Source of the DNA: Pelomyxa schiedti
Taxonomy: Eukaryota > Protista > Evosea
Length of the DNA: 64,000 nt
Assembly (NCBI GenBank): GCA_020536535.1
Contig: JAHLWZ010000253.1
Coordinates: forward strand, 1 to 64,000
Reading direction: 5' to 3'
Translations under genes and position numbers: made by a program
Shown here: one piece after another, positions 1 through 64,000 of the stretch
Layout: every line of letters starts with the position of its first letter
Numbering within the stretch: position 1 is the first letter of the stretch
Notes under the pieces: model-generated
Told to the model about the DNA's origin: nothing
What the model saw: the letters and a program-made list of their open reading frames with translations, nothing else
Database searches by the model: none

Positions 1-657
1 TCCCTTTACATATACTCTGGTGAACTTGAGTACCCCCCGACGGAACAATTCCACTGCAGGTGAATTCCACTCCTCCACCAATAAACAACTTACTTTTCCC
101 CAGATCAGCTGATGACAAATTTCCGGCTCTTTGCGGTTCTTGAGCTCTTCATGGCCTCTTGGGGTCTCTTCCGCTCTTTTTCTCAACACACTCACACCCC
201 AGTCTGCTTTTCCCGTGTTTTTAAATAAAGCACCCGTTTTCTGTTGTTGACACATTTCTTTAATTGAAGTTTGAACTTTGGGACTCGCACTTTCCATGTA
301 GAAATGGGGAACAATAACCTCCTCCCTTTCTTGTGCCTAGAATCTGTACAGTAAAAGAAGAGCGCAAGACTCGCATCCGAAATTATAACAGCAAGCCCAC
401 CAGATAAGAACAGTTGTTGAAGAGAGGCTCATGGAATTGCCCTGGTCTCACCTCTCAACCTCGCAGAACAGGACAACCTTCCAGTTGTTACTACAGTTAC
501 AGTTGAGGAAAGGGGCAATGTCCATGAGCCTCTGCGCAACAACAAGGCACCCACTCTCACTCTGTGTGGCACATTGGAATTCCTTGTTGAACAGTTGTTG
601 CCTTCATCCACATAGTGACGTTGCAGTTGGTGAAATGATTGTTGTTACGTCATCCAT
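1..657 (-). CDS. Hypothetical multi-exon gene, runs off the window's left edge (structure uncertain)
   Basis: Short open segments with GT..AG-like boundaries on the minus strand (e.g. ...HEELKNRKEPEICHQLIWGK|gtaag near 95); no recognisable domain. Confidence 0.25.
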
Positions 658-714
658 TTGGAGGGGAACATTGAGGCGCTATTTGTTGAATCAGAAAATA
701 TTTTTACTTTCTGG

Positions 715-1356
715 TCACTGCCACCCAATGATTTCGACAGTGAGGCTGAACTTGCCATTGGCTGTTCCTTGCATTTCAACCAAGAGAGTATGAGCTACGG
801 GATCGTAGGGAAGCCACATGTTTGTGCTGTTTGTTGACCATGCAGCTTGGGTAAATGAGTGTGAGTCGACAATAAAGTAGCATCTTGTCTGCGTTTCGTG
901 TTAGCAGTTCTATTGGCAAATTTTAGTTTTGTGCACACTGGAAGGGATGAAATGACCCATATCACACGCGATTCGACAGGTCCTGAATTTCCAAAGTCAG
1001 AGAAAGCGTGCACAAGAACCTATTTAGATTTCTTGTGAGTGGTTGTTTGCTCCTCACTCATATTTCACACCTGTGTGGCCTGCGGAGGAATGTTTACCAC
1101 ATTAATATGCCCATCACCCAAAAGACTGCTTTTGTGCTGTCTCATATGGTATTGGATTCCACATAGGCATGCGAATTCCCATTGTAGCGAGGGTCAGTGG
1201 ACCGGCAATGCCGTCTACGGTGAGACTATTGTTGGCTTGAAACTGTTTGACTGCTGCTTCTGTTGCCGGACCAAATGTTCCATCTGTGAGGATAGACAGG
1301 GCCCTCTGAAGTTGTTCAACAAGTGGGCCTTGTGACCCTCTACGCAACAGTGCCAT
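715..1356 (-). CDS. Peptidoglycan-binding (PG_binding_1) domain protein with an uncharacterised C-terminal beta-rich domain, 4 exons
   Basis: MALLRRGSQGPLVEQLQRAL..DGTFGPATEAAVKQFQANNSLTVDGIAGPLTL is a canonical PG-binding domain; three GT-AG introns give a continuous ~160-aa ORF ending ...VEIIGWQ* (TGA 715-717). Confidence 0.85.
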
Positions 1357-1536
1357 TCGGGTATTTTTTTTTACCAATTTGTTTCTTCTTCTCTTCTGTG
1401 GAGGATTCTTAAACCTGGAGGAATCCTTCGTTGCGAGAACGGGTATCCAGCGTATGTCCTGAAACCCCAGGCTTGCTCTGCCCACACCGGAACTCCCTGG
1501 ATCGGGATTTTATCTGTTACTTTGAAGGCAAGGGAA

Positions 1537-4500
1537 ATGGGAGCGCAAACATCGTCAGGGGGTGCGCACAAGGTCAACAGTCCTCCCGAAACATCGCCTC
1601 CCGGCATCTCTAATGCCAGAGGGCCCATTCCGCTCAAGTGCCAGTGCGAATTACTGTCTGGACGTGACCCTTGGCACACAAATGCACGTCGCTACCACCA
1701 AACCAACGAACAAAAAGCACCCCCATAATGCCGTTGCAGCCAAGCAGACACTGCCACATCAACGGGCCACACACGCCACACTTTGTACAATGTATATGTA
1801 GTAATGTAACATGTGGAAAAAGGCACTTGAGGAATACTCTGTGAAGAGCGTGCGGTTCAGTGATGGACCATGTGGGGTCCGAGGCTTGGGATGCACTGAA
1901 CAATCCAGTGATTGTTTTGCCTGCCCGGTTTCAATGGGTGCTACTTTTGACCCGGACTTGATCTACCAAGTTGGTGTGGTGCGTGCTCTGTTCTTCCTCT
2001 TATTTGCTTTCCCTATTTCGCTGAACACTGCATACCATGTCAAATAGGCATTGGGAGAAGAATGTATTTCGAAAGGAGTGACAGTTCTACTAGGGCCAAT
2101 GGTAAATCTTATCCGGTAGAAACCAAAGATATTACATATATGCAAACTTAAAAACCAACACAGTCACCCACTTGGGGGGAGAAATTTTGAAATGTTTTCA
2201 GAGGACCCATATCTCTCAGGCTTGATGGCTGTAGCTTATATAAATGGCGTTCAATCACAAGTACAAACTCAGTTACTTTAAGATTTGGTTGACAAGCAAA
2301 AGGGAGTTGGTTGTTGTATCAAGCACTTTGTGTGCAACGATACAGAGATATATAGGATGTCAATTAGCGTTGAAATTAGTGAACGCCCACTACGTGAAGT
2401 CTACTGTCTCCCGTTCGAGATGGCAATACAACATGCCAAGTTACCTATTATTTCCTGTATATCCCACAAGTAACCACTCTTGAAGTCCCTGGGCTGTCAT
2501 GACAGCATACAATCGAATTAAGGGAGCTCACTGTAATGAGAGCCCCCTCGTGGAAACAATTCTGCGTAAAGAACTGCAATATGACGGATTGGTTGTTTCT
2601 GATTGGTATATGCTTTTACTTCTAGGCTTCACTTGACATCAAGTTAGGGGAGGCACATACAGTTTCAATATATTGAAATACGACATGCTCGATCTAGAAA
2701 TGCCCAAGCCACACTTTGCTGGATCTGAGTCCTTACTACTTGCAAACAAGCAAGGAATTATATCTACTAGTTCAATTGAAAAAAGGGTATGAATTTTAGT
2801 CCTCAAGTACTTTTGTACAACAACCACAAAAAAAACCTAAAGGTTTCTAGAATACTTGAAATTGTGGAGCGAAGACGAGAGTTAGTTGAAGAAAAACCTC
2901 AGCCGCTACGCCATGTGTAACATTTTGTGTGTGTATTCGATTTTCTGTAACCTACCCCAGAGGCATCTTGCGGAAAGCAGCTGCAGAAAGCATTGTTCTT
3001 TTGAAAAATACTCATAATCTATTACCCTTATTACCACAAAAATTTACCAAGTATGGGTACTAATTCAACTCCTTCCTTTCACAACGATCAGAGGAATTGC
3101 AGTAATTGGAGAACCTGGAATGTACGTCCATCCTTGGAGAAGTGGTGGCGGTAGTGCATCCGTTTTTCCTCATTACATGGTTTCTCCTTTCCAGGGTATG
3201 ACACCATTTCCTACAAGACAATTCAGAGCATAATAAAGGAATTCAATCCCGTCTAAGTGATACCGTTCCGTTGTTCTATTCTGTTGGTTGTGTCTTCCAC
3301 AACAACACCCCACCTCCTCCAATGGAATGGTTCCAGTCTGATACAGGTTTTAAACCGCTTTTGAGTCAGTCCTATTAATCACTTTAGATGAAAAGAGTGC
3401 ATTAGACGTTGATTACTATGACAGCACTGGGTCCTGTGTGGCACATACTATTATTCGACAGGTTAATTTCATTCGATAGGTTTTCTCTAAAACTTACAGA
3501 CACATCTTCATTGGAGTGACACTGCCACACTGCCTGCTGGTCTTGGCTTTCCGTTCAAATGTGTAATTCATGGCAAATTCCAACCCCCACATCCAGGTAT
3601 CTGCCCAAAAATATCTTTCAAATACTAAACAATTTTTTTCTATTACTTTCTAAGGTCCATACTGTTTTAGCATTGAGACATCAAGTACAGCCACACTTTT
3701 CCTTAATGACAAACCCATAGTCTCCTCCAAGCCTGGCCCACAAAGGTGCCCTCTGCACATTATTATTTATAGTAACTCGTAAAGGATAATAATTCACTTT
3801 GGAGAGCCGATGCCATCAATCAATCCCGAAGCAGAAAGCACTGGAAGCCCATCTCCTCTAGTGACAAGCCCAGGTGGCACCCTGGATTCTTCCACAGCAG
3901 TTTCGGCAGCCATACCACAAACAGATTGGCTCCCCTCAAAGGAGTGGCTCAATATACGCTGTGAATTTGAGAGTCCAAACGAACGCCATTCCAGTGCATT
4001 TTTGCACATCAATTGTCTACCAGATTACATGAACTTCTCTGCGGAACGTACAACTGGTTTAATACAAAATGCGGTGAAGCTGGCTGCATCAGTCGATTGC
4101 GTTGTATTAGTATGTGGAGTAGGCAGGTACTATTAATAGGTTTAAACCTTTTCTAACTGAAAATGCAGTGGCTATGAAAAAGAGGGTGAAGACAGGTACC
4201 GAAGCATTGTTTGCAATTTTTGGTTAACACTAAACAGGCGAGACATGTGCCTTCCGGGATCTCAAAACGAGCTTATTGAAGCAGTCTGTAGAGCAAATAG
4301 CAATACTGTTGTCGTTGTTCTCAGTGGATCTCCAATTGAGTGCCCTTGGATTTCTCTACCTGATGCTGTGCTTCATGTATGCTTTTGTAATTTGGTACTA
4401 TTTCAAATAACACAAGTGGAGGGTTGGTACTTGGGCCAAGAAACAGGAAACGCGATTGCGCAAGTCCTTTTCGGAGAAGTTAATCCATGTGGCAAATTGC

Positions 4501-5208
4501 CTATCACAATTCCAAGAAAGCTTCAGGTATCAGGTAGTTGAGTAATACCTCTAATTCCCAGTAGCACTCTCCAGCTTATGTTGGCTATCCTCCTGGCACA
4601 GATGTATGCTCCCACCTTCTAATCTTTCTTACAAAATGTAGATTCTCTATGGAGAAGGTATACATGTTGGGTATCGCTATTACGAAAAGTGTGATTTGAC
4701 ACAAAGTTGTGTATTATTTCCGTTCGGTTTTGGTCTGTCATACACCACGTTCGAGTGGAGGTTAGTTTCGCTTTACAGTCCCGTCTCACGCCCTTTTTAG
4801 CAACATACTTGTACCCGAAGTAGCCGTGGGTGATATAAATGGGTCCCTTGTCGTAACCAACACTGGCCGATTTCCCGGCAAAGAGGTACAGCTCAACTGA
4901 ATTCCATGCACTCCCGCAAAACTTAAGAACCTCAGATCGTTCAAGTGTATCTCCACAAACGCAGCTCATTCAAGCAATCTCACCCAGAAGAGGAATTGGT
5001 CTGCATCAGGGCAGTTTTCCTTGCTCCAGGCGAGTCTCTGACTGTAGATTTCTGTGTGCATCAGATGTCTTTCCGATACTATGATGATTCCTGGACATGC
5101 TGGTCTCTGGATCCCGGTATAATGCAGCTGAGAATTTCTCGTTCCTCAGCAGACCACGTTGCCACAGTAGCTGTTAAATGGTCACCCAAAAAGACAAGGG
5201 TAGACTGA
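1537..5208 (+). CDS. Glycoside hydrolase family 3 beta-glucosidase (GH3 N, PA14 insert, GH3 C, FnIII), many introns
   Basis: Spliced motifs [41 protein letters not shown], nucleophile [66 protein letters not shown]. Confidence 0.95.
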
Positions 5209-5294
5209 TGAAGAAGGGGAAAAAAACTTTTTTTTTTTTTCCTATGAAATCCTAAATTTAGGGCAGGAAGGTGGTACATTGGGGGTTTGTGTGC

Positions 5295-8044
5295 TCAGAG
5301 GGAGCCCAGCTTGTGCCACATGACTTCGGCATAGCGAGGGATTGGCCACTTGGCGCCATCTGTGATTGTCTCGAGTTTGTCACAGTGCTCCCTGACTGCG
5401 AGCATGGCAGCACCAACCTGAACATTGAAGGCAAAAGCTTGGTCTTGGCCATGGCTACGAAGTGCCTTTGGGTAAAAAAAAAAGCGTTAATTGATGGTGC
5501 TTCTGGGTATGGAAGTGTGAAAAGCTACCTTGCCAATGGCGGTCTCCAGGGCGTTTGCGGAGGTAATCAGGGCATTGAGGTGATTGGTAACAGACACCAG
5601 AAGCTGTCGTTGTTGTTCCACTGAACTTGTGCCAACAATAGCACGAGCGCTGTTAATAGCCTCGGCAAGAGAACCCTGGAAACTACACAATGGTGTTGGT
5701 TGTAAAATTTCTCCCGTTTGTTGTACATACTGGGTAACAGCGGGAACGATGAGTGAGCGAGCCATGTCCAAGCAGCACTTAGCCTCTACCTCAACAGACT
5801 TGACGTAGAATCTTCTGAACATGTGGCTAAGAGCCTTCAGTTCAACTTCACTCAAGACCTTCAGGCTTGAGAAGAGCTGTCTGTTCTTGGGAGAATCCCA
5901 CAGAGCAAGTGCCTTTGCAGTGGTGTCGATATTAACAAGACCGCGCTTGGCGCACTCGTTACGGTAGGCTTGAGAATAGCAATCACTGTTTAACGTAAGC
6001 GGGGTTGTTGTGTTCAAGTTAGATACCCATTGTAGACTATACGCTGAGATACTGTGAGTGTGTCTCGAATAACTTTATCAAAAGCAACAACTGGTGCTGT
6101 GTTGGCAGAAAGAAGGGCTTCGACCTCATCGCACATTGCATGTAGGGATTGGGCAACTGCGTAAAATTAGGTATAGATCATTAAATGCTGGGAAGAACCT
6201 ATGGTGTTCATCACACAGATTGGGATGGCGCAGTCTTGAGAGGACCCAACAGCTCGGAACTCGAACCTATTGCCTGAAAATCATAAGTGCGCAAGTGAGT
6301 CTACTGTAGTACTCACCAGTGAAGGCCATGGGGGACGTGCGGTTCCTGTCACACATATCGCGCTTAATGACAGGGATTTGAGGAACGCCAAAGTCAAGTG
6401 TTTCCTTGCCGAGAATTCCAGAAACTTTTTTGCCAGCGACAATAGAATCAATGATCTTAGGAAACTTAGGTTGGAACTATACCCCATTCCTCCATACCGC
6501 CTGTAAATCTTCGCCAGTATAAACAGTGATGATGCCGGGTGGTGCCTCCATGCCTCCAAGTCGGAATTCATTTCCGGGACATGCAATTGTGGCACGGAGT
6601 AAATCAGAGTGAAGGTTGCAGGCACGCAGGAAAGCAGCAAGGAAGAACATGAAAGGTTTGTTTTCCGCCGGGCGTGGACCAGGGTTATACAAGCTGCCAA
6701 ATGCATTGTCTATACTCCAGTTAACATGCTTTCCACTACCATTTACAGCAGCAAATGGCTTTTCGTGAAGAAGGCATGCAAGCCCGTGCTCTTCACATAC
6801 ATCTTCAAGAACCTATTCTATGTAAATAAAAAGGCCAATTCACAAAAATAAAAAGGAAACCTGCATCATCATCGTGTTTTGTTCAACAGCGACAACTGAG
6901 GGTCCGTGATAAGGAACCAGCTCGAACTGAGCTGGAGCAACTTCGTTGTGGATCTGAGTGACAGGCACGCCAAGTTCCCACAGACGAGCATGTGCAGCCT
7001 AGAACGGCATTAACATAGGAAAAACCCTTTAGAGTTTTGATGATGGAAAGAGATTACCTTCAAACAGTTGCGAACACGGGCGGGGAGGGGCCCCCAGTAA
7101 TGATCAGATAGTTGTTGACCTAAGGCTGGGGGTGCTCCCATTACAGTGCGGCCTGTTAGGAACAAATCTGGTCGCATTGCAAACAGCTTTCTGTCCACAA
7201 CAAAAATTTCCTGCTCAAGCCCAACGCAAGAGCGCAAATCGGTGTTCTTGACTGCTTGAGAAGGCTAACAGCAGAGTCAAAAAAAAAGCAAAAGGAAAAA
7301 AGAAAAATCTTACCACAAGTCTGTTGAAGAGCTCAAAGAACCTCTTCCCCGCTGTGACAACAGCTGTCTCACTTCTCATCAAATGGAGAATTGGTCCTGT
7401 AGCTTGCCCGTACATAGTTCCAAAAATGGCAGGTATGTACAAGCAATCATACATAATGAAAGGCATAGAAGTTGGGTTCCATGCAACGTAGCCGCGTGCA
7501 AAGGACGTTCCACGAAGTCCACCACTAAAAACCCGCAAAAGGTCAGACCAAGGACGGGGAAAAACGAGAAACAAATACTTGGGGAAGCTGGACCCGTCAG
7601 TCTCACCCTGAACAAGCATTTTGCCAGAGAACTTCGCGATGGGTTCCACGTCCCTGGGCCTGTCGGGTCTGCTCTGAAGAGCCACAAAGTAGACGTCCTT
7701 TGTAGCGGCGTGTGTCCTGAAGGGCTTGAACCAGTGGGTGAAGCAAGTCACTCCGTGAGAAAGTGCCCACGCCTTGAGTGCGGCTGCCACGGCGTCGGCT
7801 GTCTGGGCATCAATTGGCCGGTTGCCAACAATCGCTTCCTGCACTTTGACGTACAGCTCGGGTGACATGCGCTCCTGTTTAGGATTAAAACCCCGGACAC
7901 CATGGCATGCAACGACCCAGTAAAACAGCAAACGGGGGGAAAAAAAAAAAAGAGGGGCCGAATGTGTACCTTCATGACGGCATCGGAGAACACTTTGGAA
8001 CCGAAAGTGCTCATCATATCCGTTGTTGGTCTGCTGGCAGCCAT
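5295..8044 (-). CDS. glnN: Glutamine synthetase type III
   Basis: [94 protein letters not shown] and C-terminal CDKLE..WPIPRYAE. Confidence 0.95.
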
Positions 8045-8325
8045 GGAGCCGAAGATCCTTGTTTTTTGTTTTGTGTTTTCGAAAGACACGAATTCGGCGA
8101 GCGTCTCAAACAGGAAGGAGGGTAAATTTCATGGAGATCTGCGTGCACTTCTAGATGTGTCTTCCTCCGAACTAGTTGCGTTCAGCCTCTCAGTTCCTCT
8201 TTTCCCCCATTCCACATGACCGTGAGCCGTCAGTAATTGTCCTCATCGTTCCAGTGGGTGGTCTCTGGAGTTTCTTGGTTCTCTCCGTCAACGGATCTGT
8301 TGTATCCTTTCCACACCGCCAGCCA

Positions 8326-9976
8326 ATGCACGAGCACACAACAGGACACGGGAAGGGTTGCAGTCACTGCCACGCGGAGCCAGGCAGCAGCAGGCCCGTG
8401 GACGAGTGGCAGCCCATGTTCTCCAGGCTATACATGGACGCACCGCCCGACAAAAAGCGGCTCTTTGACGACGAGTTGGAGAACGCCCCCCCGCCTTACA
8501 CTTGGTCCGGTGCCCCAGACCGCGTGCCTTTGCCTGCGCAGGTAGCTACCTGTCTAGATCCACCACACACAGTTCCTCTGCTTGTGAATGTGAAGGATTG
8601 TGGGTTGCTGCAGACGCTGACATGCATGTGCGTTGGGCATTCTATTGACTGTACAATACAGGGAGGCAGCAGCGGAGACGCAGTTACTGGGGAGCTTTTT
8701 GTGGGACCGTATGAGGCCCTGAGCACAGTGGCGATGCAACATGTGTTGCTCCTCTGCGATCCGCCCCCGGCAGTATCACCGTGGCCTCCTGGTGTCAGAG
8801 TGGCAAATGCAAGCTAAATCCACTATAGACATGTTGCTAACAAGACATGACAATTAGGTTATGGAGCTACAAGTTCTTGATGATTACAGGTCGGTTTTTT
8901 GCTTTCGAGTATCCCAATAATCTCCTTAGGGAGCATGTTATGCATCACTTCATGCCTGCCATAGGTTTTATAAGAAACGCCATAAACAATCGCCAGCAGA
9001 TACTAGTTTGCTCGTTGGGCTCTTTTCTTCCTTTGTCCCTCTAAAAATTTTTCTCAAAAGAAAGCGCGGGGTTAGCAGGGCACCGTGCTTTATAATCGCG
9101 TTTATTTTGAAGGAGCTACAGTATGCTTTTCCATTCTATGTTGAAAAGGGGTGGGATAAACAAAATGCTCTATTCTTGAGGCATAACCTATTACAAAGTT
9201 CAATCTCTCAGTTAAAACAAGTAATTAACTGCAGTTAGTATTAACTTTACTGAGGCGCTGAGAATTGTAAAGCGAGCACGTTCAGTTTTTCTGAACGAGG
9301 GCTTTGAACGGCAATTGAACATGTTTGCTGCCACAGGGTGAGTTCCCTTCATTAGAATACCACTTTTAATGTTCCTTCTCGCCTAATATTTTTCAGGTGC
9401 GATCCATGTGGCGGCAGAACTTTGTTGCACAAACACGTACGACTGCGAGTTCTTTCCGGATTACAGAGTATCACAAGTTTTAAAACAACATTATTAACCC
9501 TCCTGAAGAGGCAACAAGACCAATCACTCCAGAGATAGCTGCATTTTCTGTTTCCACTCCTTACCCTCATATTGGGCCATGTTTTCATTGCAAGACTTGT
9601 GGGCACCATTTATTTTGTGACATTAATGTTATGCCGCACTCCTGTCTTGATGTTACAACGACTGCTTCTTCTGTTTCTCTTGTACCGATTTCTTGCCATT
9701 TTGCAGTATACTCATGCCGTGCAGGACACTTCAGACACGGCTCCATGCAATTTCTTACACACTGAAGTTCTTTCTTGGATGCTTCAGGCTCCTGCTATCT
9801 GGGGAAGCTCTCGTGGTGATATCCTTTGTGCCACCTGCAACAGCACCCTAGGGACTTTCAATTGGCAAGGAAAGTACTGTTCTTGCAAGTACCTCTTCCA
9901 ACCAGGTTTCCAATTCAATAAACTGTGCATCACCCCATCCCTGGCACCAGATGACACCAACCACACAAGCTTCTAA
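8326..9976 (+). CDS. DUSP12: DUSP12/Yvh1-like dual-specificity phosphatase with C-terminal zinc-binding domain; catalytic Cys apparently lost
   Basis: DSP fold remnants (HFMPAIGFI, ILVCSKRGVSRA, LNEGFERQL) plus Yvh1 Zn domain (GDILCATCNSTLGTFNWQGKYCSC..PGFQF). Confidence 0.85.
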
Positions 9977-10060
9977 ATCACAATCAACCCTTTGGTTTCT
10001 TCTCAGAAGAGTCCGATCAACTTCTTTTTTTAAAAAAAGGGATCCCTCGCTCACTGCACG

Positions 10061-13000
10061 ATGGTTGCTTTTTTTTTTTTTTTTTTTGGTTGTTATGCAT
10101 GAGCATCTCACCACTTTTTTTTTTTGATACAGTCATATTTGCCATGGGAGAACAAGGGAAATGAAGTATCAAGGAAAGACATTCTGTTGGATTTTGGTCT
10201 AGGTTCTTCTTTTGCACCATTTTTGGGCCACTTTCGATTTGTGTGCATTGACTGGCAACAGAGGGTGAGGATGATGTGGACAATGGAGAAGAGGTTGGAG
10301 ATGGAGATGGAGACGGAGATGAAAACGATGAGAGAAGCCTTTCTCAGGACATTCTCGATGGTGATGACGTCGATGGGAGTGCGGAGCCTGTTGTGGGTAA
10401 TGTTTTGTTTCATTCCCAACTGTACAGTATGAGAGGACTTGAGCTTAATTTTTTTTTTTTTTGTTTCCCTTTTTTGTTTCGCTTCTTGGCACAGACTCGA
10501 GTGCCTTTGATGCTGAGATACAGTCTCTTAAAACTCAACTCCAAGAAGCATTGGATGAAGTTGCACATAATAAGCAGGCATATGAACAGGAAAAAACTGA
10601 GACAAAGAGACAAATGGCCTTACTCCAATCCAAAATGAAGAAGGAACGTGAAGACAAGGTTCAAATGCAAAGCAGTGCAATTCCATTTATTTACGGACTC
10701 AAATAGGAAAAAGAGTTGAAAGATCTTATGTATCAATTACAACAGTATGAAGAGCAAGACACCAAGTCGTCCAAGACGAAGTATATCCTTATTCTATGAC
10801 GCATTCTATTTACATTTATACCTTTAAGTGAAGCAACCTTGGAGGAACTGGCTACAATTACCAAACAAAATGAGGAGCTCAAGAATACTCTTTCAGCTTT
10901 GAAAAAACAAGGTAATACAAACACTCTATTAGCAATTCCAATTTGAACCAAAAAAAAGTGGTTACTCTGCATAGTTCCGCTTCAACTGCTTCTTTGTATG
11001 TATCCAAAATATTTTAAATATCTAACAAAATAAAAATAGAGTTGGTCTGAGCAGCAAATCCATGAAATACCTCAATAGAACGAAAAGTCTTCAAGCATTA
11101 TTTTCTGAATACAACAAGCTTCACACTTCTAGCTCTCAATTTGTGGAACAACTTAGCAATGTGAAGTCTTCATTAGACTCAGTAACTCCATCAACTGCTC
11201 TCTCCAACCTGGATGGAGACCAAGCTTCTAATTTGGTAATTCTTGAACATAGTTCATCAAGGCTCCTCACTAAGCCAAAGGCAGCACTAAGATCTGAACA
11301 TGAGGAGCTCAAGTCGTCACATGCACTTTTATCTTCCAGTAACCAAGATATGGCAAATACCATTTCCACCTTGAAGGAAGACCTCAAAACCTCTAAAGCC
11401 GGTTTTTTCCCCTGTTCTTTCCCCTCCCCACCTAAATAGTACATAGAAACAAAAAAGGCAAACAAGCAAAAGCACGAGACCGCTAAGGAGGCAGAGGCAT
11501 TACAAAGAAGGGTGACTGAACTAGAAGAAGGCATGCAGATTACCCATCTTCTCATTTTCTGACTCTAAATGCTCTTACACAGAGTTAGAGAAGTGTAGAC
11601 ATGGTGTGTCTTCCGTGATCCACTGTGAAAAGCTAACGAGTGCCACAACTAGATGCAGTAGAGAAGGGTGAAAATATCAATTCCCTAAGCAAGCAGCTAA
11701 GCAAGCTTGAAAAAGTACTTCCCACAAAAAAAATATATCTCCTTAATGCAGCTAGTCTGCAAATAAAGCTGAAACGACTTGCAAAGAACTTGAACAGTCT
11801 CTCCTTGCAGCTCAAGAGACTGAAAAGGAATTTAAATCTCTGCTGGACAAATCAAGTGAAAAAGATGTTGAAAACCTTCAACTGGTAGAATCCCTTAAAC
11901 GAGAGCTGGAGATGCTCAAAGAAGAGAAAGAGGAAAGTACTAGAGTGATAGGGAAACTGAAACAAGAAAACGGAGAGAGCAAAAGAATCGGCGACCAAAT
12001 GATGCAGGAAAAAGATGAGTACAAAAAATTGCTAAACCAGATGAGAGAAGAACAAGCCGAAAGAAACAAGGTCATTGAGCAGTTCGTGCAAGAAAAAAAG
12101 GAATGTACAAACCAATATGAAGCTCTGGCCCAAGAAAAAGCATCTCTAAACAAGGAAAATGAAAGTATCAAGGAAGAAGCTGAGGCCTTGATGGAAAAAC
12201 TGACTCATCTGCAATCAGTAGTACTGAAATCACTCTCAAAAGTACTAACGATCCTTCCAGCAGCTAGAAACCGCCAAAAAAATGGCTTCTGCTGGAAAGG
12301 AGGAATTAAAAGAACACATGGCGAAGATAGAGCAAGAAGCACAGGAAGCCATATCACGAGAAGCCAAACACCACAAAAAAGTGTGTTTTGGCAACCAACT
12401 TCACTATCATCCTTAAGGTGCATTTTCGTCAAGGAACTGGCGCAAGCAGAAAAACTACAAAAAAAGACACAAACCAAAATGGCTGAGCTTTCAGAGCAAT
12501 TGGTAATTTGATGTAATACTGTAAATCAAGGTCTCTTTTTAACGATAGTTAGAAAGAAACGCTTGAGAAGGTTGATGGCTTGGAATTGGAGAAAGGAAAA
12601 CTGCAAGAAACTGTACGTGAGTAGTACTTTCTCTAACTAAAAGTGTTCAGATCTCAAGCCTGGAAATCCAACAGGCTCACACCGCAACTGAGCTCGAGAG
12701 TCTCAAAAGCTCCATGCAATTGTGAATGATTTCCCCTTTTTTCCTATACCAAAACTCTGAAGCTAATTATTGTAAAAGGCTTCAAGAGGAAAGAACTGCC
12801 CTCCAGCACCAAATCCTTGGTAAAACCTCTCACAGGTAGTGACTGTTTTCCGACTTATTCCTTCCAGAAGAGAAGAAAAAACTGGATGATTGTAGAAAAC
12901 GTGAACTGGATCAGTTTGAGGACAATGACAGTAAAATGAAAAACCAAGTAAAAAGGTTTTCTTCGTGGCATCCTTTCTAAAATCAACATTCCTCCCAGGG

Positions 13001-15910
13001 CTCTGGACGAAGTAGAAGAACTGAAGAAGATCTTAGAAGTCTCTCAATCAAATGAAGAGAATTTACGTAACACTATTTCCCGTCTCGAAAGTGAAACTCG
13101 TGAAGTAACATTCCTTGTGAATGATGGAGTAAACTGATTTTCCGGCAGACTCAAGCTCAACTCGAATCTGTGAATAAATCACTCGAAAAAGTACAACAAG
13201 AACTGAAGCAAGAATATGAACAACATAGTGGCACTAAAGAAAACCTCGCTGTTATTCAAAAAACATTAGAGAAGATGACTGACGAAAAAGAGGAGAGAGC
13301 TGCACAGTTTGAGGTTCGCGATTAGCCAGACTCAGCACAATCAATGAAGAAGATATTTAAATAGAAAGAGAATGGCAATTTAGATTCTGATCTGAAAGAA
13401 GCTCAGCTTAAGAGAGATTTCATATATCATATTTTGGCTGTGACACATGGAGAAATCCGAGTATAGCTTTGCAAACCACTAAAAAACAACTAATTTCACC
13501 AGGCAATGAAAGGGACAATAGCTCAACTCAACAAAGCTGTTTCAGATAGTAGAGCGACTAGCACGAGGCTATTTGAATCCTGCAATAGGAATTTGCAACA
13601 GGCATTGCAAAGAACGAGTATGTCTCCAACCAACCTTATTCACTGACTGCAAATGACTTAACTTTCACCATTCTTTCATTAGATAAAAGAACTGTTGAAG
13701 CTCTTAAGAAGTATCACAAAGAGTTACAAAAAAATCGGATTTTATACAATCAGATGCAAGATTTAAAAGGTTTCTTACCTGCTTTATATTTTTCTTTGTT
13801 CCTGAAGTCCCATTTTTCTTTCCGTTAAGGTTCCATACGAGTGTATTGTAGAGTGAGGCCTCTCTCCCAGCAAGAGGTGTGAGTCTGCATTAAATTATTC
13901 TGAACACATAGAAGGCTGTTGATGGTGCGTCAATGTACATATCTTTCCAGGACGATGACAAACTATGTTTGATGGACAAGGGTGTAAAAAAAGTGTTTGA
14001 ATATGACCGTGTTTACAGCCCCTCAGCAACTCAAGGTAAGTCACTCAACTGAGAGTTTGCCATTTATTATTCACCCTTCAATTACAGCGGACGTTTTCTT
14101 GGATACTGTGCCTCTTATAACTAGTGTTGTGGATGGCTACAATGTTTGTATTTTTGGTATTTTCCTGACGCTCAGCAAAAGTTGGATTTAATATATTCCT
14201 CTAGCCTATGGACAAACAGGCTCAGGAAAGACATACACAATGGTCGGTAGCATTCAACCAGCTCGATGCCTAACTTTTTTCTCACCAGGAAGGACCCCCA
14301 CATGACAGGGGTGTATATTTCCTTTCTTTGATGGAGCTTTTTAGAGTATGCAAAGAACGTTCTGTAGATTTACTCACAGAGGTTTTTTCTCGTTTTTTTA
14401 CGATCGTCCACTCATTGAGGAACAGATCAAAGTAAGCCTCCTCGAAATATACAACGAGCAGGTTAGGGACCTGCTTTTCACTTTAGGTGATGGGGAAAGA
14501 CCCGACAAGTATTTCAAACTCTTTCCTGTCTGTGTGACTTTACAAAATGTTTAGATATGACATTAAACAAGGTGAGTATGGTATGATGGTCCCTGGGGTA
14601 GTCTGTGTCAAAGTGACAAGTGTGGAGGAAGTAGCCAAAGTAGTCTTACTCATTCTCGTACCCTTTTTATTCATTGCCTCAGGTAATGCAAGTTGGAACA
14701 AAAAACCGTGCCACTGGTGCAACAAATCTTAATCTCCACTCTTCTCGTTCTCATGCGTATGACACCTTTTCTTCAATAATAGTAATTAACTGTATTTAGA
14801 TTGCTTGTTGTAGAGGTTGCAACCAAAAATATAGTTACGAAGGAGATTGTTAGAGGGAAACTTACACTAGTTGATCTTGCTGGTTCTGAGCGAGTGTCTC
14901 GATCTGGAGCTGAAGATGAAAGACTTGTTGAAGCTCAGCATATCAACAAGTTCACTCCCCTCACCCCTCAGCTCTCTAATCTCAAAAGATCCCTCTCATC
15001 TCTCGGTGATGTAATACAAGGCCTAGTGAAGAAAGAACCACATATTCCCTATCGAAATTCGAAGGTAAAGCCCTACATAGTTACTTGTAGTAACTTCTTT
15101 CTTCAGTTGACATACCTCCTCCAAGATTCCCTTGGTTGCCCCCCTTTTTTAAACGCTATTGTAACTTACACAAATAGGAGGGAACTCGAAGACCCTCATG
15201 TTCGTACAAATTAATCCACACCCAGATAGTATTGGAGAGACAGTGTGTTCACTAAATTTTGCCTCCCGCGTACGCAACGTGGAACTTGGCCCTGCAAAGA
15301 GGCATATCGACTCCCCAGGACTTGTTTGCCCCAGTCCCGCAGAGTATGCAAGATGCAAGGCAAAAATAAAATTCCTGGAGGTAAGCATTGCACTGAGTTG
15401 CCTACCACAACAGAGCATTATCTAACCCAAAACCCACAGGATCAGTTGCAATTGCTTAAAGGGCCATCCACATCATCTCCTGAAGCAGTGCAGCAACTCC
15501 CACAACGCAGCACCACACCGCACACTGACACAGCCAACCGGACCCCAAGCCCCGATCACACACCAACCTCACCACATAAGCCACCACCCACACTGACATC
15601 CAATCACCAACCACCAGAGCAATCACCCACACCCCCACACCAAGATATCATCATCCCCATCCCCTCAGCAGCCACCAACCCACCTGTCATAGCCAGAGCT
15701 TCCACCCCATTATCACTAAGCAATCCACACGAAACACCACAACAAACAACAGCACCAACATCAACAACCAACAGTAACACGGCTCAGCAACAATCAACTG
15801 CAACTGCACCTGTAATCAAGCCAAATGTATCACATAAAGCAAGTGCGGCAGCACCATCCACGCGGTCTTCCTCAGGTACACCTTCTTCCTCCAGGAAAAA
15901 AACGTCCTGA
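10061..15910 (+). CDS. Kinesin-14 (C-terminal motor, KIFC3/KCBP-like) with long N-terminal coiled coil; start exon uncertain
   Basis: Neck [90 protein letters not shown]; E/K-rich coiled coil 10500-13750. Confidence 0.93.
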
Positions 15911-15953
15911 GAATCACCAAATTTTCCACTTTGTACAAAAAACACTTTTTTCC

Positions 15954-17384
15954 CTAGTCTACATCAAGTAGGTCATAAGTAACACCTGCTTCCTTGTTGG
16001 GTGATGTTGTGGTATCTGGGGCACTGTCTTCCTCCTCTAGTGGTGGACATTGTTGGGAACCAATTGACCCTGGGTTGATGGGAACATGTGACTCAGGAGA
16101 TGGAATTACGGGTGAGTCATCAGTGGGTGATTGGGATTGATTGGTTTCAGTGTCAGGAGAGGGAGAGCTTGGGGTATGATTCAGTGAAGGTACATTGTGA
16201 TCCCTTGGAATTTCTGGAGCAGGAGTGGTAGTGTGACTTCGGGAGGAGGAGACAAGATTTTCATATTCTACATTAGTAGGTTAGATATTAAGTGGAGAAT
16301 TATGCGGGGTTCATGCCTTCCCACATTCTCATGGAGCGTTCATGTTCTTCTTTATGGAGTTTCTGGCGTTCAGCAGCCTCGGCCTCGGTTCCACCAGTGA
16401 ACCTAGCAAAGAAATTTATCAATAACCACCAGAGAAAGAAACTATTGGTCACCAGGCATCCACTGTCCTTCTTTCTGAAGGAAAGACTGGCATGTCATCC
16501 AGATGCTTAAGAGTAGGAATCCTAGCGATCATTGCTTTGCGGTAGTTAGGGATAGTCTTCGTGATAGGATTTCCCATCAGAGTTAAAACTCCTAGGTTCT
16601 AAAGGTTTTGGGTTAAACAAAATACTAAGAAAAGGGAAAAGGGAGCAAACACCTAACTGGAAGGGAAGCCAAAACCTCAATAACGGTTTCATCTTTAATT
16701 CGATTATTACTTAAATCGAGAACTCTATTTTTCTAAGAGAGAATAAAAGAAGGGAGAGGTTACATAATGCTTGGGCATTCTGATAGGCCAGCAAGGTCTT
16801 CAGCCAAACAAAGGGAATTATTTGCAAGCTAAAAAAAGAAGTAAGAAGCAATGACTATACTAACCGTGCACTGATAAGTAAGCTACCAACAGACTGTGTA
16901 AGGAGACAAGACATTTGAGCCCAGATATTTTTCTGATGCAGTTGTTACAAAGATTGAGTGTATCGAGGTTTGTCAACAGTTCCAAATTCTCAATGTTCTC
17001 AATTAAATTGTGGTGGAGGTATCTATGCTATTGTTAAAATGTCGCCAAGGTAGGCGGAAAAAAACTGAAAGAAGAAATAAAACCACAATACAATTGCCTC
17101 AATTCCACCAGCTTCTCCAGGTTCTCAATCCGCGAAATGGCATTATTTTCCAGCCACAATACCTAAAAATAACATCGTAGTAAATTAAAAGGATATAACC
17201 AGCAGGGAACGAACGGCAAAGGTACTTTGACACCCGTGTACTCGTCGAGCTCCCCAATGTTTGTAAACCCCTTGAAGTGCAAAAACAACTGTGTGTTTAG
17301 GCATGGTGTCAGGTACTGGTCATTCTTAACACAACTATCCCGCACTGCGCCCCGTGTCATCAGCATTCCACCCCCTGAGCACAT
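15954..17384 (-). CDS. DNAAF1: Dynein axonemal assembly factor 1 (LRRC50/ODA7), leucine-rich repeat protein
   Basis: [91 protein letters not shown] match the DNAAF1 family. Confidence 0.9.
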
Positions 17385-17875
17385 CCCCAAGAGATCTCTT
17401 AAAACAAATCGGCTTCCCAGTTATCAGAAATGGCTGGCTTCTGAGTTCTCGCACCACAAGCCAGAACAATCAGGCATCCGGCAACTAGTGCCTGTTTTCG
17501 CGGGGTGAGGGCGCCACTTCCGACCATGCAGCGAGCCTCTGTCGACCACAAAAACAGCAGGTTGGCAGAATTAGCAGTGAATAGCGTTAACCGACGAGTA
17601 AGCAAGAAACAAAAGGGCAGTTGAGGTGGGCACTCTCACACCAGGTGTTGGGGACGATGGCACTGAACACCGCAACAACGACACTGCAGCAAGCGACACG
17701 AGATCTGCCTCGGCAACAATTCCCCGTGAAAATGACAACGTCGATGCTGCGTATGTGCACTCACAATTTCGTTACATAGAGCACCATTATCCAACTAACA
17801 TCCTTAAAAAAACCAAGTAGTAGCGACAACATCGCCAAAAACAACGAGTTAGCGTCTTCCGAAACGAGTGCTACT

Positions 17876-20800
17876 ATGACTACGACACCCAGTGCAGCGG
17901 TTGTCAGTCCAAGAATACGCTCCATGAACGAGACAGTCTGTTACCTCTCGTTCATCCAACGTTATGTTTACACGTACCTGCTCGGGAATGACTATCATAC
18001 TGCTGCGCAAGTACCAGGGGGGCCCTTTGCTTTTTGTTGCTGCAAAAGAAAAAGAGGAGGGAAGAAGTGGAGGACGGGTAGTGTTGTTCGGCACCTGAAA
18101 CATTTTGACAGTACTGAAATAGAGTTCATTGTCAGGATGGCTGAGGTTTACTACCCGTGGGGACAGAAAAAGACCCACAAGTGGCTCAAAAACAGAGTTG
18201 GGAGCATTACGAATGTGATAAATGTGTGTGCTGCTTACGGCACTCCCAGACTCGCAACTGAGTATCTCCTGAAGTTCCAGAGCCGGTTTCACTCTTTCCC
18301 TGCGTCCACTCCAGGTTTGTCTGACTGAGTGTTATTGTTGAAAGTGTTCTGCTGTGCACAATGTTGGTTGCATTTCTTGTGGCCCATCCCATCCTCTCGG
18401 CTCGCACTAATTTCATTACCCATAGGTGCCTTAGAATATGCCGTCGCCCATGCCCAGTATGAATTTGTCGAAGAGTGGGCCAAGGTTGTGCTTCCAGGCA
18501 TAATTTCACAACAATTTCCAGCAGCCGTCAGTTTCAATGAAAACAACAGCAGTGGCTGTGGGGCTGTTTTGCCATCAGCAGGTCAGACAGTGCTTAGTGT
18601 CATCCTGAGCCGAGAATGGAATGAAAATAACAGGAACCTCTGCGTTGCTGTGTGCATGGGAATTGCCACTTTAAGGCAACAGTTGATGATGGCAACAAGA
18701 CGAAATGACAACGAAACACTTAGGTGTTCTGAGGCACTGATGAGCGATCTGGTCCACTTCGTGGTGGTCAGAACACCAATGGAGGATAAGTGCAAGGTCA
18801 AAGATTTGCTAGAAATTGCTAGCGCAACAGGAGCCGTTCGAGTGGTGGAGGCCATTCTGCAAAAGGCCCCACCGAAAACCCAAATCATTTACAACCAGGA
18901 GACTTATGCCCTGTACCCGAATGCGTTCTGTTCTGCAGTGGCAGGAGGCCACCCGGAATTATGCAAGCTGTTTTTCAATATAGTGCCGCATAGGGAGGGC
19001 TGCCGTTACAATCGGAAGAACATCAGCACCATTCTTCTCAAGGCTGCATGCACGACCACCGAGAACTTTGTTGCAACCCAGCATGTAATACAAGAGATGT
19101 TTGAGTCAGACCCTTTGCGATGGGGCACTGCCGCAGACCCTCCAGAGTTCGCACGACAAGGATGGCCACAGTTTGAAAAATCGACCATTCTCAGGGCTGC
19201 TACACTCTCTGCGATGTGGAAAATCGTCAAAGTACTTGTCAGTGCCGATTTCAGTGACGAAGACGTTCAACAAAGCCTCCCGGATATTTTGGGATTAGTT
19301 GCAAGACACCACACTGAGGAAGCAAGGAACATGTTTGATGAGATTCTGTTGTGTTACCAAAAGCTACCATTAAGTGCCAATAAGTTGCGAGGCAAATCCG
19401 AAACCATCCTGAAATCAGTATGTGAAGGAAAAAATGCCGCCATCTTCCACTCGTTGATCAACCACCCCGACTTCAAGGCCCTGATGGATGGACCGTGCTT
19501 CACCGAGTTACTCGTCAACACATTGACACCACCTTCTGAGCACTTCCACCGAGCCTATGAAGACTTCATTGGGCTCCCCAATAGTCTGTTGGCATCACTT
19601 AAAGTCAAGCATTATGCAATCCCACAAAAGGAGAAACCATTCGAAATTGCAGAGGCATTGTTGCCCTTCCTCAGAGAAAAGATCAGAACTGGACAGGCAT
19701 TTATTATGAACGTTGCACTTGTGCAGTTGATAAAGAAGGGGTGCAGCAGTGAGGCGCTGCAGTGGTTGTCTTCAAATGACCTCTTTTGTACAAATGTGAT
19801 CCAGTACCCGGTCCTCCTGTTTGAAAAGGTGCTGAGTTCGAGGCCCGAGTCCACCAAAAAGGGTGGCACAGTTCACTGTCCCATTGGGTACAAGAAATTG
19901 AACAAGCACATCTTCACTCTGCAAGCAGTGTTGACTCCCTTGGCTCAGTTGTTCCGTGTTTATGATGTCAAGGTAACACTTTACAAGGTGACACACAGCG
20001 TTTGGCCTGTGACGCTATACCTCCTGAGTATCATCAACGACGAGTTTGGATTAGCCGCTGCCGAGTACGTGCGCAACAAGTTTACTGTCAAGATGCTTGT
20101 GGAAGCGGTTTTTGTTGATCTGAGCGTGTCTGGAAAATTTTTCAACATGGATGGCACAAGAGATTTGCCATCTCTTTTTGATTGGCTGGCAACAATCTGC
20201 CACCCTTATACAATGGCACGTGCTTTGAATGACTTTCTTCCTCGTGGAGGTTACAGTCTGCTTTCCAAGCATCCCAATCAAGAAGGGGTGGACATATTTT
20301 ACAGAAAAGCGAATTATCTGAAACCCCCAAGCCAGGATGAATCATGCTATGCAACAATGGGGAACAACTATTACTGCAGTGTTGGGGATACCGCGACTCC
20401 TCCCAACATGCAGCAACTTCGGCCCAATAAGCTGACCATTCCCACAAATTCTTGTTACTTGAGCACAACTCCTCCAGCACAGGGAAAGCGGAGGCGTGAT
20501 CGCCCTGCCACAAGGAAGAAGAAAGACGATTCAGCAGTTGCAGAAGCTGATTTGCGTACCGAGAGTCCTCATTCACACCATCGCAGTTATGTTGTTGTGT
20601 CTCCCGCCAGCTTCCAGACATCTTCCGCCGACAGCCAGAGCAACATCAAGACTACGGAAACGATAGAAACCTTCCTTGTTCCCCCGCTACCCTTCCCAAC
20701 ACCCAGTGCGCCCCCCCAACACACAAGTTCAGTGACCACTGACCAACATCAAACCAATGTTAACACTCAACACACATCAACGAATGTGCCTGCCAGTACC

Positions 20801-20893
20801 CAGAATGGTGACACCGAAGCTGCAGTAGAACCAGCAGGCCCCTCCCCCAAGATTTCCAGGACAAACAGCACAACAAACCAAAAGGCATTGTGA
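17876..20893 (+). CDS. Large ankyrin-repeat-like hypothetical protein, 2 exons (intron 18315-18425)
   Basis: Two in-frame ORFs joined by a 111-nt GT..CTAAT..AG intron; degenerate ANK motifs (ALEYAVAHAQYEFV, ASATGAVRVVEAIL, AVAGGHPELCKLF); S/T/P-rich tail. Confidence 0.7.
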
Positions 20894-21438
20894 AAAGAGA
20901 TTCAACATTCTCTGATTTCTGGCATAAATGGAAAGGGAAAAAAAAAGTGGTTGGTGGTTTTTTCTATTAGTTACTGGGGAAGATGACACGGCAATGGGGG
21001 GGGACGGGATGCTACGAACCTGGAGAGCTCCTCGACAGGCCCGGGTCACCTCTCCGCACCTATTCCCAATCTCCTCTCAACCCCAAGCTGATAGTTCCGC
21101 TCTGCCGGCAAAATACGAGAAGGTGTTCCGGAGGTCTAAATTGTGGGAAATTGCAAAAAATAGAAAATAGGTCCTTAGAACTTAGATTAGACGAACGGGA
21201 GAAGGAGCATTTGTTATTCTGCGAGTTTTCAACTAAAACTGATGTGACTGTTACCTCCTCGGCATCTACAACCTTGAACGTTTCCTGAGGAAAGAGTGCA
21301 AAAGTTGGTTCTGATCAGGGAGGTCTTCCCAACTTGGTTCTCTCTTTGAGGAGGAGTGAACTAACAGACACTGTCTCAATTGCACGGCTAGCACCCCCTA
21401 CCAATTGCCATTGGACTCTCAATCCCAACACAGAAGTG

Positions 21439-24400
21439 ATGCACCCGAGTTCATTCGAAACTGAAACATTGGAATCGACGTGCAAACTAACGATTGGCGA
21501 GATGCGGCCCCACGGGCACCACTGGGCGTCGTGGCAGCAGAGTCACCAGCAACAGCAACACCAACAACAACAAAAACAACACTCCAGGCATCAGCAGCAG
21601 CAACAACAACAACAATCCCCTTCCACTTCTGCTTCTTCCCGTGCCAGGGGAGAAAAGAGTGGTAATGTTGGTGGCGGCGGTTGTGATACGGGAGGGTGTG
21701 GGTCGGCGGTGGGGCGCCCGTCTCGCGTGGCTGGGCCGAATGTGCACCCTGCGTTTCACTGGTACACGCACCCTCTGTCGGAGCCTGACCAGCTGGGCGC
21801 CGTGCAATCTCGTGCGCTCACGCCTCCCTGCTAGTGTTCTTTCATTTTGCCTTGTTTAGTTGCATTGTTACTTCTCGTTTGCATTTTTTTTTCGCATGTG
21901 ACAAGTTTTGTGGTTTTTTTTTTTTTTTTTTTTTTAAAAAAAAGGTAATCCTGAAACTAATTGCAACAGCACCCATACCTTTCAGGAAATATTTCCCAGT
22001 ATTACCTCACCCCTATGAGTATGGCACTAAGAGTATCCGTAAATTTCTATGTGTTAACTCAAACCCTGTTTTAGGCATGTGTATGTACCCTGGTTCAACC
22101 CATGGTACTACTCGTTCTTTTTTCAGCCAGAACCAAAAAAGTTCAGAATAGACTGCACCACCTCCAGTCGCTCCACCACTTGCTCTTCCAGCACTGGGAC
22201 TACACTGAATAACTCCCAAGTTCAAGTTTCCTTGTCACCAGCTGCTCTTCCTTCAAGTGTGTGGTCATTTTGAACTCATATGCCACCGCTGATTTACATA
22301 ACATGACTTAAGCAAATATTGGGTCTCCTTTGGAGGATTCCACTGTGGCCTCTCCAGCACTCTCAGCACTCACAGAGTCAACCCCTTCAAGGGGTACAAA
22401 CACCTTGCCTTTTGACCCAAAATCCTGTTCAGATAGACCTGTTTGCCAGCAAGTAGATGTCGTATCTATTGTTACGCAAACAACTCATGAGAGTTTGGGA
22501 AGTGATTGTCAACAGCCACTCCCTCTTACCACACGCTCGAAAAATACATTGGCATCAAGTACAGATGATTTCAAAGTAGGTGTTACTGCCACACCAATGG
22601 AAAGTTCTTCCCTTCACAGTGGTATTTACTCTTTTCTTTTTTCAGGACGACTTTGAGTTTGTACCAGTTCACCCAATGAAATCATTTGATTTTGAGCCTA
22701 CCGCACTCACGATTAAGATACATACACCTACATTGCAGGTAAATGCCTATATTTTTTCTCCCACTCTTTTCAATCCCTTAGGTGGTACCGCCTTATGCAA
22801 TGTATACGACGCAAATAAATCTCAATGGAGAAGAGTGTCAGGGGCCTCTTATATCTTTGTTGGGTGCAGACCTTTGGTTTGGCCTTTCCGAAGTAACGCA
22901 TTTCTCCCAGTAAACTTAAACTATATCCTTTCTGTAGGTCCACAACCCCAAGTGGGTAGTGACACCCTTGGGTTCTACTGTCTCCTGGGTAGCAACGTTC
23001 AACTCTCCTGATGGGTTTCCAGAAAAGGTACTGTAACTTGTTTTTCCCTCTCCTGACTTTCAAAGCCTGCATCAGGTGAGTTACTTTTTTTAGCTCCAAA
23101 CCAAGAAGAGTTTACTGGAACTTGTACTTTCGAATCATTTCAATCAGGTTCAGTACCACCAATCACTGTTTCCATTAGTGGAAAAAAGGTAATCGGATTC
23201 TGCGTCTCTCCTTATAACACTGTCGAATCAGCTCAAGCAAGTCGTTCATTTAACATATAATATCATAATTGAAGATAAGACTGCACCTTGCCTGATGAGT
23301 ATTGTTGGAGACGATATTTACTTCAATGATGCTCAGGTAAGATGAACTTCTCTGAACATCAGTAGCTCACCACTTCTAGGTCCAAGAAGCAAACTGGAAT
23401 GATACAACACTACAATGGGAGAACAATGATGTTACAAGTGGAAAGGTTAGACAAATTCACATCTTATTTTATTTCATTTTGCTTTCTGACAGCCGATGTC
23501 TGCTTTTTTGACTTTCTCCCCAAATAGAGAAAAATTTTTGGGTGTCTTCAAGTACGACAGTGTCACTCCACTTAATGTCAAAGGATCTTTGAGAGAGCAG
23601 GTAATCTAACTCATCCCTTTTGGCATTTACTAACAGGCACAGGGAGATATAAGTATTGAAGAAATTCTTCAGTTCATTGAAGGAGCAAATGGCTCACCCC
23701 AATTATATGACAGAGTTAAAAACTCATTTACAGACATGGTAGCAATCACATATAGAGAAATTGGTAACTCAAACTAGAAAACCAGAATTGGACTCAGAGA
23801 GTTTAGTACCACAGTCTTTGGGAGACCAAATGCAAACCTTTCTCTTCTTGGTCACAGAATCTACTTCGATCTTATTGAGGTGTGCTCTACTGGTTAGATA
23901 GTACCTTATCCTTCATAGGTGCATAATCCAACATGGTCTGAAACCACAGAGGGGCAACGAGTTACGTGGTCTGCTGAAGATAACAGTCTTGATAGCTCCC
24001 CAAGTGGTAAGGTAAGGATTAAGGAAAACTATGGTACTGTATACCAATTGGAATCAGCCTCAAGCAGCAGATATTATTTTCTCCTCTCAATTTTCTTCAT
24101 TCTCTGGGTCTTGTCTTAGTGGCCAGAAGTGTATTGATTTCTTCAGTGGGCTTCTACTTGCAGATTCCACAGTTACTGATGAAAGAAAAGAATTATTTTC
24201 TCATTTATGGTAGATTCTTGCATCAAAGGCACTGTTGCAGTCATGCGTTAGAAGATTCTTTTCAACTCAACTACGCAGAGACTTTGTCCAATCATTTATT
24301 TCCCAGGTGCTTACACTTTAGTCAAAGAGACTCTTATTTCCCTTTTAGCTTCCAGATAAGAGGCCTGATTTCAATCTTGTGGCTCTCCTGTTTGATGAGG

Positions 24401-25613
24401 AATTTTCTATTCACAAAGTTCTAAATTTTTCCAAAGTACATGATACTACTTGGAACCTCATTGTGGATCCAGGTGCAAATCACATCCCACCCAACTTATT
24501 TTAAAAAAAAAAAAACAAAAACAAGAAAATTTGACTATCCCTGTGGATGGCGTTCCTCCATTCACACACCAAGTGCGAGCTATACAACTTGCTGTTTACT
24601 GTTCCACTGGTATTGGCGAAATGAGTTTCTCTCTCCTTAAACGTAGCAGGGCAAACATTTTCCACATCTTCAAACATGGTTATTTGTGTTCATACTCCTA
24701 CAAAAAAGTATCACTCAAAATTTTGCCATCCTAACTCCGTTCAAGGGCTTTTGAGTGGGAAGTGAATTGTCTTGGCGACCACACTGGATTTTTGCCACTT
24801 TTATTTTTTAAATCACCACATTCTTCTCACTGGGAAGCTCAAGTACGCAAAATGTCAGTGCACTCATCACTTATGCCTTACGGGCTTGATTTAGATTATT
24901 GCTGTTCCCGAGCGAGTTTATTCATGGCAAGATACCAAGTCTGGGTATAGATCATGTCTACTGGACGCATTGCCTATCCCTGGCATGCTGCACAAAGTGA
25001 TGATATTGAAGGCAAACCTAGTCAACACGTTCTTCAACTACACCTAATATTTTAGGTTATTGAGGCAAAAATATCAACCGAGTCTCAGGAAATCCCTGCT
25101 TCGTAAGGCTTAGTGGTTTCTGCGCTTATCCTTACCGTCTCCAAAGATATGTCATCATTGAGCACGGAACATTCAAGGGATTAACTACGGTTTCAAAAAA
25201 GACCCTTAATCCGACGTGGAATCAGTCCTTTACTATACCGCTCACACAAGCACTGGTGCGCGTTCGCGTAGTCAACAAGAACTTAATTTTCGATGATGAA
25301 ATCGGCGAGGTAATTCCCAACGTTAAGTTTTGTTGCCATTGTTATTCACATACCGCATCAAACTGTTCTAATCAACACAAAGGTGAATGTGAACCTCGAC
25401 TGTGGCATTACACCCTCAACAACAAGGGCACCGGCCCTCCCTCCTTTAGACAGCAGTGCATCAACACCATGGGTTCCACTACTCGTTGGTACTCCGGGTC
25501 CTTATCCACTACAACACAGAACCAGAAAAGGAGCCTCAGAAGCTGTACTTGTAGTTGGCACTATCCACCTAGAGTTTGACTTTGGCTATGAAGAGTACTT
25601 GAGAAAGTCGTAA
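21439..25613 (+). CDS. Multi-exon protein: polyQ N-terminus, three internal beta-rich repeats, C-terminal C2 domain
   Basis: C2 motifs LKVIEAK..YVIIEHG..TTVSKKTLNPTWNQSFTI..VRVRVVNKNLIFDDEIGEVNVNL; consistent GT-AG exon chain; 5' exon structure approximate. Confidence 0.75.
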
Positions 25614-25735
25614 TGAAGCCCTGAAAGCACCATCAGTACTAGAATACAAACAAGGAGTTGCCGGATGGTACTTCGCAAAATAATAAAAATTTGCCGTTGC
25701 TTACAGTATGTTTTTTCACAATACAATTTTTTCTT

Positions 25736-28700
25736 TCAGCTGTTATGTGATGATGTGGAGTGGGAATGTCTGTGCATGTGCCTTTGGAAACTCTCTCTTG
25801 AATGGGCAGATGGTGTTAATGTAATAGTGAGGGAGCTTCCTGGGGTTGTTTGGGCCAGTAGGTTCTGTGATGATAATGATTCCCGGAGCTGTGTGAGCTC
25901 TGGGGTTGAGGTGAGTGAGGGGGAAACTGATGAACTGGCTAAGCTTGATGGGATGGATGAGGGTGGTGGTGCTTTCTCAAACTCAGCTAGCAGTTCACCA
26001 GCCAATCGCACCACAATCTTGGGCATTCCTGGCTGTTCCTTGATTGCCTCCACTTTGGGTTTCATGGAGAAGTGCGCAATGAGCTGCGCCTTGCGGTGTG
26101 AGGAGCATTTGGAAAATAGATGCTGCAGCATTTGCATCAGTTGTATTTTCACCTCAGCTTTTACTGAGGTTTCCATCATCTTTTCCAGCAAAATTCCAAC
26201 AAACGCTGTATGTGCTACTTGCCTTGTTACAATGGAGGATGATTTGATTATTCGACCCAAAGGTGACACAATATTTGCTTCTGCCTCGGCTTTTTCAAAT
26301 ACAGTCATGAGTTTGTCAATTTGGCGTGTGTGCTTCAATACGCGACTCACAGGCTCTTTTTCCGTCTCCGACCTTCATTTCCAGTTACTTTACATCTACT
26401 GAATCTATTCATGTAATGCATACCACTTGGCGATACACTCGAGAGCCATAGACATATAACCTCTTTCCTGAAGGACTCTGAGCATGCAATCAAATACACC
26501 ATGTTTCCAAAGAACTGGGCGGATGGCCGATATGCTAGGTAGTTCGACAAGGAGTTGAATACAGGGAGGCCTCAAAACGCGATCGGATGAATATTTCTAT
26601 TTACCGGGTTGATGGCACAAAGGGTTGTTGTAGCACGTACAACTAAATGAGGAACAATTCCTGCATCTACTGCTTCAATTTCCCTTTCCGAGTTAAGACT
26701 GCACAAGCTAGCAAGTACTGTGAGCATCTCAAGACGAATCTTGCATAGTGACGATGAGTGCAACGAAATGAAGGAGAGCGGCATACATTTACAGAAAGTT
26801 TCTCAGGGTCACGTTCAGGGATTTTGTCAAGTCGTTCCACTAAGCCAGTAACCAATCCTGCTTGTTGTAAGGCAGGTATTAGACTCAGGCTTTCAGATGA
26901 AGACAATCCCCTGAAGCACTTGATAATATTTAACTTTCCAATAGAGGGTAAACTATCCAAAATAGGAAGTAGAGCTTTTGTCTTATAAATGCAGGGTCAG
27001 TGCAAGTCGCCAACAAACCTCTAAGAAGCTTCGGCTTCACAAGAAACTCCTTGACATCTAGATCTGCCTGCGCCAGCGTGCGCAAGAGACTGGTCATTTT
27101 CTCAATCAACGGAACTGTGGAGCTGGCTGGGTCTTTGTCAGCAGCCACAGCAGGTAATATTTCAATGATTGTATCCGCAAGGGAGGAGTAGGCAAAAAGT
27201 CTGTCAAAGGTGTTATTTTTGTTTGAACAAAGCTGAGCGTAAGGAAATACCGGCAAATGTCATTGTTTGGGGCTGCACCTCCCTGGACAGGCCCAAAAAT
27301 TCTCACAATGGTATCTATTCCAGTGGAAACAATATCGCGATTATCAGCGTAATAGCTTCTTATCAAGGAGACCAGTACGGAGGGACCACTGCAAGACATA
27401 AACATCTGCGCGGTAGGTGCCTGCGGAATTTCGAGTTAATAAAGGAAAGGTGTCGGTTCTTATAGACATGTATACCTGAAGAGTGGTATCCCCGGATGTG
27501 TTATCAGGGCAAAGGGACTGAACGAATTTAGCTACTTCGGCACGAACCGGTGTCAGAAAGTCGGTGCTGGCAAATCGAGTTACAGCCGGAATTACGCCAA
27601 GGATTGCCATGCTTAACTGCAAATCTGGGCAATTGGTGATAATCTTTGTTTTGAGGCGGTGGAGGCCGAGGTTTTTTGTGAGAAATGGTTTGTATTATGT
27701 AAGGAAAACAGACCTGGTTTATGAGACGAAGTAAAGGTAATAGTACATTGGGTGTTGGATTGCTTAGAAGTTGCACATATGTCATCAGCCCTTGTTTAAC
27801 AAGCCTGGGTTTTACTGCTGGTTGCTTGGTATAATTCCCAAAAATGTCCGTCTTGAGAAGTGAGTACAACTAGAGAACTCAGAACACTACCAGTGAATTA
27901 AGTGTTTTTATAAGGTCTGGTTCTGGAGTTGACACTTTCAGTAACTTTTCAAAGTTTGAAACTTCATTAACTTTAGATACAATCTCTTGTTTTTGTCTTT
28001 CTTTTTCTTCATCTGAACGCTTTTTAGAGTCTGAAAACAAATTTTGGTGTACCTTCTTCGTCATCACTAGTTTCAATTGCATCAAAAATATCATCCTCAG
28101 GTGCTTCGTCATGTGCCGCCACAGGAGCTTTGATCTTTAATTCTAGAACTCCACCATCGCGGGATTTGCCTTGAATTCCTAACAAAATGTCACTAAATAT
28201 TCAGTTGAACTAAGTGGTACCGATATCCAGGTCAAAAGAGCCACTGTCATCATCAGTGTTTGCCTGGATATGCGCCAAGGCCTGACAAATCATTAATGGG
28301 GAAAACACAGAAACAAAGAAAAGAGACCTTTTCCAATGATGTTGGTGTATTTGCCTTTGATGTTTGTGACTGTGAAGTGACTACAGATGAGGATCTGGGC
28401 CCTTTATATTAATTATGGGTTGGCATGACACAAAAAGAAGAGACACACGGCGTAGGGCCTCAGTAAGTGGGCCATTACGACTACGAACTGTGAGTGCAGC
28501 AGTCGGAATTGGGTGGTCATCTTCAAAGCAATCCAAGTCATCATCCAAGATGTCCTTCAGAGAATATCAGAATAAATGGAGAAGATATGAATTACCGGTA
28601 GTTTGAGGGGGAGTGGGGACGGCTTTGGGGTGGGCTTAGGAACTTCTACAAGTTTAGGGGGTCTTTAAATCGATGTGAGAGTTAAGAAGTATCAGGATTG

Positions 28701-30630
28701 ACCAACTTTGGAGAAGCTGGAAGGTGCAGAACAGGAATATCTTCCATATCAAAAGCTTCATCCCAATCATTATCCACATCTGGTTTTATGTTCACCTTTG
28801 GAGGTGGTGGTGCAGCCTGGAACATGCTATTGCTCCAGTTAAAAATAAACCACTAACAAAGGATTAACTTCTCCAGAGACACTCGGCCAGAAGGCTTTGT
28901 TTCAATTGAGGCAATAGGTTCAATGGCTACTTTGGATATAGGTTTTTGGGGTGATGGTTGAGGGACAGCTTGGCTTGTTGCTTTTTGGGGCTTTGGTGCT
29001 TTCTTAAGTTTCTCATTTTTCAGTTTGTTTATAAGTTGTCCAACACCAGGGTCATCGTCAGTTGCATCCGGTCCATGCGGAACTTCTGATTGAGCATCCT
29101 GGGGAAATGGAAGAAGGAGAAGTGGGAGAACAAAGACAAACCACAGTTCTTTTGGCATCCGTGATCCATCTGTGTTTCAACAATTGTTGTGCACCAAGAC
29201 GTCTTGAAGGGTCTTTTTGCAAGGCATCCATCAGCCATTCACGTAAACTCTTGGTTGATCCACTTGAGTAACAGAAATTACATAAACAAGCAAAGTACAC
29301 AGCAATTCACCACAGCCATGAAAAAAAATTTTCATACAGGTGACACAGTCTCTGGTATTGGTGGAGAGTCATCCTGTACAATGCGAAATAAAGCGGACAT
29401 TGGTACAAGGTCAAAGTATGGGGGAGCCCCTGTAAGGAGCTCGATAACAGTGCAACCGACACTCCTGAGCTCAGTTAATGCAATAAAATGGGGAAAACTG
29501 AGGCAAGCAATAATAAATGGGGTGGAGAACAAACCAGATATCAGACTTTGTGGTAGCTCCACTCAGATCAATGATCTCAGGAGCCACTTGTGAAGTGTTA
29601 AAGTTTTTTTCAAAAAATTAACCAACTGACATACTCCAATAAGGAGACCCCATAACAGACATATTATTTGTTTGGTTAACCAGAGAGGCAACCCCAAAAT
29701 CAGCTATCTTGATTTCACTATCCTTAGTTACCAGTATAACAGTAAAGGAAAACAATTTGTGTGTGCATTTATGGGTTTTTTTAAACAAAGTGGATATAAA
29801 TGTTGGCAGCTTTGATATCCCTTCGAAGTTGTCAGTCATAGGAAGAAGGGGATTTTTCACCATACCTATGTATGACACCTTCGTCATGTAGAAAAATTAA
29901 TCCTTCCAGAACCTAGTTAGGGTAAGCCATTACATCAGCTGAAATTCGGTAAAATACTTGAGCTATGTAAACTGCAATTAACAGTTCTGGAAAATTTCCG
30001 TATTTTTTTAATATACTCTGCAGTGAACCATTCTCAATGTATCTATAAATCATCAATCAAGATCCCTCAAAAAATTAAAACTACTCACTCCATAACAATG
30101 TTGAGATGCTCACTTGTTTGACAGTATGTGATATATCGCACAATGTTTTTGTGGTTTAAACTTTCCAGTAGATCAATCTCAGCCTACACGGCAAGGTGCG
30201 GTTACCAAAAGAAGGATTCCCTTAGAAATTTCGTTACCAACGAACCATTATATTATCCAACTGTTCTTTAGGCAGATTGGAGAGCTGAATTTGTTTTATA
30301 GCAACAAATTTGGCAGTTTCAAGGTGCAACCCTGAACACAGAAAGTAAGTGATTACTAAGGCAGTCACATTAAGATGAACCTTGGTACACAGTCCCAAAA
30401 CCGCCCTTTCCAATTTTGGGGCCAATTGTCTAAAATTACACAGAAGCAGGAGAAAGAAAGCAGAGCAAGAGTAAGAAATGCATTCCCACAATCAAAGAAA
30501 AGTGAAAAGTAACAAAGTAGTGGAAGTGAAAAGGGGAAAGGGGAGCACAGAGTGATCTTGCTACACACATAAGTTCCTTTTTTGGTTTTGATTCGCTGAG
30601 TCGGTGGTTGAACGCCCGGAGTCGGGGCAT
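25736..30630 (-). CDS. STE-group Ser/Thr kinase of the Cdc15/Cdc7/SepA/MAP3K-epsilon type with C-terminal ARM/HEAT repeats
   Basis: [104 protein letters not shown]. Confidence 0.9.
29734..29797 (-). other. U12-type (minor spliceosome) AT-AC intron, 64 nt
   Basis: Minus strand ...AAC ATT T|ATATCCAC...TTTTCCTTTACTGTTATAC|TG GTA ACT; removal restores kinase subdomain VIb NILVTKD. Confidence 0.9.
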
Positions 30631-30864
30631 CGCTGCCCAGTCCGTCTCCAAAAAATGGTGGGTTCGACGTCGCGTTGTCTTTCGGGCCCCGTTAAATGTG
30701 AGCCTTGGCCTGGTCTACTCGATAGTTGTTTTTTCTTGGTGTTGTTTGTTTTGTTTTCCTGTTCTTCGGCTCTTTCACCATAAATTTTGATAAAGAGATC
30801 CAGGCAGCATAAAAACAAGCGGAGCGGAACGCGTTTATGTCCCGCATTTTTTTCCCTTGGCACG

Positions 30865-32297
30865 ATGTTAGTGATGGAGCAGGGGAGTGGTGCCAACCGG
30901 CGACGCGTTGTTGCGGTGATGTGCTACTCACTTATGGGACACACTCGGCACGTGGCCGATTACCTTTGCTCCGCGCTTTCGTCGATCTCTCCCAACTTGG
31001 TCGCGGCACAGGTCGTCGACATTGTTCCTGCCGTGAGGCACGCCTCGTTCCCACAATCCAGTACCGCCTTGGCCGGTACTTTTCCCCTTCTTGGTGCATT
31101 TAAGGCTGGCACTGTGACCCTCTACTTTTTTTTTCACTTCTTAGTTACTATTTAAGAACAGGATTCCAAAAGCTACGCCGACGCAATGGCCATTTTAGCT
31201 ACAAGTGAGGTCGTTGGTGTGTGCTTTTTATCCTGGGGTTTATGTCCCCCACCAGGAGTTAGAGAATTTCTGCATAATGTAGGTACTTTTTTTTTTCTTT
31301 TTTTTTTTATCAAAGTTACACTATTACCCTTTTCACAAAAGAATGGAGCAATAACTCTTAACAATATAAAGATACCAAGTAGTTTTCTCTGTGGAAAGCC
31401 CGTGTTTGCATTTTGCACCTATGGGCAGTTGGCTGGATATTGTGCAGAAGATGCTATAAGTATTCTGTGTAGCAAGGGCGCTATAAGTTTCTCGGTTCGA
31501 TCACATCTTTGCGACAAGGGCACTCAATTTTTTTTTAACAGACTTTTTCCGTCCAAGCACCAGATACCTGGCTTTGGTATTCCCCCAGGAAACCGAGAAA
31601 GTATGTATGGGGAACAGATTGCATGCTCCCAGCGCAAAACTTTGCCATTAAACTGAACCGCGAACTAAACACCTTCTGGATGACCCACTCACCCCCATCC
31701 TATCCCACATACAAGTGGAGGAGATACATACCATTCCGAAACTTTCCCTCACGAGTAAGGTACTCCGTTCCCTGACTCTCCAGTCTAATTTCCAAATAGA
31801 TTCTGAGATATGTCATGGGCCCCATACACTACGACCCCACCAAGTGCAGGCCGTGCGGGAAGTGTGTCAAACTATGCCCAGTCTCTGCCCTCACACACTT
31901 ACGCCACTCTCATTCCCAACAATCACTACCAACCGATATCAGCAACAACATTGAGGACCTGAGGCCCGTCTACAACTACAGTCACTGCCTCGTCTGCGGC
32001 CGTTGTGTGGCCTCGTGCCCCCATAATGCATTTAGTGCCTGCGGCATCTCACACACCACCCACAACATCCACGTGATGCCAATCTCGGCTGACCGTGGGG
32101 CCATTCCGCAGCCACAGAATCAATTGGGACTGAAACCGAAGCAGGATACACTGAACCTTACCCAGGCTGGCCCCAACAATTGGACGTGGGTGTACATGCA
32201 ATGCAACTTTGCGAGGGCAATGACACACAGGAGCCTTTTTTGGCTGGCTTTGCTGTGCCTCCTTTTTGTCAGCGTCATTTCGTTCTTTTTTTTGTGA
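30865..32297 (+). CDS. EFR1-family flavodoxin + 2x[4Fe-4S] ferredoxin fusion with C-terminal transmembrane segment
   Basis: Flavodoxin strand/loop VAVMCYSLMGHTRHVA, GKPVFAFCTYG; two CxxCxxCxxxCP motifs (CRPCGKCVKLCP, CLVCGRCVASCP); terminal SLFWLALLCLLFVSVISFFFL. Confidence 0.85.
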
Positions 32298-32402
32298 GAG
32301 AACAAAAGAAAAGGTGTCACTTTCTCACCTCAACTTCCCTCGGATTCTCCGCCACTGAGAAACCATCAAAAACATTTTTTTGAGGAAAAAGGGGAAAGGG
32401 AG

Positions 32403-33394
32403 ATGGCGCAGCTGTACCAGTCGTTAAATCCCAGCGAGACGATATACTGGGACAAAAAGACGTTTACGTGGGAGGACTTCCAGGAGGCCATTGTGCGGAC
32501 CTCGACGTTGTACATAGGCAATTTGTCATTTTATACCAGCGAGGAGCAGATCCACGAGCTCTTTTCAAAGTGCGGCAGTACGTGCTCTTCACTATGCCTC
32601 TCGAATGTTGCCGTTTACGCTCTCTTTCTCCGCGTTCTGGTGGCGGCATTTTATGGTGACAAAAGGCAAAATAGGTATTAAGAGAATTATAATGGGATTG
32701 GACTACCAGAAGAAGACCCCTTGCGGCTTTGCTTTCGTAGAGTATCAAATCACCAATTACAAAACCTCCCGGCGCCTAATTGCACCCCAAGACTTTAGCC
32801 CTACCCTTTTTTGAGGAAACAAGCAATTAACCACAAATTGCAGGTATTACCAGAGATCAGACGCTGCAGACGCAATTAAATACATAAACGGCACGAGACT
32901 TGACGACAGGTTAATTCGCACAGACTGGGATCCCGGTTGGAAGCAGGGCAGACAGTTTGGACGTGGACCAAGTGGTGGGCAGGTATTTTGTTGCCCACAA
33001 CTGACCGTCATGATTACCGCTATACCCGCACAGATTAGAGACGAATTCCGTGAGGATTTCGATCCTGGGCGAGGGGGATTGGGTGCCATGGCAAAGAAGC
33101 GAACTGACGTTGTTGCCACTGTGGGCGCCACGGGATTCCCCATTTCCCCCGGCGTTGTACCCACTCCACCTCAAAGACAAAGTACGTTCGACTTTTACTT
33201 TCTGTGCCTGACAAAGAACAGTTAAGAGACCCCCCGATGAGAGAGAATCATCACCAACAACTAAAAGATACCGCTACTCCTCTGACGTGAGTCGGTTTGT
33301 TTCAAGTTTTATTCCCTTAGTTTCTCCATAGAACCCTCGATTTGAACACAAGCACGGGAGACGGGGCTCTGATGATGAAAATCACTCGGAGTAA
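32403..33394 (+). CDS. NCBP2: Nuclear cap-binding protein subunit 2 (CBP20)
   Basis: [90 protein letters not shown]. Confidence 0.97.
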
Positions 33395-33449
33395 ATAACA
33401 AAACAAATAGAAGCAGAACTTCGTCTAGTTACTTTTTCTTCCTATCAAA

Positions 33450-34208
33450 TTATGAATAGCCACCATTAGCAAAATCAGCAAACTGGAAAAAAGGAGTTAG
33501 GTTGAAGTCTGTGTTATTCCATTTTACATAAAAAATTGTGGGGAGTACCTCATTGAAGGAAATTTTTCCATTGTGGTTAGAATCCAACTTTGCCAAAGCT
33601 TGTTGCTCAGTGAGGGTGGTCAGATGGCGTTTCACAAGGTCGGCATACAGGGCCTTGAACTCTGTGCGGTCCAGTTGCCCAGACTTGTCCTTATCAAAGA
33701 AGCTGAAGTACTCTAACAAGTTGTTGTGTGCCCTCAGTGATAAATACATAAGGCAAGGATGCTACACACGGGAAGCTTGTTTTCTCCTCGCCATCTCTGC
33801 GGCATCGAGGTCCCTGAATTTATCAGCACGGCGCCACCACGCAAGGAATTCCTGTAAAAGATCGCCCATGACTTTTAAATACATGTTCGTGTTGGGGTGT
33901 GTATATTCATTGCATTATTTATACACAAAGTAAGGTAAGTAACAAATGAGTGCTTACATTGTAGAGTACGTGGCCGTCGCCGTTGACGTCGATCTGCCTC
34001 AGCACGTCACTCAACTGAGTTGGTGTCAGGAAGTAGCCCAGCTCGTACAGCATCGAGTGCACTTCACTTGTTTCCAACGACCCGGTGCCATCAGCATCGT
34101 ACTTGGAGAACACTGACCGAATCTACACGCACACACCCCTCTTGGTTAGAAAGCCAACAACACAAAAACCGAATGACATACGATCATCTCTGGTGTGTTG
34201 GCGTCCAT
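33450..34208 (-). CDS. Calmodulin-like four-EF-hand calcium-binding protein
   Basis: EF loops DADGTGSLETSE, DVNGDGHVLYNE, DKDKSGQLDRTE, DSNHNGKISFNE. Confidence 0.9.
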
Positions 34209-34358
34209 TTCGTGTGGCTTGTTTCGTTTTTTTTTTTATTTTTGTTTGTTTTAAACGGGTATGAGATTTTTTAGAGGAAAGGAGCAAAACCATGCAAACT
34301 TTCAAGGTTTCAACAGACAAAAGTGATAAAATAGGTAAGGAAGGTATGTGTTGGTTTT

Positions 34359-35549
34359 TCAGGACCTCTTGGTTTTTTTGCCCTTGGCACCACCGAGAGA
34401 GGGCCAGGATTGAACACCGGCGACGGCAACGGGTTCGGTGGTCTGCCGTAGTTGCTGTTGGATGGCCCAGTCTGTGATGGGTGCAGAGGCGGCCTTGGAG
34501 GGTTGTGCTGGGGTAGAGCGTTGTTGGGTTGTTGTCGTAGAGGCAGAAGTTGATGTGGAAATGGAAATGGTAACAGTGCTTTTGGCGGGTTGTGTGCCAT
34601 TGAGTGATTGCGATTGGTCGTGTGCCATTTGTTGTTGCTGTTGTTGTTGAGTGCGGTAGGTGTTATAGGTCGCAAACGTGGGATACACTGACCATAGTCC
34701 TTCAAGCCTTGCCATTGATTCCATCAGAATTGACATAAGTTTGCCATAGCCAACTATTATTGCTGAAACCGCGGCACGCTGGGGGTCATCTGCCTGTGCC
34801 GCATTAGGAGTGTCATATAAGTGGAATCAGATACCTGGAGGCGGAATTCCCTGTGGGCCTCAAGGAAACGCACAAACTCTGCCCGACGTAGAATTAGACA
34901 TGTGTAAGGGTTTCTTAGGGTTACACACCTGAAGTGAATTTATGGGCCCAACGCATGCCGCCCAGAAGCATGTTCATAAAGGCATGAAGGTTCATTGACG
35001 CCTTCTCGTTCGGATTTTTTTCATTCTGAATGGTGAATCGGTCGCTTGAAGCTGTAAGTGTAAACGCTCCTTGTACCTGTGCCTAAAGAGATGTAGGCAT
35101 TAGTGAGAAGCTAATGCACTCTGACTTGCCTTATCGTGTTCACAAAGGATTGAAGCAACAGCATCAACCCACGAGGTGACGTTTTTGAAATTGTCAACGT
35201 TTGTACCACCCAAGGGCCAGTCTTTCCCGTTGAACGAAATGACAAGACCTCCCTATCCAAAAAAAAAAAAAAAAGAATAAGACCACAGCAAAGAAAGAAA
35301 GAAAATACCAAATACCTTGATAGGAGAGTTACGGTTGGCTAGATACACATCCAGTAATCTGTCATTTGCAGCATCGGGATCTAAAGCGGCGAGAGCGTCC
35401 AGAGCAACCCACTTGAATTTGTCCGTCGTAGTCATTGTGCCCACCATCGACTCGCTCGCCTCACCGCCCCACTGCCACGCTGTCGGCAGTCCAACAACAA
35501 CGGACACGTTGCGTACGGTCTGTCGGTAAACAGGTTGTCCCAGAAGCAT
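34359..35549 (-). CDS. Hypothetical protein, 5 exons, Q/T-rich C-terminus ending in a basic stretch (AKGKKTKRS)
   Basis: Continuous ORF after removing three GT-AG introns and one AAG|GCAAGT GC-AG intron; no recognisable domain. Confidence 0.7.
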
Positions 35550-35803
35550 TTCTTTTCCTTCTCTGTTGTTGTTGTTCGTACGATCTTGGGCTGGCCCTTT
35601 CTGTCGTGGCTCGTGTCCTTTGACCCGGCTTTTTTTTTTCCTTTTTCTTATCTTTCTTTGACCGGTGAAATTTGGCAATTGCATGCAGGGAAGTGCTGCA
35701 CGCTTTTCGTGCACCACGGAAAAAAACTTTGGCTCGAAGTAATGGAACGAACAAAAACACTATGTCATGTTACAAAGGCTTTGGATTTTCTTGGGTTTGT
35801 TCC

Positions 35804-38416
35804 CTAGGGAATGTTATGCACAGTGAATGCATCAGAGTCCATTATCAACTGGAATAGTTCCTCGTCCGTGTAATTTTTTTGGTGTGTATCACAGGGAGGC
35901 ATCGAGGCCGTTGTAGGAGTTGTGGTTACACTTGTATTTGTTGGGGTGGGGAGTGGTTGTAGTAACTGGTGGTGTTGCTGAGGGGATGTTGACAGCAGTG
36001 GGTGCTGTTGGTTTGGTGTCATGGGTTGTTGCTGCAATTGCATTTGCATTGGCATTGGTATTGGCATTGGCATTGGCATTGGTTGTGTTTGTGTGAGGTA
36101 AGGGCTTTGCAATTGCAGTGTGAGGGGCAGCGGTGGCGGAGGAACTGGAGAGGCCGCCTGTTGCTGCTGCCCAGGAATTTGTAAATTGGACATTTGCCTT
36201 TGTTGCTGTTGTTGAAGCTGGTGAAGCATCATCTCGGATAGGTGTTGAGCAGTTTGTTGGTCTAATGGCGGCATTTGTTGTTGTGGTGGTGGTTGTGGGG
36301 GTGGCTGCTGTTGCTGTTGTGGTGATGGCGGTGGTTGGAGTGGGAGACGGTGACTTGAGTAATTGTGAGGAATGCTAATGGCGTTTGTATTAATGTTATT
36401 TGATATGTTGGCACACTGGTCCAGAACGGCTGAGGATGAAATGCATGGAACATACCCACCGCACCCGTCTTCAGTATATCCTGTGTGACCATTATTCAAC
36501 TAGTAAAGAGGGGACATTTGTTACTTGTAGGTTGTGTACTATATGTGACATATTGTTGCTGGCCAGTGTCTTGACTCTGATCAGCATTTGAGGTTGGGTT
36601 TACAGATTGATGAGGTATGGTGCAGTTGGAAGTGGTGATATACTGAAGTTGTGGGGGCATTCCCTGCCCTGTATCCAACCAGTAAGTTTGCTAGTGTAGA
36701 GTTATTGTGATGTTAATTTATTACAATAACAATATAACCTGACTAGCAACTGGTTGGACAGAAGGGTATGGGTATGCCAATGTACGTGCAGGTGGGCGAG
36801 ATGACGTCCGCGTGGCACGAGAATGAGGATTATACACGTTAGGAGATACTGGAGAGATATGTGGACCAGAGCCTTCAATCATAGGTGGCCCACTTTGAAG
36901 AAGTTATTCGATTAGTAAGTATGTTTAAGGTCTCACATTGCAGGTGGAAGGGCTTGAAGGCCTGTTAGTCGTGATTCCACAGTGTGAAGACGAACTGACA
37001 CAATATCTAAGAGAGGTTTTCCTAAAACCCAATGTTAACGAAAAGAGAAAGGTTCTTGTACAAGGAACCTTCTGGATTTAAGAAAATCCTATGTGTGTCA
37101 TTTGCACTGAATAGTCTGCCATCTTTATGGACATACACCTGATCAATATCTATGGTGTTGTTCATGTTTTTTTGCAATATCTCCATGGTCCGGTCGACAT
37201 AATCTCGGTGAATTAATTTGTGCCAGGCCATTCCCATTACTTCCTCCTTTGGTTTGTTAAGAAAACATATTAACATAGTAGAACCCTACCACACCATATC
37301 CCAAAACTTGACAAAATCTCTCTGTGGCATTCAAAACTGTAGCAGGATTTTGGCTAAGATCGAATATCACAATTGCTTGTTGGTCTTGCAACAACATCTC
37401 CTGGGTTGCTGGGGCAGGGGCAGGGGTACTTGGGCTCGAAACAAGCATTGCCCGTCCCATCCGGAGAAGTGGTGTACGCTCATGGTCAGTGCCACGCCCG
37501 TCACCTTTAGAACAGAATAACTCGTTAGTCCCAATAAAGATTTACAGTTAAAGACAGTTGGGAGCAAGTACATACTGCTTACTTCAGACACAACAGGTTG
37601 TGATGTCCCAGAGGATGCTGGGGATAAAGAAGGCGACGTGCTGGCCGAAAGTGCCATCTCCAACCTTTCATTCTGTTTTCTAAGAGACAGAACTTCCTCA
37701 TGGAGTTTCTTTTGCTCTCTTTTCATAACACTCAATTCACCCAGAATGAACGATGGATCAAGCTGATTTAAAGTAGGTTAGTATATTGATAGCCAGGAAA
37801 TGGATACTACTTTGGCAGCAGAGGATTGTGAATGCAATCTACGATTAATGCTGTCCCTGTGAAACATCAGCTTTACAAGCTTAGTCATACAAAGAACACA
37901 CGCGCTGAGGCACATATGAGGCACTTTCATGCTCACACAGCGGCTGCATGGTGAATTGTGGTCACACACCATCTTGGCTTTCTATTCACAAGGAATGTAA
38001 GGTGAATTGCAGGATACATACATTTAGAAACGCACAGCCAAATAAACAAACAAAGAAAGAAAGAAACCAATCATCCAATCATCAAGTTAGTCGCGACCAG
38101 CCACAAAACGCACCAAACACAGAAAGCAGTCAGCAGTTGCAGAATTCGAATTCGACTGAGACTGAGAGTCAGGCTCAGGTAGCAAATAATCAGGCCTCCC
38201 TCTCGTGCGCACGCTCGATGGCGTGGCAGCCTGGCTCACTGGCGACGGAGGCTTCTGCCTAGATGGGATTCCGTGTGACTGTGACTGATACTGAGATTGT
38301 GCCTGAGATTGGTATTTTCTGGTGTGTGGGTGGTGCACAATTTGGTGCTGGGACTGTTGTTGTGGGGGTGGGGATTGGATAATTTGAATTTGGGGCGATT
38401 GGGCAACCTGCTGCAT
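35804..38416 (-). CDS. Zn(II)2Cys6 binuclear-cluster transcription factor with coiled coil, PAS domain and Q/P-rich activation tail
   Basis: Spliced (intron 37982-38113) CFLC-LKAKMV-C-DHNSP-CSRC-VSMKVPHM-C; heptads LHEEVLSLRKQNERL; PAS-like IVIFD..VLNATERFCQVLGY..EEVMG..LIH..YVHKDG. Confidence 0.85.
36043..36082. repeat. Coding hexamer tandem repeat (ATTGGC)n encoding PM dipeptides within a polyQ/P region
   Basis: ttgcattggcattggtattggcattggcattggcattgg read directly. Confidence 0.8.
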
Positions 38417-38960
38417 ATTTTTTTAGTGGAATGGCGAAACCAAATCAGCCCTAGTTGCCTGGACTTGGTTGTTGTTGTTCGGTTTTGGGGTTTTTTTTTT
38501 TGGTTTTGTTTTGGGTTTTTTTTTGTGTGCTCCTTGTACCCTCCTCGTCCCCTTTGCTTACTTTTTGGTGGTGGTAGATTGCTTGTGGCCTGGGGACGTC
38601 GTAAGCGAAAATAAAAGGCGATACGGAAACGAGGATGGTGTGATGTATTATCTCTCTTTTATGTTTTATCGGGTGTTTACAAGATGGTGGCGAAAGCGAC
38701 GATGAGCGGAAACCGGAGATGGTTTAGTGTTAACTGTTAAGGAAAAACTTCTATCGTTCCACGTGGAAGGGCCTATTTTTAGCGATTTCACAAACATCAT
38801 TTGGGGGGAAAGCCTACTGCGATCTCATCAAGTGGGCACCCTCTGAGTACAAACACTTGTACCTTCTACAAGTACTACGTAGGCACCTTGTGGCGAACAC
38901 TCTCTTTCAATTCACTGAGGGGCTGCTTGACTGAGAATTTCGGTCAAATTTAAATTTCCA

Positions 38961-39919
38961 ATGGCGTCGTTGGATCAGCTCAGAGACGGTACATAGCGGG
39001 TGTTTTTCCCCTGCGTTCTCATTCGAATTTAGTGCTGCGGGAGTCATTAGAAACAAAAGGGGTTTTGGGCAAAGTTCGTGCCGAATTGAGGGCAGAAATT
39101 TATCATACTTTGGAGGACCAGGTTTGCTTTCATTTCATTTCATTTCTTGTTGGACTTGTTGGGTTCATCTCATGTTTGGAATGGCGCAATTTTGCAGAAC
39201 ACGGCAAAGCCTGAACCCCCAAAAGAAAACTACTTTATTAATGAGCTCATAAGGGAGTATCTTATGTACAATAATCTCAAACACACTGCTTCTGTATTTG
39301 TGGCTGGTATTCTTTTCCCCCTTTTGCCACGCCAATAGTGATACAACTCTACCTTTTTCCCCTGCAAAGAAAGCGGACTTCCACCCAACCAGCAACTACC
39401 ACACAGCATCCTTAGTAGTGAGATGGGACTGGACTCCGAAGCGACTCACGACTTGTGTAGTTTTTTAATAATATACTATGAATTCAAATAATTAAACCTG
39501 CTTTCCTATTCTCTTCATCTAAGACAAGAAAAAGGCCGCTGTTGTACAGTATTATTGGCGGTCTAAGACTTCAAAAACAGGCTGAAGAAGGCACACCTGT
39601 TTCTGACAATACCTTTACAAGAGCCCTTTCGCAACAAGCACCACCTCAACCAGTTCCACCCCCACCACACCCACAGCAACAAGCAACAACAGTACACCAA
39701 AACCAGACCACCAAAGCTACACCCAATCCCAATACAGCACCCAAGAATAGCCCCAACCCAGCCCCAAACAGAGCCACAAATAGCACAACAAACACCACTG
39801 CCAAACCCACAAGCTTACCCAATTCTCCTAGGACAACAACACTTGCAAATAGCCCCTCTTCTCCGCGTACACAAACAAACCGGAACACAACCACAAGGAC
39901 GCAGCCAAACAAGTTCTAA
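38961..39919 (+). CDS. CEP20: FOR20/FOPNL LisH-domain centriolar protein with P/T/N-rich tail
   Basis: MASLDQLRDVLRESLETKGVLGKVRAELRAEIYHTLED..ENYFINELIREYLMYNNLKHTASVFVAESG..RPLLYSII. Confidence 0.88.
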
Positions 39920-40088
39920 TTTCTATCCGAACTGCAACTGCACTTTGGAGGGAAAAAAAAGAGACCAAGGAACAGATTACCGGACATGATCCTTCCGAGA
40001 TCCTAAAAGAAAAAATCACAAAAAAAAAAATCAAGAAACAACACGTGTTTATACAGCAACAAGCGACACCAACAAATAAACAAACAAG

Positions 40089-41208
40089 ATGTGCGATACA
40101 ACAAACTCTGAAGTGACACAATCAACAACTACAACGGATGCCACAACCACGACGCCGAAATGTGCGGCACCAACTGTGGATGCTGCCAAATCGGCTTCGA
40201 CTGGAAATGACAAATCTGTTTCCGCATCGCCGCCTCCGACGAGAACGGCGGCGACGGCAGAGGACACACCCCCTCCGGCACCAACAAGTGTGAATTCAAC
40301 TAAATCTGAGGCACAGCAGCAGCAAAAATCAGCCAAGGCATCACATTCACCAACACGACAAACGACGGCCCCTGCTGACGTGAAGTTGGCAGCGGTATCG
40401 CCTACTGCACAGTTAGCTCCAAAACACAAGCTGCAAAATAAGTGGTCTTTGTGGTATGACACACGATGTGACACACAAAGAAGGCAGGATGCCTGGTGAG
40501 GACTTTCCCTTTGGCATTTCTCGTAATGAGTGTCAGTGAGACAATTTCAGTCTTCCTTTTTACCTCATATTTAGGGGTGGAGGTTTGCGTAAATTGATAG
40601 ATTTTGAGTTTGCAGAAGACTTTTGGGGGTGCGTGCCTCCCTTCCTCAAGTCTCACTCACTTGACACAGAATTTTCAAACAACTGTTACCAGCTAGCAAA
40701 GTAGTGTCAGGTACCGATTATCACATGTTCAAAGCAGGAATCGAGCCCAGATGGGAAGACCCGGCCAACACTCAAGGAGGAAAATGGAGTTTGTCAGTGC
40801 CTAAACGCCAACCTAATGCCACCCGCGGTCCTCCTTCAATCGACGATCTGTGGTTAACCACAGTGTGCAACCCATCCCTTGTATTTTACGACCTCACCAT
40901 TTCACAGCTTTTGGGTTGCATTGGAGAACAATTTGGGCAAGATTCTGATGAGATATGCGGTGTGGTTGTTAGCATCCGAAAGCCTGCAGATAGAATTTGT
41001 CTATGGATGCGGGACAATTCCAATGAAACAGCAGTTGTAGCAGCGGGGTGAGTTTAATCTCCTTCCAAGTCTGTGCCACTTATCGGACCTCACAAACAGG
41101 GCTGCATTTCGTCAATTACTAGGAGTGCCCGATGTTATAAAAACTTCGTACCAGTTTCACAGTGAATCAATAAAAAGAAATCTCACAGCAAGCAGAGGCA
41201 ACCCTTGA
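40089..41208 (+). CDS. EIF4E: Translation initiation factor eIF4E (class I)
   Basis: HKLQNKWSLWYD, EDFW, DYHMFKAGIEPRWEDPANTQGGKW, LGCIGEQF, ICGVVVSIRKPADRICLW; all eight conserved Trp positions identifiable. Confidence 0.95.
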
Positions 41209-41270
41209 CACACAATTTTGGCACAGAAATTACAACAAACAAAAAAAAAAAAAAAAAAAAACATTTTCAA

Positions 41271-44200
41271 TCAACTTTTTCCTCCTCCCCTTGCTCCTCC
41301 CCCTCTTACTCCCCCACCCCCGCCTCTATGCCCGCCTCCACTTGGGCCTCCCCCTCTTTCTGCCCCACCGCCCCTCCTTCCTCTTCCCCGGCCCCTGCCC
41401 CTCCGCCCTCTGCCTCCCCTGCCTCTCCCTCTCCCTCCTCCCCTGCCGCCTGGCTTGAACCGTATGTGGCTGTGCCCACAGAGCTGCCCCATTGTCTCGT
41501 CACAGTAGACGCAGGCCGTGAGGCTCTGGGCTCCATCGGGGAGCGGTGAGGTCTTCCCAAAAGTCATCGTGATGGGCGTTGCGCCGCACGTGTCGCAGTC
41601 TTCGTCCTCGAGTGTCACTTCTAACAAGGGGGGGAGAAGAGGGTCCAAAGTTAAGCTACTTGTTCAACTGGTCAACCCCAAAAAGAAGCCGTAACTTATG
41701 CTGGGTAATACACACTTTTGGCGGTATCAGGAAAGCGGAGAAGAAAAGCGCAGCGGTTGCATGAAGCTGATGCCTTTGGGGGCACAGATGGGTCTAGTAT
41801 TAGAACGCCGGTGTCACACTCGGGACAATGTGATATAGTCTTGGAAGAAAAGGAATGAACACATGCTGGGTGAGTGCAGTTATTGCAGCCGCTGTCTGTG
41901 TGCGTTTGTGGAGGGTTAGTGATGCAATGAATGTTGGTGGGCTGGGATTAGTAGTACACATACTTTTTTTCATGTCTGGGAGTGTGGGGTAGTTGTAGCA
42001 ATATGGACACAGCGAAAAGCATTTCCCCCCCACGTTGGTGAACAAAGTAAGCCCAAAATTATCAAGAGGACACAGGTGGCCTTCATATTCCTGACAGGGC
42101 TAGTTGAGAGGATTTTCTAGGCTAATCTAACCTTGATAGAGCCATTCTGAGGTAAAGAATAAGTATCCTCGCAGTTCATGCAGTAAAGGCGGCTTGGTCT
42201 GGTTTTTTGTGTTGATAAGCATGAAAAAGAGGGGCAATTGCGTACTTGCAAGGCAGGTACTTCAAGTACCGCCTGCACTTTCCACATTTCGTTAAGAGTT
42301 TTCCTTTGGTTGAAGCTACATTGCTAAACGATGCCTCGAATAGCTGGTCCATATGCTCGATCTGAAGAAGTAAGCTGAGTTTTTTGCCGACGGGGCAGAA
42401 CACCTTATGAGAGAAGAACATAAACTTCGCGGTAAATTGTTCGATGGCATGTCTTACAACTATGCCGTACTCTGCTTCCCCTTTAGCAATCAAGCTGATA
42501 TTTTGTTCTATATTGGCCCGTACACTGCAAGAACATAAGATGTTTTCGAAGTAATTATGGGCCTACGTGGGAAGTACAAGGTCACTGTCAATTTTATCTA
42601 GTGATTTTAGAGTCACTAAGGAGTAAAGAGGTGGGTGTACGGTATCCATGGACAAGGGCTATCCCAAGTTTGGTTGGAACAAGTGTTCTGTTAGCTCCAA
42701 CTCTCGCGAAATTACGTTCACAAATATTGTTGATATGAAGGGGAATGCTGGCATCTGTCGAAATTGGTGTGTAGGAAAGAAGATTGGAATTGCACACCTG
42801 TCCCAATTCCAAATTTTTCCATCTAAGCTATATGTGAGATGGAAAAATCATTAACTGTTGATGAAACCAAAGTGATAAGCTCCGATTCAGTCAAATGGGT
42901 TGGTGCCACAGTTTGGGACTGTTGAAGTTGCACTTCTTTTACAGGTACTTGTTTTGCAGCAGAAAGGTCAGGTAAGTCATCCCCCTAATCCAGTCAAAAT
43001 TGAAGCTGTTATGGTACCTTACAGTGACGGCAAGCCAAGGCATGACGGTAACAAACCCCTGGGATGCAACAGATGTGCCTTGTGTACAGTTATTGTCATT
43101 TGAGGTAGCAATTCACTACTTGAGCATGAAAAGAACTCGTCTCCAATGGAAAAAACAGCTTTGGATTTTTTAATAATGCAATCTGCACTCACTGTAGCAA
43201 TGAAATGCTGATTTAACAAAATGAGATTAATAGAAGGAATTCGTTTCACAAACTCTTGCTATATACTCATACAGACACCACTCCTCTTCACCGAGACGGT
43301 CCTCAGTGGCTGAAGCCATAGGCGTACTGGAGGAGCGTGATGACACGACAATACCTTTCAGGGGGTACATACATAGGAGGGTGATCACCTGGCACGGGAA
43401 AGTAAATAAATACATTTTAGAAAATGTACAATACCTGCATCAACACCAGATTGAGGGACATTAAGTCCTTGTTTCAAAAGGTTGCTCACATATGTGCCCC
43501 TTTTCGATTTTAGATGCATTGAAGTCCCTTGCTGACACACCACACAGGATTATTTTTTTGTGTTTTCAGAGTCCCTCTCAGATCAAAATTTGGGGAGTAT
43601 TTTGAACTCTCAGTGCGGGGGTAGCTTATAAATCCTTGTATGTACCTGTAATAATGTTATTGGAAAGCAAGTGAGAGGAGGTAGGAAATACAGATGCTCA
43701 GCAATGTTCATTGTGTGGTGAGGGCTCATGTGTAACTGCCTCGAGGCAATTTTGAGCAATTCAACTGCAGGTTTTTTAAAAAAGAGAGATTGTGTATAAG
43801 TGGACCTGTATTAAGAGGGAGTGGGCGCTTTTTCCTAGACTCTGATGTGTTGAACGATTGTAATCTGTGGTATGGTGACACAGAAGTATGGCCAATGCGT
43901 GGAATATTTACAAAGCGACTTTAGAACGAGTCACCAATGATTCAAATAGAGAGGCTTGAATCGTTGATCAACATGAGGAAGTAGGATTTGAGTTGATACC
44001 ACAGTCTTTATCAAACATCCTCTTCCGAGCCCACTTCAATTTCATTGTTTTTCCGTGATATTCTAGTACTGGAACTATTGTCCAAAAAGGTTGTGGCATA
44101 AAGGACTGGATTTCATCATGTCGGTCCACACAAAAGTTTAGGCTGGAACTATTAATTTTTCAATCCAAAATGAAAGACATACGTAGGTGTCTGGCAGGGT

Positions 44201-45142
44201 CCATAGGAGATCAATGAAGAATCAAGGTTTCCATATTTGCCCTGGAAGTACCGTGTCTGAAATCTGGTAAAGGCCACACCAACCTTGAACATTTCAGAGT
44301 GAGGCAGAAGGTAATGAAGCAACCCTCAAATCCAATTCCTGCCGTGCATCAACTGACCGTGCTTCATTTTCATTAGGTTCACCCAATGTACTCATAGCCT
44401 TGACAATATCTGGTGCTGTAATAGCTTTTTTGAAGGGTAAGTATTACTACACTAAAGGGGTAACAGTACAGGAAAATTTAGCTCGCAGAATTCTTGGGTG
44501 GCTCATTTTTGGCATAGCACATTCTATGACTTCGAAACAAATGTTCTCACCTTCTCTTGATGCACTTTAATCACTGATATGCAAAGACAATTTCCTTATA
44601 CCTATCACAATCTAGCCACAATACAAGAGCTGTTGCTCCCTTTGCCTCTTTCCTTAAATGCTTGACAAGATTTGATTTTGGATTTGCTTCCACCTTTCGT
44701 GTGGGTGCTGAAAATAGAGATGCAGGATCAGTAGTGCTCCAATTTTGGTAGTCAGGTGGAAAGTCAGTGCTACACATTGTGTGTTTGTTATAAGAAAATG
44801 GTTTGATAATGCATCAAAAGCCAATGCTACAATAATCCTCTTGCTTTTATACCACAAAAAAAAAAAAACAAAAAAGTTACAAAAGAGAGGGGTGTCACTT
44901 GAACACGTGACCGGCAACAGATGTCATTTTGAAGAAGGCATTTCTTCCCATAAATGAACCGTGGTACTCGTGCACGAGGCAGCTCCCCGACACTCCCCGC
45001 CGTGCCACAGCCTGACGTGACGGTTTAGCTGTAAATGAACTTACCCACCCATCTAATTTACCGTGTTGTGGGACAGTATCGTCGCAATGGACTGGGCCAA
45101 CATGGGCTTCTCAGCCACCATGAGCACGACATCAGACGACAT
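41271..45142 (-). CDS. TOP3B: DNA topoisomerase III beta
   Basis: [33 protein letters not shown], active-site [26 protein letters not shown]-terminal Zn fingers ([16 protein letters not shown]) and RGG box. Confidence 0.96.
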
Positions 45143-45339
45143 TCCAACACTTTTACGGCTCTCTGAACTGAGGAGCTGACTTTTCCCAGGATAAGTGGAA
45201 TGCCACCCATAAGAACCCAGAACCTCCAACTTTCAGCAATCGTGGGATACTGCGAGGAGGCTCAGCAGATTCCCAGAAACTGAGGAAAAGGAAAATAATG
45301 ACAACGTGGGCAACCACGAGTACCCGAAACGTAGTATGA

Positions 45340-46097
<758 letters not shown>

Positions 46098-46240
46098 ATG
46101 AACTGAGAGGGAAAAGAATCACATCACAGACACGTTGTGCAGTAGAAATGTAAAATGGCAACTGTAAAAACAATAAATCTACATCTGTATTTCGTCGACT
46201 CTATGAGATCTTTTGATCAATTTTCACCAAACAAGCGCAG

Positions 46241-48596
46241 ATGGCATCGACAACAAACGGTCTCGTTCTTGCTCGCGACAAATTGGACGAAGCCCGGCGC
46301 ATCATGATGATCTCGCAGTCGGTGTGGCCGCCGATCGTCGCGTGGTTGCGGCGGAAGCGGCGCCCACTTCGGCGAGACCACGCGGTCTGGGTGCTCGGCG
46401 TGGCCGAGGCTCTGTTCCCCCTCGTCCCCGTCGCGTGCCGCGAGGTCCTCGCGGCGCCCATCCAGGTCGGCCTCGTGAGGACACTGTCCCAGCACGGGTC
46501 GCGGTACGCCCTGCTGATGAACGCGGCGATGGCCGGGGACGGAGACATGAGGTGCGTGAGGTGGGCCCTGCAGCACAAGGCGACGCGGAACATCGAGAAG
46601 GAGTGCCTGGCGGTGCTGTGGGGCCTGTGCGGCGCCGGCCGCCTCCCACTCGCCCAGGAGCTCACCGGTGGTGGTGGCGGCGGTGGCGGCGGCGATGGGG
46701 CGGAGGGAGCAGGAGAGAGTCCGGGTGGGTGGAGGGGAACTGGGCTGGTGTGGCCGCGCGATGGTGATTGCTGGGAGGAGTGCTGGGCGAGGGACAGGCC
46801 CGTCCACTTTGTCCGTTGGCGCGGAGCTGAGGTCCTGGATACGGGCGGATGCGAGATAACAAAGAAAAACGTTGCTCACCACTGTTGCTCGGCAGGGGAG
46901 TGCCGTCTCTATGCACTGAGAAATTCGGCGTTGTCAGTCGAAGATGAGGGCAATTCTCTACTGTCGGAGATTTGCCGTGGGGGCTCCCTTGATACAGCAA
47001 AGTGGGCAGTTTCAAGGTTTCAGATCAGAGACCAGTTTGAGTTTGCCACTCCTTTTTGTTGTGCACTTTCCGGAGGTCACCTTGAGCTCGCTCAGTGGCT
47101 GTGCACCACGCACTTTGACGTGATGTCGATGAAGGATCATTTGTGCTTTAACAGGCAATTCCCGATTTATCAACGCGCTGGAGAGAGTGGAAGCATGCCT
47201 CTGGTGAAATGGTTTGTTGGAGAATTCCATGTGGATAACCCAAAGGCCCTTCTCTTCGGTTTCATGTCAAGCAAGAAGAAGACACCAGTGAATGAATTTG
47301 TTGAAGGGATTGAGTGGCTTCAAGCCAAGTTCTCCTTGTCTTTGAAAGCGATTCAGCACTGTGCCTTTGATGCAATGCAGTATCAGCCGAATTTCTTTCG
47401 CAGGCTGTCTCTGTTGGAGCGGTACTTCATGGACACAATATTTGATGAGGAAAAACTGTCCCGCTTATTCTCCCCAGACATCGATGTGGGGTTAATGAAA
47501 TGGATGCTGGGGAAGGGGTTCAAGATTGCGCCGGAACACTTCCTCCAGGCATGTGGGAACAGGAAGGAGGACAGTGTCGGAGTTCTCATGTTGATGTCAC
47601 AAATGATCAGTCTTGCCGAAATTGACGTCGAGGAAGCTCTGATCAGTGCAGTTGCATCCAACAACCCTGGGATTGCAGAATGGATTGACACAAGGTTCCA
47701 GGTGATGAACAAAGTGAATGCAAATGCCATCAATACAAACGCTACATTCATGGCCCTGTTTGATCACATTAACGACCAGGCAAGGAAATACTGGCTTGAG
47801 GAATACAATTGCTTGGATGGAGTGCTGTGGTTCTTGCAACACCTAAGAACACAAAACATTGAGGAGTGTTCTGTGGCAGAAGTACTTGAGGTTGCGCTGC
47901 CCTTTGAAGGAGTTGCTTTGGCTCTGCTCAAGTGTTTTCGTCTCCCTTTTGACAATCACAAGTCCATATGGGAAAGATGCCTCGATCTCTTTGATGATTT
48001 AGCAGACACCAAGGAGCTTATCTCACTGGGGAACTTCACCCAAGAAGACATCACCAGCCATCTTTCAACTGTGAGTGACTCATCCAAAACTGTCAAGTGG
48101 TTGATCCAGGAGTTTCACTTATCTGAGGACCAAGTCAAATCACACAACAACGAATTGTTGCATTTCCTGATACTGTCCAGCAAAACCATGTGTGCAGAGT
48201 GGTTGATTCGCACATTCCACATCACACTGGATGAGGTGAGCCGCAACACTGAAATGCTTCCTTTTTGACTCAAACCACAACCAAAAACCGCAACAGGTTC
48301 TAAAGATTTGGGTGAATGCACCAAAGGAAGTAGAGTACTGTGACTACAGGAAGCTGTCAACGTGGAGAATGCTGCTGAGGGTGTTCCCAGAGACAACTCT
48401 GTCGATGGTCAAAGAGAGGCTCATGGACATTGCCCTGGCTTCACCCTGTCACATCGAGTTCACGATGAGGAAGTTGGGGTTGACATTCGATGACATCATA
48501 CAACGCTGCCGCATGCGTGGCTCCCCAGGCCGCCTTGGGTTGCCCATCCAAATGTGGCTTTATGAGCACTGGCCAACACCATCTCACTCAACTTGA
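46241..48596 (+). CDS. Ankyrin-repeat-like hypothetical protein, 2 exons (intron 48236-48296)
   Basis: 675-codon first exon with degenerate ANK units (ICRGGSLDTAKWAV, ALSGGHLELAQWL, AGESGSMPLVKWFV, AVASNNPGIAEWI); in-frame second exon. Confidence 0.75.
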
Positions 48597-48988
48597 AATC
48601 CAATGCAAGTGTGCCGTGCTGTGTTGCAGTTTTGTTGGTTAAAAATCTACTTCCCAGTTGACTGAATAAAAAAAACCAGACTGGGCGATGACACGAAAAC
48701 GCGTTCCGGTCTGTTTGTGGATCGTCGGGGATGAGAGGAGATTGGAGCGGGGGAGAGGGAGGACGGGTTGGTCGAGGCGTACTCCCAGCTTCGCACCTTC
48801 AGTACCTTGCTCCATTGCCGTATCACCTTCCCCAGAAATTTCGTTTGACACGCAAAAAAAAAAAAACTTTTTTTCTGTGTGATTTTTTCCCAGTCCACAT
48901 AGTGAGGTGGGGGTGACACCAAATAGACCCTTACCTGACTTTCCCCATACAACAAGCTGCTTGTGCATTCAACTCCTTTGCGAGGAGA

Positions 48989-50257
48989 ATGGCTGTCTTT
49001 GTCCTCAATCCAATTTTTCAGCGAAGGCTCCTTGCAGCCACCAAGTTGTGCATCGACATGGCGTTGAGTGTAACCACGAGCGGGTCGGTGATGCGCATCA
49101 CGCTGTCTCGTCCCACAGCACACAACGTGCTCGACTTGGACGTTGTCACCTCGCTGGCCGCGGTGTTGCTTCCCCTGCAGGCCACAGGCAACCTGCCACC
49201 AAAATACAATGGCAACAAGCCAAGTGCCAGGCACAAACAGCAGCAACAACAACAACAACACGCCGAGTCCATACGCGCTGTTGTACTCGCCTCTCTGGGT
49301 CCGTCTTTCTGCGCAGGGGCGGACCTGCGTGCATTCGCACTGGGAGCACCATATAAACCCACCAGCGGGAACGAGGAAGGGTGCCGCGGGGGCACGGGCA
49401 GATGCACCAGTGCCAATGGTGGTAGCAAGAGCAAGATCAAGAGCAGCAGCAGCAGCAGCAGCTACGCAGGGGAGTTTGCGGCGGGCCTGTTTGGGGCACT
49501 GAGGGCGATAAGGGGGTGCAGGGTGCCTGTGATTGCGAGGGTGGACGGCAGGGCACTCGGGGGAGGGGCTGGAATCGTGGCCGCGTGTGATGTGGCAATG
49601 GTTACGAGGAGGTCATCCTTTGGATTCCCTGAGGTATGTTGTATCCCAATACTCCCAACTGTAACTGTGCCTGCACTTGCATGTGTGGTTTTGGCTAGCT
49701 TCTACCTATACATAGAAGCTAAGCAAATTTCTTATTATATTTATGTTCTATTACGACATACAGGCCGTAATGCACTCACTGCCTGAATTGGTTTGTGGGA
49801 AAAATAGATCTTCTCAGGACTTGTGCCAGCGGTTGTTTCACCATATGTAATGAGGAGGACTGGCCCAAAGTGGTGCTCATCAGCTTTTCTGCTTGGAAAA
49901 ACCTTTTCTTCTGAGGAAGCCCTTGCAGCAGGACTGGTGGATAATGTATGGCCAAGTACTGATGAGTTGGACTCGGCAGTAAACAAAGCTTGCCATGAAA
50001 TTTGCATAGCATCCCCAACTGCTGTTGCAGAAGCAAAGGTTTCACCAATTTCCTGGTCCATTTATCTTTTTAAAACAGTGCAACAGAAGATTATCTCCTA
50101 TGTTGAAGGGGAAGATGACAAACTGGATGCCGTGCAGAAGCACCTCTGTGTATCCCTGGAGACTGCAGTCAACTCACATGACGGCCAAGAAGGAATCACA
50201 GCTTTTCTCAATAAACAAAAGCCTGCGTGGAAGCAACACAACACCCACAATTCTTGA
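48989..50257 (+). CDS. Crotonase/enoyl-CoA hydratase, methylglutaconyl-CoA hydratase (LiuC)-like
   Basis: ITLSRPTAHNVLD, FCAGADL, PVIARVDGRALGGGAGIVAACD, FGFPE..GLVPAVVSPYV, EGITAFLNKQKPAW; Gly at the first catalytic Glu position as in LiuC-type enzymes. Confidence 0.88.
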
Positions 50258-50389
50258 GAAACCAACAAAGACCAAAATCCACAGCACTTAGTCCAGCCAC
50301 AACAACGGCCCGGTTTTTTTTTTTCCCCGTACGACAAGTGCTCATCATCACCATCTCGTATCTGCTATCGTAAATTAATTGCGCTGTGC

Positions 50390-52868
50390 ATGATGGTTGA
50401 ACCCACAACGGCGGCCGCCGAACAACGTCACCTCCACGCGCCAACTGACATCGATGTCGACGACGTTGGTGACTTAAATGTTGATAATTCTCGAGGTTTA
50501 CATGTGCTCTTTTTTTTTTTTCATTTCTTTATGTATTGTAGAGGAGGCAGAGGAACTTGAGCTTGTTGATATTGCTAAGGCGCACACGTGGTGCGTTTTT
50601 TTTTTTTTTTTTTCCCCAGTGAGATATATACTTTGCAAAAAAGGGCTGAAATGGTTCTGCAGTTGATCTCCACTAAGCAGAAGGAACTCTTGGATGCAAA
50701 AACGAGAGTGCATAGGCATATTCTTTTTCCTTTAGATAAGCTTAGCCAAAAATTAACAATCAAAACAGTGACCCTTGGGTTGTACAACAGCCGAAGGAGG
50801 ATGAAAGATATTCCCAACTCCGTGCTTTGATTTCAAAACTAACTGTATTCGCGAAAAAGTCAAATGTATGGGGCTAGGTTGAGTTTTCTTACCGCATCGC
50901 CTTCACCCAATAACCCTACCTGAAGACAACTCATCCTACTGAGAGCAATCACAATGGCACTGTGCCACACAAACCCATCCCTCATTTATTAGAACAAATA
51001 CAACATGGGGTATCATTCACATATTGTTTCCTACTTTACTTTTACCAACTTTTTCAGGCTATTCCCACCCACAAAATGCGTAACGAACTTTGTTTATCGC
51101 TTTATAAGAATATATCTACAAAACGATGCTACAGTGCAGTACACTGTGGTAGTATTATTGAACTCAAATTTTTATATGTGAATCAGCGGTATTTTTCCAA
51201 TGGTTTCTGCAATGTTTGACACAACAAGGCTTTACCTTGCAGGGTGTGGAACTGTACACGCTGGTATCCCACATGCAGACACTCCAACCGAGGCATTTTT
51301 GATTGACTTGCAAAAAGGTACACAATCACATTTTCACCACTATTTTCTGGGAGGCTCAACCAGCTGAGGAAATGGTTCCTAACAATACCAAGGTACTATC
51401 CGTGCTCTGCCACATGGACGTAGCACTGTTGCTGAAATAAGTATCAATTGCGATTCTTCCCTTATTTCAACTGCAGGGAATGATGGAACTATCAAAGTCA
51501 CATACAGCATTGAAAAAATCTTCTAATATTCTTCAAAAGGTGTGGTCAACAGTTTCCAGCACGTTGATGCCAACAGTGCTCGGAAAAGAAGCCCCCGGCT
51601 CGTCAGTGTTTTCCAAGCATTCTGGTCCTGTCTCCCGTATACTTTCACACCACACACACCAGCAGGTCTTGGTTTCTGCTGGGCTCCAGGATAATAAGTT
51701 TGTAGTTATTCTTCATACGTCTATGACACAAACACAGAGTAGCTCTTTGGGACATTTTTCATGGAGATTCTAAAGCTGTATATGATATAAAAACCTTGTA
51801 AGAGCTCTCATTGTTGTTGTTTCCTACTCCTAACAATGACAGTATATATGAAATGGGCTTTGGGTGTGATTCATTTTCCGAACACATGGTGGTTGCACAT
51901 GACACCTCAGTGCGTTTCACTCACCTTCAACTGCTGAATTAATATATAAAAAGAGCCATAACCCTAGCGCCAACGTGAAGATTTTGTGGACAGATGAAGA
52001 AGAAGCTGTGCGCGACAAGCGTACCACAACATGTGTAGGAATGTCAAAGACTTCTCCATCGTTTTTTCTTGGAGGAACCGATCAGAAAGCAATTATGTAC
52101 GACTTCAGATCTCTAAATAAATCAGCTGTCACGTTGTACGTTCCACATTCTGAGATCACTGCCGTTTCCTACAGGTCTAAAAGGAATTACTGCACCACCA
52201 ATTAACAGCACCAAAGCCCGTGTGAGAAGTACGTTGCAATATCAGGGGAGATGTACAACGTTGTTTCCATCTATGATGTAAGATTTCCCGCAAGGCCTGC
52301 TGCTCAAGCCGCCCATCAATGTATTAGGTTTCCACTTGTTTCTCATGTACACATACTTTGCAGTGTCACCAATGGATATACACCATCAATTCCGACGGTC
52401 TGCTCCCGATTCTCTTCCTCAAGGTGCAGCTCAACCCGTTTGGTCCCGAGCGGGACTTCTTTTCACTGGAGGAGAAGACTGCAAAGTACTTGGCACCTAT
52501 TTTTCTCTCTCCCTCACTTCCATAAGGTTTGCATATGGGATATTAGGCGAAGTCAGTTTCCCATCAACACTCTGGTTACCCACAAGGACGCAGTAACCGG
52601 GTTGGCCATAACAGACGATAACTGGAATATTCCGCCAGTTATTGCCTCTGGAGATGACATGTCCGGTCTGTGGGTTCATTCGGGAAATGGCAGTGGTAAC
52701 TTCTTTATCCTTTTTCTTTTCCCACTCCTTACTCCTTTATGTGTAGCTATTGCCCCTGGTGAAGACATGCCCCCTGTGCCCAGTCAAATGCCAAATGGTT
52801 TGTCTCATCCACCAATACCCGACTTATTATGGAACAGATCCGGACACAGAAACAGCAACTTCCTCTGA
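50390..52868 (+). CDS. WD40-repeat protein with DWD-like motifs (possible DCAF)
   Basis: ISTAGNDGTIKVW, VALWDI, AIMYDFR, VSIYDVR, LFTGGEDCKVCIWDIR. Confidence 0.8.
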
Positions 52869-52977
52869 TACTGACACTGAAGCGGAATAAATGAATGTTT
52901 TTCTTAGGAAATAATATAAAAAATTTTGCATTTTTGGGTTATAACTCTGCTAGTAGCATAATATCAGTCTGGTGTAA

Positions 52978-55522
52978 TCAAGAGGTTGGAAGAATTAGTT
53001 CTGTGCACTGATTGAGGAGTTTGGCTGTGCGGGAGTAAGTCTCACAGTGCTGCTTTAATCCACACTTGCAACTGTTGCACCTTGTACCAGTGGAGGGTTG
53101 GCAGGCGAACCACTCAAACTGAGAACGGTAGGCGGGGAGATATGCATCAAACATGACAGGACCTGACTTGTTGTGTCCAAATAGTAGTGATTGACCATTG
53201 GCGAGGTTGATATGAACCTTGTCGTAAATTAGTTTACTTCATAAAAGAAGGCATAGTCCAACCTGCTGGACATATGTAGGATTGCCTCTGGTGTATTCAA
53301 TACGCACCGGGATGGTGAGGGAAGCGCGATCCTTGTAGTGCACATCAACAAGAAGCTGCAAGTCAATCCCATTGTTTCGCTTACTGATTCGATTGACAGA
53401 TATCTGGATACAGTTACACTGGCAGAGTTATAATTTCACTACTGTAACGGGTATTGTATCAAAAAGCCAAGAAGCCATGTCCAAGTCATGTACGAGGGAT
53501 AAATTCAGCATGTCTTTTTTGTGTTAGCACTGTATTTCACGGTAATGGGTTACCTGTATATTGAGAAACACTCAGCGGGGGCTCCCGTGGAGGACAACTG
53601 TCCTTGCTTTCGATCTTCAAAGAAAATGGACCCGATACTTGCACTTGCTCAAGGTAAGCATTCAAACTCGCCTTCGCTTTGAGGAAGTTTTCATCAAACC
53701 TGCATTATTAAGACAGACTTTACAACAGCCCAGAACTGTACCGTCGATGAAATCCGAGAGCAAGAAGTACATTGTTCTCTTCAGCAACACTGCAGAGGTG
53801 TTCCAGAGATAGCAAAGGTTTTTCACATAACACCTGAAGAACATCTGAGTGAAAATAAATAAGTCTTTGGAGTGTGAGAAACCTTCTTCTTTGCTTGGAG
53901 GCAACGTTCAACAATTGGCGGTGCTTGGCGATATGGAACACAAACATAAACTGAGTCCAGTAAAGGATTGGCTAGCATGCTCCCAATAGTATCCAAATTC
54001 TTGGTATTGATAATTGCTAGAGTACGAATATGCTCTGAAACGTATGGCATCACAGTCTGCTGTATGTACTTTCCAAACTCACCTGAAGTTTATTTGTAAT
54101 AAAGATACATTCACGTAATTCCTGGAAGACAAACCAAATCCAATTTGCATCATTGCCATTGGGAGTTTAACCACAGGCGTCACTTGTAGGAGCATGGAAT
54201 TTCTCAATTCTGGTGGGATAACAAGGGGTTTTCGAAGGAGAGCTGATTTTTCTGCCATTTCTATAAGAATTGCAGTTGCCCTGAAAACCCTTAAGATTGC
54301 TTGAGAGGAAAAAGGACCTACAAACAATGTTCTGATGAGCAGAGATTATCTGGGTGCTCCCCTTTGAGTATTTTGTGGAAGAACTCAATCTCCGCTGAGT
54401 ATGCTTGGTCATACCTGCATTACAATTACCTTTACAAAACTAGTTTCTTAGGTGTGCCTTTCAAAGACATTGTGACCAGGGATGTTGAGGCTATTAAGTT
54501 TTGTTCCATCGTTTAATAAAGCTTTTGCAGATTGCTGATATGGTCCAAATCTATCAGCCTTAATAATATTAGTTAATAAGAGACATATCCAAATGCATGA
54601 AACCTCAATTTTGACCAGCCTGTTTTCTGAGTAGGAGAGAACACAAGAAACCTTGTCCCAGATCCCAACACCCATAGAGTCGATTGGAGTTGCTTCCACT
54701 GCAAGGGGTAACTCGCCCATAAACAAGCACGCAGCATTCAAATCGTGACACACAAAATCCTGAAATATTGAGCCAAGCGTTTTGAGAAAAGCTACGGCCT
54801 CAGGTGTTGGAGTGAAATAATCTCTGATAGTGCATGAGGAGAAAGTTTTGCTAGTAAGAAGGATTGTTTACTTGTTTATAAGTTCTAGTTCTTTGATTTT
54901 GTTTCCAGAATTCTTGAACAACTGCACAAAGGCAGGGTCAAACCGCCTTGTCCAACCACAGTAAAGAGAAACTCCCTTCGAGTCACACATCTATAATGAA
55001 TAAGCACTCTCCAGGGGAGGGAAAAAAACCCAGTATTACCTTGTAAGCCGAGGAGACTTGGGACGTGTCAAAAGCAATTGGCTTCTCACAAAAAATGTTG
55101 CCAGTTTTCTCAGAAGCGGCGCCAATGCATGAGGGGTGTGATGCCGTAGAAGACGCAATCCACACTCCGTCGTACAGAGATGTAGGAACCTGTGAGAAAT
55201 CCTCGTACAGATGTATAGCATCTCCAGAAGCAGAAGAAGATCCAATCGCGCTTTCTTCTGACACTCCGGCATCGCGATCGCCGAGCGGGTGCTTGTGTAT
55301 GGAGGGCTCCGACCACAACGGCGAAGATTTGTTTGGCTCGACAACGGCGGTGCAAGGAACTCCCAATTTCGAGAACAATCTCAGCCTGTTCATTCCCAGC
55401 CTGCCAGCCCCAACCAAACAAACGCGGCCCAGTTTGTCATTGTCGCGCGGAGATTCGCCGTAGATCTGGTGGTGATGGTGCCCGGTGTTGCTACAGGTAC
55501 TTTGCAGCTCACTGTCGATCAT
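52978..55522 (-). CDS. Tandem two-domain Gfo/Idh/MocA (IolG/myo-inositol dehydrogenase-like) oxidoreductase
   Basis: Domain 1 VGAGRLG/IFCEKP/GWTRRFDPAF/DFVCHDL; domain 2 IGFGEFG/VLCEKP/GFHRRFDENF/VHDLD; in-frame linker. Confidence 0.85.
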
Positions 55523-55849
55523 TGACGTAGACAAAGTAGTAAACCCCACACGGCCCTCTTGGATATTGAACAAATGTGTAGTGTGTATTGGTCACCAAGG
55601 AAATGCAAACACGCAGGGGAATGATGTCATGGGCGACACCCTGTACTCGTAAACACTCATCACCACCTTTCGGGAGCGAAAAGGCAAATTGTCAGGATGG
55701 GAGTCTCCCATCCAAGGCCCTCGTTCACCCTCCTCCTCTCTAGGTAACCGAGGAGGCACCACCTGGACCCCAGAGGGGGACTCTTGATCCACTGCTAACG
55801 GGGTTGTGTGTGCCTTTTTTTCCAATTAGAAATATAGAACAGCTAGGCG

Positions 55850-58800
55850 ATGCTAACACACAGCACACAGACGCGTACATCTTCGTCGTCACGGGTGCAA
55901 CTCCGCGAGGCGCCAAACGCCGAGGCCAGCAGCACCGTGCCGGGCGCGCCCGCGAGTGGGGGCCGCTCCGGGGACGCCGCTGCAGCCACCAAGAAGGAGC
56001 AGGAGGGGGGCACGTGCAGCGAAGGGGAAGGAGAGGGAGAGGGGGAGGGGGAAGGCGAGGGCAGGAGGACACGGCCGGAAGGGGCAGGGGCAGGGGCAGG
56101 GGACGGAGAGCAGGAACAGGGAGGAGCAGAGGGGGGCGGGCCGGGGGTTAATGCACGCGGCCTTGATGGAGATGGCACCCGGTTGGTGGCGAATGCAACC
56201 TATGCGCGCGGTCCTGCTGCTACTTGTGGTGACAATATGGCAAGGTTCCCTGGAGGAGGAGGAAAAGGTGTTACTTGTTTGGCATGCACAAAGCGGGTGG
56301 CTGTTGTAACATGCACTTCCTGTGGCGAGGTTTGCCTTGGTTTTTTTTTTTTTTTTCTTTTTCTTTTTTTTTTTCCCCCCCCCAATCTTAGTACATGTTT
56401 CACTTGGTTCTAGCTTTGTGATAAGGACTCTCAACGGATTCACCGTGTTAAGAGTTGTAGGGATCACATTGTGAACATAATTTCCACTAGAGAGGACTCA
56501 CATCTGCAAAATTCAAACCCTAAGTGTTCCTATTGCAAACAACTTCCAACAGAGACTTGTATAACCCTAAATGTACTTCTAGCAATTTCTGTGTTTAATT
56601 TAACTGGCCCAGTGTGGCCATAGGTTGTGCAATGCTTGCCTTAAGGTTATTGGAGCTTTTTTTGTTCTCTCTGGGAAAGTCATGCCTGATGGGGAGCGGT
56701 CATCATCCGATTTAGGAGATAATATTGTCACTTGCGGTTGGTGCAAAAAAGACAGCCACATTCCATCAAATTCCACCAGTGCCACTCTGTTGCATGCTCT
56801 ACCCAGGAAAGCGGGAGTTGATAACAACATGTCGGGCCAATGTCTGCCTCCTGGACATGTGTGCACAGTATCTCTTCAAATTCCTTTCACAAGTCGTTAA
56901 GGCCACATTATGTGATAAGTGCAAAGGAGCTCAAAGTAATAATACATCGCTGAATGGTTGTGTTTCATGTGGTCTTTTGCTATGCAACTGTTGCTGGGGC
57001 TTAGTGCACTCCCAGGGAAACATTGACCACACCAAAGAGTCACCAAGCATGGTTGGTGGTATGAAGTACCAATTGATTTAAAATAACTTACATTCTTAAC
57101 CAGGCATTTGCAACCAACACTTTTTGCGTTCCACTCAATACTGTGAATCTGATGGACAATTTTTGTGTGCCCTGTGCCTTCGTGAGCACAAAGTAGCAGA
57201 AAATTATATTGTCACTCCATTTCTCACTTTTCACCCATAGGGGCACAAGATGCTGTCAACACGCGAAAAAGTACTGAATAGTATGAAGGGACTCAACACT
57301 GTAAATCAAAGAGCACTGGCGATTTCACAGTTGCTATCTGAGTCTGTTGTGGAAAGGCAGAGATGTATCACCCAAATTGAGGAGGTACTTATAACTCAAC
57401 CTCGTATTCTTCTAAATTTATTCCCACAGACACACTCAGCACTGGTGGAAGATACCAACAAGTTTTTTGATTCGTTTGTGGCAAATCTGCAAGCACGTCT
57501 TACATCTTTGAAGAACTTACATAGTACCGCATTGTCGACATCAGGTTAGTACTAATAATAACTCTTTTTGTTCCATCTGATTGGGCTCTTAGTCTCTACA
57601 CTTTCAGCACAGATACGGGTGGCAAGCGAACTGAAAGCCGTGGTAGACCAAATATCAACACGAGTGAGCAAGGTCTTATCATCTGTCTGTGCCGAAAAGC
57701 TTATTTTGGCTGCAGAAGAATTTAATTTGCTACTGGTTTTACTTTGCCTCAAGAAGCAAAATTTAATCTCTTACAGGTGTTTGAACAATTTCTCGCAGAA
57801 CCAGGAGTCATCAAACCAAGTATTACCGCAAAGGAACTTCCTTCCTTCTCAGACCATCAGACACGACTTTGGGATGCTCTGGAAATTCTTGGAACAGGTT
57901 CCACATACATTATTACTCCTCCAAAGCTCATTTTGTCAGATAATCAGGACTCTTCGGTAATGGAAAATAATGAACATATTGGTGACTCGACCTTTCCTTT
58001 ATTATGTTACTGAGCTTCTTAAAGGTCTCAAGCGAGTTGGTACTCCCCTAAAGCAATGTCTCTCTCCATTATCGAAACACACACGATTATCAGTATGCGA
58101 TTAGATTCCCTGAAAACTCATCCTGTTAGATTAACTCAAATTGCGTTTTATTACAGAAAAGTGACACTGTGGGGGCTACTGAGAAGCCAGTTCAATCACT
58201 TACACATCCTACGCCAGCACGCAACACACCAGAAGGCGCACAGCCCCACCAACCCCACCCACACTTTCCCCAAACAATTGTGAGTGAAAGACTACGGCAG
58301 CATGTAATGAACACATTACTGTGAGCATTGTGCACTTCAGTGGTATTTTACTAACAGCACCTGCGCAGGCAGCAACCATGCACCGAAAATGAGATCTCAG
58401 AAACGGTAAGAAGAATCGAAATGCATGCGGCAACTGCAAGCAATACCGATGTTGTAAGTTAACCAACTCTCGCTTAATAAGTACTGATTGGTTGGCCAAC
58501 ATTAGTTGGGATATCATGAATGCCTTGTAAATCTGCTCACAAAAGCTCTCCTAAAGCCCCCGCTCTCTCAGTACTCATCATACTTTCAACAACAAATCAA
58601 AAAACTGGAATATGATTTTCTCCAACTGTCTGGCACAAACACTGTGACAACTCAAGGTTCTTTTTAATGTTTTGTACTTGCCCCGCTCAACTTCTCCAGA
58701 GGCAATGCCTATCCAATGCATGTCTCCAATATCGTGTATTAGTTCAGTGTCATTTCATAATCTGTTGCAATCAAGTTAGTGAATGAGCTTCATCAATATT

Positions 58801-60272
58801 TTTAACCCTTTAAATCAGAAACAGAAGTTCTTTCCTGGGGGCATAATCTCTATGGTCAACTTGGAACAGGTGATCGAGTAAGTAGGTAATTATATTATGT
58901 CACACATCTTAGAACTCAAATCTTAAGGTGCATTCCACAAGTGGTCCCCCAATTGTCTGCCGAAAACACTAGTATTTCTCTTATTGCTTGTGGTGGTTAC
59001 CATACCTGCTTATTAAAGAGTATGAAATGCATATTTCTATTTTGCAGCATTAAACCAAACAAGAGAATGGGGATGTATTGAGTTGGGGTTACAACAATTT
59101 TGGTCAACTTGGTCTTGGTGACACTGTTCATGAGGATACCCCACAGCTCATTACAGCCCTTTCACACAGTAAAACCCAGCTTATTGCCTGTGGTAGTGCT
59201 CACACAGTAGCCCTGTCCGGTTCCTCTCTACATACACTTCCTTTATTTTCATCATCTTTTTTAGCACAGGGCAAGATTCTTTCTTGGGGAGGAAATTATC
59301 TTGGACAGCTTGGTCTTGGTGACACAACCTTCAGGTTGGTCCCGCAGGAAATTCCCTACTTCACGCGGCATCGAGTGAAAGCAATTGCATGTGGGAATGA
59401 CCACACATTGGCTCTTCTTGGTTGTTAAGTAATTATCCTCCATATGGCTTACTTATTCAAGATTCCTATGCCGTTTTCGCTTGGGGCAGTAATAAATGTG
59501 GGCAATTAGGCCTAGGTGATCAGGTTAACCGAACCGCACCGTCTCAAGTCCCGTCACTGGAGGGACACAAACCAACTGCTATTTTTTGTGGGGGCAAACA
59601 CTCATTTGCAATTTTGGGTACCTGTGCTCTCGAGAGCTTTTGTATTTGATTGTTCCTTAGGTTCCGGTTCATGTGTAACTGCGTGGGGACACAATAACTG
59701 TGGGCAGCTTGGTCTTGGAGATAATGTGGACAGGAAGGTTCCACATGAGATCCCTGCACTTAAAGGACAAAAAGTACAATCTTTAGCATGTGGTGCGTGG
59801 CACACATTTGCGGTGTTAGGTATCACCATAAATTAAGTTTTAATCGGACTAAGGAAAATGACACAGATAACGGAATGCTTTTGACTTGGGGAGACAACAC
59901 ACATGGGCAGCTTGGCCTTGCTGACCGCAGACCCAACGTAAACATTCCAACAGAATTCCCGTTATGGCGGAAACTAAGTCCTGTAATGATATTATGTGGC
60001 AGTGCTCACTCTATCATGTTAACAGGTGCGCGCATCCCAATTCACAATAACTTACCTTGGCTACAGGCTCTGGTGAGATGCTTACTTGGGGCCACAATTA
60101 TTATGGACAACTCGGGACTGGTGACCTATGCAACAGATTCAGCCCAGCCAAAATTGCCTGGAAGGCTGTAGGGAATCCACAACAAAACATTCCCACCACC
60201 CCAACATCAACAACTACATCCAATACACCAACTAGTAATACCCACCAATCAAAACATAGGTTCTCAGTGTAA
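55850..60272 (+). CDS. TRIM-like protein: B-box, RING-HC, B-boxes, coiled coil, C-terminal RCC1 repeats
   Basis: RING CSYC..CGHRLCNAC..CGWC; B-box CNQH..YCESDGQFLCALCLREH; about seven WGxNxxGQLGLGD / IACGxxHT RCC1 units; middle exons approximate. Confidence 0.82.
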
Positions 60273-60531
60273 TCCTAACAGTGCTGCACAAATTCTCTTG
60301 CTTTCTTGTCTCGGCCACATGCCTGGGCCAAATCCACCAACGCCAATNNNNNNNNNNNNNNNNNNNNNNNNNNNNNNNNNNNNNNNNNNNNNNNNNNNNN
60401 NNNNNNNNNNNNNNNNNNNNNNNNNNNNNNNNNNNNNNNNNNNNNNNGGGGTGGTGGGAATGTTTTGTTGTGGATTCCCTACAGCCTTCCAGGCAATTTT
60501 GGCTGGGCTGAATCTGTTGCATAGGTCACCA
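60119..60531. repeat. 84-bp perfect inverted repeat (60119-60202 vs 60448-60531) spanning the assembly gap
   Basis: 60448-60531 is the exact reverse complement of 60119-60202. Confidence 0.9.
60348..60447. other. Assembly gap (100 N)
   Basis: Run of N. Confidence 1.
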
Positions 60532-60663
60532 ATGTGGGTCCCGGCCTCTGCTAGAGCCCACTCTTTTTTCCAAATAAATGTGTAAGATAGTAAATATCTC
60601 CTATCTCCGTTTTCAACAATTCGAATCGAAATTTCATCATTTTTTCAAACAACAAAAACCAAC

Positions 60664-61983
60664 TTAGGAGTCGGTGTTCGATGTTGAAGGGGTGGATGTG
60701 AGTAGATTAACAATGTAGTATGCAGCAGCCAGGCCAGCGGCGGCAGGAACAGTACTAAGACTACCCAGTGGCTGCCTGGTGTTGTAAGAGAACTTGACTG
60801 TGCTCTCTGGTTGGTAGATTGAATCAGAGCAGAGTTGAGTCATGGGCTATTGTTACTTACGGTCGGGCTGTGGAACCCACGGGACATCATCCTCAGGGCG
60901 AGGGGGCACAACGTCTGGCTTTTCCTTGGATATGAGCACCTTCAAAAGTCTCAGACATTGGGCCAAATTATGTACAATTCACACAGGTGTGTCCAATGCT
61001 GCCGGATTACCACGCTTCCGCAGTATTCTCCTCACAGAAGTTGCAAGGGGATCGTCAGTTGTGTCCTTCAGAGGTTTGATGCGGACTTTGGTGGGATCCC
61101 TCCTTCTAGCCATTCCTGTTGTGGTTTTTTTTTATGCTGTTAAGTTGCTTTGAGAAGGGAATAGCAAATCTACCCATAGAACTCAACACTGGTATGCCTG
61201 CCTCAGTGCACAATGAAATGAGTCTAAGCTTCACGGGAACACAATCAGTTGCATCCACAATGAAATCAGGTTTATGAGGTCCAAAAACTGAGAGGTCATC
61301 CGTCTCACTAAACCATTTGAACATTCCTTCCACATGTACACCAGGATTTATTGATCTCGCCTGTACAGGGAAAAAAAAACCCAAAGACAAGCAGTTAAAA
61401 CCACTATTATCGCGTCGACCAAAGAAATACAAACACACAAACAACTGAAACAACATGACTAAGAAGAAATCCCACATCCAGGGCCATTCAATCAATCAAT
61501 CAATCAATAACCAAGCGGGGACGCGCATGCACATGCACGAGCACCCACCCTCTCGCAGGCTACGTCGACCTTGTGCCGCCCAACGGTGTCCCTCGTGGCT
61601 ATTATCTGCCTGTTCAGATTGGACAGGGCGACGACGTCCGCGTCGTAGAGCAGCAGGCGGCCCACGCCGGCCCGCACCAGGCCCTCCACGCAGTACCCCC
61701 CGACGCCCCCGATGCCCACCACCACCACCAGCGACGCGGCCAGCCGCCCCACCGCGTCCTCCCCCAGCAGCAGCTTCGTCCGCTGCTGCCAGTCGTCCGC
61801 ACCGGGCCCGCGGCTCCCCTGTTGCTGCTGCGCCGTGCCAGTGGCCGAAGAGGCCGGGGAAGACGAGGGCGAGGCCGCCGTGGGCGCGGGCGTGGGCGCG
61901 GGAGCCTGCGGGTCTTGGTCATGGGGCTTGTGCACGCACTCGGCTGTAGTGCTCTCGGCCTCGTCGAAAAGGCTGTCCATCAT
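60664..61983 (-). CDS. tcdA: tRNA threonylcarbamoyladenosine dehydratase (ThiF/E1-like family), 3 exons
   Basis: RTKLLLGEDAVGRL..VVVVGIGGVGGYCVEGLVRAGVG..DADVVALSNLNRQ, DFIVDATD..KLRLI, SSMG..RDPTKV, DDPLATSVRRILRKRG, GSLSTVPAAAG. Confidence 0.9.
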
Positions 61984-62152
61984 TTTCCTTGGTTTCAATT
62001 TCCGGAGCTAATTTTCTTGGCAAGTGCCTCGCTGCCAGACCCTGGGGTGTGGGGGCCCGGCACAGCCGGGCAGTGGCTTCGCTGGATCCAGCATTTTCCC
62101 AAAGCAGTGCCCTCGTCATTGCGCAGTAGACGCCAATTTTGTGTTTCTAAAG

Positions 62153-62164
62153 AAAATGGCGCCA
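62153..62164 (+). promoter_or_regulatory. Candidate E2F-type site (AAAATGGCGCCA) upstream of cyclin B
   Basis: TGGCGCCA palindrome with A-tract flank about 70 nt before the cyclin ATG; motif resemblance only. Confidence 0.3.
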
Positions 62165-62231
62165 CAATGGCCCTCAAGTTTTTCCTTTTTGTTTTCCTTT
62201 TTCGTGTAGCCGCCCTCCTCCTACTTGGCTC

Positions 62232-64000
62232 ATGTCTGCTTCCTCGACAGCAGACCCCAGCATTGTGTACGTCGTGGACCCTGGTACCGTTTCGGCGCCC
62301 AACGGACCAAGCAACGGTACCTACACACAACAGCAACAGCAACAACAGCTCGTAGGAGCAGAGAACCAGCCGCAGCACGGCACCGGCGGCAAAAAGCAAC
62401 GCAAGCTCACCATAACCAGCGTGGCGGCCAAGGCCCTGAGCTCCCTCTCGCTCAATTCCAACCCCAGGCCCAGCCGCGGTAGCAGCACCAAAAAGCACAG
62501 ACACTCGGCCGCAAATATGCAACTGCAGCAGCAGGCTCAGCAGACGACCCACAACCAGCATCCTCAGTCTCAGCATCAGGCTCAAGCTCAAGCTCAAGCT
62601 CAGTCTCAGGAACAACCTCTGGCGCAGGGAGGAGGAATTCCTCTGGCTGGGTCCAAGAGGCCGCCTCAGGAACCATCTGGGATTGAGACCTTGTGCTGTG
62701 CTGCTACTTCTTCTTCTTCTTCTTCGCACCCCTTAATGGAAGGCGATGAGAGTCACCCAAAAGCACCAGCTCAGAAAAAACCTGTGAGTGTGGCTTATGT
62801 GTCTCTTCCTCTGGGTCATTTATTGGGTGTTTGCTTGTGTGTGTATGTGGAGCTTTTAGTTTTTCTTATTCTCCCTGCTAATCTCAATCCCAATCCAATA
62901 GAACACAAGTGCTCTCCTAAACTTACTGAATTCTCACCCAAAACCTGCACTTACTCTCGCCAGCTCTGTTGTTGTAAACAATCCACTTACATCCAGTGGA
63001 GCATTCTCTGGAAATCACTACAGTCCCGGTGAGGGCAGTGTGCCCTTTAACAAACTTGTTGTAGACACAACAAATCCGGCCGTAGTTCAAATTCACACTC
63101 CCCCACAGCAAGTACATCACCCAACCCCACTTGCACGTAAGTTTCTCTATGCTTTTTCTGATTATCTAACAATAGACTGGCAGGTCACCCTACCCACTAT
63201 GGTGGTATTCCAGATAGCAGACGTGCAGATCTTCCCCATTACGCCTATCAGAGGTGTTTATTGGAGAAGAGGGGTTGCGTGGAAGATATAGATGAAGGCG
63301 ATTGGGCCGACTCAATATTTGTTACAGACTACGTCTGTGAGGTGATGGATTACACCATGACGAAACAGGTACTTTTATCTCAGAGTTTTCCTTCTAAATT
63401 AGAGCAGATACTGGATAGAGTGGATCCCAATTATATGTCTCGTCAGCCACACATAAATGAGAGAATGCGCGAAATTCTCATTGATTGGCTGGTAACAATA
63501 AAGCACTTCTGTGCCACTTTGTTTCTCAACAACACAGAGTGCAGTCCATGCCAAGTTCAAACTTCTTCCTGAAACCCTATTTCTATCTATCTATATAATT
63601 GATAAATTCTTATCATGCAGACCAGTGCAGAGGTTTGTTACCAAAAACAAATAACAAAAAAATTTTCTTAATTCTGAGTAGACCGGACCTACAACTACTT
63701 GGTATAACGGCTCTTCTCATTGCTTCCAAGTTCGAGGAGATTTTTGCTATAGAAATTCAAGACCTGATTGTTATCTCAGAGAGTGCCTACTCCAGGCATA
63801 TGATTGTGCAAGTTGCTACACTAAACATTCATTCCATTTGGATAACCGAAGCATTGCCATAGATGGAGCAGGAAGTGTTGTCCGTTTTGCAGTTCAACCT
63901 CGCTGTTCCCTCTCCCTTGTTCTTCCTTCGCCGATTCAGCAAGGCAAGCCACGCTGAAAGTGACCAACATACCTACTCCAAGTATCTTGTGGAGATGAGC
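62232..64000 (+). CDS. Mitotic B-type cyclin, 3'-truncated by the window
   Basis: YMSRQPHINERMREILIDWL..VHAKFKLLPETLFL..DKFL, LQLLGITALLIASKFEEI, MEQEVLSVLQFNL..PLFFLRRFSKA. Confidence 0.92.

Follow-up and report, generated by a model that had tools for sequence, protein, structure and literature searches.

A probable U12-type AT-AC intron in a Pelomyxa schiedti kinase gene of the Cdc15/SepH/SepA family

Introduction

Is a 64-nt interval that begins with ATATCC and ends with TATAC, within a protein kinase gene of the archamoeba Pelomyxa schiedti, an intron of the minor (U12-type) spliceosome, or do most of these bases belong to an ordinary GT-AG intron? The question arises from an earlier note on this DNA, which proposed that the interval is a U12-type AT-AC intron and that this archamoebal genome keeps minor splicing. 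The first descriptions of AT-AC U12-type introns came from animals and plants (Hall & Padgett 1994; Tarn & Steitz 1996, by the account given of them in PMC10639083). In P. schiedti, 90 minor introns have been reported, a relatively high number for Amoebozoa (Larue & Roy 2023, PMC10639083; intronIC), and the minor spliceosome of this archamoeba is therefore already known. The published assembly comprises 52.4 Mb in 5337 scaffolds, and its annotation holds 149,016 introns, 98.41% of them GT-AG and 1.59% GC-AG, together with one GT-GG intron and no AT-AC intron (PMC8887013). An AT-AC intron in the kinase gene is therefore unannotated and, since the set of 90 derives from the public annotation with no AT-AC introns, it is very probably not among them.

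Results

The kinase gene and its introns

The window, by which we mean the whole 64-kb stretch of P. schiedti DNA that was analysed, carries on its minus strand a Cdc15/SepH/SepA-like gene. The parts of the gene that matter here are as follows.

30429..29000, minus strand: kinase-domain part of the gene, with 11 exons separated by 10 introns (43-88 nt).
29865..29821, minus strand: upstream GT-AG intron of 45 nt, GTATGG...CGAAG, which splits the Arg codon of HRD.
29820..29798, minus strand: micro-exon of 23 nt encoding (R)DIKAANI(L), adjoining the AT-AC intron on its upstream side.
29797..29734, minus strand: AT-AC intron, probably U12-type, 64 nt, phase 1; the Leu codon is split T|TG between ...AANI and LVTKD.
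29797-29792, minus strand: 5' splice site ATATCC of the AT-AC intron, followed by AC at +7/+8, where the consensus has TT.
29752..29742, minus strand: branch-site motif TTTTCCTTTAC of the AT-AC intron, 8 nt before the last intron base.
29733..29635, minus strand: downstream exon of 99 nt, from (L) to SPYW, Pkinase HMM positions about 130-163.

Removal of nine GT-AG introns and the one AT-AC intron from the kinase-domain part gave a stop-free reading of 290 aa, defined by coordinates and ending beyond HRWITDAK, and matches to the Pkinase profile were found exon by exon. A pseudogene was ruled out because all 11 kinase-domain exons are open. Beyond the kinase domain the gene has an ARM-like region and reaches about 25900, and in a tblastn search with P0016, a EukProt transcriptome protein of 1392 aa that is also among the orthologues compared below, residues 26-1097 were matched along 30429-25976. 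Both features of the Cdc15/SepH/SepA/MAP3K-epsilon family, an N-terminal Ser/Thr kinase with HRDIK.ANIL.TK and a long ARM-like C-terminal region, are present. Proteins related to P0016, like several orthologues that were fetched with a single exon (e.g., P0107 and P0067), either bear the name cytokinesis protein sepH, Cdc15 or Mitotic Exit Network kinase or contain PF24768 ARM_ARMC5.

When the species' own genome was searched at the DNA level, the locus itself was the sole match, with no paralogue or second haplotype. The homologues listed for region 100-290 of P0016 were from other species only, with no P. schiedti protein or transcript fragment among them, and the 89-aa ORF that spans the junction had no match in a homologous-protein search. 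Metagenomes yielded no close relative of the gene, only generic kinases with at most 67% over short stretches, and no Rfam family was matched within the window.

Four GT-AG introns of the gene (window 30088-30043, 29634-29587, 29534-29465 and 29337-29250, minus strand) are common to the kinase genes of Pelomyxa, Paraphysoderma (L009) and Basidiobolus (L022), at positions after IVME/ILEY, SPYW, SDIW and ETVSP, and these introns, held in common with fungal orthologues, are probably ancient. An intron at NI|L, the position of the AT-AC intron, was absent from the Paraphysoderma and Basidiobolus genes, the two fungal orthologues compared. In the same comparison of intron positions, orthologues P0071, P0080 and P0102 lay on intron-less ORFs or transcripts. 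For the intron after ...PIPETVSP, AG acceptors are present at window positions 29263 and 29250 (minus strand), 13 nt from each other, and the frame is preserved with the distal one alone (exon start 29249).

Splice signals of the probable AT-AC intron

Read on the minus strand, the intron has the 5' end ATATCCAC and the 3' end TGTTATAC (TATAC). The [A/G]TATCC core of a minor 5' splice site is present, and the full ATATCCTT consensus, which has TT at +7/+8 and pairs with U11 and U6atac, is not matched; with AC at these two positions the 5' site would form only about three pairs with U11. The TCCTTRAC box of minor introns has its branch A about 10-15 nt from the 3' splice site. Here a branch box, TTCCTTTAC, lies near the 3' splice site at 29750-29742, the A of its TAC (29743) being 9 nt short of the final intron base, and it has T at the position of R in TCCTTRAC. 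The branch motif and the GUAAGGA box in P. schiedti U12 are complementary in sequence. Removal of the 64 nt restores the frame of the kinase, such that HRDIKAANI is followed by LVTKD and the conserved protein is recovered. The earlier note had given the interval as 29734-29797, with a branch-like motif at 29742-29752 about 9 nt from the 3' end and a bordering exon of 23 nt at 29798-29820. Re-reading of the sequence returned the same coordinates and spacing for all three on the minus strand, with the 45-nt GT-AG intron preceding the micro-exon.

An overlapping GT-AG candidate

All GT, GC and AT donors around the site were enumerated in combination with all AG and AC acceptors. The statement in the earlier note that no GT-AG pair restores the frame proved to be wrong, as the following pair is also frame-preserving and stop-free.

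29786..29723, minus strand: GT-AG candidate, GTTTAAAA...AACTAAG, 64 nt, shifted by 11 nt relative to the AT-AC intron.

Removal of this candidate gives ...ANIYIHF|DSEIK, with Y-I-H-F in place of L-V-T-K, and the peptide over the junction reads ANIYIHFDSEIK. Because a second frame-preserving solution exists, the reading frame cannot choose between the junctions, and the case for the AT-AC intron therefore rests on protein conservation and on the quality of the splice signals. The donor of the candidate, GTTTAA, has A at both +5 and +6, positions occupied by G and T in seven of nine local donors. The GT-AG donors nearby are loose (GTTCAT, GTTTGT and GTATTT). By a rough estimate, an in-frame GT..AG pair would be found within +/-20 nt by chance in about 10-15% of cases.

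Conservation across the junction

The junction was judged by the residue frequencies in columns of aligned orthologues together with local translation of the window coordinates, the exons having been searched one by one. Orthologues were fetched with a separate exon (window 29338-29463, minus strand, the ...PIPETVSP exon) in a HMMER scan of 1.84 billion representatives, and since this query exon differs from the one under test, the choice of orthologues did not depend on the residues at issue. The scan gave 1452 matches at E<=0.001; the best 150 of the 1452 were used, and 52 of these reach upstream to the catalytic loop. Among these 52, HRD.K..N. is followed by L in 51, then by one of T, S, I, V or A, then by T in 42 and K in 47. 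None of the 52 has Y-I-H-F, and Y, H and F were each absent at their own position; I was found at the second position in seven. The column scores were +11.3 bits for LVTK versus -9.4 bits for YIHF, a difference of about 21 bits in favor of the AT-AC junction, which is indicative only, the rows being related. At the junction region P0120, a Mastigamoeba-style model, reads HRDIKGANILVTKEG. The Leu that follows N-I is presumably the equivalent of PKA Leu173, a residue of the catalytic spine. In the Pfam Pkinase profile, the downstream exon was aligned from position 130, and the H of HRD is position 121 in a second P. schiedti kinase; the AT-AC junction thus lies, without a gap, at the boundary of positions 129 and 130.

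Minor-spliceosome components in the genome

Rfam models of the minor snRNAs were searched against the whole assembly (52,367,397 bases, 5337 contigs). Genes for U11 (67.5 bits, contig C820), U12 (58.2 bits, contig C475) and U6atac (62.7 bits, G000:C841:53279-53397; L003:1501-1619) were all found over the Rfam gathering score. The earlier note had held that a lack of minor snRNAs would count against its reading, and all three of these genes score above the Rfam cut-offs. The 5' AAAAGGG box of U11 is intact and the U12 gene keeps AAUGAGUAAGGAAAA (GUAAGGA box). Another U12-like locus, at G000:C859:7899-8035 (L002:1501-1637), scored 41.1 bits, below the cut-off; its 5' half is identical to that of the C475 gene, including the branch-site box, and its 3' stem-loop is shortened, so that it may be a variant or decaying copy.

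U4atac gave no match even at E<=10 in the scan of the assembly, in which 50 of 1768 first-look candidates were scored. No six-frame match in the assembly was found for PDCD7/59K (PF16021) or zf-U11-48K (PF05253). Since the genes of this species have about seven introns on average and short exons, the absence of matches to minor-specific proteins means little.

The U6atac gene, the sole one detectable, reads GAGCCGAGAGA against GAAAGGAGAGA in the Rfam consensus, such that AAGG is replaced by GCCG. The AAGG box of U6atac normally pairs with positions +5 to +8 of the 5' splice site, and AAGG stands at this box in all the Rfam seed-like sequences. A pattern search for an AGAGA-GGTTAGCA core found no second U6atac copy.

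Similar introns elsewhere in the genome

Within the window, the pattern ATATCC-N(25-55)-TTCCTTNAC occurs once, at the AT-AC intron, with 0.01 occurrences expected from dinucleotide shuffles. Genome-wide, the loose pattern ATATCC..TTCCTTNAC..AC gave 14 matches versus 10 for a reversed control (six with another reversed pattern), so the loose pattern is barely enriched and its count is not significant by itself; this is weak evidence, and motifs alone are no proof of function. The strict pattern TATCCTT..TCCTTRAC..A[CG] (AS ending) gave 23 matches versus nine for its reversed control. Twelve motif matches were fetched and their flanks inspected, and several of them lie at conserved coding junctions. 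The sister introns considered here are the following.

Contig C819: 55 nt, in a kinase gene, between SFVGTD and EYIAPEV.
Contig C579: 52 nt, in a kinase-like gene.
Contig C790 (G000:C790:85333-85401; L019:401-469): 69 nt, AT-AG, in a kinase gene, between IIHR and DLKSDN.
Contig C734: 60 nt, box TTCCTTCAC, followed by a Creatinase_N_2 match from profile position 1.
Contig C625: 56 nt, in an IPP-isomerase-like gene, 5' splice site ATATCCAA with AA at +7/+8.

The C790 intron reads ATATCCTT...TTCCTTTAC...TAG and has the same variant of the branch box as the intron at 29797..29734. It splits the Arg codon of HRD, and its upstream exon matches PK_Tyr_Ser-Thr at 3e-8. For a minor intron, the AT-AG ends of the C790 intron are non-canonical. 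For the C625 intron, the downstream exon had IPP isomerases as its sole PDB matches (E 0.03). The spacing from the box to the 3' end is 7-10 nt in the five sister introns, versus 8 nt at 29797..29734. Most of the sister introns have the full ATATCCTT, which is absent from both the 29797..29734 intron and the C625 intron. With non-TT at +7/+8 in C625 and T at the R position in C790, both departures of the kinase intron from consensus thus occur in other introns that are likely real minor introns, and TT at +7/+8 seems to be relaxed in the P. schiedti genome.

An identical stretch with U12-like motifs is found on two contigs at nearly the same offset (G000:C842:55875-55936 and G000:C862:55859-55920), and these are probably duplicate or haplotype contigs of this single-cell assembly.

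Discussion

Protein conservation, the splice signals, the snRNA genes and the sister introns together support the reading of 29797..29734 (minus strand) as a true U12-type AT-AC intron that interrupts a P. schiedti kinase gene of the Cdc15/SepH/SepA family, a reading which on this sequence evidence we consider highly probable. The core of the earlier proposal, namely that an archamoebal genome with minor splicing has such an intron, is thereby supported by the orthologues, by the U11, U12 and U6atac genes and by the sister introns. Excision would take place at exactly these bases and would be the work of the minor spliceosome, not of the major one. In the mechanism that we envisage, U11 would pair with the ATATCC 5' splice site and the GUAAGGA box of U12 would pair with TTCCTTTAC, which stands 8-9 nt before the 3' end. 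The 64 nt would be excised by the minor spliceosome and the 23-nt micro-exon would be joined to the next exon, by which the catalytic loop and the strand that follows it would become continuous.

The overlapping GT-AG pair could instead be taken as the real intron, of U2 type, with ATATCC and TTCCTTTAC being present by chance. It is in frame, stop-free and equal in length at 64 nt, inside the 43-88 nt range of the gene; the local donors are loose, the loose U12 pattern is weakly enriched genome-wide, and AT-AC introns are absent from the published annotation. Yet Y, H and F at its junction are found in none of the 52 orthologues (among the best 150 of 1452), at a penalty of about 21 bits, and Y would displace the near-invariant Leu after HRD.K..N. 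In addition, it would have to be by chance that 11 supposedly intronic bases spell out L-V-T-K in frame, and GTTTAA deviates at +5 and +6, the best-conserved positions of the local donors. Based on these observations, we regard the U2-type GT-AG intron as very unlikely. Use of both introns is less probable again: in that case, the minor spliceosome would yield a functional LVTK isoform, and the major spliceosome would sometimes yield a YIHF isoform whose catalytic core is altered and probably impaired. In animals, U2 and U12 sites can compete where introns overlap, and the two introns here are both in frame and of equal length. However, the donor of the GT-AG intron is weak and, with a chance level of about 10-15% on our rough estimate, selection for an in-frame GT-AG pair need not be invoked.

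The least probable of the alternatives, in our view, is that the AT-AC boundaries are right and that the intron is removed by the major spliceosome, as in the rare U2-type AT-AC introns. Such removal would be in keeping with the lack of U4atac and minor-specific protein matches in the assembly, with the divergent box of U6atac that pairs with the 5' splice site, and with bases other than TT at +7/+8. The U4atac and protein searches are weak evidence (exon-fragmented or filtered), however, and genes for U11, U12 and U6atac are present, the functional boxes of the first two being intact. The 5' sites of U2-type AT-AC introns resemble ATAAGT, and these introns have no TCCTTRAC box close to their 3' end. 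They are like the Pelomyxa intron in their terminal dinucleotides but lack its ATATCC and TCCTTRAC signals, whereas the kinase intron has ATATCC and has TTCCTTTAC 8 nt from its end.

The probable U12-type AT-AC intron of the kinase gene resembles the classical introns of this class in its AT..AC termini, its ATATCC 5' site, a TCCTT.AC box that lies 8-9 nt before the 3' end, the lack of a separate pyrimidine tract and its location in a conserved gene of the information or cell-cycle type. It differs from them in being only 64 nt long, in having AC at +7/+8 and T at the R position, and in adjoining a 23-nt micro-exon. With the 90 reported minor introns it has in common the species, the assembly and the kind of intron. 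The sister introns on C819, C790, C734, C625 and C579 are alike in length (52-69 nt), in the ATATCC start and in the 7-10 nt that lie between a TTCCTT.AC box and the 3' end, and several likewise interrupt kinase genes.

TT at +7/+8 of AT-AC 5' splice sites is otherwise near-invariant. Because U6atac has GCCG in place of AAGG, and because at least two AT-AC introns (29797..29734 and that of the IPP isomerase) are without TT at +7/+8, we speculate that the recognition of minor 5' splice sites may be altered in P. schiedti, although we consider this unlikely. If this speculation is correct, and the snRNA and the splice sites have co-evolved, the species would provide a natural variant of the recognition code of the minor spliceosome.

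The kinase intron leaves the known distribution of the minor spliceosome unchanged, and it adds one more unannotated AT-AC intron, well supported, in a species already known for minor introns. The AT-AC subclass is systematically missing from the public P. schiedti gene set. Since the annotation is limited to GT-AG and GC-AG introns and one GT-GG intron, the suggestion of the earlier note that gene finders confined to GT-AG would mis-annotate this kinase is a reasonable one. At this locus, such a predictor would produce an intact-looking protein with four wrong residues in its catalytic core, an error to which a check of the reading frame would be blind.
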